In this document: positions 1 through 64,000 of the stretch, in pieces
Layout of the letters: the number at the start of each line of letters is the position of its first letter
Position numbering within the stretch: position 1 is the first letter of the stretch
Program-made: the position numbers and the translations under genes
Assembly (NCBI RefSeq): GCF_018350175.1
Contig: NC_058368.1
Location: 87,050,001 to 87,114,000, forward strand
Direction of reading: 5' to 3'
DNA from: Felis catus
Taxonomy: Eukaryota
DNA: 64,000 nucleotides
Notes under the pieces: model-generated
What the model was told of the DNA's origin: nothing
The model's database searches: none
What the model saw: only the letters and a program-made list of their open reading frames with translations

Positions 1-1145
1 TGTGAGACAGGAAACCATCAAAACCCTAGAGGAGAAAGCAGGAAAAGACCTCTCTGACCTCAGCCGTAGCAATCTCTTACTCTACACATCCCCAAAGGCA
101 AGGGAATTAAAAGCAAAAATTAACTACTGGGACCTTATGAATATAAAAACCTTCTGCACAGTAAAGGAAACAATCAACAAAACTAAAAGGCAACCAATGG
201 AATGGGAAAAGATATTTGCAAATGACATATTGGACCAAGTATCCAAAATCTATAAAGAGCTCACCAAACTCCACACCTGAAAAACAAATAACCCAGTGAA
301 GAAATGAGCAGAAAACATGAATAGACACTTCTCTAAAGCAGTCATCCGGATGGCCAACAGGCACATGAAAAGATGCTCGTCGCTCCTTATCAGGGAAATA
401 CAAATCAAAACCACACTCAGATATCACCTCACGCCAGTCAGAGTGGCCAAAATGAACAAATCAGGAGACGATAGATGCTGGAGAGGATGTGGAGAAACGG
501 GAACCCTCTTGCACTGTTGGTGGGAATGCAAACTGGTGCAGCCACTCTGGAAAACAGTGTGGAAGTTCCTCAGAAAATTAAAAATAGACCTACCCTATGA
601 CCCAGCAATAGCACTGCTAGGAATTTATCCAAGGGATACAGGAGTGCTGATGCATAGGGGCACTTGTACCCCAATGTTTATAGCAGCACTCTCAACAATA
701 GCCAAATTATGAAAGAGCCTAAATGTCCATCAACTGATGAATGGATAAAGAAATTGTGGTTTATATACACAATGGAGTACTACATGGCAATTAGAAATAA
801 TGAAATATGGCCCTTTGTAGCAACGTGGATGGAACTGGAGAGTGTGATGCTAAGTGAAATAAGCCATACAGAGAAAAACAGATACTATATGTTTTCACTC
901 TTATGTGGATCCAGAGAAACTTAACAAAAACCCATGGGGGAGGGGAAGGAGAAAAAAAAAAGAGGTTAGAGTGGGAGAGAGCCAAAGCATAAGAGACTCT
1001 TAAAAACAGAACAAACTCACGGTTGATGGGGGTGGGAGGGAGGGGTGGGTGGGTGATGGGTATTGAGGAGGGCATCTTTTGGGATGAGCACTGGGTGTTG
1101 TATGGAAACCAATTTGACAATAAATTTCATATATCGAAAAAAAAA
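1..1145 (+). mobile_element. Young felid LINE-1 (L1_Fc-like), 3' end of ORF2 + 3'UTR + A-tail; runs off window start
   Basis: ORF2 C-terminal motifs ([43 protein letters not shown]) broken by stops/frameshifts; G-rich 3'UTR; AATAAA near 1119 then A-run. Confidence 0.95.
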
Positions 1146-2660
1146 TTTGTATGGACACAGAAAAGACCCTGAGTGGCCAAGAAATCTTGAAAAAGAAAAC
1201 CAAAGCAGGAGGCATCACAATACCAGACTACAAGGTATACTACAAAGCTGTATTCATCAAGACAATATGGTACAGTACAAGTAGAGACACTCATATCAAT
1301 GGAACAGAATAGAGAACTCAGAAATGGACCCATAAACGTATGGCCAACTAATTTTTGACAAAGCTGGAAAGAATATCCAATGGAATAAAGACAGGTTCTT
1401 CAGCAAGTTGTGCTGGGAAAACTGGACAGTGACATGAAGAAGAAGGAACCTGAACCACTTTCCTACACCATACACAAAAATGAACTCAAAATGAATGAAA
1501 GACCTCAATGTAAGACAGGAAGCCATCAAAATGCTTGAGGAGAAAGCAGGCAAAAACCTCTTGCATCTTGCCCGCAACAGCTTCTTAACATGTCTCTGTA
1601 GGCAAGGGAAACAAAAGCAAAAATGAACTACCGGGACATCAAAATAAAAAGCTTCTGCACAGTGAAGGAAACAATCAGCAAAGCTAAAAGGCAACCGACA
1701 GAATGCGAGAAGATATTTGCCAATGACATATCAGATAAAGGGTTAGTATCCAAAATCTGTAAAGAACTTCTCAAACACAACACCCATAAAACAAATAATC
1801 CAATGAAGAAACGGGCAAAAGACATGAATAGACACTTCTCCAAAGAAGACATCCAGATGGCCAACCGACACATGAAAAAATGCTCCACATCACTCATCAT
1901 CAGGGAAATACAAATCAAAACCACAATGAGATACCACCTTACACCTGTCAGAATGGCTAACATTAACAACTCAGGCAACAACAGATGTTGGCGAGGATGC
2001 GGAGAAAGAGGATCTCTTTTGCATTGATGGTGAGAATGCAAGCTGGTGCAGCCACTCTGAGAAAACAGTATGGAGGTTTCTCAAAAAACTAAAAATAGAA
2101 CTACCCTACGACCCAGCAATTGCACTACTAGGCATTTATCCACGGGATACAGGTGTGCTGCTTTGAAGGGACACATGCATACCCACGTTTATAGCAGCTC
2201 TAGCAACAATAGCCAAAGTATGGGAAGAGCCCAAATGCCTCTCGATGGATGAATGGATAAAGAAAACCTGGTATATATATCCAATGGAGAATTACTTGGC
2301 AATCGGTAAGAATGAAATCTTGTCATTTGCAACCACATGGATGGAACTGGAGGGTATTATGCTAAGCGAAATTAGTCAGAGAAAGACAAAAATCATATGA
2401 CTTCACTCATATGAGGACTTTAAGAGACAAAGCAGATGAACATAAAGGAAGGGAAACAAAAATAATATAAAACAGGGAGGGGGACAAAACAGAAAAGACT
2501 CATAAATATGGAGAACAAACTCATAAATATGGAGGGATTGTGGGATGGGCTAAATGGGTAACTGGCACTAAGGAATCTACTCCTGAAATCATTGTTTCAC
2601 TATATGCTAACTAATTTGGATGTAAATTTAAAAAAAATTTAAAAAAACACACAAAAAAAG
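1146..2660 (+). mobile_element. Older carnivore LINE-1, distal ORF2 + 3'UTR; host of the preceding L1
   Basis: ORF2 resumes at tttgtatgg...aaaagaccc directly after the A-tail; ORF 1623-2027 has [20 protein letters not shown]; different 3'UTR; A-rich tail 2628-2660. Confidence 0.9.
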
Positions 2661-3235
2661 AATTGAAATTAGAATCTCAAAGAAATATCTTTATTTTGGT
2701 ATTCATTGCAGCATTATTTACAATAGCCATCTATGGATAAATGGAGAAGATGTTGTTTATTACTCATCCTTAATTGATGGAATATCATTTGATATTAATG
2801 CAATGATATTCAGCCTTCAAAAATAAATAAATTCTGTAATGCACAACAATACAGATGGACCTGGAGAGCATTATGCTAAGTGAAATAAGCCAGACATAAA
2901 AGGACAAATACTCCTCTTACATGAAGAATGTAAAATAGTCAAACTTACAGAAACACAAATAAACTAGTGGTAGCCAGGGGATGGGAGGAGAGGAAACATG
3001 CAGTTGTTCAATGGTTATAAGCTTACAGCCATACAAGAAGAATAAATTCTAGAAAATTACATGCCAACATATCACATGAATTTAACAATATTGTATTACG
3101 TACTTTGTTATGAGAGTTATGTACCTTGATTGTGGTAATGGTTCATGAATATATCCAGACTCTGAACCACTAAATGAATTGTATAGATTAAATATGTGCA
3201 GATTTTTGTGTATCAGTTACACCTCAATAAAACTA
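2661..3235 (+). mobile_element. Ancient L1M (L1MA/MB-type) 3' end
   Basis: Degenerate ttcattgcagcattatttacaatagcc, gcattatgctaagtgaaataagccag and terminal acctcaataaa. Confidence 0.75.
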
Positions 3236-3246
3236 ACTGTGGGGAG

Positions 3247-3468
3247 GGGCGCCTGGGTGGCTCAGTCGGTTGAGCGTCCTACTTCGGCTCAGGTCATGAT
3301 CTCACAGCCTGTGAGTTGGAGCCCCGCATCAGGCTCTGTGCAGACAGCTCTGAGCCTGCAGCCTGTTTCAGATTCTGTGCCTCCCTCTCTCTGCCCCAAT
3401 CCACTTGCATTCTGTCTCTGTCTCTCTCCAAAATAAATAAACGTCAAAAAAATTAAATAAAATAAAAA
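3247..3468 (+). mobile_element. Can-SINE (SINEC_Fc family)
   Basis: GGGGCGCCTGGGTGGCTCAGTCGG head, (CT)n, A-rich tail; degenerate TSD taactgtggg/taagtgtggg. Confidence 0.95.
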
Positions 3469-4181
3469 CGTAAGTGTGGGAAGTAAGCAACAATTATTTG
3501 CTGTAGGAAATTAGAACATCATTTCCATGCAACCAAATTTGTCCCTTTATATTAATGTCTTTCTAGTTACAGACAAAGGCAAAACATAGTTAATTTCAAT
3601 AGGAGATTTAAAAAAACAGTTTTTTTTAAATTTTTCAAAAGGGAATAAAACCATTTTTCATCATCCAAAAATAGTGGAACTTAGTTGTAAGTTTATATCT
3701 CCAAATATATGACACATATGATCCTCACTGCAATTTTTTTAAAAAATGGCATTACTTTAAAAATCAACTCCTGAGAGCTTGTGTGACCCAAAGGCACATA
3801 TGTTTAGTAAGCAATACTGAAATATATTTCTTGTTCCAGTTAATTCTATATGCTATCTTTCTTCTTCCTTCTCTCAGTGTTTATTTGCTTTTTAATTTTT
3901 TTTTTTGCCTGCTCTTTCATTTCAGAGACCAAGGATCCTCCAGGCTCCAAAATCAAATTTTCAGGAAGTGAAAAGCTATCCATACGATTTTAAGTTTATT
4001 TTTTTCCTGGAATCACGTGTATTTTAGTCATCAGCTCAAAATGTGAATGCAATGTGGTTTCTGTTTTGAAAACAAGTAATTAAAGGAATGTTTTATTTCC
4101 AGTTATGGCATTGTATCTAATTTATAAAATAATACTACTTAGCAAACTAGTAATTATGACTTCATCATAGAAAGGTCACTC

Positions 4182-4385
4182 GGGGGCACCTGGGTGGCTC
4201 AGTCACATGAGTGTCTGAGTCTCGGTTTCAGCTCAGGTCATGATCCTAGGGATCAATTCCCACATTGGGCTCTACACTGAGTATGGATCCTGCTTGAGAT
4301 TCTCTCTCTCTGTCTCACTCTGTCTCTCTCTTTCCTTCTGCCGCTCTCTCCCACTTGGACTCTCCATCTCTCAAAAAGAAAAAAG
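4182..4385 (+). mobile_element. Can-SINE, older subfamily
   Basis: ggggcacctgggtggctcag head, CT-rich body, A tail. Confidence 0.9.
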
Positions 4386-4912
4386 TTCATTCCTTCCTTT
4401 ATACCACAGCTGCCAAAGAAACATCTCTCAGTAACATTGTACTTTAATACTACACACTCCAAAACTTTTGCTCTTAATTATATGGGAAACTTGCTGGTGG
4501 ATTAATTGTTTGGCACTTTACTAGGTAGTATACAACATCTTTTCTATTCGTTCACTTGACTAAGTTGTACATGTGTCTGTTCACAACAGCTTGTGAGATT
4601 CATGAGGCCAAGATTCATATATAATATCATTTTGTATCACCCAGTCCTTGGAGTGTTCAGCACAAATTAGCCTCTCAAAAATTATTCAGCAATTCACCCA
4701 AATTATATTCAACATTTTATTCCTATTTCATTTTCCTTAAGGAAACTAACACATCTCTAGTCAACTAGTTAACTAACACATATCTAGTCAATTAGTAAAT
4801 ATTAGATATCATTACCAAATGAATGAATGAGCAGGGCTTACCAATCTTCCTCCAAATTGGAGCTGCCTCAAACACATGCTACTCTTCCATCTATTTAAAC
4901 ATTGCTGTATTA

Positions 4913-5222
4913 GAATGGCCAAAATTAACAACACAGAAAACAACAGATGTTGGCAAGGATGCTGAAAGGGGACCCTTTTACGCTGTTGGTGGGAATGCAA
5001 ACTGGTGCAGCCACTCTGGAAAAGAGTATGGAGATTGCTCAAAAAGAATAGAACTATCCTATGACCTACCAATTGCACTACTAGGTATTTACCCAAAGAA
5101 TACAAAAATACTAATTTGAAGGGATATATCCACCCCTATGTTTATAGCAGCACAATCAACAATAGCCAAATTATGGAAAGACCCAAATTTCCATTGACTC
5201 ATGAATGGGTAAAGAAGATATG

Positions 5223-5267
<45 letters not shown>

Positions 5268-5860
5268 TATGCATATGTATATATATGTACATATACATAT
5301 ACATGTACATATACATATATATACACCATATCTTCTTTACATATGTACATGTATATATATATACATATATATATATACATATATGTATATACACACCATA
5401 TATGATATATATATAATGGAGTAATACTCAACCAATAAAAAGAATGAAATATTGCCATTTTCAATGACAAAGATGGAGCTAGGGAGTATTATGCTAAGTT
5501 AAATAAGTCAGTTAGTGAAAGATACCATCTGATTTCACTCATGTGTGGAATTTAAGAAACAAAACAGATGAACATAAGAGGGGAGGAAAAGAGAGAGGCA
5601 AACTATAAAAGAGACTTTTTACTATAAAGAACAAATTGAGGGTTAGTGGAGGGAAGTTGGATGGGGGATGGGCTAAATGGGTGATGAGTATTAAAGAGAG
5701 TACTTGTGATGAGCACTGGATGTTGTATGTAAGTGATGAATCACTAAATTCTACTCCTGAAACTAACATTACACTATATGTTAACTAACTGAAATTTAAA
5801 TTAAAACTTAAAATAAGAATAGAATAGAATAGAATAGAATAGAATAGAATAGAACAGAAT
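4913..5860 (+). mobile_element. 5'-truncated carnivore LINE-1 3' end
   Basis: ORF2 end/3'UTR; TSD aaacattgctgtatta (4897-4912) / agacatggctgtatta (5861-5876). Confidence 0.92.
5222..5415. repeat. Compound (TA)n/(CA)n microsatellite inside L1
   Basis: Direct reading. Confidence 0.95.
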
Positions 5861-5862
5861 AG
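5816..5862. repeat. (AGAAT)n microsatellite derived from L1 tail
   Basis: About 9 units between the L1 A-tail and the TSD. Confidence 0.95.
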
Positions 5863-6581
5863 ACATGGCTGTATTAAAAGCACAAATTTGATAGATGTAC
5901 TTGTAATATAAGTAGGAGTCTGGCCACACACAGTCCTCTTGGTTTTGATGAACTCCACCTCAATCTTGTAAGGACAAAATGGAAACATCCTGCAGTATCC
6001 TCATTATTTTGTCTTTTTGTTTCATTCTTTCCCAGTAGGAAGTTTCATATATTTTATATAACAGACATAAAGAAAATATGTCTATTACAAAAGCTATCTT
6101 TTCAAATTCTATCTTTTTTTCTAAAGCATTTCTAAAATGCTATCTTTTCAAATTCATTTTTTCCTGAATAAATATTATGCAGAATTAACTACTTTCAGTT
6201 CTTTTTTTTTTTGTCACTTCAGGTCAGTGCCCTGAAAAATGTCCCCAGCCCCTTCACTGGTGAGTCCTCAAATCTTCACCTTCTAATATGCACAGTGAAC
6301 AATTATTACTTCAGTTCACCTTCCCTTTCATTCTGAACTTTTACCAATTTCACTGTAAACATCTACAAATGGACTCACAGAGAACAGGAGCAGTGTCCAT
6401 TCACCTTCCAAAGTGCATTGCAAGTTTCACAGAAGTTAACTAATTCCACTTATAGATAACACTGACCTTGGACCCTTTTAATCATAGCAATTTTTCTGAA
6501 CAAGTTAAGTATGCTCATTACTCATTAAGAACATCATACATTACTAAGCATTGAAAGTTTTTAATTTCTACAAAAACATTG

Positions 6582-6804
6582 TTTTAATTTCTTTTTGAGA
6601 GAGAGAGAGAGAGAGAGAGAGACAGCATAAGTGAAGAAGGGGGAGAGGGAGAGTGAAGGGGAGAGGGAGAGTGAAGGAGAGAATATTAAGCTCCATGTGC
6701 AGCACAGAGCTCAATGGGGGGCTGGATCTCATTATTGTAAAATCATGACCTGAAAAGAAATCAAGAGTCAGGAGCTTAAACCAACTGAGCCACCCAGGCA
6801 CGCC
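6582..6804 (-). mobile_element. Can-SINE
   Basis: Reverse head ctgagccacccaggcacgcc, (GA)n; degenerate TSD tcta(c/t)aaaa(a)catt. Confidence 0.92.
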
Positions 6805-6829
6805 TCTATAAAACATTATTAAGATGGAT

Positions 6830-8950
6830 ATATTGACAGTGAATGCAGTATTTCCACAACTTCTCTCTTAAAATCTAATAGTGTCAACACATCGAACAGG
6901 GAGTAGAGTAAGGATATTCTAAATAGGAATAGTTCCACAACTATGGAATATGTATAAACCTGTATCACACATTCCACATATATGTGCCTGATATGTTGAA
7001 ACTTAACAAAATCACATGAACAGAAAGAGTGAAACACTCTTCTCTAAGTGCCATCCTATATATTACCCATTTAGAGAAACAAGGTATAAAATGTAGTAGA
7101 CCATGGAAAATAAAATATGCCACTGAAGATGTGCTCCCATATGGAAGATGGCTCCACGGCTGGTAAGAATAACTAGATTTATACATGAGTAACAGGCTGA
7201 ATGCCAAGTTGCACAAGACATGGTTTTGGAGCTGAGATGTCTTTTATTAGGAGGATAAGTGACATAAAATACTATATCTGAGTGAATTTTCCAGCTATCT
7301 ACTGAACTTGCCCACTAAGTGACTGAAGGATTGAACACAAATTTTAAATGACCAAAAGTTACTCCTCCAGCTCATGTTCTAAAAGTTCAATTAAAATAGC
7401 ACTGAGGAGGAAAAAAGAACAAAAGGAAAAGACAAACAGTTCCTAGTACATTTGGGAAAAAACAAACATCAATCACTATGTACATCCAAAGATAATAAGT
7501 ATTTAAGAAATATAAAACATGGACTTAGGTTTTGCACATCTCAAAAAGTCTATAATACAAAATCAAGACCAAAGACAAAGACGAAACAGAAAAGGTGAAG
7601 TCTCCAAGAAACAAAATTTAGGTGAAGAGCATACACTTGAAGCATTTATCCAAGAAGCAGAATAAATATTTGGGAAAGGAACAGTAGTTTTTCACACTCA
7701 AGAAATTTAAGAAAACCAGGAGTTGTTCAAACAAATGATTCAAAACAATAGATTTTAAAGGTAAACTGGCTGCAGAAAACAATTAAAGACATATATAGTG
7801 GTTATATCCTAATTAGTATTTAAGAGGGGAAGAAAGAGCTGAATAAAAAAGATATGCCTGAGTAACTTGCACAGGCATATTACAATGGAAAGGAGAAATA
7901 AGGTGTTAGTATGAAAGATGACATATCAGTGTCAAAAAGATCATATATCTTAAAATTTTCAAAGTTAGTAAATTTTGACATGAAACACTCATGGTTTTAG
8001 CACTATGAAAACTAATATCCAAGCTAAAGTAATAATATAATAAAAAAAGTAACATGTAATCATATGTTAATCCACCATGAAGATATGTCACTATTAAATT
8101 CTCAGGCACCAAGTAACATAAAATAAGCACATAAAAAAAAAACAGTATACCGGTCATATAATAAAGTTTATGTAATTGACCAATTATTAAGCTTTAAAAA
8201 AATTAATGTTTATTTATTTTTGAGGGAGAAAAGGGCAGAGTGTGAGCAGGGGAGGGGCAGAGATAGAGGGAGACACAGAATCCAAAGCAGGTTCCAGGCT
8301 CTGAGCTGTTAGCCCAGAGCCCAACGCGGGGCTCAAACTCATGGACTGCGAGATCATGACCTGAGCTAAAGTCAGACACTTAACCTACTGAGCCACCCAG
8401 GCACCCCTAGCTTTAATAAAAAAAAACTAAATTATGTATAGAATATAAATTTTTGTTGTTATATTCTCTCGCTGTTATAAAACTTAAATAAACAATAGAA
8501 ATTTAGGTGGAAAATTATGCCAAAATTTCAATTGGGAATTATTAAATGAATTATTTAAAAAAATTGAATATTAAAATGTAAACATACTTTTTAGTGCACT
8601 TTTTGAACAAGGTAAATTGAGAAACAAATTAAAGTCAATAAGTTTTAAAAATGTTAAAAAATAAAACAGTAGAAACAAAAATAATAATTTTACATAACAT
8701 AATAAAACTAATCACAGATATTAATAAAACAGCCCCTAAAAAGTATTTAAAAACTATCATATTAAAGATAACAGAACAAAGTTAACCAATAAGATAATTT
8801 TAATAACTATTTTAGTAACAGCTTAATAATTTAATAATTTCATATAAAACAGCAAATTAAGAGGCTATATTGTAAACAATTTGTATTTTTATTATAAAAC
8901 TGTAAAATATCTGCATTAAAAAATACTATCATTATTTTCTTTATTAAAGC
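6830..8950 (+). mobile_element. Highly decayed ancient L1 (ORF1/ORF2-like A-rich remnants)
   Basis: Strong A-bias and faint ORF2-endonuclease-like words; no ORF. Confidence 0.4.
8196..8408 (-). mobile_element. Can-SINE (SINEC_Fc)
   Basis: Reverse head ctgagccacccaggcacccc. Confidence 0.95.
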
Positions 8951-9713
8951 AGAAAATATCTGTAAACAAAGACCCATTTCCTTAAATATACAGTGATACG
9001 ATGGAAACAATAAGGTCGTCTAATTGGAACTGAATAAATCATCCTAATAGTTGCTCCTTTCACCAATATCTAAGGAGTGTCTTTCAAAGTCCAACCAAAC
9101 ATCGCTTCCAGTGCTCCCAGGTTCTGACCATGCCCCCTTGCACTTCTGCTTCTTCTTTCTGTACACACTAGTCTTCCTGGCCACTCAACACACACTATAG
9201 CTTGGGCTCTAAACTACCACATGAAGCTGAATTTCAGATTTGGCCATTGATAAGACCTTCTAACATGAGCACTTTTGGTCTCTTTGTCCATAACCTACCT
9301 GTGGTGACATGGGGCATCCCATGGGATAGGGTTCACTATACCTTTGGAGATACTGCTTTCTGGTCACCCCTCACCCTTAAAGACCACTGATTTTTTGTGC
9401 CACCTTCAGAAAATGAAATTATTCTAATCAATATTATTTTGGGTATACCTCAGGCCTATCTACCTTAAAGTATAGTAAACTTCTGGATGTTTTCATATTG
9501 CATGGTGTCCAGCCAGATTAACACATAAGCACTGATTAAATCCCCTGCCCCTGCTTGTGCTAGACATTCCCACAGCTGCTCACACCCACTCCTTGAGCTC
9601 ATTCCTCCCTTGAGAACCTGTTCAGACCCTGCCTGTTCACCAGACTCCAGCTCTAGTCTCACTTTCCAAGTTTGTTATTCTTGATTGACCTTCTCATAAA
9701 TACTACATGGACA

Positions 9714-9948
9714 GGGGCAACTGGGTGGCTCAGTCGCTTAAGCATCCAATTCTTGAATTTGACTGAGGTCACGATCTCACAGTTCATGAGATTGAGCCCC
9801 AAGTGGGATTCTGCACTGACACAGTGGAGCCTACTTGGGATTCTCTCTCGTGCTCTCTCTCTCTCCCTCCCTCCCTCTCTCTTTCCTTCTGTCTACCCTT
9901 CCCCCACTTGTTCTCTCTCTCTCAAAATAAATAAATAAACTTAAAAAA
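9714..9948 (+). mobile_element. Can-SINE
   Basis: Head, (CT)n, tail; TSD aaatactacatg on both sides. Confidence 0.93.
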
Positions 9949-11427
9949 ATACTACATGTATCAACAAATCTTGTGAACTTCCATACCATGCCTCTTTCTC
10001 TATGGGAAATTATTTCCACTTTGAGAATAGTCTGGCATCCATTATTCCACTGTATGATTGTAGGGCATGAGTTGAAAGTGCTATCGTAGTGCAGAGCCCA
10101 TGTATTATTAATCTCCTATAAACACTTTCCAGTATACAAATGTTATGAGCCATTTAACCTGCTACTCTATTCGGGCAGACTCTTTTTTTCATTTCTAAGA
10201 TCCAACAACAAAACACAAAATAAAAGCTTATTTTTTAAATATAGTAATAACAACTTTCATCCAAATAATTCTAAGCCAAAGGACATAAATATTGTCAGCT
10301 GACTAGATGTGGCTTTTAATAACAAGAAAAAGTTCACTCAAAACTGATTTTTAAAATTGAATTCAAATTCTCTTTCACTGAGAAGATTATGACATGTGCC
10401 ATGAAAGGAGGAAGCATACGGATTTTCTATAGAATCAAACATAGGCCCAGAACAGGTCAGGACACTGAGGTCTCAATTAGATAAAGGAGCAAAGAGGGTG
10501 GTAAATGTGTCATATATTAATCTCCTCTTAGACCTCAATTTCTCTTAATTTATTTATAATCATAATTAAGATCAATTGGTGGAGCAAATAATGTATATCC
10601 TGACTTAATTCCCTTTTGATTCAATGAGATGTCTCTACTCTCTGCCAAGATGTTTCACAAGTGTGTATCACATGCAAAAATATGTGGGTGGGATATTTTT
10701 TTTTTCATTTTAAAGAATATAGAAAGCTCAGAAATGAAAAATTTAAACCCAGTCTTTGCTGCCTTTAAGCAGAGGGGATATTGGGCATCAAAAAGACAGA
10801 GAGAGACAGAGAGAGAGAGACAGAAACACAGACAGCGACAGAGACCAAGACAATTTTATGAGATGTTTTCGGCTTGGTTTTGAAGTAGTCAAAGACAACA
10901 TGAAAAGACTAGTCTGAAATCCATAGACTTCACAGTTCTGAGTTGCTTTAATTTCACAGTTTGCTCTACATGCAGTAAAACATACAACTTGCCTATGAAT
11001 GTAAATGTACCTACTTCAGGGCAAGAACATGCATTCTGGCCACAGGAGTTACTTTCTTGTCCACAGTATCTTCAGCTGCCTGTTTCTTTAAAGGAAATAA
11101 ATAGGTGTTCCCAGATTAAGGTCCCAGAGGCACAGGAGTTGTTCAAGAAAGGACAAGCTAGGAACCAAATGTGAGATTCTGAGAAAAGGAGGCATCCAAG
11201 TCGTTGTAGAGGCCACCCAAACCAGATGTGAGTATGCCCAAAAAGATGATGTCTAATCTCTCTCCTCTACCTAGAAAAGTATGTAATGATGTTGAAAACA
11301 CCTTTCAAAGTCTAGTGCACAGGTTAAGTTTGACCCTCAGTTACAATTAACTAGTATCACAATGACTAGAAAGATTTTCCTCTGGGGACTGAATCTCTCT
11401 GCAACAGCTCAAAAAATTGGTGCTCCT

Positions 11428-11650
11428 GGGGTGCCTGGGTGGCTTAGTCGGTTGAGCGTCCGACTTCAGCTCAGGTCATGATCTCACAGTTTGTGAGTTT
11501 GAGCCCCGCGTCGGGCTCTGTGCTGACAGCTCAGAGCCTGGAGCCTGCTTCGGATTCTGTTCTCCCTCTCTCTCTGTCCCTCCCCTGCTCATGCTCTGTC
11601 TCTCTCTGTCTCAAAAATAAATAAAAACATTGTTAAAAATTAAAAAAAAA
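11428..11650 (+). mobile_element. Can-SINE (SINEC_Fc)
   Basis: Near-consensus body; TSD aaaaa(t)tggtgctcct. Confidence 0.96.
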
Positions 11651-12952
11651 TGGTGCTCCTGGTCCATGCAGTACAACATAGAAATTCTCATTCCAAATAA
11701 GAGGAAAAAATGAAATGGTCTACACTAGGTGTTGGGGCATGCTTGGCAAAGTGTCAGGAGAAAGTGAGCTATCCTCAGTGACTACATTTCTAAGAAATAA
11801 CTTGGAAGTGAGAAACACCAATGACTTACCTTTGTGATGAGGAAATAGCTTAAGGTAGGAAAGAAAAATAAATGGCCCTGTTGATGTGGCCTAATCACAT
11901 CCCCAGAGGGTAAGAGAATTAGGATCTTCCCCCTATGGAAAATATGTAACCCATTAAAATGTCCATAACAGAGGATCCTGGGATATGGTCACGCACAAGT
12001 GCCCTGAGGTCATAACTTCCCCCATATCATTTAAGGGTTCACTAAGTAAGACATCAAGAGCTCACCTTGACACTTCCTAAAACATTTGCCAATTTAAATA
12101 TCCTGATTATCCCATTGTGACACAATACGTGACAGAGAAATAATATATTTCAGTAATTACAGAGAATTCAGAGAAACTATAGTAATTTAGAGAAATAACC
12201 TCAAAAGGAAATCCCTTGAGTAACTGGCTGACAATATCAATGTGGTTGTGGACTGAGTTCCAATGGGACACCAAATGCCAGGCATTATTGTGCTGTGCTA
12301 TTCTCACTATATAGTAAACTGCCCCTTTACATTTTTTAGCAGAAAAAATAAAATTTCCATTCTTATTTATCTTTTCTACTCTTATAATTGTCCTATAGAA
12401 GTAAAAATGAATGTTGCCTTATTGTTATTCAAAATAAGAGAGTCCTCATTTTTCCTTGGTTATCCAAGTCTCTGATCATGCTTATCAACAATTTCCAATT
12501 CTGCTTAAAAAATCTATTTTCATTTCCCATATATTTTTCTAGATAATTAAGCCCTGGTTTACTTGGAGTTCACAGATGTTTGTGCCTTCCTCAGCACAAA
12601 AGAGCACATTCTATTTACAACCATATCTTGCTACATTCTTCATATATTCTCTGACACTTCTAATAACTTTAAAGAAAATGTTCTCTCTGTCCTCTAAAAT
12701 GGATTGTAGCACCAGAAGACTATTTGGCTTCTGTTATAAGCTGTCAGCCACTTTAAAATTCACCCATGGATTCTTTCTTTTCTTAAACACATAATAACTT
12801 ATCTATAATTTAGCAATAACAATATAAATTATTTTCTCCTTATTCAAGTTTAGATACCACGGTTTAGATAACATTGCTTTGCAACCACATCAATTTAATA
12901 AAATTAAAAAAAAATAGCCATTAATCTTATGACTTGACTGAGATAGATTCAA

Positions 12953-13184
12953 TTTTTTTTTAAATTTTTTTTTCAACGTTTATTTATTTTTGGGACAGAG
13001 AGAGACAGAGCATGAACGGGCCAGGGGCAGAGAGAGAGGGAGACACAGAATCGGAAACAGGCTCCAGGCTCCAGGTTCTGAGCCATCAACCCAGAGCCCG
13101 ACGTGGGGGCTCGAACTCTCGGACCGCGAGATCGTGACCTGGCTGAAGTCGGACGCTTAACCGACTGCGCCACCCAGGTGCCCC
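12953..13184 (-). mobile_element. Young SINEC_Fc (GGTGGCGCAG / cagccaggtcacgatctcgcggtccg variant)
   Basis: CpGs retained; TSD gagatagat(t/c)caatttt. Confidence 0.96.
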
Positions 13185-13319
13185 AGAGATAGATCCAATT
13201 TTAAATCAACTTCCTGAAAGTGAGTTTTTTCCCCTACCATTGACTTATTTTGTTAGATAGTAGACACTATTACATACTGAAAATTTACCAATTAACTGAG
13301 TTGGACCATTAGCATATAA

Positions 13320-13900
13320 ACTCTAAAAAGGCCTGGGTACTGTGTCTTTCATATCTGTGCCCTCAATGCTCAATAATTGTTGAACAAATAAATGCATTTC
13401 TTAAAGGAGATAAGACAAACATAAGTTCAATGATGTGTTACAAACTGCATGTACCTAGTAATAAGATACAGGGTATAATGGAAGAGATCATCAATTAATT
13501 AAAAAAAAATCTCTCCATCTAGTAAGCAAGCCATATCAGCAGTGCATAGGTAGCAGAAAATTAATATGGAAAGAAGTGGGTAAACTATGCAGAATTGTGT
13601 ATAGTTTACATACGTAGGAAAAGAAACGACAGGAATTAAAATAATCCCTGTTCCATTTTGTGATATCGAAAAGAGCAAAAAAGAACCAAAAGCAGGGACC
13701 TTTTGATTTAGTTCTGATGTGTTCATTTTGAGGCTGTTTTAACACACCCAGGTGGAGAAGTAAAATACATAGCTGAACATGAGATGGGAATAGAAAATGT
13801 CTTTGTTGAAGTATAAATCTGGGGGCCACCTGTAAATATATTCTACTTTAAATTGTGATTAAGTCAAAACATAGTTGCCATTCTCAAAAACCTACTAAAG
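13320..13900. mobile_element. L2 relic fragments
   Basis: L2 3'-end-like atgctcaataattgttgaacaaataaatg and gtataaatctgggggccacc. Confidence 0.45.
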
Positions 13901-14593
13901 AGAGAAATACAAAAAATCAGAAACTTGTTAAACAGGAGGAAAAGTGCAGCAATAGAGATAAACTCGGTGTGTAATGGGACTCACACAGGAGACTTGACCA
14001 CAATAATCCATGGTCTATTGAAAAAGTAATGCCACTGAGGTTTAGAGTTTGCTATTTCTGTTTTGAGCAAATGGCCAAAATATTTCAATCTCTGCAAAAT
14101 AAAACTTATAATAATACCATATAGCAGATAATTATGCTTGTACATTGTAAATATGTTGTACATTCTGACATGCTTCATCATGTTCCTACCTTATTTACCC
14201 ATTCATATTTACCACATATCATCTGGGTAAGCAATGTGTTATGAGAATGCAGAGTAGGGGCAGGCATATAATTATGGCTATTAAATGCAATAAAATTTAT
14301 GAACCAACTTTATTAAAAGTCAAATGCCTAAGACAGTGATCTAATTTTAATTTGGGTTGCTCAATATTGTACATTTTGGTTTGTACATAGTGCAAAGGTT
14401 ATGCAAATTGTTCAGGTCACACAGCTATTATGTGATGAAATGAGCATTCAAACTCAAAAATTCAAATGCTATTGAATTTTTTCTACCAAAACCCACTATA
14501 GGTTTATGAACATAACCAAATAATTTATTGAGTCATCATCCATTAAATGAATCAGTCTTAATAACTGCCTCCTAAAAAAAAAATTCTTGATAA

Positions 14594-15526
14594 TCATGTT
14601 TCACTGAGCCATAATGTTCTATCAAGAATTTTTTTCATTGCTGCCTTTACTTCTTTGTTTCTCAGGGTGTAGATGAGAGGGTTCAGTATGGGGGTCACCA
14701 CAGTGTAGAAAAGGGAAACAAACTTTCCTTGGTCTTTGGATCTGCTCTTGGCTGGCTGCAGGTACATGAAGATGATGGTTCCATAGAAGATTATGACAAC
14801 CATTAAGTGGGAGGAACAGGTCCCAAATGCCTTGTGTCATCCGATGGCTGACTTGATCTTCAGTACTGCTCTGGCAATGTTCCAGTAGGAGATCAGGATG
14901 AGTGATAAAGGCACCACCAGGAATAAAACACTAGCCGCAAATAGCTCCTCTTGATTGAAAGTCGTTTCCACACAAGCCAACTTGATGAGCACAGGGACCT
15001 CACAGACAAAATGATCCACTTGGTGATGCCCACAGAAAGGCAACTGCAGGGTGAGAGTGGACTGTATAAGAGTGGTAGCTACCCCACTGAGCCATGCCAC
15101 AGATGCCAGGGTATGACAGAGGCTGGGGCGCACGGCAAAGGCATAATGTAGAGGACGGCAGACAGCGATGTACCGATCACAGGACATCACAGCCAGGAGG
15201 ACACACTCCGTGGATCCCAGGGCAAGAGAGACATAGAGCTGAACCACACAGCCACCATAAATGATGGACTTATCTGAACCACCCAGGTTGACTAGAAGCT
15301 GAGGAATAATGCTGCTGGTGAAACAGAGGTCCAGGAGGGAGAGGTGGGAGAGGAAAAAGTACGTTGGGGTGTGCAGTTTAGAGTCCAAGAGGGAAACTAG
15401 GATGATGGTAACATTGCCTTGGTAAAGACACAAGATTACCCCAAAAAGAACCAGCTCTAGCTGAGGCCGGTCACAAAAGCCTACCAAAATGAACCCAGGG
15501 AAGGTGCTGTCATTGGTCAAACACAT
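14594..15526 (-). pseudogene. OR2G2: Olfactory receptor family 2 subfamily G member 2-like pseudogene
   Basis: Motifs [59 protein letters not shown] and [12 protein letters not shown] match recalled OR2G2. In-frame TGA at 14837-14839 separates ORFs 14837-15526 and 14594-14803 (same frame, 933 nt in total). TM1 is 4 codons short (LYQGN). PMYFF is changed to PTYFF. Confidence 0.9.
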
Positions 15527-16069
15527 TACTCTTGCTGTGATTATTAACTTCAGAGTGATAAAGTCACATGAAACAGAATCTGCAGGGATTTTATATCAAT
15601 TCCTTCACAGTTAAGGTCTAAGTGTTGAAAAATAAGACTTTGGATGTAGGTAAAGATAAAGAGCCAATGTAGAGAATACCATGTGCAATGTCACTTATTA
15701 TCCCATGAAGTGGCATATGTGGTCTGTGGATCATAGGTTTTCATTCTACCTTGAGGACAAAATAAAAGTCAAAATGCATCAAGGATAAGTCTTCCCCTCA
15801 GTGTCTTATCAATAACATTTTTTAATAATAATAATAATAAAATTTTGTAGGAAATGTGGGAATTCAAAACACCATACTGTATTCTCAGAATCTATCAAAT
15901 GGATAGGTAAGTAAGGTAAGAACATGATGAAATGTCAGAATGTACAACATGTCATCTGGGTAAGCAATGTGTTATGAGAATGCAGAGTAGGGAAAAGAAT
16001 CTATAGAGGGAAAATTTAGATTAAGTCAAGGGTAAGATTATATCTTGCTCTTAAAAAAATGAGAAGGAA

Positions 16070-16222
16070 GGAACGCATGGGTGCCTCAGTCAGTTGAGCA
16101 TCTGACTCTTGATTTCAGCTCAGGTCAGAATCCCAGGGTCATAGGATCCAGTCTCCATATGGGGTTCCATGCTGAGGGTGTAGCCTGCTTGGGATTCTCT
16201 CTCTGTGTCTGCCCCTCTCCCC

Positions 16223-16277
<55 letters not shown>

Positions 16278-16283
16278 ACAAAA
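16070..16283 (+). mobile_element. Can-SINE, older subfamily with long (CT)n
   Basis: gggtgcctcagtcagttgagc head; TSD aaaaatgag. Confidence 0.9.
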
Positions 16284-16585
16284 ATGAGGAGAGCAATAAA
16301 AAAAACAGAATTTCACGATGGTAAAAATGAGGACAGAAATGGATAGTACACTATATAATGCCATCAGATAAATGAACTAAACTAAATTTGAGGTGTGATT
16401 ATTGCATATGCTGGGTATGCCATATAACAGAATATAATATTTACAAGGTAAATTTGAGCCATTTTTTCAAAGACCATAAACATTCGTAAACATTATTTGG
16501 ATAGAAGAGGTTCTTGTTCGGAGGGTTTTTGTTGGGTTTGAATTTTCATTTTCAAGATAAATATGACTATACAATATAGAAGATT

Positions 16586-16784
16586 TTTTTTGAGAGTTAC
16601 CAGAGGAGAGATGGGTGAGGGTGAGGGGCATGAATTAAACAGGGGATAGGGATGAAGTAGTGCACTGTTGTGATGAACACTAGTCCATGGAATTATTGAA
16701 TCACTAAATCCTACTCCTGAAACTAATATTTCACTGTATGTTAACTATCTGGAATTTAAATAGAAACTTGGGAGAAAAAAGAAG
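16586..16784 (+). mobile_element. Short carnivore L1 3'UTR insertion
   Basis: tcactaaatcctactcctgaaactaata 3' end; perfect 14-bp TSD caatatagaagatt (16572-16585 / 16785-16798). Confidence 0.9.
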
Positions 16785-17749
16785 CAATATAGAAGATTCT
16801 TAAAAAGAAGACACTCTAGTCCAGAAACTATATAGGCAGCTAACATAACAGAGAACAAACACAATGTTATGAATTTAGGAGAGAATGAAGGTGATGTAAA
16901 TAAAATGCAAGAAATGCTGCAGAGAGCTAAGTGAAATCATTAAGATTTAACTATCAGTGGGATATTGGACTGGTGACTAGGAAGAAGTTAAATTGTTGAA
17001 GTTTTACATATGATGAAAAAAAGTAGATTGAGTAATTAAGAATAGCCTGTGTCTACTAAGTCTCAAGTTACTTGGTGATGCCAGGAATAATCATACTGAT
17101 AAATTCTACACAAAGAATAGGATTGGGAACCATTGTTTTGATGTTCTCCTTGGGATAAATACTTGGACCCAAAGTCTCACCTAAGCTGTGACACATTGAT
17201 ACCTGCTACTTATTTAACACCTCCCACAATTTAGATTCTATATAAACATGTAAGTCATATATATATATAATTTATATGACTATGATTATAGCACAATAAT
17301 ATGATTAGGGAAGCTAAATTAATATAAGCACTATCCCACCTCAAAACCTTAGATGTCTGAAGAACAATATGGAAAATCAATCACTGTGATCTCCAGCCTC
17401 TTAAAAAATAAATGCAGCTGAAAGAGGTAACACATTAAGACCCTAAGTCTTTACTCTGAAGTTGTGTCTCAACAATCCTCTTGAGCTTTTACTTTTTTGC
17501 TGACTATATTTCTTTATACTATCAAGTTTGTTGTCTTCATCCAAGTTTTACAAATTTCTTTTTTTGTGGTATTAAAATGGACTTAAAACTAGTGTCCTTC
17601 CACCAGAACACAATTGAAGCCATATTCACTGTCTTAGATACACATGCAATCATTGTCACTTCAATGATAATGTAAGTCTATAAAGCATGATAAAAAATCA
17701 AGGACTTTGGTAACAGAAAAAGCTTAAGTTTTAATTCCTAGTAATCTAC

Positions 17750-17935
17750 AGTTTGGTTGTGCACCTTGAGTAAAGCACTAGGTATCGTTGAGCTGTGGTT
17801 TGTTTGTCTGTGACATGGAGATGATAAATAGTTCTCATTTACAGGGATAGTGTAAGGACTGTATGAGATGGTAGCTCTATAGTACCATGCTATGGCTGGA
17901 AATGAACATGGGTAAATAAACAATGTATTCAATTT
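17750..17935 (+). mobile_element. MIR
   Basis: Degenerate core gtttgtttgtctgtgacatggagatgataa...cagggatagtgtaaggact. Confidence 0.6.
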
Positions 17936-18399
17936 TGAGTAGGAATATTCAGTGGTAAAGTCATAAATGCTTCATATTGTTTACAAACCCCTCAATATTT
18001 GTCTAAACCTAACTTGCCAGCTTTTGATGCCTCCTTCCAAGCCACAGAAGGAAGTACTTCCAGTTCTCTCAACTGAGAGTGTGGTTTTCCATTCCCAAGT
18101 TCTATCACCTGCTGTGATTTTCATAGTATTTGCTCACTGCATCTGCCTACATATTTTTACACATCTATTAAGACTTGGTTCAAATAACACTTTCTGTGAA
18201 TCTTTACAGAAAAGTTGCCTTTTCCAATTCATTTCTACATCACTCTGTATGCATTTCTATGTTTACACATTGTTAGCATTAAAAGATATCAAATGTAATA
18301 TGCCACTTATCTTGATGACCTTAACTCCAAAACATGATTGTGAAATCAATATATGTGTGTGTATAAATGAATGAAAATAAAAATGAAGATTTTATCACT

Positions 18400-18760
18400 T
18401 ATTTCATTATATATATAATCTGCCATCATTTAATGTATATTATTAATTATATTTATATAAATTTAATATATAACGTAATACTGATCTTTTATCTTTACCA
18501 TGGAATACATTATAAATACAATATATAATATGGTTAATATAATATACAAAACATATCATATTTGTAGAATATATAATGAAATTCATGATAAAACTATAGA
18601 ATCTATAAAAATAAGCATATGATATATAGTCATATGCACATTATATTTAAATTTATATAATAAATATTAATATAAGCTAATGTATGTACTATAATAAATA
18701 TAATGAATATATTATATATTACATATAATTAAAAATTGATAAAAATAAAAGATAATAGAT
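18400..18760. repeat. AT-rich low-complexity tract
   Basis: Nearly all A/T, TA-rich. Confidence 0.8.
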
Positions 18761-19267
18761 GTAAAGAAATAAAACATTGGAAATAGGTAAAGAGAAAGTG
18801 TTAAAACAGAGAATACTAGAGTAAAACAAAAGTTAGAATGTATTCAGGTTAATGTTTTCTCCACTTTTGTCACTATCAAATATATTTACATATAATTTAT
18901 ACATATATGGTATGTGTATATAAAATTCAACGTGACTTCACACACTGTTCAAGACATATTTTTCTCTTTTCAGCAACAGGTTTTAAGGTACTTTATCGAC
19001 ATTAGATGTATAACTATTACTTAACTATTTCTCATTGGACATTATATCAATTAATGTATCCACCAGTATTTATTCAATAGATACTGTGTTTCAGACTGTA
19101 TGCTAGATATCAGGAATATGACAATAAAAATGCATAAATTTTGTTATCATGAACTTTGTTGCCATCATGAGACCAAAAAAATAAGCACAATAAGAAGTTT
19201 TAGGTGTGACTGCATGGAAAATCTTAATTGCATTCTACAATGACTAACAAAAGTGAGGAAGAAGGAT

Positions 19268-19506
19268 GTTGCACCTGAGTGGCTCAGTCAGATGAGTGTC
19301 CAACTCCTGATTTTGGCTCAATGATCCCAGGGTCATGAGATAGAGCCCCGCAGTGGGTTCCATGCTGAGCATGGAGCCTGCTTAAGACTCTCTCTCTCTC
19401 TCCCTTTCTCTCTCTTTCTCTCTGTCTCTCTGTCCTTCTCCCCTTCTCATGCATTCTCTCTGTCGAAAGAGAGAAAGAAAGAAAGAAAGAAAGAAGAAAG
19501 AAGAAA

Positions 19507-19559
<53 letters not shown>

Positions 19560-19570
19560 AGAAGGAAAAA
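19268..19570 (+). mobile_element. Can-SINE with expanded (GAAA)n tail
   Basis: Head gcacctgagtggctcag; (GAAA)n about 19465-19565. Confidence 0.92.
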
Positions 19571-19721
19571 GAGAATGGAGAGAAAGAAGGAGATGCAAGA
19601 AGATTGAGGGAAGCAGATTTGAGTTCTCAAGGTTATAAAATATTCTTGAGTTGAGCAAGGTTGCTCCAGGAAGGAAAAGCAGTCTGATTGTTGATTCAAA
19701 GTCTTGAAATAATTGAGCATA

Positions 19722-19928
19722 AGGGGGCCTGGGTGGCTCAGTAGGTTAAGTATCTGACTTCAGCTTAGGTCATGATTTCACAGTCCATGAGTTCAGGCCC
19801 TGCATCGGGCTCTGTGCTGACAGCTTGGAGCCTGGAGCCTGCTTCAGATTCTGTGTCTCCCTCTCTGCCCCTCCCCTGTTCACACTCTCTCTCTCTCAAA
19901 AATAAAATAAACATTAAAAATTTTTAAA
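19722..19928 (+). mobile_element. Can-SINE (SINEC_Fc)
   Basis: TSD ataattgagcat on both sides. Confidence 0.95.
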
Positions 19929-21499
19929 TAATAATTGAGCATCATCTTCTATCATTGGTGGGGTTGTGTGTGTTGCTGGATGTAGATTATAAGAGTTGGA
20001 GAAAAAAGGGGTTATAGAGACTGAAACCAGCAATAGATCAATCTTAGGACATGCTCTTTAGGTACTAGAAGTTCAAATGACATTTTTACAAACTATGAAA
20101 ACCATGTGAAAAATTTTACAAAAAGGAATGTTAAGAAATGACTTTGAAGACTTCAGTGACTGAGTGAGAGTAACAAAGTCTGAAATGGAGGGATGGAAAG
20201 GATATGGGTATAGGGTCCATTGACCTCTGTTTTTTTTTTCCACTGTCTCTGGCCCAATTTATGTCTTTACCTAAAAGTAAATGCATCTTGTTGGTGTTTT
20301 TGAATAGGACATTCTGATAAAAGAATTCCAAGTCGGTTTTCTCTTTATCTACAAATGTTGATTATACAACATTTACATTATAACATTATAATATACAAAC
20401 ACCTGGAAGTCCAGCTTTTCCATCCACATGCAAATAAAATATTAACTAAGAATGTAATTCTTCCGAATTTCTAACAGGAGGGTCATTGGTTCTAAAACAG
20501 CCATAGGTCATTTCTATGAACAATCCCTTCATAGTAATCATGCCTAGACATGTAAAGAAGTATGCAGGAAGGAGAATAAAATTAGAAGAAAAAAATAGAC
20601 ATGAGACAAGCAATAAAAATGTAACAATGGTTTAATAGGTATCAATAGATAGTTCAGGGGAAAGAACTCATGATGCATTTCAAAGAGATAATTTACAAGG
20701 CTGTTGAAAATAGACATAAGCTTTTAAGTTCTTAAACTTTTTAAGGTCCTTTGTGATATTATAAATATCAAGTTCAGAATTCCAGTTTCAATAGCTATGT
20801 AAATCAATGTTTCTATGTACCCCCTAATTCAAATACCCTGATATGTTTCCCCCTTGCTGGAAGAATGTGTGAGTTCTCCCATGGGGGTGCTACCAACTGG
20901 GAACAATCAATATCCAATTGGAAAGTGACCTGAAAGTGAAGGAATAGCCTGGTCTGCCTCTGTAGGGAAGTGGTCATCAGAATATCCCTCTAAAGTCTGA
21001 GGCACTGAGAGAACTTCCAGGGCAAACATCCAGGTCTGACCTCAAATCAGGTGCTCAGAAAATAAACCCTTTGGTGCCTCTCCCATTGATGAGCTGCTTC
21101 CCTCTACATAACCAAATGCACCACCTGGTCTTGATGTTTTGCTACAGAAAGTTTCTTCCTGCTCTTACTTTTTTTTTTTTTTAAAGAACAGAAAATGTTT
21201 TGTCCTGTTAATGGTGTATTTATCTTGAGAGAATGCTGAGACTGTAATCTGTGCTGCTGCCCAGGAATTCACCAGATGGATGAGAATTCATGCTCAGGAT
21301 AATCACTGACTCCCTCACTAACCTTGATAAATGATTTCCTGTCCTTAAAACTAACTTTCTCCATATATAAGGTGAAGCTGGTAACATCAGTTTCTCCATG
21401 CAATTAAGACATGTTGCCAAGAGGAATTATAAATATCTGAGTACCTACACTGAGACTTAACAGTCCAACCATGAGCTCATGGTGATCATGGTATAATGC

Positions 21500-21710
21500 A
21501 CACTTATGGAGGACTCATTATATACCTCAAATTCTGTTCTGAGGACCTATCTTCTGTGAACCCACTTAATTCTCTTCATGATGAAATAATCAACATGGAT
21601 GAGAAAACTGAGGCTGAGAGTGAAGAAGTGACATGCCCAGAATGACCTTAGCGGCAAAGCCAGAATCCAAGCACAGGTATTTGCATTCCCAAGCCCCCCA
21701 CACTATACTG
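21500..21710 (-). mobile_element. MIR
   Basis: gatgagaaaactgaggctgagag...aagtgacatgcccag core. Confidence 0.75.
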
Positions 21711-22735
21711 GACTCCTGGATTTCTGCTGAAATGGGATAAATGGACATTCATGTAACTGCTACGTAACTACAATTACCTTCTAAGTCATCTCTTTATTGT
21801 GTTATTCATAGTGCTTTGCTTTCTTGTAAGCTATTTGTTTCAGTGAAAAATAACTCTGCTTTGAATTACAGCTTTCAGCTTCCAAGGTTGTGTTGATCAC
21901 TTAGAGAACTCTCAGATATTTAATGCTTTAACACTTGGTATTTACACTGCAAGATGCAGTGTGGACACAGTGTCTTCTTGTGACATATCAATTCCCATTT
22001 CAAATATGCATATCTGAATGTGCTGTTTTGGGTTACAGAGAGAAAGAATGATTGAAAAATAATATGTAGATAAGGCCAATGACAGGTGAAGTTCTGATAA
22101 ATATTGGGAGCTGATAGTGGAAAGGAAATGAAGGGCATAAGAAATACAATCTTCAGATAACTGGCAGATATGATACAGCTTTGCAGCTTCTGGAGCTGAA
22201 GATATTAATTAAATCAGTTGAGTAAACTCTGGCACGAATGAGGCTGATGTTTAGAGCTTAATCTCAAGGTGATGTTTTTTAGGTTCAGAAGTGTACATCA
22301 CAAAACAATGTGTGAAGATGAATGGCAGTCTAGAAAATGTTACTAGTGTTGAACACAATGGACGCTAAACCACTATGTCTAAGTATATTTTACTCCAATT
22401 AATGTAAAATGGGGTTATTTGGTTAGATTTTATGAAACAAATGTTACTTATGGGAGAAAAAAATATTGGAAAAATCTTACCAAAATTCCCCTTGAAACCT
22501 TATGATAAAAGCCTTTATGTGTAATTGTTACTCTGAGCTGCCCAGTGTGAATTACATAGCTGACCCTTGCTTTCATAGGGGACTCACACCATTCCCGCAA
22601 GAAACATTTGATCTGATCTTAGTTTTATTTTCTTTTTCTTTTTTTTGACAAATTCCCCCCTTTTTCCTGAAATAGAATAAAATAATAGAGAAGAAAATTG
22701 AACTGTGAGCCGATTGGGTTATTAAAATGTAATTA

Positions 22736-22945
22736 TTTAAACTGATGGTTACCAGAGGGGGTGTGGGTGGGAGGATGGGTTAAAAAGGTGGTGGGAACTA
22801 AGGAAGGCACTTGCTGTGATGAGCACCAGGTGTTGTATGGAAGTGTTGAATCAGTAAATTCTACACCTGAAACTAATATTACACTATATGTCAACTAGCT
22901 GGAATCTGATAAAAATTTTTTAAAAAATTTAAATAAAAATTAATT
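22736..22945 (+). mobile_element. Short carnivore L1 3'UTR insertion
   Basis: 3'UTR motifs; TSD attaaaat(g/t)taatt. Confidence 0.88.
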
Positions 22946-23387
22946 AATTAAAATTTAATTCTTCTCATAACCAAATTTAAGCATTGTCTAAGGTAGAAGC
23001 AATCTTTTCTACTATCTCATCTAAATGGTATGTATTACTATAAAGGAAATATAATTTAAAATATACTATTTTAAGTCCACAAACAGTAAGAAGAGGACCT
23101 TGTGTCTTCATGAATTTACCAAAGGAATGGGACTTTTGAAGCCATTCAGCAGGCAATCTCTCACAAACCTACTAGCATTTGTCCATTGGAATTGTATTAC
23201 CCACTTACCTTTGCTCCATCAGTCCAATACAACCTGCAACCAACTCATTGTAGATTCTAAAACTCCTAGTTTCATCTTTACATGCTTCTATTTTCACCTC
23301 TGGAAAAAGGAAATTAAAATTAAAATGACTCTGGATATGCTCTAAAGAAAAGCTTTTTTTTTTTTAATTTTAAAGTTATTTTAAGCC

Positions 23388-23602
23388 TGGGCACCTGGGT
23401 GGTTCAGTCAGTTGTGTCTGACTTCGATTCAAGTCATGATCTCATGGTTCATGAGTTTGATCCCCATGTGAGGCTCTGTGCTGACAGCCGGAGCCTGGAT
23501 CCTGCTTTTGGATTCTGTGTCTCCTTCTCTTTTTGCTCCTCCCCTGTTCACACTTTCTCTCTCTCTCAAAAATAAATAAACATTAAAAATAAAATAAATA
23601 AA
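23388..23602 (+). mobile_element. Can-SINE (host of tandem pair)
   Basis: Outer TSD aaagtt(a/g)ttttaagcc at about 23372 and 23840 encloses both SINEs. Confidence 0.93.
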
Positions 23603-23840
23603 AGGGCACCTGGGTGGCTCAGTCGGTTGAGCGTCCGACTTCGGTTCAGGTCATGATCTCCTGGTTTGTGAGTTCGAGCCCCACGTCGGGCTCTGTGCTG
23701 ACAGCTCAGAGCCCAGAGCCTGCTTCAGATTCTGTGTCTCCTTCGCTCTCTGCCCCTCCCCCACTTGTGCTCTGTCTCTCTCTATCAAAAATAAATAATT
23801 CTAAAAAAAAAGTTTTACATAAATAAATAAAATAAAATAA
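23603..23840 (+). mobile_element. Can-SINE inserted in the A-tail of the previous SINE
   Basis: Complete head to tail, more CpGs retained than its host. Confidence 0.93.
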
Positions 23841-24894
23841 AGTTGTTTTAAGCCAACAAACTATGCATTATATCTAAATTTATGGCTCAGAAATGGAGCT
23901 TATGCAAATGCTTTAGAAATCTTTCTCTGACGCAATAGTTATTATCATAATTTGGCTGCAATTTAATCAACTCCCTTTATCCAACTCTAAAACATGAGCA
24001 TTTCCCTTTGGCCAGAACAGCAGTCCAACCAGAAGAATTGTAAGTCACATTTAAAACTTCCTTCCAGATGACATAACACCTAATTTTGAAGAATTTTTAA
24101 AAATTCTACTTTTAGAATAATCCATACTTGGAGCAGCACATTTGTAGTAGATGATGTTCTTTCTCCCTTGATGTCCAGAGGGTAGGCACAATTTATTCTG
24201 AAGTTGCCAGTTTCCCTGAAGGGTGGATGCTTGCATACTCTAGAGAGTAGTCATGGGTTGGTCTTCTGGGGTATCAAGCACCATAAGGAAACACTTATTA
24301 AACACAAGATGGCCAAGGAGAACAATGCATTATAATCCCTAAAGTCAAAATTTTTATCATTTGAAGCATTATTTTATAGCCTATGAAATTTCAGTAGTAT
24401 TTCTGGAAGCACTCAAGACAATTTTGAGCACATGTGGTCTTGCATGTGCCCAGCCAGCAAGCCAGCCAGTCAATGCCCTCTATCCATCCTGTCATGTTAA
24501 CATTTAATTTAATGATTTGTCATTATATTTTAAAATATCCCAAAGTTCTTAACACATTACAGGGCCCAGCATGATTTGTCTCAGCTTGCTTCTTCAACTG
24601 TATCTGATAGTCTTATTGGTGTTTTGTTTTGCTTTACATTTCTCAGATTTTAATTTCTCCCTTATATTGAGGCACTTAAACTGTCCTTCCTTAACATAAA
24701 AATGTTTTTCTCATAGCCTATCTATTCTTTATACTTCATTCTTTACATACCTTTTCCATACTGCCAGTTTGAAACAAATCTCTCATTTATCATACCTTTA
24801 TTTTTCTATAGAGAATCTAAAACCAATTAGAAAGTTATACAACTTGTTTTTAATGTCTGAATATTACCCTAGATCTGAAATTTGTGATGATATC

Positions 24895-25105
24895 TTTTTC
24901 TTTAAAGAGAGAGAGGGTTCAAGTGAGTGAGGGGTAGAGAGAGGTGAGAGAGAGAGAGAGAAAATTCCACGAGGGGCAGAGAGAGAGAGGGAGAGAGAGA
25001 AGCAAGGCTCACCCTGAGTGGGGCTTGTGCTCAAACTCACAAACCTTGAGATCATGAGCTGAACCAAAGTCCAATACTTAATGGACTGAGCCACCCAAGT
25101 GCCCC
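24895..25105 (-). mobile_element. Can-SINE
   Basis: Reverse head ctgagccacccaagtgcccc. Confidence 0.9.
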
Positions 25106-25905
25106 TGAACTTTTTGATAATATCTTAACAATTGTGTCACTAGCTCTTGAATGTCTGACACATAGCAGTTGAGCAATATATACTTTTAAATGGGATCGTT
25201 ATTTTAATCTACTTTCCATATTTACAGTTTCTACAAAAATTTCACATTTGAAATGTGTTTATATGAGCATGTAATACTTAATAATAATATGTACTGTATG
25301 TTACTAAAGTCAGGTATCATGTCTTACTAGTCTTTTAAACTTTCTTACAGTAATAAATGCATACTGAATTAAATTGAGTAGTAAATGAATAAAACTTATT
25401 TGGGAATTTTTAAGCAGGGTTTTATTCCATGGTCATTTCTTGTGTATTTATCTTCTTCTAGTCTCTGTACCACCTCCCCCACAAAAAAAAAAAAAAAAAA
25501 AAAAAAAAAAACAAGAAAAAAATGGAGATGTGGCAATGAACTTGCCCTCGGGCAGACCATCTGATAGCAGAAGAGTCTAGAATACATTGAATCTATTGTA
25601 TAAAGCCAATACAATGCCATGCTATCATGTAAGAAAAAAGAACAAAACTTTAATCTAGATTTTAAAAAGATAAAAAATCTACCTGAAACTCAATCTGAGC
25701 TTGAAAAAAATAAGTAATCCAAAGATATGATAAAAGAAAGTAAAGAAACTGTGCAAGAAAAATAAACAGAATGGAAAAAAATCTCAGAAAGAAAGAAAGA
25801 AACAAACCAGCTGACAAATGGAGATCAGTAAGGAATGTTTTTTTTTCTTTTAAATGACTAGGTCTAGGCTCAATGGATACATAAATAAAAAGAAAATTGC
25901 TGATA

Positions 25906-26140
25906 GGGCACCTGGGTGGCTCAGTTGGTTAAGCATCTGACTTTGACTCAGGTCATGATCTCATGGCTTGTGAGTTCGAGCCTTGTGTCAGGCTCTGTAC
26001 TGACATCTTGGAGCCTGGAGCCTATTTCATATTCTGTGTTTCCCTCTCTCTCTGTCCCTCCCCTTCTCACACTCTGTCTGTCTGTCTGTCTCTCTCAAAA
26101 ATAAATAAACATTAAAAATTATAAATAAATAAATAAAATA
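25906..26140 (+). mobile_element. Can-SINE (SINEC_Fc)
   Basis: TSD aaaattgctga. Confidence 0.94.
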
Positions 26141-26250
26141 AAATTGCTGAAAAGTTTCTGATCAGAATGATGAAAAAGTCTGGAAATTGATACAGATGTT
26201 TGCACAGCATTGTGACCATTTATTTCAACTAAATTGTATACTTATAATTT

Positions 26251-26485
26251 TGGGCACCTGGGTGGCTCAGTCGGTTAAGCGTCTGACTTCAACTCAGGTC
26301 GTCTGACTTCAACTCAGGTCGTGATTGAGCCCCTGGTTTGTGAATTCGAGCCCCACATCAGGCTCTGTGCTGACAGCTCAGAGCCTGCAGCCTGTTCTAG
26401 ATTCTGTCTCCCTTTCTCTCTGCCCCGCCCTGCTCACACTCTCTCTGTCTCTCAAAAATAAAAAAAAAAAAACATTCAAAGAAAT
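26251..26485 (+). mobile_element. Can-SINE with internal 20-bp tandem duplication
   Basis: gtctgacttcaactcaggtc x2 at 26281-26320. Confidence 0.94.
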
Positions 26486-26575
26486 AAGTGTACATTTTTT
26501 TATTTATGTATATTTTATCTCAAAAATTTTGGGATGTACATTTTACAATAGCAAAAAATAAAATTGCAGCTTTTT

Positions 26576-29500
26576 GGGGAGAAGCCAAAATGGCAGAACA
26601 GCATGGAAGGGTTTTTTTGCATCTTCCATCCATGAAATACAGCCAGATCAACACTAAACCATCCTGCACACTTAGAAAACTGATTTGGGAATAACACAAC
26701 AATCTGCACAATCTGGACCATAGAACTCAGCAGACAAAGGTGCCAGCAGATCCCAGAGAACAACCACATTTGCTGGTGCTGGAACAAGGTTATTAAGGGT
26801 GAAGCCTGGTGCCAGATGTGTGTTGTGATTTTTCATAATCCCTGAAATGATGTTGCTACACAATCGTGTGGACATTTTCTGGAGTGGGCTGGCATGCAGC
26901 CACAGTCTCTGGGCATTGGCAGCAGCACGGTCCAGCAGACTTTCCTGGGTGTGGCCAGCACCCAGCCATTGCTGGTGAGACCCTCCCGCAGAAGGTCTGA
27001 ACAGGACAAAGCCACAGTCTCTGAGAAGTGAGGGGTTGTGAAACATAGCTCCATCTGAGATAAAACTCAGGAGGGAGGTGCCATCTGGCAACCTGATGGC
27101 TTGGTCAAGGACAGTGTAAAAGTGGAGAGTGGACAGAAGCCGGAGACGAAGGACGCATGCACGATTGCTGACTAGGGACAACAGAGTTCTGATACTAGAG
27201 ACTGGGTGACGCCATTTTCACTCCTCCCGCACATGCACATCCAAACCTACAAATGTAACAGCAATCCACCCCAGTAATCCAAGCAGTGCCATCTAATGGA
27301 GAACAGAGCCTTTACTAAGCCCCACCCAACTGGGCCAACCTCACTCTTCAGGAATATCACAAGTCTCTCTGCCTGCTTAGTTTACGGACTATAAGTTACT
27401 TCATAATTTGACTTCTAGGGAAAAATTATATAATTTCAATTGTATGTCAGTCTGTTCACTGGTCCATCTATTCAATTTTCTTTTTTTTTTCCTTTCTTTT
27501 TCTCATATGCAGAAAGAGAAAGAATTTATTTTTATTTTCAATTTTTATTAAAATATTTATCTTTAATTTTTTTCTACTATATTTTTTACCTTCTTGTAAA
27601 ATTTTCAAATTCTATTTTAATTCCATCATTTCATTTTATTGTGTTTCATTGTGTTCTTTTTTTTCAAATTTTCAAACATTTTCCTTTTCTTTTCTTTTTC
27701 TTCTTTTTCTTTCCCCCCCCCCATTTCCAGATGGAGGAATTCCAAAAAGAAAGGCCAAGAAAATCACAGCTCAGAGACTTGCTCAAAACAGATATAAGCA
27801 ATATATCAAAAAAAATATTTAGAACAATAGTCATAAGACTACTAGCTGGGCTTGAAAAAAAGATAGACGACACAGAGAAACCCCTGCTGCAGAGATAAAA
27901 GATGTAAAAACTAGTCAGGTTGAAATAAAAAATGCTTTAAGTGAGATGCAAAACTGACTGGATGTACTCACAGCATGACTGAAGAAGCAGAGGAGAGAAT
28001 AGATGATATAGAAAATAAAAATCATGGAACATAATGAAGCTGAAAAGAAAGAGGAAAGAAAACATATCAAAATGTTAGACTTACAGAACTAAGAAACAAA
28101 ATAACATCATAGGTGTCCCAGAAGAAGAGGAGCGAGAAAAAGGAGCAGGTTGATTTCAACAAATTATAGCTGAGAACTTCCCTAATCTAGGGAAGGAAAT
28201 GGGAATTCACGTCAAAAAGGCACAGAAACTCACCTCAAAATCAATAAAAACAGGTCAACACCACAACATATCAGAATAAAACTTGTAAAATACAAATATA
28301 AAGAGAGAATTCTCAATGCAGCTAAGGACAAAAGGTTTTTAACCTACAAGGATAGATGCATAAAGATAGTAGCAGACCTGTCCACTGAAACTTGGCAGAC
28401 CAGAAGAGAGTGACAGGAGATATTCAGTGAGCTGAATGGGAGATATTCAGTGAGCTGAATGAAAAATTATTTATCCAGTAACGCTGTCATTCAGAATAGA
28501 ATGAGAGATAAAGAATTCCCCAAACAAAAAATCTAAAGGAGTTTATGTCCACTAAACTAGCCCTGCAACAAATTTTAAGAGAGACTCTTTGAGTGAAGAA
28601 TAAAAAGAAGACCAAAGTAACAAAGAATACAAAGGAAGAGAGAACACCAGAAACATCAACTCTATGGGTAACACAATGGCACTAAATTCATATCTTTCAA
28701 TAATCACTCTTAATTTAAATGGACTAAATATTCCAATTAGAGACATAGGGTATCAGAATGGATAGAAAAAACAAGATCCATCTCTATGCTGCCTACAAGA
28801 GACTCATTTTAGACCTAAAGACACCTGCAGATTGAAAATGAGGGGATGGAGAAATATCTATCACACAAAAAATAAGTCAAAAGAAAACTGGCGTAGCCAT
28901 ACTTATGTCAGACAAACTAGATTTTAAAACAAAGACTGTAACAAACGATGAAGAAGGGCAATATATCATAATTAAGGGGGTTGTCCAGAAAGATCTGTTA
29001 ATTCTAAGTATTTATGCCCCCAACTTAGAACACTCAAATATATAAATCAACTAATCACAAACATACAGAAACTAATTGGCAATAATACCATAATAGTAGG
29101 AGACTTTAACACCCCACTTATAGCAATGGACAGATCATCTAAGCATGAAATCAACAAGGAAACAATAGTTTTGAATGACACACTGGACCAGATGGACTTA
29201 GCAGATATATTCAGAACATTTCATGCTAAAGCAGCAGAATACACATTCTTCTAGAGTGCATATGGAATATTCTCCAGAATATATCACATACTTGGTAAAA
29301 AAAAATCAACCCTCAACTAGTTCAAAAATACAGAGATCACATCATGGATATTTTCAGACCACAACACTATGAAACTTGAAATCAACCACAAGAAAAAATT
29401 GGAAAAGCTTCACATATGTGGTGATTAAATAATATTCAACTAAAGAATGAGTATGTCAACCAGGAAATTAAAGAAGAAATAAAATAATACATGGAAACAA

Positions 29501-32443
29501 ATGAAAATGAAAACATGATAGTCCAAACCCTTTGGGAGGCAGCAAAGGCAGTCCTAAGAGGAAAATACATGGCAATTCAGGCCTAGCTCAAGGAGCAAGA
29601 AAGATCCCAAATACACAGTCTAACAGGAAAGGAGCATCAAATACAGCCTAGAGCCAGCAGAAGAAGCTAAATAATACAGGTTAGACCATGAAGAGACAAT
29701 ATATAACCAACAACAACAATAGCAACAACAACAGCAGCAACAACAGTAATAGAACAGAGCAATGAAAATAAATGATGACTTTCTGAAAGAATAAACAAAA
29801 TTGATAACACTCTAGCCAAACTTCTCAAAAAGGAAAAGAGGACCTAAAGATATAAAATCACAAATAAAATAAGAGAGATCACAACCGACACAATAGAAAT
29901 ACAAACAATTAAAAGAAAATAATATGAAAAATATATGCCAGAAAACTGGGCAATCTGGAAGAACTGGATACATTCCTAGAAACTTTCACACTACCTAATC
30001 TGAAACAGGAAGACATAGAAAATTTGGACAAGCCCATTACCAGTAGGGAAATTAAATCAGTTATCAAAATCTCCTCCAAAAATTACAGTGCTGGGCCAGA
30101 TGGTTTTCCAGGGGAATTCTCCCAAACATTTAAGAAAAGTTAGTACCTATTGTTCTCAAACTGTTCCAACAAATAGAAATGGAAAGAAAGCTTCCAAACT
30201 CATTATATGAAGCCAAAATTACCTTGATTCCAAAACAAGACAATGATCCCACTCAAAAGGAGAATTACAGGCCAATATCTCTGATGAGTCTGGATGCAAA
30301 TATCTGAACGAGATTTTATGAAAATTTAATTCTGCAGTACATTAAAAGAATTATTCACCATAATCAAGTGGTATTTCATCCTGGGCTGCAGGGATATTTT
30401 AATATTTGCAAATCAATTGTGATACACCACATTAATACAAGAAAGGATAACAACCATAAGATTCTCTCAATAGATGCAGAAAAAGCATTTCACAAAGTAC
30501 AGCATCTTTTCTTGATAAAAACCTTTAAGCAAGTAGGGATAGAAAGAAGATTCCTCAATATCATAAAGGCCATATAAGAAAGACCTAGAGAAAATATTAT
30601 TCTCAATGAGGAAAAAGTTAGAGCTTTCCCCCTAATATCAGGGGATGTCCATGTCCATCAGGGGATGGACATGACAGGTATGTCCACTGTCACCACTGTT
30701 GTTCAACATAGTGTTGGAAGTCCTAGACTGAGCAATCAGAGAACAAAAGAAATAAAAGGCATAAAAATTGGCTAAGAAGTCAAACTTTCAGTCTTCATAG
30801 ATGACATAATAGTCTACATGGCAACCCTCAAAGACTTCACCAAAAAACTACTATAACTGATATGTGAATTCAGTAAAGTTACTGGAAATAAAATTGTAAA
30901 TACAGTAAAGTTACTGGATATACATTGGTACAGAAGTCAGTTGTATTTCTATACACCAATACTGAAGCAGCAGATATAGAAATCAAGGAATCAATTCTGT
31001 TTACAATTGCACTAGAAATAAGAATATACCTAGGAATAAACGTAACCAAAGTACGCTGAAAACTATGGAAAGCTAATGAAGGAAATCAAGGAAGACACAA
31101 AGAAATGGAAAAACATTCCATGCTCAAGGAGTGGAAGAACAAATATTGTTACAATGTTGATACTACCCAAAGAAATATACACATTCAAACAATCCTTATC
31201 AAAATAACACCAGCATTCTTCACAGAGCTAGAACAAACACTAATAAAATTTGTATGGAACCAGAAAAGTACCTGAATAGCCAAAATAATTTTTGAAAAAG
31301 AAAACCAAAGCTGGAGCCATCACAATTCCAGACTTCAAGTTGTATTACAAAGCTGTAATCATGAAGACAGTATGATACTGGAACAAAAAAAACAGACATA
31401 TAGATCAATGGAACAGAATAGACAACCCAGAAATGGACCCACAAATGTATGGCCAACTAATCTTTGACAAAGCAGGAGAGAGTATCCAGTGGAAAAAAAA
31501 AACAGTTTTTTCAGCAAATGGTGTTGGAAAAACTGGACAGTGACATGTAGAAGAATAAAAATGGACTGCTTTCTTACACCATACACAAAAATACATTTAA
31601 AGATGAAAGAACTAAATGTAAGACAGAAAACCAACAAAATCCTACAAGAGAAATTAGGCAGCAATCTCTTTGAGTTTGGCTGCAGCAACTTTTTATTAGA
31701 CATATCTCTGGAAGCATGGGAAATGAAAGCAAAAATGAAACATTGGGACCTCATCAAGAGAAAATCTTCTGCCCAAAGAAGGAAACAATCAACAAAACTA
31801 AAAGGCAACCAACGGAATGGGATAAGATACTTGTAAATGACATATCAGATAAAGGGTTAGTATCCAAAATCCATAAAGAACTTATCAGACTCAACAACCA
31901 AAAAACAAATAACCCAGTTAAGAGATGGGAAGAAGACATAAATAGACACTTTTCCAAAGAAGACATCCAGATGGCTAACAGATACATAAAAGATGCTCAA
32001 CATCACTCATCATCAGAGAAATACAAATGAAAACCTCATTGAGATACCACTGCATACCTGTCAGATTGGCTAAAATTAACAACATAAGAAACAGGTTTTG
32101 GTGAGTATGTGGAAAAAGGGGAACTCCTTTCACTTTTGGTGGGAATGCAAACTGATGTAGCCTTTCTTGAGAACAGTATGGAGATTCCTCAAAAAGTTAA
32201 AGATAGAACTACCTCACAATCTGGCAATTCCACTACTACATATATACCCATAGTATACAGAAATAGATTTGAAATAGTACATGTTCCCTGATGTCTATTA
32301 GCAGCATTATAAACAATAGCTAAACTATGGAGAGAGCCTGAATGTCCATGGGCTGATGAATTGATAAAGATGTGGTATATATATATATATATATATATAT
32401 AGGCACAATGGGTATTGCTCAGCCATCAAAAAGAATGAAATCT
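26576..32443 (+). mobile_element. Near-full-length decayed carnivore LINE-1 (5'UTR, ORF1, ORF2; 3'UTR missing)
   Basis: 5' start ggggagaagccaaaatggc; ORF1 about 27730-28590; ORF2 ATG at 28676 with EN start (ttaatttaaatggactaaat); RT F-x-D-D as TTC ATA GAT GAC at 30794; many stops. Confidence 0.93.
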
Positions 32444-32595
32444 CCTTTGTGATGCAGTATGTAATCTATTGTGGAGAATGTTCCATGTGTACTCAAGAAG
32501 AATGTGTATTCTGATGCTTTAAGGTGAAATGCTCTGAATATCTGTTAAGTCCATCTCATCAGATGTGCCATTCAAAGCTATTGATTACTTGTTTA
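32444..32595 (-). mobile_element. Inverted L1 ORF2 endonuclease fragment
   Basis: Reverse of gacttaacagatattcagagcatttcacc...gaatacacattcttc. Confidence 0.85.
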
Positions 32596-32716
32596 CCTGG
32601 GTGGGTGGCAGTGCTCCTGGAAATGAGAGGAAGTCTGGGAGCGTACAGCAGCTAGCAAGGTGTGGGGATCCCCTGAGATGCACAATATATTATTCATATA
32701 TATTATTAATCACTGT

Positions 32717-32928
32717 GGGAGCACCTGGGTGGCTCAGTTGGTTAAGTGTACAACTCTTGGTTTCAGCTCAGGTAATAATCTCAGTTTGTGAGTTCAAGCC
32801 CCACATCAGGCTCTGTGCTGGCAGCATGGAGCCTGCTTGAGAGTCTGTCTGTCACTCTCTCTCTCTCTCTTCCCCACTCCTCTCGCCCCCCTCTGTCTCA
32901 AAATAAATCAATGAACAATTTAAAAAAA
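32717..32928 (+). mobile_element. Can-SINE in L1
   Basis: TSD taatcact(g/c)tg. Confidence 0.92.
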
Positions 32929-33760
32929 TAATCACTCTGAATGTAAACAGACTAAATTCTCTAATCAAAAGACATAGGGTATCAGCATGGATGAAAAAAA
33001 AAAGATGCATCTATATACTGCCTACAAGAGACTCACTTTACACCTTAAGATACCTGAAGATTGAAAGCGAAGGGATGCAGAACAATCTACTTTGCTAATG
33101 TACGTCAAAAGAAAGCTGGAGTAGCCATACTTATATGAGACAAACTAGATTTTAAAACAAAGTGTAACAAGAGATGATGAAGGGCACTATATCATAATTA
33201 AGGGGTCTGCCCAAAAAGATCTAACAATCGTAAATATTTATGCTCCAGATTTGATAAACCTAAGTATTAAATCAATTAAAGACAAACATAAATAAACTCA
33301 TTGATAATAACACAATAATAGTAGGGGACTTTACCACCTCACTTACATCAATGAACAGATCATCTTAACAGAAAACCAACAAGGAAACGGTGACTTTGAA
33401 TTACTCACTGGACCTGATGGACTTCACAGATATAGTCAGAACATTTCATCCTAAAGCAGCAGAATGCACATTCTTTTTTAGTAAATCAATGAATAAATTA
33501 AAAAAAATACATGGAAATAAATGAAAATGAAAACACAATAGTCCAATACTTTGGGGACATAGTAATATTGTCTTAAGAGGAAGTACATTGTAATACAAGC
33601 CTACCTTAAGAAGCAAGAAAAACCTCAAAGAAATAATCTAACATTACACCTAAAAGAGTTATAAAGAACAGAAAACAATGCTTAAAGCCAGCAGAAAGCA
33701 GAAAATCATAAAGATTATAGCAGATATATATATATAGTATATATAATAAATGTGATATAT

Positions 33761-33872
33761 GCTCTGAGCTGACACCAAGAGCCTGTCTGGGATTCTTTGT
33801 CTCTCTGTCTCTGCCCCACTTGTGCTCTCTCTTTCTCAAAATAAATAAATAAACTTAAAAAAATAAAAAATA
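33761..33872 (+). mobile_element. 3' half of a Can-SINE
   Basis: Begins gctctgagctgaca; head absent. Confidence 0.8.
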
Positions 33873-34315
33873 AAAATCTTCTGCACAATGAAGGAAATAA
33901 TCAAGAAAATGAAAAGGCAACCTATAGAATGGGAGAAAATATTTGCAAATGACATATTTCATAAAAGGTTAGTATCCAAAATAAAAAAAAGAATTTATAT
34001 AACTCAAAATCCCCCAAATTTATAATGCAATTAGTAAAATTGGCAGAAGAGCTGAATGGACATTTTTCCAAAGAAAACATCAAACGAGACACATGAAAAG
34101 ATGGTCAATATCACTCATCATCAGGGAAATACAAATCAAACTCCAATGAGATATCATCTAACACCTGTCAGATTGGCTAAAATCAACAACACAAGAAACA
34201 ACAAGTTTTGGTGATGTTGTGGAAAAGGGGAATCCTCTTGAACTGTTGGTGGGAATGCAAATTTGTGCAGGCACTCTGGAAAACAGTATGAACATTCTTC
34301 AAAAAGTTAAAAGTA

Positions 34316-34438
34316 GGGGCACCTGAGTGCCTCAGTCAGGTAAGCATCTGACTCTTGATTTCAGCTCAGGTCATGGTCTCATGGTTTGTGAGTTTGAGCC
34401 TGTATCAGCTCTGTGATGACAGTGTGGAGTCTGCTTGG

Positions 34439-34493
<55 letters not shown>

Positions 34494-34535
34494 GAATCTC
34501 TCTCTAAAAATAAATAAATGACCTTAACAAAAAGA
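34316..34535 (+). mobile_element. Can-SINE
   Basis: Head, long (CT)n. Confidence 0.92.
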
Positions 34536-34569
34536 AGAAAACTGGTCACTAATTTTTTTCTTGGTGTTT

Positions 34570-37500
34570 GCTTTTTTTTTTTAGTTTGCATACAATGTTT
34601 TATTAGTTTCAGGTACACAATATAGTCATTCAACAATTTCAAATAAAGCAAAACAACAAACAACAATTTCATACATTACCCAGTGGTCAACTACATGCAA
34701 AAGAAAGAAATCAGGCCACTTTCTTACAACATACACAACAATGATCTTTTAATTCTTTGAGAAACCTCCATATTGTTTTCCACTATGACTATACCAATTA
34801 ACATTCCAATCAACAATGCATAAGGGCTACTTTTTTCTCCGTATCCTTATCAAAACTTCTTATCGTCTTCTTGCTCTAGCCAGTCTGACTAGTGTAAGGT
34901 GATATCTCATTGTGGTTTGATTTGCATTTCCATAATGATTAGTAATGTTGAGCATCATTTCATGTGTCTCTTGACCATCTGCATATCTGTATTAGAAAAA
35001 TGGCTATTTAGGTACTCTGTCCAGTTTTTAATTGGATTATTTATTTAGGTGTGTGTGTTGAGTTGTATAAGCTCTTTATATATTTTGGATATTAACCCCT
35101 TATCAGATATATCATTTACAAATATCTTTTCCTATTTAGTAAGCTGCCTTGTCATTATGTTGATTACTTTCTTCACTGTACAAAAAATTTTTATTTTGGC
35201 GTTGTCCCAATTGTTAATTTTTGCTTTTATTCCTCTTACCTGAAGAGACATAACTCAAAAAATGTTTCCATGGCTGATGTCAAGGAAATTACTATGCTTT
35301 CCTATAGGATTTTTTATAGTGTCAGGTCTCCCATTTGTCTTTAATCCATTTTGCAATTATTTTTGTGTGTGGTGTAAAAACTGATCCAGTTTCATTCTTT
35401 TATGTGTAACTATCCAGTTTTTCTAGCACCATTTATTGAAGAGAAAGTCCTAATCCATTGTATATCCTTTTTTCATTTGTCATATATTAATTGAATATAT
35501 AAGTGTGGGTTTATTTCTGGACTCTCTATTCTGTTCCTTTGATCCATGCGTCTATTTCTTTGCACTATGATACTATTTTGATTACCACAGTTTCGTAGTA
35601 TATCTGAAAACCCATGATTGTGATACCTCCAGCTATGTTCTTTATTAAGATTGTTCTGGTTATTTGGGAACTTTTTAGTTATTTACAAATTTTAGTATTA
35701 TTTTTTTTAGTTCTGTAAAAAATGCTATTGGCATTTTGAGAAGTGTTGCATTGAATCTGGCAATTTGGTAGTGTGGACATTTTGACAATATTAATTCATC
35801 CAATCCATGAGTATGGTATGTCTTTTCATTCACTTCTGTTATCTTCAATTTCTTTTATCAATGTCATAAGGTTTTCATAGTACAAATCTTTCATCTCCTT
35901 GTTAAGTTTATTCCTAGATATTTTGTTACTTTTGGTGCAATAGTGAATGGAATTGTTTTCTCAATTTCTCTTTTTGCTACTTCATTATTAGTGCATAGAA
36001 ACACAGTCAATTTCTGTGTATTGCTTTTGTATCCTGAGACTTTACTGAATTCATTTGTTAATTCTAATCATTTTTGGTGGGATTCTTTAGAATTTGATAT
36101 GTATAGTATCATGTCATCTACCAATACTGAAAGTTTAAATTCTTCTTATGGTTTGGATGCCTTTTATTTATTTTTTTCTTGTCTGATTGCTGCAGAAAGG
36201 ACTTCTAGTACTTTGTTGAATAAGTTGGTGAGAGTGGATATCCTTGTCTTCTTCCTGATCCTAAAGAAAAACTCAGTTTTTACCTTTGAGAATGATGTTA
36301 GCTGTGGATTTTTCATATATGGCCTTTATTATGTTGAGGTATGTTCTCTCTAAACCCACTTTCTTGAGAGTTTTTATTATAAAAGTATGTTGAATTTTGC
36401 CACATGCTTTCCCTTCATCAATTGAAGTGATTGTATTACTTTTTCCCTTATTTTTTCAATGTAGTGTATCATGTTGATTCATCTGCAAATATTGAGCCAC
36501 CCTTGCAACCTAGTTACTTGATCATGGTGAATAATCATTTTAATGTATGGTTGAATTCTATTTACTAATACTTTGCTCAGTATTTTTGCATCTATGGCCA
36601 TACTGGGACTAATATGGCCTGTATATACAGGGATATTGGCCTATAGCTTTCTTTTTCTCTAGTGTCTCTGTGGTTTTGATATGAGGCTAATTACTGGACT
36701 TGTAGAATATACTTGGAAGCTTTTATAAGTCTTCTAGATTTTTTTATAGTTTAAAGAGAATACATATTAACTGTTCTCTAAATGTTTGATAAAATTCACC
36801 AGTGAAACCATCTGGTCCTAGACTTTTTTGTTGGGTATTATTATTATTATTACTATTACTGATTCAATTCATTAGTATAATTGGTCTGTTCAGAATTTCT
36901 AATTCTCTTTGATTAAGTTTTGGAAAATTATACATTTCTAGAAACTTATTCTCCTGAGTTGTCTAATTTTTTTGCATATAATTTTCCATACTAGTCTTGT
37001 AATCTGTATTTCATTGGTGTCAATTGTTACTTCTTTTCTTTTGTTTCTGATTTTACTTATTGAGTCCTCTATGTTTTGTTTTGTTTTGTTTTTCCTTCAT
37101 GACTCTGGCTAAAGGTTTATCAACTTTGTTTATCTTTTCAAAGAAAAAGCTCTTGATTTCAGTGATCTTTTCCATTAAAAAATTATTATTTTTTAGAAAG
37201 AGAGACAGAAAGACAGCGCATGAGTGGGGTAGGGACACAGAGAGAGGAAGACACAGAATTCAAAGCAGGATCCAGGCTCTGAGCTGTCAGCACAGAGCCT
37301 GACACAGGACTCAAACCCATGAACTGTGAGATCATGATCTGAGCCAAAGTAGAACACTTAGCCTACTGAGCCACCCAGTGCCCCTTCTATTGTTTTTTAG
37401 TCTCTATTTCATTTATTTCTTCTTTCATCTTTATTACATCCTTCTACAAACCTTGGCTTTGTTCTTTTTTTAGTCTTTTAGGTGTAAGATGTAATATTTT

Positions 37501-38125
37501 TCTTGTTTATTGAGGTAAGCCTGAGTTGTTATAAATTTCCCTCATAGGACTGCTTTTGTTGAGTCCCCAAAATTTAGGACCCTTGTCTTCTCATGGTCAT
37601 TGTTTGCATGTATTTTTTAAAATTTTCTCTTTGGTTTCTTTATTAACTCATTTGTTGTTTATTTGCATGATGTTTCCTCTTCACATATTTGGAGTTTCTT
37701 TTCCATTTTTTTTTCTTTTGATTGATTAGTTTTATAGTGCTGTGATTGGAAAAGATACACTAAATGATTTCAGTCTTCTTGAACTTACTGAGACTTGTTT
37801 TGTGGCCTAACATGTGACCTACGAGAATATTCAATATGCTCTAAAAAAGAATGTGTATTTTATTGTTTTTGGATGGAGTATTCTGTATATATCTGTCATG
37901 TCCATCTGGTCTAATGTGTCATTCAAAGGCAGTTTATTGATATTCTGCCAAGGTGATATATCCATTACTATAAGTGGGGTACTGAAGCCCCTTACTTTAC
38001 TATATTACTGTCAAATTTTCCTTTTATGCCTGTGAATATTTTTAAATGTATTTATGTGTGCCATTGTTGGGTACATAGATATTTACAAGTATTATATCCT
38101 CTTCTTGGATTTATTCCTTATTGTT
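34570..38125 (-). mobile_element. Decayed LINE-1 ORF2 (with a short L1 3' end at 34570-34685)
   Basis: Reverse ORF2 words (gatatctcattgtggtttgatttgcatttcc; aagaatgtgtatt; aagcccct). Confidence 0.9.
37175..37384 (-). mobile_element. Can-SINE in L1
   Basis: Reverse head ctgagccacccagtgcccc. Confidence 0.92.
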
Positions 38126-39680
38126 ACATAACAAGACAGCAAGCAGGTGAGGGGCAGAGGGACAGGGAGAGAGAGAATATCTTAAGCATTTGCTACCTAT
38201 TCTTCTAGCACTGTGTCACACCCACAAGTTATCCTAGGGACTCAACCACTCCAAGCCAGATACTTTGGGCACTGGGCTGAGGACAAATTTTGTTAAATCC
38301 ATGCACATAACCCAGCTTCCAGGTGCACAGACATCAACACATGCCACTCCCAGACTCATGCACCAGGTAATCTAGTGTTCAGCCTCCAGCCACTGCAGCA
38401 CAGCAGGAGATCCAGTAGAGGACTAGTGGCCCAATGCAAGCTTTGCTAACACTGATGACTTGCTCCGAGGTTCCCCAGCAGGCACACCTTTAGGCACACC
38501 CTAAGAGTTGGCATGCCTGGGTCCCACTAATATCACAAAGAGAAAACAGAACCTGAAACAGGGGAAAAGTAAGTGCAGATGACTGCGCTGAAAGGAAAAG
38601 TGACTCAGACACAACTGTAGGGCATAAGGAACACACATAGGATACCTCCTGAATTTCCAGTTTCTGGTGACAGGACACATGGTAATGGAGGGCATTCCAG
38701 AACCCCTTCTTCCTAAAATCACTCTTTTCAAGAGCAGAAGACATAGCTGACTTTATTAACACAAACAGATATAGAGAGATAGACAAAATGAGTAGAGAGA
38801 GAAAATTATCCTAAATTAAAGAACAGGACAAGGCCCTGGTCAGAGATCTAAGCAAAACAGATATAAGTAACAAGCTTGACAGAGAATTTAAAGCAATGAT
38901 CATCAGGATACTCAATGGACTTGAGAAGAGTAGAAGACATGAGTGAGATACTTAACACAGAGATAGAGGGCTCACAAAACAAAATGAAAGACACGCTTGA
39001 TGGAATGAACACTAGGTTGAAATAATTTAGTGGCCTAGAAGATAGAGTACTGGATAGTAATCAAGCTGAAAAAAAGAGAGAGAAAAGAACTATTCAAAAC
39101 TTAGGGAATTAAGTGACTCCACCAAATGTAATAACATTCATATTATAGGAGTCCCAGAAGAAGAGCGAGAAAAGGAGGAAGAAAATTTATTTGAGTAATA
39201 TGTGAAAACTTCCATAATCTGAGGAAGGAAACATATATCCAGATCCAAGGGGCACAGAGAACTCCCATCAAAATCAACAAAAGCATACCTATACCAAGAT
39301 ATATTAAATTGCCAAAATATAGAGATAAATCAAAATTTAAAAGAAGCAAGACAAAAGAAAATAGGAGCTTATAAGAGAAAACCATTAAGGCTAGCTGGAG
39401 ATTTCTCAACACAAGATTTGTAAGTCAGAAGGGAATGACATGATGTATTCAAAGTGCTGAATGCGAAAAAATTTGCAGCCAAGAAAACTCTATCCAGCAA
39501 GCCTATTATTCAGAACAGGAGAGATAAAGAGTTTCCCAGACAAAGAAAAACTAAAGAAGTTCATGAGCACTAAACCAGCCTTGCAAGAAATATTAAAGGC
39601 GACTCTGAGTGGAAAAGAGAGGACAAAAGTGACAGTATAAAGTTAGGAAACAAAAAAACAGTCAAAATAAATACTTCTGT

Positions 39681-39897
39681 GGGGTACCTGGGTGGTTCTG
39701 TTGGTTAAGCATCCGACTTTGGCTCAGGTCATGATCTCGGGTTTTGTGAGTTCGAGCCCCACGTTGGGCTCTGTGCTGACAGCTTAGAGCCTGGAGCCTG
39801 CTTTGGATTCTGTGTCTCCCCATCTCTCAGCCCCCCCTCTGCTCATGCTCTGTCTCTCTCTGTCTCTCAATAACAAACAAATGTTAAAAAAAAATTT
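39681..39897 (+). mobile_element. Can-SINE in L1
   Basis: TSD aaatacttctgt on both sides. Confidence 0.94.
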
Positions 39898-40841
39898 AAA
39901 TACTTCTGTAAAAAATAAGTGAAAAACTGACAAAATAAAATGATATAAAATAAATAAAAATAAAAATACAAGGATATAAAATACAGTAATACATAAAATG
40001 TGGGAAGAGGAAGAGTAAAGAATGGGTTCCACTTAAATTACCATCAATTTAACGTAGACTGATATAGACAGAAGAGTTTATATGCAAACCTAATGATAAC
40101 CATATATTGAAAAACACCAAATAATATGCAAAGAATAAAGAGAAACAAGTCAAAATATATCACCAAAGACAATCAGCAAAATATGAAAGAGAGAAAAACA
40201 AGAAAGGATCTGGGAAAATCTTCAGAAAAAAACACAAAACAAATAATAAAATGACAATAATTACATATCTGTCAATAATTACTTTGAATGTAAAAGGACT
40301 AAACACTCCAAACAAAAGACATAAGGTGATAAAATGAATTTTAAAAAGAAAGCAAGACACATCTGCATGCTGCCCACAAGAGACTCATTTTAGACCTAAA
40401 CACACATGCAGATTGGAAATGATGGAATGGGGAAACACTTATCATAAAAATACATGTAAAAAGTAAGTCAGAGTAGCAATACTTATATTGGACAAAATTA
40501 GACTTTAAAACAAAGACTGTAACAAGATACAAAGAAGGGGAGTATAAAGTTAAAAAAAAAAAAAGGTAATCCAACAAGAAGATTATTGTAAATACTACAA
40601 CATAGAACTAACATAGAAGCACTCAAATACATAAGACAGTTAATAACAAACTTAAAGGAATGAATCGGTAATAAAGCAATAACAGTAAGGGACTTTAACA
40701 CCCCACTTACATCAATGGATAGATCATCTATACATAAAGTTAACAAGGAAACAATGGGTTTGAGTGACAAACTGGACTAGAGGACTTAACAGATATATTC
40801 AGAAAATTCCATCCCAAAGCAGCAGAATACACATTTTTTTC

Positions 40842-40856
40842 TTTTTCTTTTTTTTT

Positions 40857-40895
<39 letters not shown>

Positions 40896-41912
40896 TTATT
40901 GACAAATTGGTTTCCATACAACACCCAGTGCTCATCCCAAAAGGTGCCCTCCTCAATACCTATCACCCACCCTCTCCTCCCTCCCACCCCCCATCAACCC
41001 TCAGTTTGTTCTCAGTTTTTAACAGTCTCATGCTTTGGCTCTCTCCCACTCTAACCTCTTTTTTTTTTTTTTTCCTTCCCCTCCCCCATGGGTTCCTGTT
41101 AAGTTTCTCAGGATCCACATAAGAGTGAAACCACATGGTATCTGTCTTTCTCTGTATGGCTTATTTCACTTAGCATCACACTCTCCAGTTCCATCCACGT
41201 TGCTACAAAAGGCCATATTTCATTTTTTCTCATTGCCACGTAGTATTCCATTGTTTATATAAACCACAATTTCTTTATCCATTCATCAGTTGATGGACAT
41301 TTAGGCTCTTTCCATAATTTGGCTATTGTTGAGAGTGCTGCTATGAACATTGGGGTACAAGTGGCCCTATGCATCAGTACTCCTGTATCCCTTGGATAAA
41401 TTCCTAGCAGTGCTATTGCTGGGTCATAGGGTAGGTCTATTTTTAATTTTCTGAGGAACCTCCACACTGCTTTCCAGAGCGGCTGCACCAATTTGCATTC
41501 CCACCAACAGTGCAAGAGGGTTCCCGTTTCTCCACATCCTCTCCAGCATCTATAGTCTCCTGATTTGTTCATTTTGGCCACTTTGACTGGTGTGAGGTGA
41601 TACCTGAGTGTGGTTTTGATTTGTATTTCCCTGATAAGGAGCGACGCTGAACATCTTTTCATGTGCTTGTTGGCCATCAAAATGGATAAAAGACCTAAAT
41701 GTGAGACAGGAAACCATCAAAACCTTAGAGGAGAAAGCAGGAAAAGACCTCTCTGACCTCAGCCGTAGCAATCTCTTACTCGACACATCCCCAAAGGCAA
41801 GGGAATTAAAAGCAAAAGTGAATTACTGGGACCTTATGAAGATAAAAAGCTTCTGCACAGCAAAGGAAACAACCAACAAAACTAAAAGGCAACCAACGGA
41901 AGGGGAAAAGAT
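40842..41912 (-). mobile_element. Young L1_Fc-like insertion with 5' inversion
   Basis: Minus-strand 3' end 40842-41678, plus-strand piece 41677-41912; perfect 15-bp TSD atacacatttttttc (40827-40841 / 41913-41927). Confidence 0.95.
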
Positions 41913-42294
41913 ATACACATTTTTTTCAAGTGTACACAGAACATTCTCCAGAATAGATCACATATTACCCCAAAAACCCCGCCTCAACTAACACCAGAAG
42001 ATTGAAGTCATACCATGCATCTTTTATGATCGCAATGCTATCAAGCTAGAAAATAACCACAAGAAAAAATCTGGAAGGACAACAAATAAATGAAGGTTAA
42101 ATAGCATGCTACTGAACAATTAATGAGTCAATCAGGATATAAAGAAAAAAAATTAAAAGTACATGGAAAGAAATGAAAATAAAATGGTCCCAAACCTTTG
42201 GAATGCAGCAAAAGCTGTTCTAAGAGGGAAGCATGTAGCACTACAGGTCTACCTCAAGAAGAAAGAAAAATCACAAATAAATAACCTACCCTTG

Positions 42295-42437
42295 GAATGC
42301 CTGGGTGGCTCAATTCGTTAAGCATCTGACTCTTGGTTTCAGCTCAGGTCATGATCTCATGAGTTTGTGAGTTTTATCCCTGCATCAGACTCCATGCTGA
42401 CAGTGTGGAGCCTATTTGGTGTTCTCTCTCTCTCCCT

Positions 42438-42474
<37 letters not shown>

Positions 42475-42530
42475 ACTCCTCCCTCTCCCCCTCTCTCTCT
42501 TAGAATAAATAAGTAAACTTAAAAAAAATA
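42295..42530 (+). mobile_element. Can-SINE in L1
   Basis: TSD ataa(c/t)ctacccttg. Confidence 0.92.
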
Positions 42531-43544
42531 ATAATCTACCCTTGCACCTATAGCAGCTAGAAAAAGAACAAACAAAACCTCAAACCAGCATAAAAAGGGA
42601 AATAACAAAGACTAGAGCAGAAATAAATGATACAGAAAACAACAACAACAAAAAAAAAAAAAAAAAAACAAGAAAAGGATGTCCACTCACACTACTTTTA
42701 TTTAACATAGTAGTGGAAGTCTTAACCGCAGTAATCAAATAAATAAATAAATGCCATCTAAACTGGTAAAGAAGTAGAACTTTCACTATTTTCATATGAC
42801 ATACTCTATATAGAAAACCTGAAAGACTCCACCAAAAATAAAACTACTAGAACAGATAAACAAATTCAGTACAGTTGCAGGATTCAAAATCAATGTACAG
42901 AAATCTATTGCATTTCTATACATCAATAATGAAGCAGCAGAAAGAGAAATTAAGAAAACAATCCCATTTAGAATGACATACAAAATAACAAGATACCTAA
43001 GAATAAATATAACCAAAGAGGTGAAACACCTGTACTCGGAAAAGTATGAAATGCTGAAGAAAGAAACTGAAGATGACATAAAGAAATGGAAAGATTTCTA
43101 TGCTTACAGATTGGAAGAACAAATATTCATAAAATGTCTATAATACCCCAAACAGTCTACACATTTAATGCAATCCCTATCAAAACACCACCAGAATTTT
43201 TCACAGAACTAGAATAAACAATTCTCAAATTTGCATGGAGCCACAAAAGACCCTCAATAACCAATAGAAAAGCTGGTGACATGACAATTCCAGACTTGAA
43301 GGTATATTCTATAGCTGTATAATCCAAACGGTATGGTACTGGCACAAAAATAGACACATAGATCAATAGAACAGAATAGAAAACCCAGAAATAGACCCAC
43401 AATTATATGGGCAATTTAATATCCAATGGGAAAAAGATACTCTCTTCAACAAATGGTGCTGGGAAAACTAGACAGCAGCATGCAAAAGAAGGCAACTGGA
43501 TCACTTTCTTTCACCATACACAAAAATAAATTCAAAATGGATGA

Positions 43545-43740
43545 GGGGCACCTAGATGGCTCAGTCAGTTGAGCATCTGACTTCAGCTCAGGTCATGATC
43601 TCACGGCTCGTGGGTTCAAGCCCCGCATCAGGCTCTAAAGCCTGTTTCACATTCTGTATTATCCTCTCTCTCTCTGCCCCTCCCCCACTTGTGCTCTCCT
43701 TCTCTCTCAAAAATAAATAAATAAACATTAAAAATTTTTA
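43545..43740 (+). mobile_element. Can-SINE in L1
   Basis: TSD aaattcaaa..g.atga. Confidence 0.92.
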
Positions 43741-44324
43741 AATTCAAAGTGTATGAAAGACCTAAATGTGAGACCTGAAACCATGAAAACCTTGAAGAGA
43801 ATAGAGGAAGTAACTTCTTTGATACTGTTGATAGCGACTTCTCTCTAGATATGTCTCCTGAGGCAAGGGAAACAAAAGCAAAAATGAACTATTAGTACTT
43901 CATCAAAATAATAAGCTTCTGCAGAGTGAAGAAAATAACAAAATTAAAAGGCAAGATATGGATTGGGAGAAGATATCTGCATCTGCATATGACATATAGG
44001 AAAGGGTGAGTATCCAAAACATATAAAGAGCTTATACAACTCAACACCCAAAAAAGCAAATAATCAAATTTAAAAATGAACAGAAATATGAAGAAATATT
44101 TCTCCAAAGACATACAGACACATGAAACGATGTTCACCATCACTCCCTCTCTGGGAAATGCAAATGAAACCACCGTTAGATGTCACTTTACAACTGTCAG
44201 AATTGCTAGAATAAAAAAGACAGGAAATAACAAGTATTTATGAGAATGTGGAGAAAAAGGAATCTTCATGCATTGTTGGTGGGAATGTCAAATCGTGCAG
44301 CCACTGTGGAAATTTTTTTCCATT

Positions 44325-44825
44325 TGGCCTCATATCAATTACCTACCCTTCTCTGATCTCTGCTCTCTGCCAGGGAAAGCTGATCCTTATGGACTGTAGC
44401 TCAGATTATTTGCTTGCTGAATTCTAATTGGAGTTCCTGAGTCTAGGCAATTCAAGACACCAGAAAGACATGGAAAAAAATTGGAATGAAAGCCATCAGG
44501 ATAATTTCTCCCAACTTTGTCCCTGTTTAATTACATCTCTGAGAGTAGCTACTTCCTTACAGCATGTGAAAAGCATCTCCATCTACAACTGTCAGTCTTC
44601 CTGTACATGGATGACACTTTCTCCTTCCATTTGTCTTTGAGGCAGTGAGGAACATGCTCCCCCATGAGGCTAACTTCTGGATGCTTCACTATCCCTTCTG
44701 TATTTCTAGATTCCCATTCAAAATGGTAGGTATATGAAATCTATAGGGGCACCTGGCTGGCTCAGTCGGTTAAGCGTCTTCATTAGACTCACTTTATCTA
44801 AACCATCTAGGATGATTTCTCTTAC
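44325..44825. mobile_element. Ancient ERVL-class LTR relic (LTR33/LTR16-like)
   Basis: ccttctctgatctctgctctctgccagggaaagctgatccttatggactg resembles recalled LTR33-type consensus. Confidence 0.5.
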
Positions 44826-45001
44826 ATGTAAAGTCCCTCCTCACTCCATACTTAAATGGTTTCTAATGGTATCATTGAACCACCAAGCTGCCAGACTACT
44901 TTTTGCCTAAAAAACATAGCCCAACTGTATTTAAACAATTATTGCACAGGTTTCCTGTTCCTTGCACCAAAACTCATTCCACTCTCCTATATAGGCTTTA
45001 T

Positions 45002-45221
45002 ATATTTTTAGTTTTTAAACATTTATTCATTTTGGAGAGTGAGAGAGACAGAGCATGAGGGGGGGAGGGCAGATAGAAAGAGGGATACACATAATCTGAA
45101 GCAGGCTCCAGGATCTGAGCTGTCAGCACAGAGCCTGATGCAGGGCTTGAACTCATGGACTGCATGATCATGACCTGAGCTGAAGTCAGATGCTTAACCG
45201 ACTGAGCCAGCAAGGTGCCCC
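45002..45221 (-). mobile_element. Can-SINE (SINEC_Fc)
   Basis: Complete; degenerate TSD tataggctttata / tatagatttcata. Confidence 0.93.
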
Positions 45222-45465
45222 TATAGATTTCATATTAAATGCAACTTCCTCTGGGAATAAGTCCCTCTCAGTACTGTCAGTTTTGCATTGCCTGTAAACC
45301 CCCATTGCATTCACTATCTCTCTCTATCTCTCTTGCTATTTTCTACTTTTTAATTATTTTCAGAAGTTCTGTTCAGTTCAGAAGTACTGTTCTATGGTAT
45401 TCTTCATTGATCATCAGAATTGTATTTCTATTTTGTTTTTTTGATAAACATGGACTTTAATCTTA

Positions 45466-45806
45466 TTTTTTTTAATTTAAACTTTAGTTGTTAACAGTGC
45501 AATATTGATTTCAGGAGTAGAATTCAGTGATTTATCACTTATATACAACACTCAGGGTTCATTACAAGTGCCCTCCTTAGTACCCATCACCCATCTAGCT
45601 CATCTCTCACCCTTCCCTCCATAAACCCTCAGTTTGTTCTCTATCATTAAGAGTCCCTTGTTTGTTTCCCTCTCTCCTATCCCCCCCTTCCCATATATTC
45701 ATATGTTTTGTTTCTTAAATTCCACATATGAGTGAAATCATATGGTAATTGTCTTTTTCTGACTGACTTATTTCGCTTAGCATAACACATTCTAGCTCTA
45801 TCCATA
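45466..45806 (-). mobile_element. Carnivore L1 3' end
   Basis: Reverse 3'UTR ttcaggagtagaattcagtgattt; T-tail. Confidence 0.9.
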
Positions 45807-45829
45807 GGGAAAAAAAAGAATTGTAATTT

Positions 45830-46330
45830 TAGAAAAGCACTAGTTCAAAAGAATTATAAGCACTTATTAACATTGACTGAAAATACATAAATGAAACAAT
45901 TATGAAATCCAAGTAAACATTTTAAAATTTTTAAGACTTTATACCAGTTTTGCAAAGATAAGTCAATTTCTGTAAATATAATAATACTATTCATTAGAAT
46001 AATAGCCTTAATTAAAATTTTTCATATAATTTTTAAAGTAAATGCAGAAAAAAACATTTGGTACAATTCACCAGGAATTTGTGATTTTTTTTAAATCTCA
46101 GAAAATCAGAAATGAAATGGATATCCTTGTATCTATTAAGAATTATATACCAAAACCAATTTTAATAATATATTTAGTGAAAAAAACTGGAAGACATTCC
46201 TTTTAAGACTACAAAAAAAAGAAAAGAAAAGAAAAAAAAAGACTGCCTGCCATTACTGATTCTACTAAAGACTCTTTGAATGGCCCTGGTCAATATAAGC
46301 TAGGAGAAAACACAGTTAATGAACAATTCA
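45830..46330 (+). mobile_element. Ancient L1 ORF2 RT-region relic
   Basis: aaatgcagaaaaaaacatttggtacaattca (DAEKAFD-like). Confidence 0.6.
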
Positions 46331-47243
46331 AAATTATTAAATATTTAACTGAATTTTACACCTTACTTGTTATTGCTGGTATATAAGGAATCTGCTTAAT
46401 GTAGCACTGTTATATAAATATTTATGCTTAATATGGGATTGTTACCTAACCAATTTACTGAACCTAACCTAATCATTATTTATTTGATTGATTCAATTAT
46501 CCAACAAGTATTTATGCAGCCTATTGTAAGCAAATGACATTCTCTTTTAAGTTAGAATAGAAATGATGGAAAACTAATTTGAGGGGCATTAAGGAGACAT
46601 ATCCATGGATATAATGACTAATTTGATATAGAAAGTGAGAGAGGAGAGGATTCACAGATGTCTCTTTTGTTTCTGGTCGAGGCAGTCAAGCAGAAACATA
46701 TTTTTTCTTGTTTTCTTGTATTTTACAGAGACATAATATAATGATTCCTATAGTGAGAAAAAATACTTGGTGGAAAAGTGAGAAAAGGACTTCAGTAAGA
46801 TGTGTAGGCTTCTGAGCTATAAATAGTCCTGAAAGTACTACACCTGTGGAGTAAGGATGTAATTCATAATTCCCACTACTTATGTCTTAGTAGATGTGGC
46901 AGCCTATTGCCTTCAGTGATATTATAGCCATTTTCCTTTTTACAAAGAGTGAGAGGAATCCCTGCAGGAATTAACTAGAAGGTAACCTCCCAATTTTTAA
47001 ATCAGGTTGGCTTTTAGCAAAATATATTTATGGAATGTGAAATACAAATTCAGCCCACCTTACTATATCCATATAAATCAACTTGATCAACAAAGTTGAT
47101 TTGTTGAAGCAGATTTTTAAAAATCTTTAATTAAATTTTTTTATTTAAAAAATAAGTACCACTATTGTGAAGAGAGCTGGCATCATGGTACCAAAGAAAT
47201 AGTTGAAATAATTATGCATTCATTCAAAGAAGCTGTACACCAC

Positions 47244-47750
47244 ACAAAGGCAGTCTTTGACTTACAATGATTTGATTTACAATTGTTTGACATTACAATG
47301 GTGCAAAAATGATATGCATTCAGGAGAAATCACACTTTTAAGTTTTGATCTTTTGTCAGGATAGCAATATGTGGTGCAATACTCTCATGATGCTGGGCAG
47401 CAAGAACAAGCCAAGGTGCAGCTCCCAGTCAGCCATGTAATCACAAAGGTAAATAACTGATACACTTACAACCATTCTGTACCCATGCAACCATTCTGTT
47501 TTTCACATTCAGTGTATTATTCAATAAACTGCATGAGATAATTAATACTTTATTATAAAATGGGCTTTGTTCTAGATGATTTTTCCCAACTGTATGCTAT
47601 TATAAGTATTCTGAGTTTGCTTAAGGTAGGTTAGGCTAAGCTATGATGTCTGATAAATTAGACATATAAAGTATATTTTTTACTTAAAATATTTTAAATT
47701 TATGGTGGATTTATTATGGTATAATCCCACTGTAAATTGAGGAAAACTTG
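47244..47750 (-). mobile_element. TcMar-Tigger non-autonomous DNA transposon (MER47/Tigger5-like)
   Basis: ttaaggtaggttaggctaagctatgatg and actttattataaaatgggctttg match recalled consensus; TIR-like ends gacttacaatg / cactgtaaattgagg. Confidence 0.75.
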
Positions 47751-48513
47751 TGGTCTATCCCACATGTTGAAAATATTTAGGTGAAGGGAAGATTATATTG
47801 TCAAAGAATTTTTTTTTCTGGGTCTATAGGCCAAATCCCAAATCAATAAGGTTGAATTAGTAGAAAGGCAAATTTCTAGCTTAATCTAATTTAAACAACA
47901 ATATAATGAGTATATATTTCAAAATGTGGAGTATTACCTTGGGATAAAACACATTTTGTGGGAATATTGAAACAATTTTGAATGACCACTACTCAAAAGT
48001 ACTTGATAGGGATTTGTATACTAGATAAATGAGGCCAGATGCCCTGTAATATACCTATGAACTTGGATTTTGTACATTCTAAATAAACAGTCTGAAACTA
48101 AGAGTAATCCCCAAATTATATTCAGAAATTCTTTTTTCACATTTTCAGGCTATAAAACATTACTTTATCTAACTCCATTTTCACAATAGCCCCTCAACTC
48201 TATAGGATGGGTATTTTCATACCCACTGAAAACAATAATGACAGTAAGAGAAACTACATGAGTTAACCATTGTCATGTAGCTAGTCATTGGTAGAGTGAA
48301 GACAGATGATCAGTAGCTAAACTTCTCATTTACCTAATCCTTGTAAGTAAGCTATAAAAATATAATAACATGATAAAATACATACTGACACAGGAGTTTG
48401 GCTACTCAGAAATAAAATAAACTTTACCATTTCTTCAGAATTAAAAGCATATCATGGTTTGCTTCCATTAAGCAATTCTCCAGTTTCCATCATCTCTTCA
48501 AATTCCTTTTTCT

Positions 48514-49445
48514 TTAATCTTTCCCTATCATCTTCCTCAGTGCCCCTTTCATGTCTTTATTATGTAATGTGTAGATGAAAGGATTTAGAGTTGGAGTGAC
48601 AATTCCATAGAGCAAGGCCATGAACTTGTCCTGGTCCTGGGAGGTGGCTGCAGTGGGCTGCAGATAAGTGGCCATAGCAGTGCCATACAAGAGAAACACC
48701 ACCACCAGATGTGAAGAGCAAGTCCCAAGGGCCTTTTGGCGGCCTTCATGCGACTAGATCTTCCACATAGCCTGAGCAATGCAGATGTAGGAAATAAGAA
48801 TGAGAGAGGCACCAGCAGTAAAAATGCGCTAACCAGGAAGAGTTCCATCTGATTAAATGTGGTATCCACACAAGCAAGTTTGAGGAGAACTGGTACTTCA
48901 CAGAAGATATGGTCTATAACATTCCTTCCACAAAGAGGAACCTGTGTGATGAGCACAGTCTGCACCAGTGAGCTAACCAAGCCGGTTAGCCAGGTTATGG
49001 CCACCATTTGCCAACTGATGCATGGATGCATGAGAACAGTGTAGTGCAAAGGCCAGCATACTGCCACATAGCGGTCAACAGCCATGACTGCAAGGAGAAT
49101 GCATTCTGTGGAACCCATTGCCAAGGACACATACAGCTGACCAACACAGCCTCCATAGGTTATTGTCTTTTCTGGACCCTGCAGGTTAAACAGCAGCCGG
49201 GGAACTGTGCTGGTGGTGTAGCAAAGGTCCATTAAAGACAAGTGAGTGAAGAAAAAATACATTGGGGTGTGGAGCCAGGGATCCAGATGAGCCAATATAA
49301 TGATGGCAATATTGCCAAGCAGAGTCAACAAGTAGAAAAACAGGATGATAACAAAAAGGGTCATCTTTAACAGAGGTTGCTCACAGAAGCCCAACAGGAA
49401 AAATCCATCAAAGGAGCTGACATTAGGAATAACCATACTTTTCAT
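48514..49445 (-). pseudogene. Olfactory receptor family 2 (OR2G-like) pseudogene
   Basis: NVS glycosylation site, LHTPMYFF, MAVDRYVAVC, DHIFCEVPVLLKLAC. Frameshift in the (TC)n run at 48802-48809. The corrected frame reads [31 protein letters not shown]...[14 protein letters not shown], with TAG at 48754-48756. ATG at 49445 or 49436. Confidence 0.92.
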
Positions 49446-49503
49446 TGCATTTAGACAGAATAGGAATCTATATATACTCTCATCATCTTTCCTAGGTTCC
49501 AAC

Positions 49504-49526
49504 CTAAAAGACGCAAAGAGAGCACA
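49504..49526 (-). promoter_or_regulatory. Likely 3' splice acceptor for the OR coding exon
   Basis: Minus strand tgctctctttgcgtcttttag|G about 58 nt upstream of the first in-frame ATG; ORs typically have 5' non-coding exons. Confidence 0.6.
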
Positions 49527-49918
49527 TCCCTCTCTGAACCATAAATGATCACTGAAAATTTAAACTCTTAACTCTCTCTTATGCTTATATTAATATCTTC
49601 TTCATGCCTTCCTTAGAATTTTTTTTTTTTCATTTGCTCATTTTATGTATCTACACTATCTGGAAACTTGTCTTCTCCATTTCTTTACTTTGCCTTCAAA
49701 TATGCACATATCTCCCCTAGTTTGAAAATTGAAAACAGAGATTTTCATTCTGAACCTAGCTAAGGACCTCAGATATGTTGCAGTTTACTTGGAGCTTTAT
49801 CAGAAGTTTCCATATGCCAGTTCCTATTGTCAAAGAAATTCTTTAAAAAGGGTCTTAAAATAGAAATGGCAGGAAAATAAAAATACATTTGGCCACTTTA
49901 AAATGGATTATGTTTGTA

Positions 49919-50136
49919 GGGGCGCCTGGGTGGCGCAGTCGGTTAAGCGTCCGACTTCAGCCAGGTCACGATCTCGCGGTCCGTGAGTTCGAGCCCCGCC
50001 TCAGGCTCTGGGCTGATGGCTCAGAGCCTGGAGCCTGTTTCCGATTCTGTGTCTCCCTCTCTCTCTGCCCCTCTCCCGTTCATGCTCTGTCTCTCTCTGT
50101 CCCAAAAATAAATAAACGTTGAAAAAAAAAATTTTT
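49919..50136 (+). mobile_element. Very young SINEC_Fc
   Basis: Near-consensus with CpGs intact; perfect 17-bp TSD aatggattatgtttgta (49902-49918 / 50137-50153). Confidence 0.97.
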
Positions 50137-51661
50137 AATGGATTATGTTTGTATACACCATCCCTATTTTACTTTCTTAATATTTTTTAAACTTTGGTTT
50201 ATACTTTCTGAAAAATTCAATCAAATTATAGAGTGTTCTATGATACTTTTTATCTATATAATAACATTCATGTAATGGAAAAGGACAGAATTCTTTATTC
50301 ATGTCAAATCCAAATATTGTTTTCAAGTTAGCACTTCCTCCATGACAGAGTGAATAGATTGGCAGTTTTGGATCTATGTGCAAATAATTCATTCAGTCGA
50401 TTCACACCAAAGAAACATATATCTGTCTGGTAAAATACTGAAAAGCAATCTTATTAACTTCCCTTAAATCAAATTAATAACAGAAAACTTTATTCAATTA
50501 TGTATTTGTTATTAAAAAAAATCAATGAACAGTTGCTTTACTTTCCATAGAGCTTCTTATCTAAGATCTATGGACACATACACATGAAGAGAAAAAAGAG
50601 CGATTAATACTGACATTTTTTTACCTGAGGTGAAAAGGCAGACATCAGGAAAGACAAAATAAATCTACTCCTGAAAGGATTATACTCCCCTTTGTCTCTA
50701 AAATGAGAGTATAAGGAAGTAACAAAGAGGAATATGGAGTATGTTTACTTGGCCAAGGTCACTGGGGCAAAGAACCCTAAGGAAGCAATTAAGACTTGTG
50801 TTCACTAGTGTATAGTTAGTCAGGAATCACTTAGGGAAAAGGATGGCTATAAGGCAGATATTTCTGTCAGTCAAATCTTGCTACTTAGCAAGGAATTACG
50901 TGCAGTTTTCAGAATCCAAATAAGAGGACTAAATGGTATGAGGCATTACCTACATTTGGAATCTCTAACATTTTCCAAACCTCTGTTCAAAATGCATCTT
51001 CTACAGACACAGTTTTAACTGCTATAATAACCCCATCCCTCTAAATAAAATGAGAAATGTAAAATGTCTTACTGGAATGTCTGGTGTAGGTAACATCATT
51101 GAAATAGGCTTACAAAAGTATTTAAGTTCGGTATGAACTATTATGCAAGCTTAATCACAACACTCAGACTAACAAGCATAAATAATCCCAAACAACATGA
51201 GTATATAACTTTGGGGCAAAAACCAAGTTGGAAGATGATGAGAGTGTCACACATGATTCCCTGTCTGTGAAAAAAGCATCAATTTAGAAGAAAAATATAT
51301 GAGCAATTCTAGGAATGCACATGTGCATGCACATACATATGTATAAATGAGGCTGGGCTCCATGTCACTTTCTGACAAGATCTTCACAGACATTTTCCAC
51401 TTATTCAAAGACATACCACCTTGAAAGTCCCTGTTTTCTAAAACTTTTCATGCTCAGACTCCTGGAAGTACTCACTGACTGCAGATTATTTTATCTATGT
51501 AGTCACAAACTCTCTCAGAGCCAAGGATCGGCATGTGTTTTTTCTTTCCCAAGTTTAGAACTTGTTTAGAATTATTTTCCTTTTCATTTTAAATTTTGTT
51601 GCATTGTGACCAGACAACTGTTGTGGGGTAAGTGCTTGTGTTTTAAAAGGTGTTATTATCA

Positions 51662-51855
51662 GGACGCCTGGGTAGTTCAGTCAGTTAAGCATCTGACTCT
51701 TGGTTTCGGCTCTGGTCATGACCTCACGATTTGTAATTTGAGCCTAGGATTGGGCTCTGCTCTGACAGCACAGAGCCTACTTGGGAGTTTCTTTCTCTCT
51801 CTGCTCCTTCCCTGCTTGTGCTCTTTCTCTCTCTCAAAATAATTAATCATTTTAT
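51662..51855 (+). mobile_element. Can-SINE
   Basis: TSD aaaag.t.ttattatca. Confidence 0.92.
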
Positions 51856-51959
51856 AAAAGTTTTATTATCAATTATTATCATCATTATTATTTTAGTATT
51901 TATTTTTATCAACATTATTATATATAAGGCTAATGCCAGTTTATTTAAACCTAAAAACC

Positions 51960-54900
51960 AGATAATTGTGTCCCGTCTAAGAAGGTTATGTTGGAAGACA
52001 CTGAATTGAATTCCTCCACACACGCCAAACCTACACCTATATGGAAAGCAATTCCTCTTGAAGAAAAACTTAGGACTAACTGAACAGCTTCTGTACAACA
52101 AAAGAAAGAGAGACCACACTTGAGAATAACAAGAAAGATCAAGACACAATAATACAAGGAAACCTCACTCCTGATGCTGCAAACTTTAAATCTTTTTTTT
52201 TTAATGTTTCTTTATTTTTGAGAGAGAGTGAGAGAGTGTGAGCAAGGGAGGGGCAGAGAGATGGAGACACAGGATCTGAAGCAGGTTACAGGCTCTGGGC
52301 TGTCAGCACAGAGCCCAATTCGGGGCTCAAACTCACAAACCACGAGGTCATGACCTAAGGTCATACGTTTAACTGTCTGAGCCACCCAGGTGCCCCTGAT
52401 GCTGCAAATTTTATAAGGAAGGATGGTACTGAGGGACTATGAACCAATTCATCTTCTCTGGGGTACATAAAAAAGTGCCACAGTTTAAAACAGCAACTAG
52501 TATATAAAAGATCTAGCCTTAGAACTCCACCAAATAGCAAAGGAGCTGCTGGAACTCTCCATATTGAAGGGCTAATGAGCATCATGGTTTGTTTTCCTCA
52601 TTCACCTTGATACTGGAGAAAAGACAGGGTTCTAGGTGTTATGACTCATCTGTCACCTCAGCAAGGTCCATGCCCCTGGCCCATACTAGTCCCAGATGCT
52701 CTGAGGCACATTAAAAAAAAAGCTGTACTTTAAAGTGCAACTAGAATAAAAATAAATCAGCCCTAGAACTTTACTAAGTGGTGAAGCTGCTGCTGGAACT
52801 CTTCTGTTGTTCAGAGGGCCTGAAAGCACCACGGTTTCCATTCCTCATCCACCTTGACAGTGCAGATGGATACTGGGTTCCAGGCACCAGATCCAGCCGG
52901 CTGCCTCAACAAGCCCTGGGCACCTCACCCAAGATGAACCCCAGACACCATGGGGCACACAGAAAAAACTGTAAAAGAACAGTTGTACAAGAACAACTAG
53001 ACTATAAAAGAGCCAGCCCTAGAATTCCTCCAAACAGTGGAGGAACTACTGGGATACCCTCTGTGTTGAAGGTTTGGTGAGTAATATGGTTTACCTTCCC
53101 CCTCCAACCTCAGAGCATGGATAAAGCAAGTTTGGATGCCACAGCTGGCCCTCTGCCCGGTAAGCTCCTACCCGTAGCCCACACCAACACTACCCATCCT
53201 ACCAAGGTGTCCCTAGCACTGTGCACACTGGGTTGCCTCTGGTCAGCACTCACTACAGCTTCAGCCAAGGCGATGATGTGGCCCTGGGACAAAGCACCCT
53301 GGAACACTCCAGGCCCACACCATTTTGGCTCCAGACAGTTTGCTAGGGCATTTCCTGAAGCAGAGTGCTTCAGATCTCACTGGCCCAACAAGGCAACCCA
53401 TAGGTGGAGTGATCTATGAGCCCTCAGTTCATATTTGCCTTAGTTCCAGCCTCCCCACCAGGCCACTCCCTGCTCTAAGCACCCTAGACCATCTGCCCAC
53501 ACCCTGCTTCAGCCCCAGCCACCCCAGGAGGGCACCCTTTATATGGAGTGCCCTAGGACACTGAGGAGCCCATCCATCCTCAGCCCCAATAATCCCACCA
53601 GGACACACCCTGCACTGAGCACCTCGGGACACCCCAGCTTGCAACCACTTCATCTATAGCTGTACTCCCATAGCACCCTCTGCACAGAGAAGCCCGGGAC
53701 CACCCCAACCCATGCTCACTAGAGCTATACCTGTCCTGCCAGTGTGCACCCCATGCAGAGTGATAGGGTGGAATCACTGGCCTGAGCCCTATCTCAGCTA
53801 CAGCCCCACAACCAGGGGGCCATCTGCACAGAGAGCCCCAGGTCACCCTAGTTTACCCCCACATTGGCTTCAGCAGTCTTGCCAGGTGACTTCTGTGCAG
53901 AGAATACAGGGGCTGCCCCAGCCTGCACCCACTCAGACTACATCCTACCAGTGCATACTGTGCACAGAAAGCCTCAAGATGCCCTGGCTTATCCCTACAC
54001 CAGTTTCAACTGTCCTGCAAGGGTGTCATCTGCAAGGAGAGCCCCAGGATCTACCCCAGCCCGTGCTCACTTCAGGTTTGGCTATTCCACCATGGCCACC
54101 CCAGCACAGAGTGCCCCAGGATCCCTGCCCATGCCAGACACAGATCCAGATAATCAGCTAGTCATTAGACTCGCACTGTATATACAGATAAAATCCTACG
54201 AAAGAGTATTCTTTTCCACTGTAGGAGAAGTAGCTGTTCCATATAATTCATAGAAACAAACCCAAAAGTTAAGCAAAATAAGGATATGGGAGTATAAGCT
54301 CCAAACAAAAGAATAAGACAAAACCCAGAAAAATAATTGAATGAAACAGTGAAAAGCAATATGCCTGATAGTTTAAAGTAATGATCCTAAAAATGCTCAC
54401 TGGACTAGAGAGAAAAGTGGAACAACTCAGTGAGAACTTCAAAAAGATAGAAAAAAAAATTTAAATCAAAGTTGAAGAATATAATAACTGAAATAAAAAA
54501 ATATATTAGAAGGAGTCAACAGTAGATTAGTGAATACATAAAAACAGATCAGTGATCTGGAAGATAGGATAATGGAAAACACCTAAGCAGAACGAAAAGC
54601 AGAACAAAGAATTTTTAAAAATGAGAATAGGTTAAGGTATCTTTTGGACAACATCAAGCAAAGAAGCAGTCACATTGTAAGTGCTCCACAAAAATAAGAA
54701 AGAGAGAAAGAGGCAGAAAATTTATTTAAAGAAATAATAGCTGAAAACAACTAAATGGGGCAAGGGAACAGAAATCCCGGTCCAGGAATCACAGAATTCA
54801 AACTAAGATGAACCCAGAAGGTTCTCACCATAGCACATAATAATAGTCAAAAATTAAAGGTTAAGAAAGAATTTTCAAAGCAGGATGAGAGAAGCAACTG

Positions 54901-55048
54901 GTATCAAGGAAACACCATAAGACTATCAGTTCATTTTCATCAGAAAGTTTATAGACCAGAAGGGAGGGAATGGCCATAATATATTCAAAATTCTGTAAGG
55001 AAAAACCTACAACTAAAAATACTTTACCCTATAGATTATTATTCTGAT
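51960..55048 (+). mobile_element. Old LINE-1 long 5'UTR + ORF1
   Basis: C-rich 5'UTR to about 54250; ORF1 words (agatcagtgatctggaagatagg; aaagaaataatagctgaaaac). Confidence 0.8.
52192..52396 (-). mobile_element. Can-SINE in L1 5'UTR
   Basis: TSD tgatgctgcaaa. Confidence 0.93.
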
Positions 55049-55049
55049 A

Positions 55050-55199
55050 TTTATTTATCTTGAGAGAGAGAGAGAAAGATCGTGAGCTGGGGAGGGGCAG
55101 AGAAAGAGGGAAAGAAAGAACTGTGAGAAGGCTCTGTGCCATCAGAGCAGAGCCCAATGCAAGACTCAATCTCACAAACCATGATATCATGACCTGAGC
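55050..55199 (-). mobile_element. Can-SINE lacking its head (cut at inversion junction)
   Basis: Ends at catgacctgagc and abuts inverted L1. Confidence 0.85.
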
Positions 55200-56220
55200 A
55201 TGATTTTCTGCTTAGAAGATCTGTCCATTGATGTAAGGGGTGTGTTAATATCCCTACTAGTATTGTTTACCATTAATTCCTCTATTTACATTAATACTTG
55301 CTTTATATATTTAGGTACCTCAATGTTGGGTGCATATTTACAATTTTTATACCCTTTTTTTGGATTGATCCCTTTATCATTATATAATGTCCTTCTTTGT
55401 GTCTTGTCACAGTCTTTGTTTTCAGGTCTATTTTGTCTAAGTATTCCCACCCCAGGTTTTTTTTTTCTTTTTTCTTTTTTTCTTTTTCTTTTTCTTTTTT
55501 TTTTTTAATCACTTCTATTTATGAGGCATATGTATTTTTTCTCCTTTCACTTTCAGGCTATCTTAGTCTGGTTTGTCTATTATAGGTGGCATATAGTTGA
55601 GTTCCACCACCTTATATCTTTTTTTTTAACTTTTTTTAATGTTTATTTATTTTTGAGAGACAGAGACAGAGTGTGAGTGGGGAAGGGTCAGAGAGAGAGA
55701 GAAAGACACAGAATCTGAAGAGGCTCCAGGCTCTGAGCTGTCAGCACAGGGCTCAATGCCAGGCTCGAACTCACAAGCCCTGAGATCATGACCTGAGCTG
55801 AAGTCGGACGCTTAACCAACTGAGCCACCCAGACACCCCACTATATCTTTTGATTGGAGAATTTAGATCATTTACATTTAAAATAATTATTGATAGTTGT
55901 GTATGTATTGCCATTTTATTAATTGTTTTCTGATTGTCTTTGTAGTTCTTTCCTGCTCCTTTCTTCCCTTGCTCTCTTTTTTTTTGGTTATTAGTGAGTT
56001 TTTCAGCTGTTGTGCTTAGGTTTATTTCTTCTTATTTTTTGTATATCTATTATAGGGTTTGAGTCTGTGGTTACTATGAATTCCATATGCAGGATCCTAA
56101 GTATATAACAGTTTACATTATTCATGGTCATTTAAATTTGAACACATTCTAAAATAACTTCTTTTTTACTCCCCTTTTCATGTTTATAAGTATGTTGTTA
56201 AATTCTACATTTTTATTTAT
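55200..56220 (-). mobile_element. Inverted L1 segment (inter-ORF spacer + ORF2 endonuclease start)
   Basis: ORF 55303-55512(-) has LDKIDLKTKTVTRHKEGHYIMIKGSIQ; contains a SINE. Confidence 0.88.
55618..55839 (-). mobile_element. Can-SINE (SINEC_Fc)
   Basis: TSD tatatctttt. Confidence 0.94.
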
Positions 56221-56687
56221 AAAAACCCGGCCGGGCTGCCCTGCCCCCATCCATGTTAACCCAAGTCCGCGTGCAGACCCCAGCTCCGTGACTGCCCCTG
56301 GAAGCCTCCTGATAGCACAGCCTCATCTGCACCCTTCACTGAGGCCCTGGAGACAGCAGCTCCTGGAGCGCGGCCCTGCACAGGATCCCTGGGGGCGCCC
56401 CTGGATCTGGCTTTGGGGTACTGGGGTTCTCCCCTGAGACTTGCCCTAGGCACCCTAGGGACGGTGAGCAGCAGGAGCAGACGTGTCCCCTCTGCAGCTC
56501 GGGGCCCCCGCCTGTGCTGTAACTGACCAGTGTCTAGAACGAGTTGGAGAAGAGAAAAACGACTTAAGAGACCAGAGGCTCCGCGTCTGGATATTCAGTT
56601 TACTTACTGCGATCTCTGCCTGGACTCGGCCATCCTTCTCAGAAAGGCGGCTGGAGAGCGCATAACCACAGGACATTGACAGGGCAG

Positions 56688-56706
56688 CCGCGCCCCCTAG
56701 AGGGCA
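56688..56706 (-). promoter_or_regulatory. Strong CTCF-motif match
   Basis: Minus strand TGCCCTCTAGGGGGCGCGG vs consensus TGGCCACCAGGGGGCGCTA; motif match only, binding untested. Confidence 0.6.
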
Positions 56707-57154
56707 CTGTGCGGGCTTCCAACATGTTGAGAAAACCTCACAAGTTGGTGCGCGCTGTTAAGAGGTTAATCACAGAAACAGCAAAGCATAGGAGTAGCTG
56801 GGGAACAAATTAGAGCAATGGAACATGGTTTCTCCTACCACACTGGGAAACCCTATAAAAATAGGTAACACCTGTCATAAACTTAAAAATGAGATGCTCT
56901 CCCTGGGGGCCTTTTGGAACAAGGAATCAAAAGGCTTTCTTAAAAGTGCCTCTAATTTGATCTAGCTATTCCTTTTTTGTGTGTTAATTCTTAAGTTTCT
57001 GACAATCAAGAAGAGGAGTAGTAAATTAAAGGATTACACAGAAGCATTGGTTATCATAGCAAAATTAAGAAAAATATTCAATTGTTTAAACACACTAATA
57101 ACATCCATATAATGGACTACTATGCAATTATTAAAAATGATACTGTGAAAGAAT

Positions 57155-57346
57155 ACAGCCAATGGATCAATAGACAAATCACAAAGGGTACTAAAAAAAT
57201 ACATGGAGGGGTGCCTGGGTGGGTACCTCAGTGGGTTGAGCATCTGTCTGAATCTTGATTGCAGCTCAGGTCACGATCTCATGATTTGTGGGATGGAGCC
57301 CATCCAGCTGGCTGGCTCTGTGCTGACAGTGTGCAGCCTGCTTGGG

Positions 57347-57396
<50 letters not shown>

Positions 57397-57632
57397 CCTC
57401 CCCGGCTTGTGTGCACATGTGCTTGTGTTCTATCTCAAAATAAATAAACTTTAAAATATACATAAAGACAAATGAAAATGAAAACACAAAATCCAAAATT
57501 TGGGAGAGGCAATAAAAGCAATTCTAAGATAAAAGTACATAGCTACACAGGCACACCTTAACAAACAAAACACTCTCAAGCATTTAACTTCACACCTAAA
57601 GGAACTAGAAAAAGAATAACACACAAAGCCCA
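57155..57632 (+). mobile_element. L1 ORF2 fragment (probable continuation of the 51960 element)
   Basis: ccaatggatcaatagac...aaaaaatacatggag[SINE]acaaatgaaaatgaaaacaca...ctaaaggaactagaaaaaga. Confidence 0.8.
57208..57452 (+). mobile_element. Can-SINE
   Basis: Head, (CT)n, tail. Confidence 0.92.
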
Positions 57633-57872
57633 AGGTTATATTAGTTCCAGGAGTACAATACAATGATTCGACAATCCTACACATTACTGAGGGATCCTCA
57701 AGGTAAGTGCACTCTTAATCCCCTTCACCTATTTCACACATTTCCCGCCCCCTCTTCCCCACTGGCAACTGCCAGTTTGTTCTCTATATGTAAGAGTCTG
57801 GTTTATTTGTTTGTTTCATTTTTCTTTGTTCATTTGTTTGTTTAAGTTCCAAATATGTTTGAGATCATATGG
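57633..57872 (-). mobile_element. L1 3'UTR fragment
   Basis: ttatattagttccaggagtacaatacaatgattcgaca...ttccaaatatgtttgagatcatatgg. Confidence 0.8.
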
Positions 57873-57923
57873 AAAATTCTAATGTTATAACAAATCATGA
57901 AGAATCAACAGTCACTGTCTTCC

Positions 57924-58462
57924 TGCAACTGAAGTCAAGCTTATGCTGTACACCATAGGACAGGCCAATAAGTCAAGAGGCACAATGTTGGGGTGAGAAA
58001 ATGACTTTATTAGGAAGTCCAGCAAACTAGGAAGATGGCATACTATTTTCCTAAAGAACCATTTTCCTGTGGCATGAAATTTGAGCTTTTGTGTTAGCAA
58101 AAGGGGTATGCAGGAGGGGGCTCAAATCAAAAGATGACTGACATTTGTAAACATCCAAGGAAAGATATGTAACTTCTCAGTCCATGGTCAGTTGATCTTT
58201 GCATACAGTAATCTTGTCATGTCATTTCTGCAAATCTTAAACATAATATACTCATTTCTGTACATACTTTCTTTTTTCCTCAGGTGAAGTAGTTTTCAGG
58301 TAAAAGCAGTTTTTGCAAATCTTAGCTGTAAGCAAAATTTCTTTAATTATTAACATGCCAACATGCAGGGCTAAGCAGAAGTTTCTAAGCTATAGCTCAC
58401 AACTGTAAGGGAAATAGAAGCAACATGGTGTCAGACATACTGTTTTTTTTTTTTCTGTTACA
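57924..58462 (-). mobile_element. Solo LTR, probably ERV1 class
   Basis: TG...CA termini, reverse AATAAA near 58005, candidate 4-bp TSD ttcc/atcc. Confidence 0.65.
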
Positions 58463-58538
58463 ATCCCATTATATAAGCTGCTTTATAACAATATATTACT
58501 GACCTTCATTCTATGTTTTAATTTGAGTGATCCTGGCT

Positions 58539-59044
58539 TGCCGACCTCAAAGGGCCATGGACCTGGGGCGGCGAAGGAACTGAGAAAAAGAGAGGACAGT
58601 ATAGCGAGGCACAGGGGACCCCGAGCTAACAGCCCGAGGTACCGAAGTTTATTGTACATCTTCTTATATACGTTTTCAGGAAAAACAGATCAGCAATGAT
58701 TAACAACAGAAGCTTAGGAAAGCATGTCAACAATGTACATCTGATTCAGCTATCCTACTTATCTTGAGTACCAGAGCAGTCTTGCAGATACATATGATCC
58801 GATAAGAATCTTTATGATAGAAGCAAAGACAAAGAAGGGAGTGAATGTTCTGTACTATATACAGTTGGCTCCCTTTGAGCAGAACATCCCTATCTGTCTA
58901 CTAAAGAACAGACTGCATTTTCCAAGGGCAATTCACTCAAGTCCTTTCAGGTTATTTTTAACCTCATGATCTCGAGTTTTCTCAGAGATCTCAGAGGCTG
59001 AATGAATATGCACCTATGGTCATTGTGATGTTCTGTTTCCCACA
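58539..59044 (-). mobile_element. Solo LTR, probably ERV2/betaretroviral class
   Basis: Minus strand TGTGGGAAAC...GGTCGGCA, 506 bp; 6-bp TSD ctggct/ctggca; TATATAAG (58663-58670) followed closely by AATAAA (58648-58653). Confidence 0.8.
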
Positions 59045-59299
59045 CTGGCATGTGAAATTTTTGATGTGTTCACAATAAAATTTTACTAATTACTATTTTT
59101 TTATTCATTGGTTTTACTTCAGCTATTCCTGAACTTTTGACAATTTCATTGAACTACATTTCACATCAAAAGAAAAATTATAAGAAAATATTTAACTATA
59201 GTCATGGTATGCATGGAGAAGTAATTAATATTGGAATATCCTAATGTCTGTGACTTAATTTTAAATGCTTCAAAAAACTAAAGTTAATTGATGAATAAC

Positions 59300-59895
59300 T
59301 TTTCAGTCTCCAAAGAACCAGAACCAATAAGATCAACAGATCTTTATCTATCTATCTATCTACCTATCATCTATCATATTTATCTATCATCGATAATCTA
59401 TTCTCCATTTATCTATCTATAGAGACAGATTAAGGAATTGGCTCACACAATTGTAGGAACTGGTGTGTCTGAAATCCCTAAGATAGATCTGCAGGCTGGA
59501 GATTCAGGTAAAAGCTAAAGGTGAAGTCTTGACCCTAAATTCTACAAGATAGCAGCAGTCTGAGGGTTTGGTGGGGTTTCCATGTTGCAGTTTTAGAGAA
59601 AATTCCTTCTTTTTTGGGTGATATCACTTTTTATTCTATTAAGACTTTTAACTGAATGGGTGAGCCCCACCTTCATTATAAACCATTATCTGCTTTACTC
59701 AAAGTCTACTTATTTAAATGTTAATCAGATATAAAATTATTTAGTAGCAAGATCCATACTGCTGTTTTGCCAAACATCTAGGCACCATAGCCTAGAGAAA
59801 TAAACACATAAAATCAACCATCACAACCCACCTCCTGTCTATGTGGAATTCATACACATTTCCCTAACCAAACTAAATATCTAAATAAAGAAACT
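59300..59895 (-). mobile_element. ERVL LTR (MLT2-like) with (TATC)n plus adjoining internal sequence
   Basis: agaaccaataagat...taaggaattggctcacacaattg...acacataaaatcaaccatcaca, then internal-like ccacctcctgtc...catacacatttccctaacc. Confidence 0.8.
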
Positions 59896-59947
59896 AATAG
59901 GCAAAATGGGTGAGGGTGGTCAAAAGCTAAAAATTTCCACTTGTATA

Positions 59948-60520
59948 GTAGGCATTTACCCAAATGATGCAAAAATATAATTCAAAGAGATACATACACT
60001 CCAATGTTTATAGCAGCATTATCAAAAATAGCCAAATTATGGAAAGAGTCCACATGTCCATCCACTGATGCATGGATAAGGAAGATGTGGTTATATACCT
60101 ACAATGGAATATTACTCAGTCATAAGTGCCATTTGCAATGACATGGATGGAGCTAGAGAGTATTATGTTAAGCAAAATAAGTCAGAGAAAGACAAATACC
60201 AGATGATTTCACTCATGTGTGGAATTTAAGAAACAAACAAACAACAACAACAACAACAAAAAAGGAACACAGGGGAGGGGAAGGGGAAGAGAGGAAAACC
60301 AAGAAACACACTCAACTATAGAAAACAGACTGATGGTTAGCAGAAGAGAGGTGAATGGGAGAATGAGTTAATTAGATGATGGGGATTAAGGAGGGAAATC
60401 TTTGTGACAACCACACAGTGTTGTATGCAAGTGTTGACTCACTAAATTGTACACCTGAAATTGATGTTATGCTGCATATTCACTAACTGGAATTTAAATA
60501 AAAACTTGAAAAGAAAAAAA
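59948..60520 (+). mobile_element. Carnivore L1 3' end (nested)
   Basis: ORF2 end + 3'UTR; degenerate TSD tccacttgta / tccagttatg. Confidence 0.88.
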
Positions 60521-60627
60521 AATCCAGTTATGAGATTTAAAAAATTTCTTAGGGATGTAATATTAAGCATGACTTTGGTTAGTGAGACTTTATTGCATAT
60601 TTGAAAGTTACTAAGAGAGTAAATCTT

Positions 60628-60825
60628 TGTTTTTAATGTTTGTTTAAAAAATAGAGTGTGGGGGGGCGGGGATCAGAGAGAGAGGGAGACAGAGAATCCC
60701 AATAAGGCTCCTCCACTCTATCAGTGTAGGGCCTGATGTGGGGCCTGAACTCATGAACAATGAGATCTTGACCCGAGCCAAAATCAAGAGTTACATGTTT
60801 AACCGACTCACTCATCCAGGTGCCT
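60628..60825 (-). mobile_element. Can-SINE
   Basis: TSD agagtaaatctt / aaagtaaatctt. Confidence 0.88.
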
Positions 60826-61095
60826 TTAACAAAGTAAATCTTAAAAGTTTTCATCACAAGACAAAAAAAAAAAAAAATTAACTATCCTTGGTAATTTAAC
60901 TATCTATGATGGATGTTAACTATATTTACTGTGATAATTGTTTTTCAGTGTATACATATATCAAATTATGTTGTACATCTAAAGCTAATACAATGCAATA
61001 TGTAAACTATATCTCAAATTAAAAAAAAAACTTAAAAACTAAAGAGTAAAAACTCTCAGAGATTATCAGACTGGATTAGAAAAAAAAAGAATCTA

Positions 61096-61315
61096 GGGGT
61101 GCCTGTGTGGCTCAGTGGGTTAAGCATCTGACTTCAACTCTAGTCATGATCTCACAGTCCATGAGTTCGTGCCCCAGGTTAGGCTGTGTGCTGACAGCTC
61201 AGATCCTGGAGCCTGCTTTGGATTCTGTGTGTGTGTGTCTCTCTCTCTCTTCCCCTCCCCTACTCTCATTCTGTCTCTCTCTCCCCCTCTCAAAACTAAA
61301 TATTTTTTAAAAATT
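61096..61315 (+). mobile_element. Can-SINE
   Basis: Head and tail. Confidence 0.92.
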
Positions 61316-61406
61316 AAGAAAAATGAAAAATGAAAACAATAATCTAACTATATGTTTTTTGAAAGAGATGTCTAAAACATAAGGACACATAAAAATTGAG
61401 AGGAAG

Positions 61407-61622
61407 GGGCACCCAGGTGGCTCAGTCAGGTAAACATCTGACTTCAGCTCAGGTCATGATATCATGGTCCGTGAGTTCGACCCCCATGTTGGGATATGTG
61501 CTGACAGTTCAGCCTGGAGACTGCTTCAGATTCTGTGTCTCCCTCTCTCTCTCTGCCCCTCCCCTGCTCTCTGTCTCTCTCTGTCTCTCACTTTCTCTTT
61601 GAAAAATAAACATTTTTTTTTA
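61407..61622 (+). mobile_element. Can-SINE
   Basis: TSD aattgagaggaa. Confidence 0.93.
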
Positions 61623-61650
61623 ATTGAGAGGAAAATATTAGAAAGAGATA

Positions 61651-61870
61651 GGGGCACCTGTGTGGCTCAGTCGGTTAAGCGTCCGACATTGGCTCGGGTC
61701 CTGATCCCACAGTTTGTGGGTTCGAGCCCCACATCCGGCTCTGTGCTGACAGCTCAGAGCCTGGGGCCTGCTTCGGGTTCTATCTCCTTCTCTCTCTGAC
61801 CCTCCCCTGCTTGCACTCTCTCTCTCTCTCTCTCTTTCTCTCAAAAATAAATAAACATTAAATTTTTTTA
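61651..61870 (+). mobile_element. Can-SINE
   Basis: Head and tail. Confidence 0.93.
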
Positions 61871-62624
61871 AAGAAAAAGACAAATATGGCAAATATTAAC
61901 CAAAATCAAACTGATGTGACTTTATTAATGGTATAAAAATAGACTTTAAGGGATTCCTCAATTAAAGAGGGTTACAATGATATACAATAACTCTAAAATT
62001 TTCATCCAGCTAAATAACATCTTTCAAAATATATAACTAAATTTGGTATAGTACAAGTGGAAATTGACAAGCTTATCGTCATAATGAGAGATTATGAACA
62101 CATTTCTCAGTAATTGGCAAATATAAAGAAAAAACAATAAATGTATAGAAGATTTGAACAACATAGCTAACCATATTTACTTAATGGAAATATAGAGAAC
62201 AAAACTAAAGCACTTTATTTTTTAGTTCAATATGGAATAATTTTTAAAATTGTCCACTATTACACCATAAAACAAATCCCAACAAATTTCAAAGAACTAG
62301 ACATCTTTATCCAACAATGATTAATTAGAAATTAACAATAAAAAGTTAAAATAGTAAAAAAGATAAAAGAAAAGTTTTTGTTAGAAATTGAAAATGTGCT
62401 ATTAGAGAACTCAGTCAAAAAGAGATTATAATGAAAAATAGAAAATATTGAAAACTGAACAATAATAGACATTCTGTATCTTAAAATGCATGGAAAACAG
62501 GTTAAACCTCACTTTAAAATTTTTAACTTTAAATATTAGAATTATAAAAGAAGAAAAAAATAATTTATGAATAATGAATATTAGGAAATTAGTAAAAGAA
62601 CAATTAAACAAAATTATACTTTTG

Positions 62625-64000
62625 CTTATTCTGTGTACAACCAAAACTGCACTATTTTTTTTTCCTGAAATTCACTCTCAGTTCACATGGCTGCAGCTGA
62701 TATTTAGAATTACCTTATTTTACTACACATTACATATTCCCTTTGCCTTCAGCAAGTACCTCAGCTGGTTGAGGTTCTTTACTTTCATTCCTGAAATTTG
62801 TGGGCCATTTGTAGTTCTACCTAAATCGGGTTGTTGTAGTTTTCCATTGACTTTAATCGTATGGCATGTTAGTATTAAGGAGACACCTAAGGAATCTCCT
62901 GGATTCTAGACATATTTTTCCTTACCTCCACTCTGGAGTAGCAGACCAATTTCCCGTTGGTAGTCAGGGTAACTACCCCAGCCAGCACCAGTAATTCCCT
63001 TCTCTGCCTGTTGATCCAGAGATATGAGACTAAAGTGGTTAGATGGTAATCTTACCTACCAGTTCATTGAAAATATTGTTTCTCCTGGTCAAAGCATTCC
63101 TTCTTTTGGAATCTCTGACCCAGCAGAGCATAAGTTTTTGAGGATAGGAAGCAAAAATGTTGCCAGTGGGTCACTGGGGGTAATAGTGAGTGGTGTCACC
63201 TCCATTTACACTTTTGTGTATGGAACTGTGGGATCTGGGACTGTGAATACTGGTTATGCAAGAAACAATACCATATACTAGACACTGATTTAAAGCATGT
63301 ACAATCTTCTGGAGAACCTTTCCTCAAAACTGAAAGGTACTGCCACATAACTGGCACTGTAATCGAGTCTTCAAAAGACATTCTCAATTTTTTATCAATC
63401 CAACTACTTCAGGAAAGTAGGGAACATGGCTAGTGAATTCCATTATCATGGGCCCACTGCTACACTTCTTTCTCTATGCAGTAAGTTTCTTGATTAGAGG
63501 CAATGCTGTGTAGAATATCATGATGGTGGATAAGGCATACTATAAGTCCACAGATGTATATTGGGCAGAAGAATCGCATGCAAGAAAAATTGATATCCAA
63601 AGTGTGAATTCCAGTAATGACAAAACACTTTCCCTTCCATGATGGAAATGGTCCAATGTAATCAACCTGCCACCAGATAGCTGGATGATTACCTTTGAAA
63701 TTATACCATATTAGACTCTCACGGTTGGTCTGTTGCTGGCAGACTGCACTCAGCAGTGACCATAAAGCGGTAGACCTTCATAACTGGAAGTCTGTGTTGA
63801 TGAGTACATGCATAACCTCCATCCTTTCCATCATGGCCACTTTGCATGAGCCCCTAGGGCAATGGCAGGGTGGTTGGGAAAATAGGCTGAATGGTGTCCA
63901 CAGAACAGGTTATCCTATCCACTTGGTAATTAAAATCCTCCTCTGCTGAGGTCACACTTTGCTGAGCACTCATTTGGAACATAAATATCTTCACATTTTT
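62625..64000 (-). mobile_element. ERVL internal region (decayed integrase and downstream dUTPase-like sequence)
   Basis: Minus strand reads QSGHDG (HHCC region, about 63835), IWWQVDYIGP (first D, about 63650-63680) and ILHSIASNQ (about 63490-63515); disrupted frames. Confidence 0.88.

Follow-up and report, generated by a model that had tools for sequence, protein, structure and literature searches.

The window, a 64,000-nt stretch of cat (Felis catus) DNA, carries an inactivated olfactory receptor gene lying between two related stretches of noncoding DNA. The features that make up this arrangement are as follows.

14153..14206, minus strand: putative donor of the inverted half; its reverse complement matches 15899-15950 at 48 of 54 positions, with 4 transitions and one 2-nt gap
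14207..14218, plus strand: donor stretch skipped at the join, 12 nt, 9 of 12 identical to 15940-15951
14219..14259, plus strand: putative donor of the direct half, 41 of 41 identical to 15952-15992
14594..15526, minus strand: OR2G2-like olfactory receptor coding exon, a pseudogene, identified by Pfam domains (7tm_4 and 7tm_1), homologues, alignment and reading frames
15899..15950, plus strand: inverted half of the putative insertion, aligned to the reverse complement of 14153-14206
15951..15992, plus strand: direct half of the putative insertion; one A-to-G difference at 15951, perfect over 15952-15992

The OR2G2-like exon

The receptor search used a query read through with X at the stop; 2,307 of 8,000 scored candidates passed, and the best 120 of the 2,307 were used. 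Among these 120 the top entry was a longer fused model (58%). The best full-length, single-receptor matches were named "olfactory receptor 2G2-like" and came from Panthera onca, P. pardus and P. tigris (93-94%) and from Crocuta and Suricata (89%). The OR2G2 identity proposed in the initial annotation therefore holds in NCBI's form, "2G2-like," on the strength of the closest full-length relatives and the 7tm_4 domain. Two lesions interrupt the exon. In TM1, 4 codons are deleted in frame, and a TGA stop stands at 14837-14839, corresponding to residue 230, which is Arg in most relatives. In an alignment with nine carnivore relatives, only the window protein had the 4-residue deletion and the residue 230 stop; Panthera, hyena and seals keep an intact frame. 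Since the window protein alone among the aligned relatives carries these lesions, the gene was presumably lost after the split from Panthera. A scan of metagenomes with a 14-protein OR2G2 alignment returned 58 candidate stretches from 2 loci, 62% and 39% identical; these were rejected as orthologues and are paralogues whose similarity to the window is confined to the receptor coding sequence.

Several smaller observations concern receptor sequences in the window. A perfect 16-bp inverted repeat with a 27-nt loop (14577-14592 and 14620-14635) straddles the stop codon of the OR2G2-like frame; AT microsatellites aside, the window has few other perfect stems of comparable length. The window protein reads KIL-D-R where seven relatives have Gly in place of the Asp, a change that would perfect this stem, which hints at quasi-palindrome correction. 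The three Panthera proteins have a longer C-terminal tail that corresponds to a shifted frame of window positions 14594-14620 past the stop, while the window and hyena proteins end in SET; the longer tails are apparently a Panthera-specific C-terminal frameshift. A second olfactory receptor pseudogene lies at 48500-49502 on the minus strand, 55% identical to the first and frameshifted near 48800.

A composite copy on the two sides of the exon

The right copy, 15899-15992, is 94 nt long and joins an inverted half (15899-15950) to a direct half, both matching a single stretch, 14153-14259, about 1.7 kb away. The initial annotation had described an inverted copy with 4 transitions and a 2-nt gap followed by a perfect 41-nt direct copy, and both descriptions were reproduced in coordinates and counts. 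BLAST within the window gave the two matches E-values of 1.7e-13 and 7.7e-18, and the chance expectation for an exact 41-nt pair in 64 kb is about 2e-14. The direct match reaches back across the skipped stretch (14207-14259 against 15940-15992, 50 of 53 identical), with its 3 mismatches all confined to the initial 12 nt. At base 15951 the copy has G, whereas either continuation of the donor would supply A. When multi-copy stretches were filtered out of the window self-BLAST, no low-copy self-match other than these two reached 28 nt at 86% or more. Another match, a 50-nt direct one between non-SINE stretches 3.1 kb apart (15630-15679 and 18767-18816; 78%, E of 1.6e-5), may be a fragment of some old repeat or may go back to an earlier duplication nearby.

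The window is rich in repeats, with 417 non-self hits in its self-BLAST, and by eye the flanks at 13240-13860 and 14300-14470 resemble what we take to be decayed L2 and MIR. Both stretches could on that account be relics of a dispersed repeat, or the right copy an assembly artefact, but we regard this as very improbable. No third copy of the 94-mer was found in the 64-kb window (nhmmer, E<=10), in which the donor is unique; neither copied segment matched a SINE or L1 copy of the window; Rfam returned 0 matches at E<=1 over 13200-16400; and an identity of 89-100% links just the two neighbours. Five transitions, an indel, a target-site duplication (TSD) and fillers are unlike what mis-assembly would be expected to leave, and the window contains 0 N bases. 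A donor lying within an ancient repeat would leave the local origin of the second copy unchanged.

The donor lies about 340 nt beyond the stop codon of the OR2G2-like frame and the insert about 370 nt upstream of its start codon, and neither touches the exon. No effect of the patch on the gene is shown; the gene was lost through lesions inside its coding sequence. Recombination between the direct arms would delete 1,733 nt including the exon. The suggestion that the repeats are a substrate for inversion or deletion of the exon is nevertheless a formal possibility only, given that the exon is still present and that the repeats are 41-54 nt long; mammalian homologous recombination is usually quoted as needing about 200 nt.

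Because the inverted arms flank the exon, they could also be breakpoint scars of a past inversion of 14153-15950 that carried the exon with it. Staggered breaks can leave inverted duplications at the ends of an inversion, and nhmmer extended the inverted alignment to 14240/15868, as though longer homology lay hidden beyond the arm. That extension was at chance level, since 265 of 1,500 random segments scored as well, and three other outward extensions of the arms were likewise rejected as chance (388, 286 and 500 of 500). An inversion would leave the TSD unexplained. It would also part the exon from the promoter upstream of it, and Panthera nevertheless retains an intact frame. We consider an inversion very improbable.

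The insertion site and its joins

The junctions of the right copy, and the part of the donor that corresponds to its internal join, carry the following features.

14151..14163, minus strand: left arm of an imperfect inverted repeat carried by the donor, the homology at the join; reverse-complemented, it agrees with 14207-14219 at 11 of 13 positions
14207..14219, plus strand: right arm of the same inverted repeat, the last 6 nt perfect
15885..15890, minus strand: predicted first-nick site TTCT/GA, L1-endonuclease-like, with two transition-type departures from TTTT/AA
15887..15895, plus strand: 5' copy of the 9-nt TSD, AGAATCTAT; 1 of 2,190 control positions as good
15896..15898, plus strand: 5' filler CAA, absent from the donor continuation
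15993..15995, plus strand: 3' filler AAA, a very short A tail or a copy from the flank
15996..16004, plus strand: 3' copy of the TSD, AGAATCTAT, completing a 9-nt direct repeat that brackets the right copy

The TSD was absent from the initial annotation. Each of its copies lies 3 nt from the end of homology of the right copy. With 3-nt slack, a flanking word this long was found at the single control position in 2,190 given above; with 5-nt slack the count was 18 of 9,100, which includes the present locus and several positions in simple sequence. At the ends of the left copy there was no flanking repeat word of at least 4 nt within 5 nt. A TSD caller was also applied to 23 SINE copies, but several of its calls were doubtful and it was excluded from the evidence.

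Because the TSD brackets the right copy, it marks that copy as the probable insertion and the left copy as its donor. The earlier proposal that 15899-15992 is the derived copy, a templated insertion whose source lies about 1.7 kb off, is thus upheld and gains a TSD. In the simplest history, about 100 nt would have entered at 15895/16005 and the target would have been duplicated in the process.

The opposite direction can be argued from the structure of the copies: the left copy would have been inserted from the right, or would be a plain direct duplicate whose first half was later inverted by template switching. The 94 nt on the right are contiguous, while on the left 11 nt are used twice (15940-15950 corresponds both to 14153-14163, inverted, and to 14207-14217, direct). 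A looser flanking 9-mer surrounds the left copy (14128-14136 and 14268-14276, with gaps of 16 and 8 nt; 17 of 2,190 controls as good), which we counted against the direction proposed above, and a perfect 9-nt inverted repeat (14147-14155 and 14204-14212) lies at the same place. With the left copy derived, however, the tighter right-hand TSD, the fillers and the L1-like nick would all become coincidences, and the 3 mismatches at the start of the direct alignment are what preexisting imperfect homology, rather than descent, is expected to give. We therefore judge derivation of the left copy improbable. Short repeats cluster just left of the donor, at 14128-14164, as 9-mers (14138-14146 and 14156-14164) and the inverted 9-mers named above; this cluster is possibly an older local template-switch scar.

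Hexamers within two transitions of the L1 consensus TTTT/AA, as the predicted nick site is, make up 1.05% of those in the window. The predicted empty site with both flanks had no match to any repeat copy in the window at E<1. The insertion site at 15881-15891 is itself a small palindrome with 5-bp arms and a 1-nt spacer, whose 7-mers match both donor halves, and it may have aided breakage or first pairing.

The internal join coincides with an imperfect inverted repeat in the donor. The pairing of 14151-14163 with 14207-14219 was the best non-self site in 14000-14400, and 8 of 128,000 window 13-mers were as close. This inverted repeat extends 2 nt past the copied stretch, so it is most likely older than the event and would have guided the join, with 12 donor bases lost. 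The initial annotation had placed a microhomology, ACAT, at the switch point. A microhomology-guided join stands, but because the donor holds the 11/13 inverted repeat, the homology is longer than ACAT.

At the outer joins, the donor's 3' end is AGGG, giving homology at the 3' join. Positions 15989-15996 are repeated at 16007-16014, which gives the AAA filler a possible template in the flank of the target itself; local repeats of such length occurred at 26 of 1,500 control positions. A local flank template for a filler is expected of Pol theta-type synthesis. For the CAA filler there was no local template within 30 nt, and an 8-nt match at 14618-14625 was rejected as its template since it is at chance level in 2.2 kb (an estimated 0.3 or so expected). 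When folding was compared with that of shuffles, the donor region had no extra structure (z of 0.15 and -0.26), while the insert region gave a z of -1.6. The donor values near those of shuffles argue against a special hairpin behind the choice of template. A short hairpin between the TSD and 15902-15908 could account for 2 of the 4 transitions.

Probable DNA-templated repair or possible L1 twin priming

The locus is probably an old proximal repair-mediated duplication with a chimeric acceptor that patched a DNA break. Its insert (94 nt) exceeds the 50 bp asked of that class, and its donor, about 1.7 kb away, falls inside the range of 50 bp to 5 kb on the same chromosome. The class is further defined by a sequence with one other place in the genome; within the 64-kb window the only other place of the insert was its donor. 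Which copy is the acceptor is settled in that class by an outgroup empty site or by a TE that the acceptor interrupts; here the TSD points to the right copy. The junctions carry the 11/13 join homology, AGGG at the 3' end, the CAA and AAA fillers and the 9-nt TSD, and a poly(A/T) run of 5 nt or longer is absent. Each half is complementary to the donor plus strand, and one half ends where the other begins.

With the copy, its orientation, the target duplication, the fillers and the join homology as observations, the priming and annealing steps may be reconstructed as follows. A germline double-strand break with 9-nt staggered 3' overhangs would have arisen some 370 nt before the OR2G2 start codon, perhaps through L1 endonuclease. 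DNA copied from 1.7 kb away on the same chromosome would have patched it by SDSA-like or Pol theta synthesis, each broken end priming on the donor plus strand, one leftwards from 14206 and the other leftwards from 14259, the latter after first picking up AGGG/AAA of its own flank. Annealing of the two new strands at the 11/13 inverted repeat would then drop 12 nt, and fill-in would duplicate the 9-nt overhang to give the TSD. Alternatively, one end could have copied both halves with a strand switch, which would yield an identical product. The patch would have drifted neutrally afterwards.

The initial annotation had inferred a two-step template switch by MMBIR/FoSTeS or Pol theta. Its templated insertion is retained, but a single-strand MMBIR/FoSTeS U-turn is neither the only nor the simplest route, because a TSD and adjacent pieces from the same strand fit either two-ended extension of a staggered break or L1 twin priming. 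Breaks made by L1 endonuclease can end without a poly(A) insert, as described in the available text of 10.1101/2024.12.14.628481, an observation that fits an L1-cut break repaired by either route.

A TSD, an inverted 5' half, a direct 3' half, a few A's, an L1-like nick and a one-strand source would equally be the layout of twin priming, and this layout counts against repair. L1 ORF2p may have nicked the site and twin-primed a local, non-L1 plus-strand RNA antisense to OR2G2, with AAA as the remnant of a short A tail; a plus-strand transcript passes the donor before the target and so could still be tethered there. The 9-nt TSD is accompanied by a TTCT/GA nick on the strand that twin priming requires, with as few hexamers as close as stated above, and an inverted 5' half with a direct 3' half, a short internal deletion and microhomology is the commonest kind of twin-priming join; joins with deletions make up 61% and 66% in the data reported in the available parts of 10.1101/2021.12.20.472354 and 10.1101/2024.08.27.596794, respectively. 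Antisense olfactory receptor transcripts are described in human sperm and testis (PMC4703994, available part), and one somatic case of nearby pre-mRNA coinserted with an L1 is given in the corresponding part of PMC10191854.

Other features of the locus speak against an RNA template. The A run is only 3 nt long and has a template in flanking DNA, although decay of an older tail is possible; a 3' poly(A) tail is the one hallmark of twin priming not seen here, beside the TSD, the endonuclease-like nick and the inverted 5' and direct 3' parts that are. No AATAAA or ATTAAA lies 10-30 nt before 14259, the nearest being at 14098, 14280 and 14289. Tailless internal priming, in which the source RNA pairs with the target at the 3' junction (tailless retropseudogenes, PMC5322556), fails because the donor continues GCAGG after 14259, noncomplementary to a target whose TSD starts AGAAT. 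The insert is without L1 sequence. Among the proximal duplications inspected in PMC2671141, 0 of 39 looked retroposed. The available part of PMC4703994 makes no mention of OR2G2, and the antisense exons it describes start inside coding sequence. Weighing these points, we consider twin priming on a local RNA unlikely, though it is the main rival.

In the most specific form of this reading, the insertion would be a fossil of L1 ORF2p acting in cis: just after nicking the locus, the protein would have twin-primed that locus's own nascent antisense transcript, non- or oligo-adenylated, and inserted no L1 sequence. We hold this origin doubtful. If it were true, some mammalian "repair-mediated" local duplications would be RNA templated, and their marks would be a TSD, a TTTT/AA-like nick, an inverted 5' part and a donor situated upstream along the strand being transcribed. 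A thin literature search of partial coverage, which returned tailless retropseudogenes and L1 work, did not find a class of RNA-templated local duplications. The adjacency and opposite orientation of the two pieces, together with the TSD and the nick, would also suit an RNA-templated, twin-primed origin, and a single locus is too little to decide between that route and repair.

Related classes, significance and age

Proximal repair-mediated duplication is an already-described class (Pace, Sen, Batzer and Feschotte 2009, PMC2671141), and the best reading is that the present locus, with its two-piece acceptor, is a further member. That study placed 824 of 1,136 human duplicons within 5 kb and found 192 in dog. 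It counted 20 two-donor chimeras, with a TSD at 6 of 39 inspected proximal junctions and poly(A/T) at 0 of 39, and the available part of its Table S1 includes a 91-bp acceptor that was copied from 1,512 bp away and is flanked by a 13-bp TSD. The present locus shares with these duplications an insert within 50-619 bp, a single donor locus less than 5 kb away (mean in that study, about 1.2 kb), microhomology and short fillers, along with the occasional TSD, no poly(A) of 5 or more and two-piece chimeras joined at microhomology. It differs in that its donor pieces are 12 bp apart and in opposite orientation, whereas same-chromosome second donors in PMC2671141 were 289-3,432 bp apart; Table S1, in its available part, has no orientation column, and two-donor cases closer to this one may exist in its remainder. 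A related class, cited in PMC2671141, is that of the "doublets" described by Thomas et al.

Three other systems share part of the pattern. Complex germline MMBIR templated insertion (MMB-TI), in the available part of PMC8421209, is inherited and gives multi-template insertions whose copying runs first in reverse, then forward; two people carried 33 and 26 complex events, respectively; reverse-then-forward copying, interrupted microhomology at the joins and inheritance are common to both. Unlike MMB-TI as described there, the cat locus has a TSD and an L1-like nick, and it records an old, diverged event rather than a variant of recent date. L1 twin-priming 5' inversions (the Ostertag and Kazazian model; 10.1101/2021.12.20.472354 and 10.1101/2024.08.27.596794, available parts) resemble the locus in TSD, nick, inverted-then-direct order, short deletion and microhomology but differ from it in that the locus has no L1 body, no poly(A) tail or signal, a very short insert and a source next door. 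The third system is that of templated sequence insertion polymorphisms (TSIP), as far as the available text of PMC5110952 defines it; their donors are distant, unlike the one here. Class 1 has a TSD of at least 5 bp and an L1-like site, both seen here, but it also needs a run of 10-40 A's preceded at 10-30 nt by a poly(A) signal, both absent here. Class 2 shares microhomology and fillers without poly(A) but has no TSD and a distant donor, whereas here there is a TSD and the donor is 1.7 kb away.

A scar of about 100 bases in noncoding DNA beside a dead receptor gene, probably old and harmless or neutral, carries little weight alone. Because one insertion keeps the TSD, the L1-like nick, both fillers and the join homology, it makes a clean teaching example, and these features accord with the suggestion by Pace et al. 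that breaks made by L1 give rise to local duplications (PMC2671141). It might also serve as a presence/absence marker in cat phylogeny, if an empty site is found. A larger weight would follow only if TSD-flanked, 5'-inverted local copies recur genome-wide with a strand bias towards RNA templates.

The insert differs from the donor by 5 transitions and one 2-nt indel in 94 nt; 5 of 94 is 5.3% (95% interval, 1.7-12.4%). The two arms had been noted as unequally diverged, an unexplained puzzle. This loses its force on testing, as the difference is not significant whether 15951 is left aside (5 of 52 against 0 of 41; Fisher P = 0.064) or counted (5 of 52 against 1 of 42; P = 0.22), and when 6 random changes in 94 nt were simulated, a perfect run of at least 41 nt arose in 20%. 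The substitution rate used in PMC2671141 is 2.2e-9 per year, which is primate calibrated and may be too fast for felids. At this primate-calibrated rate, the event would be roughly 12 million years old (range, 4-28). The Panthera split dates to about 11 million years ago, and on these figures the insertion may precede it, in which case the patch may have coexisted with an intact gene.
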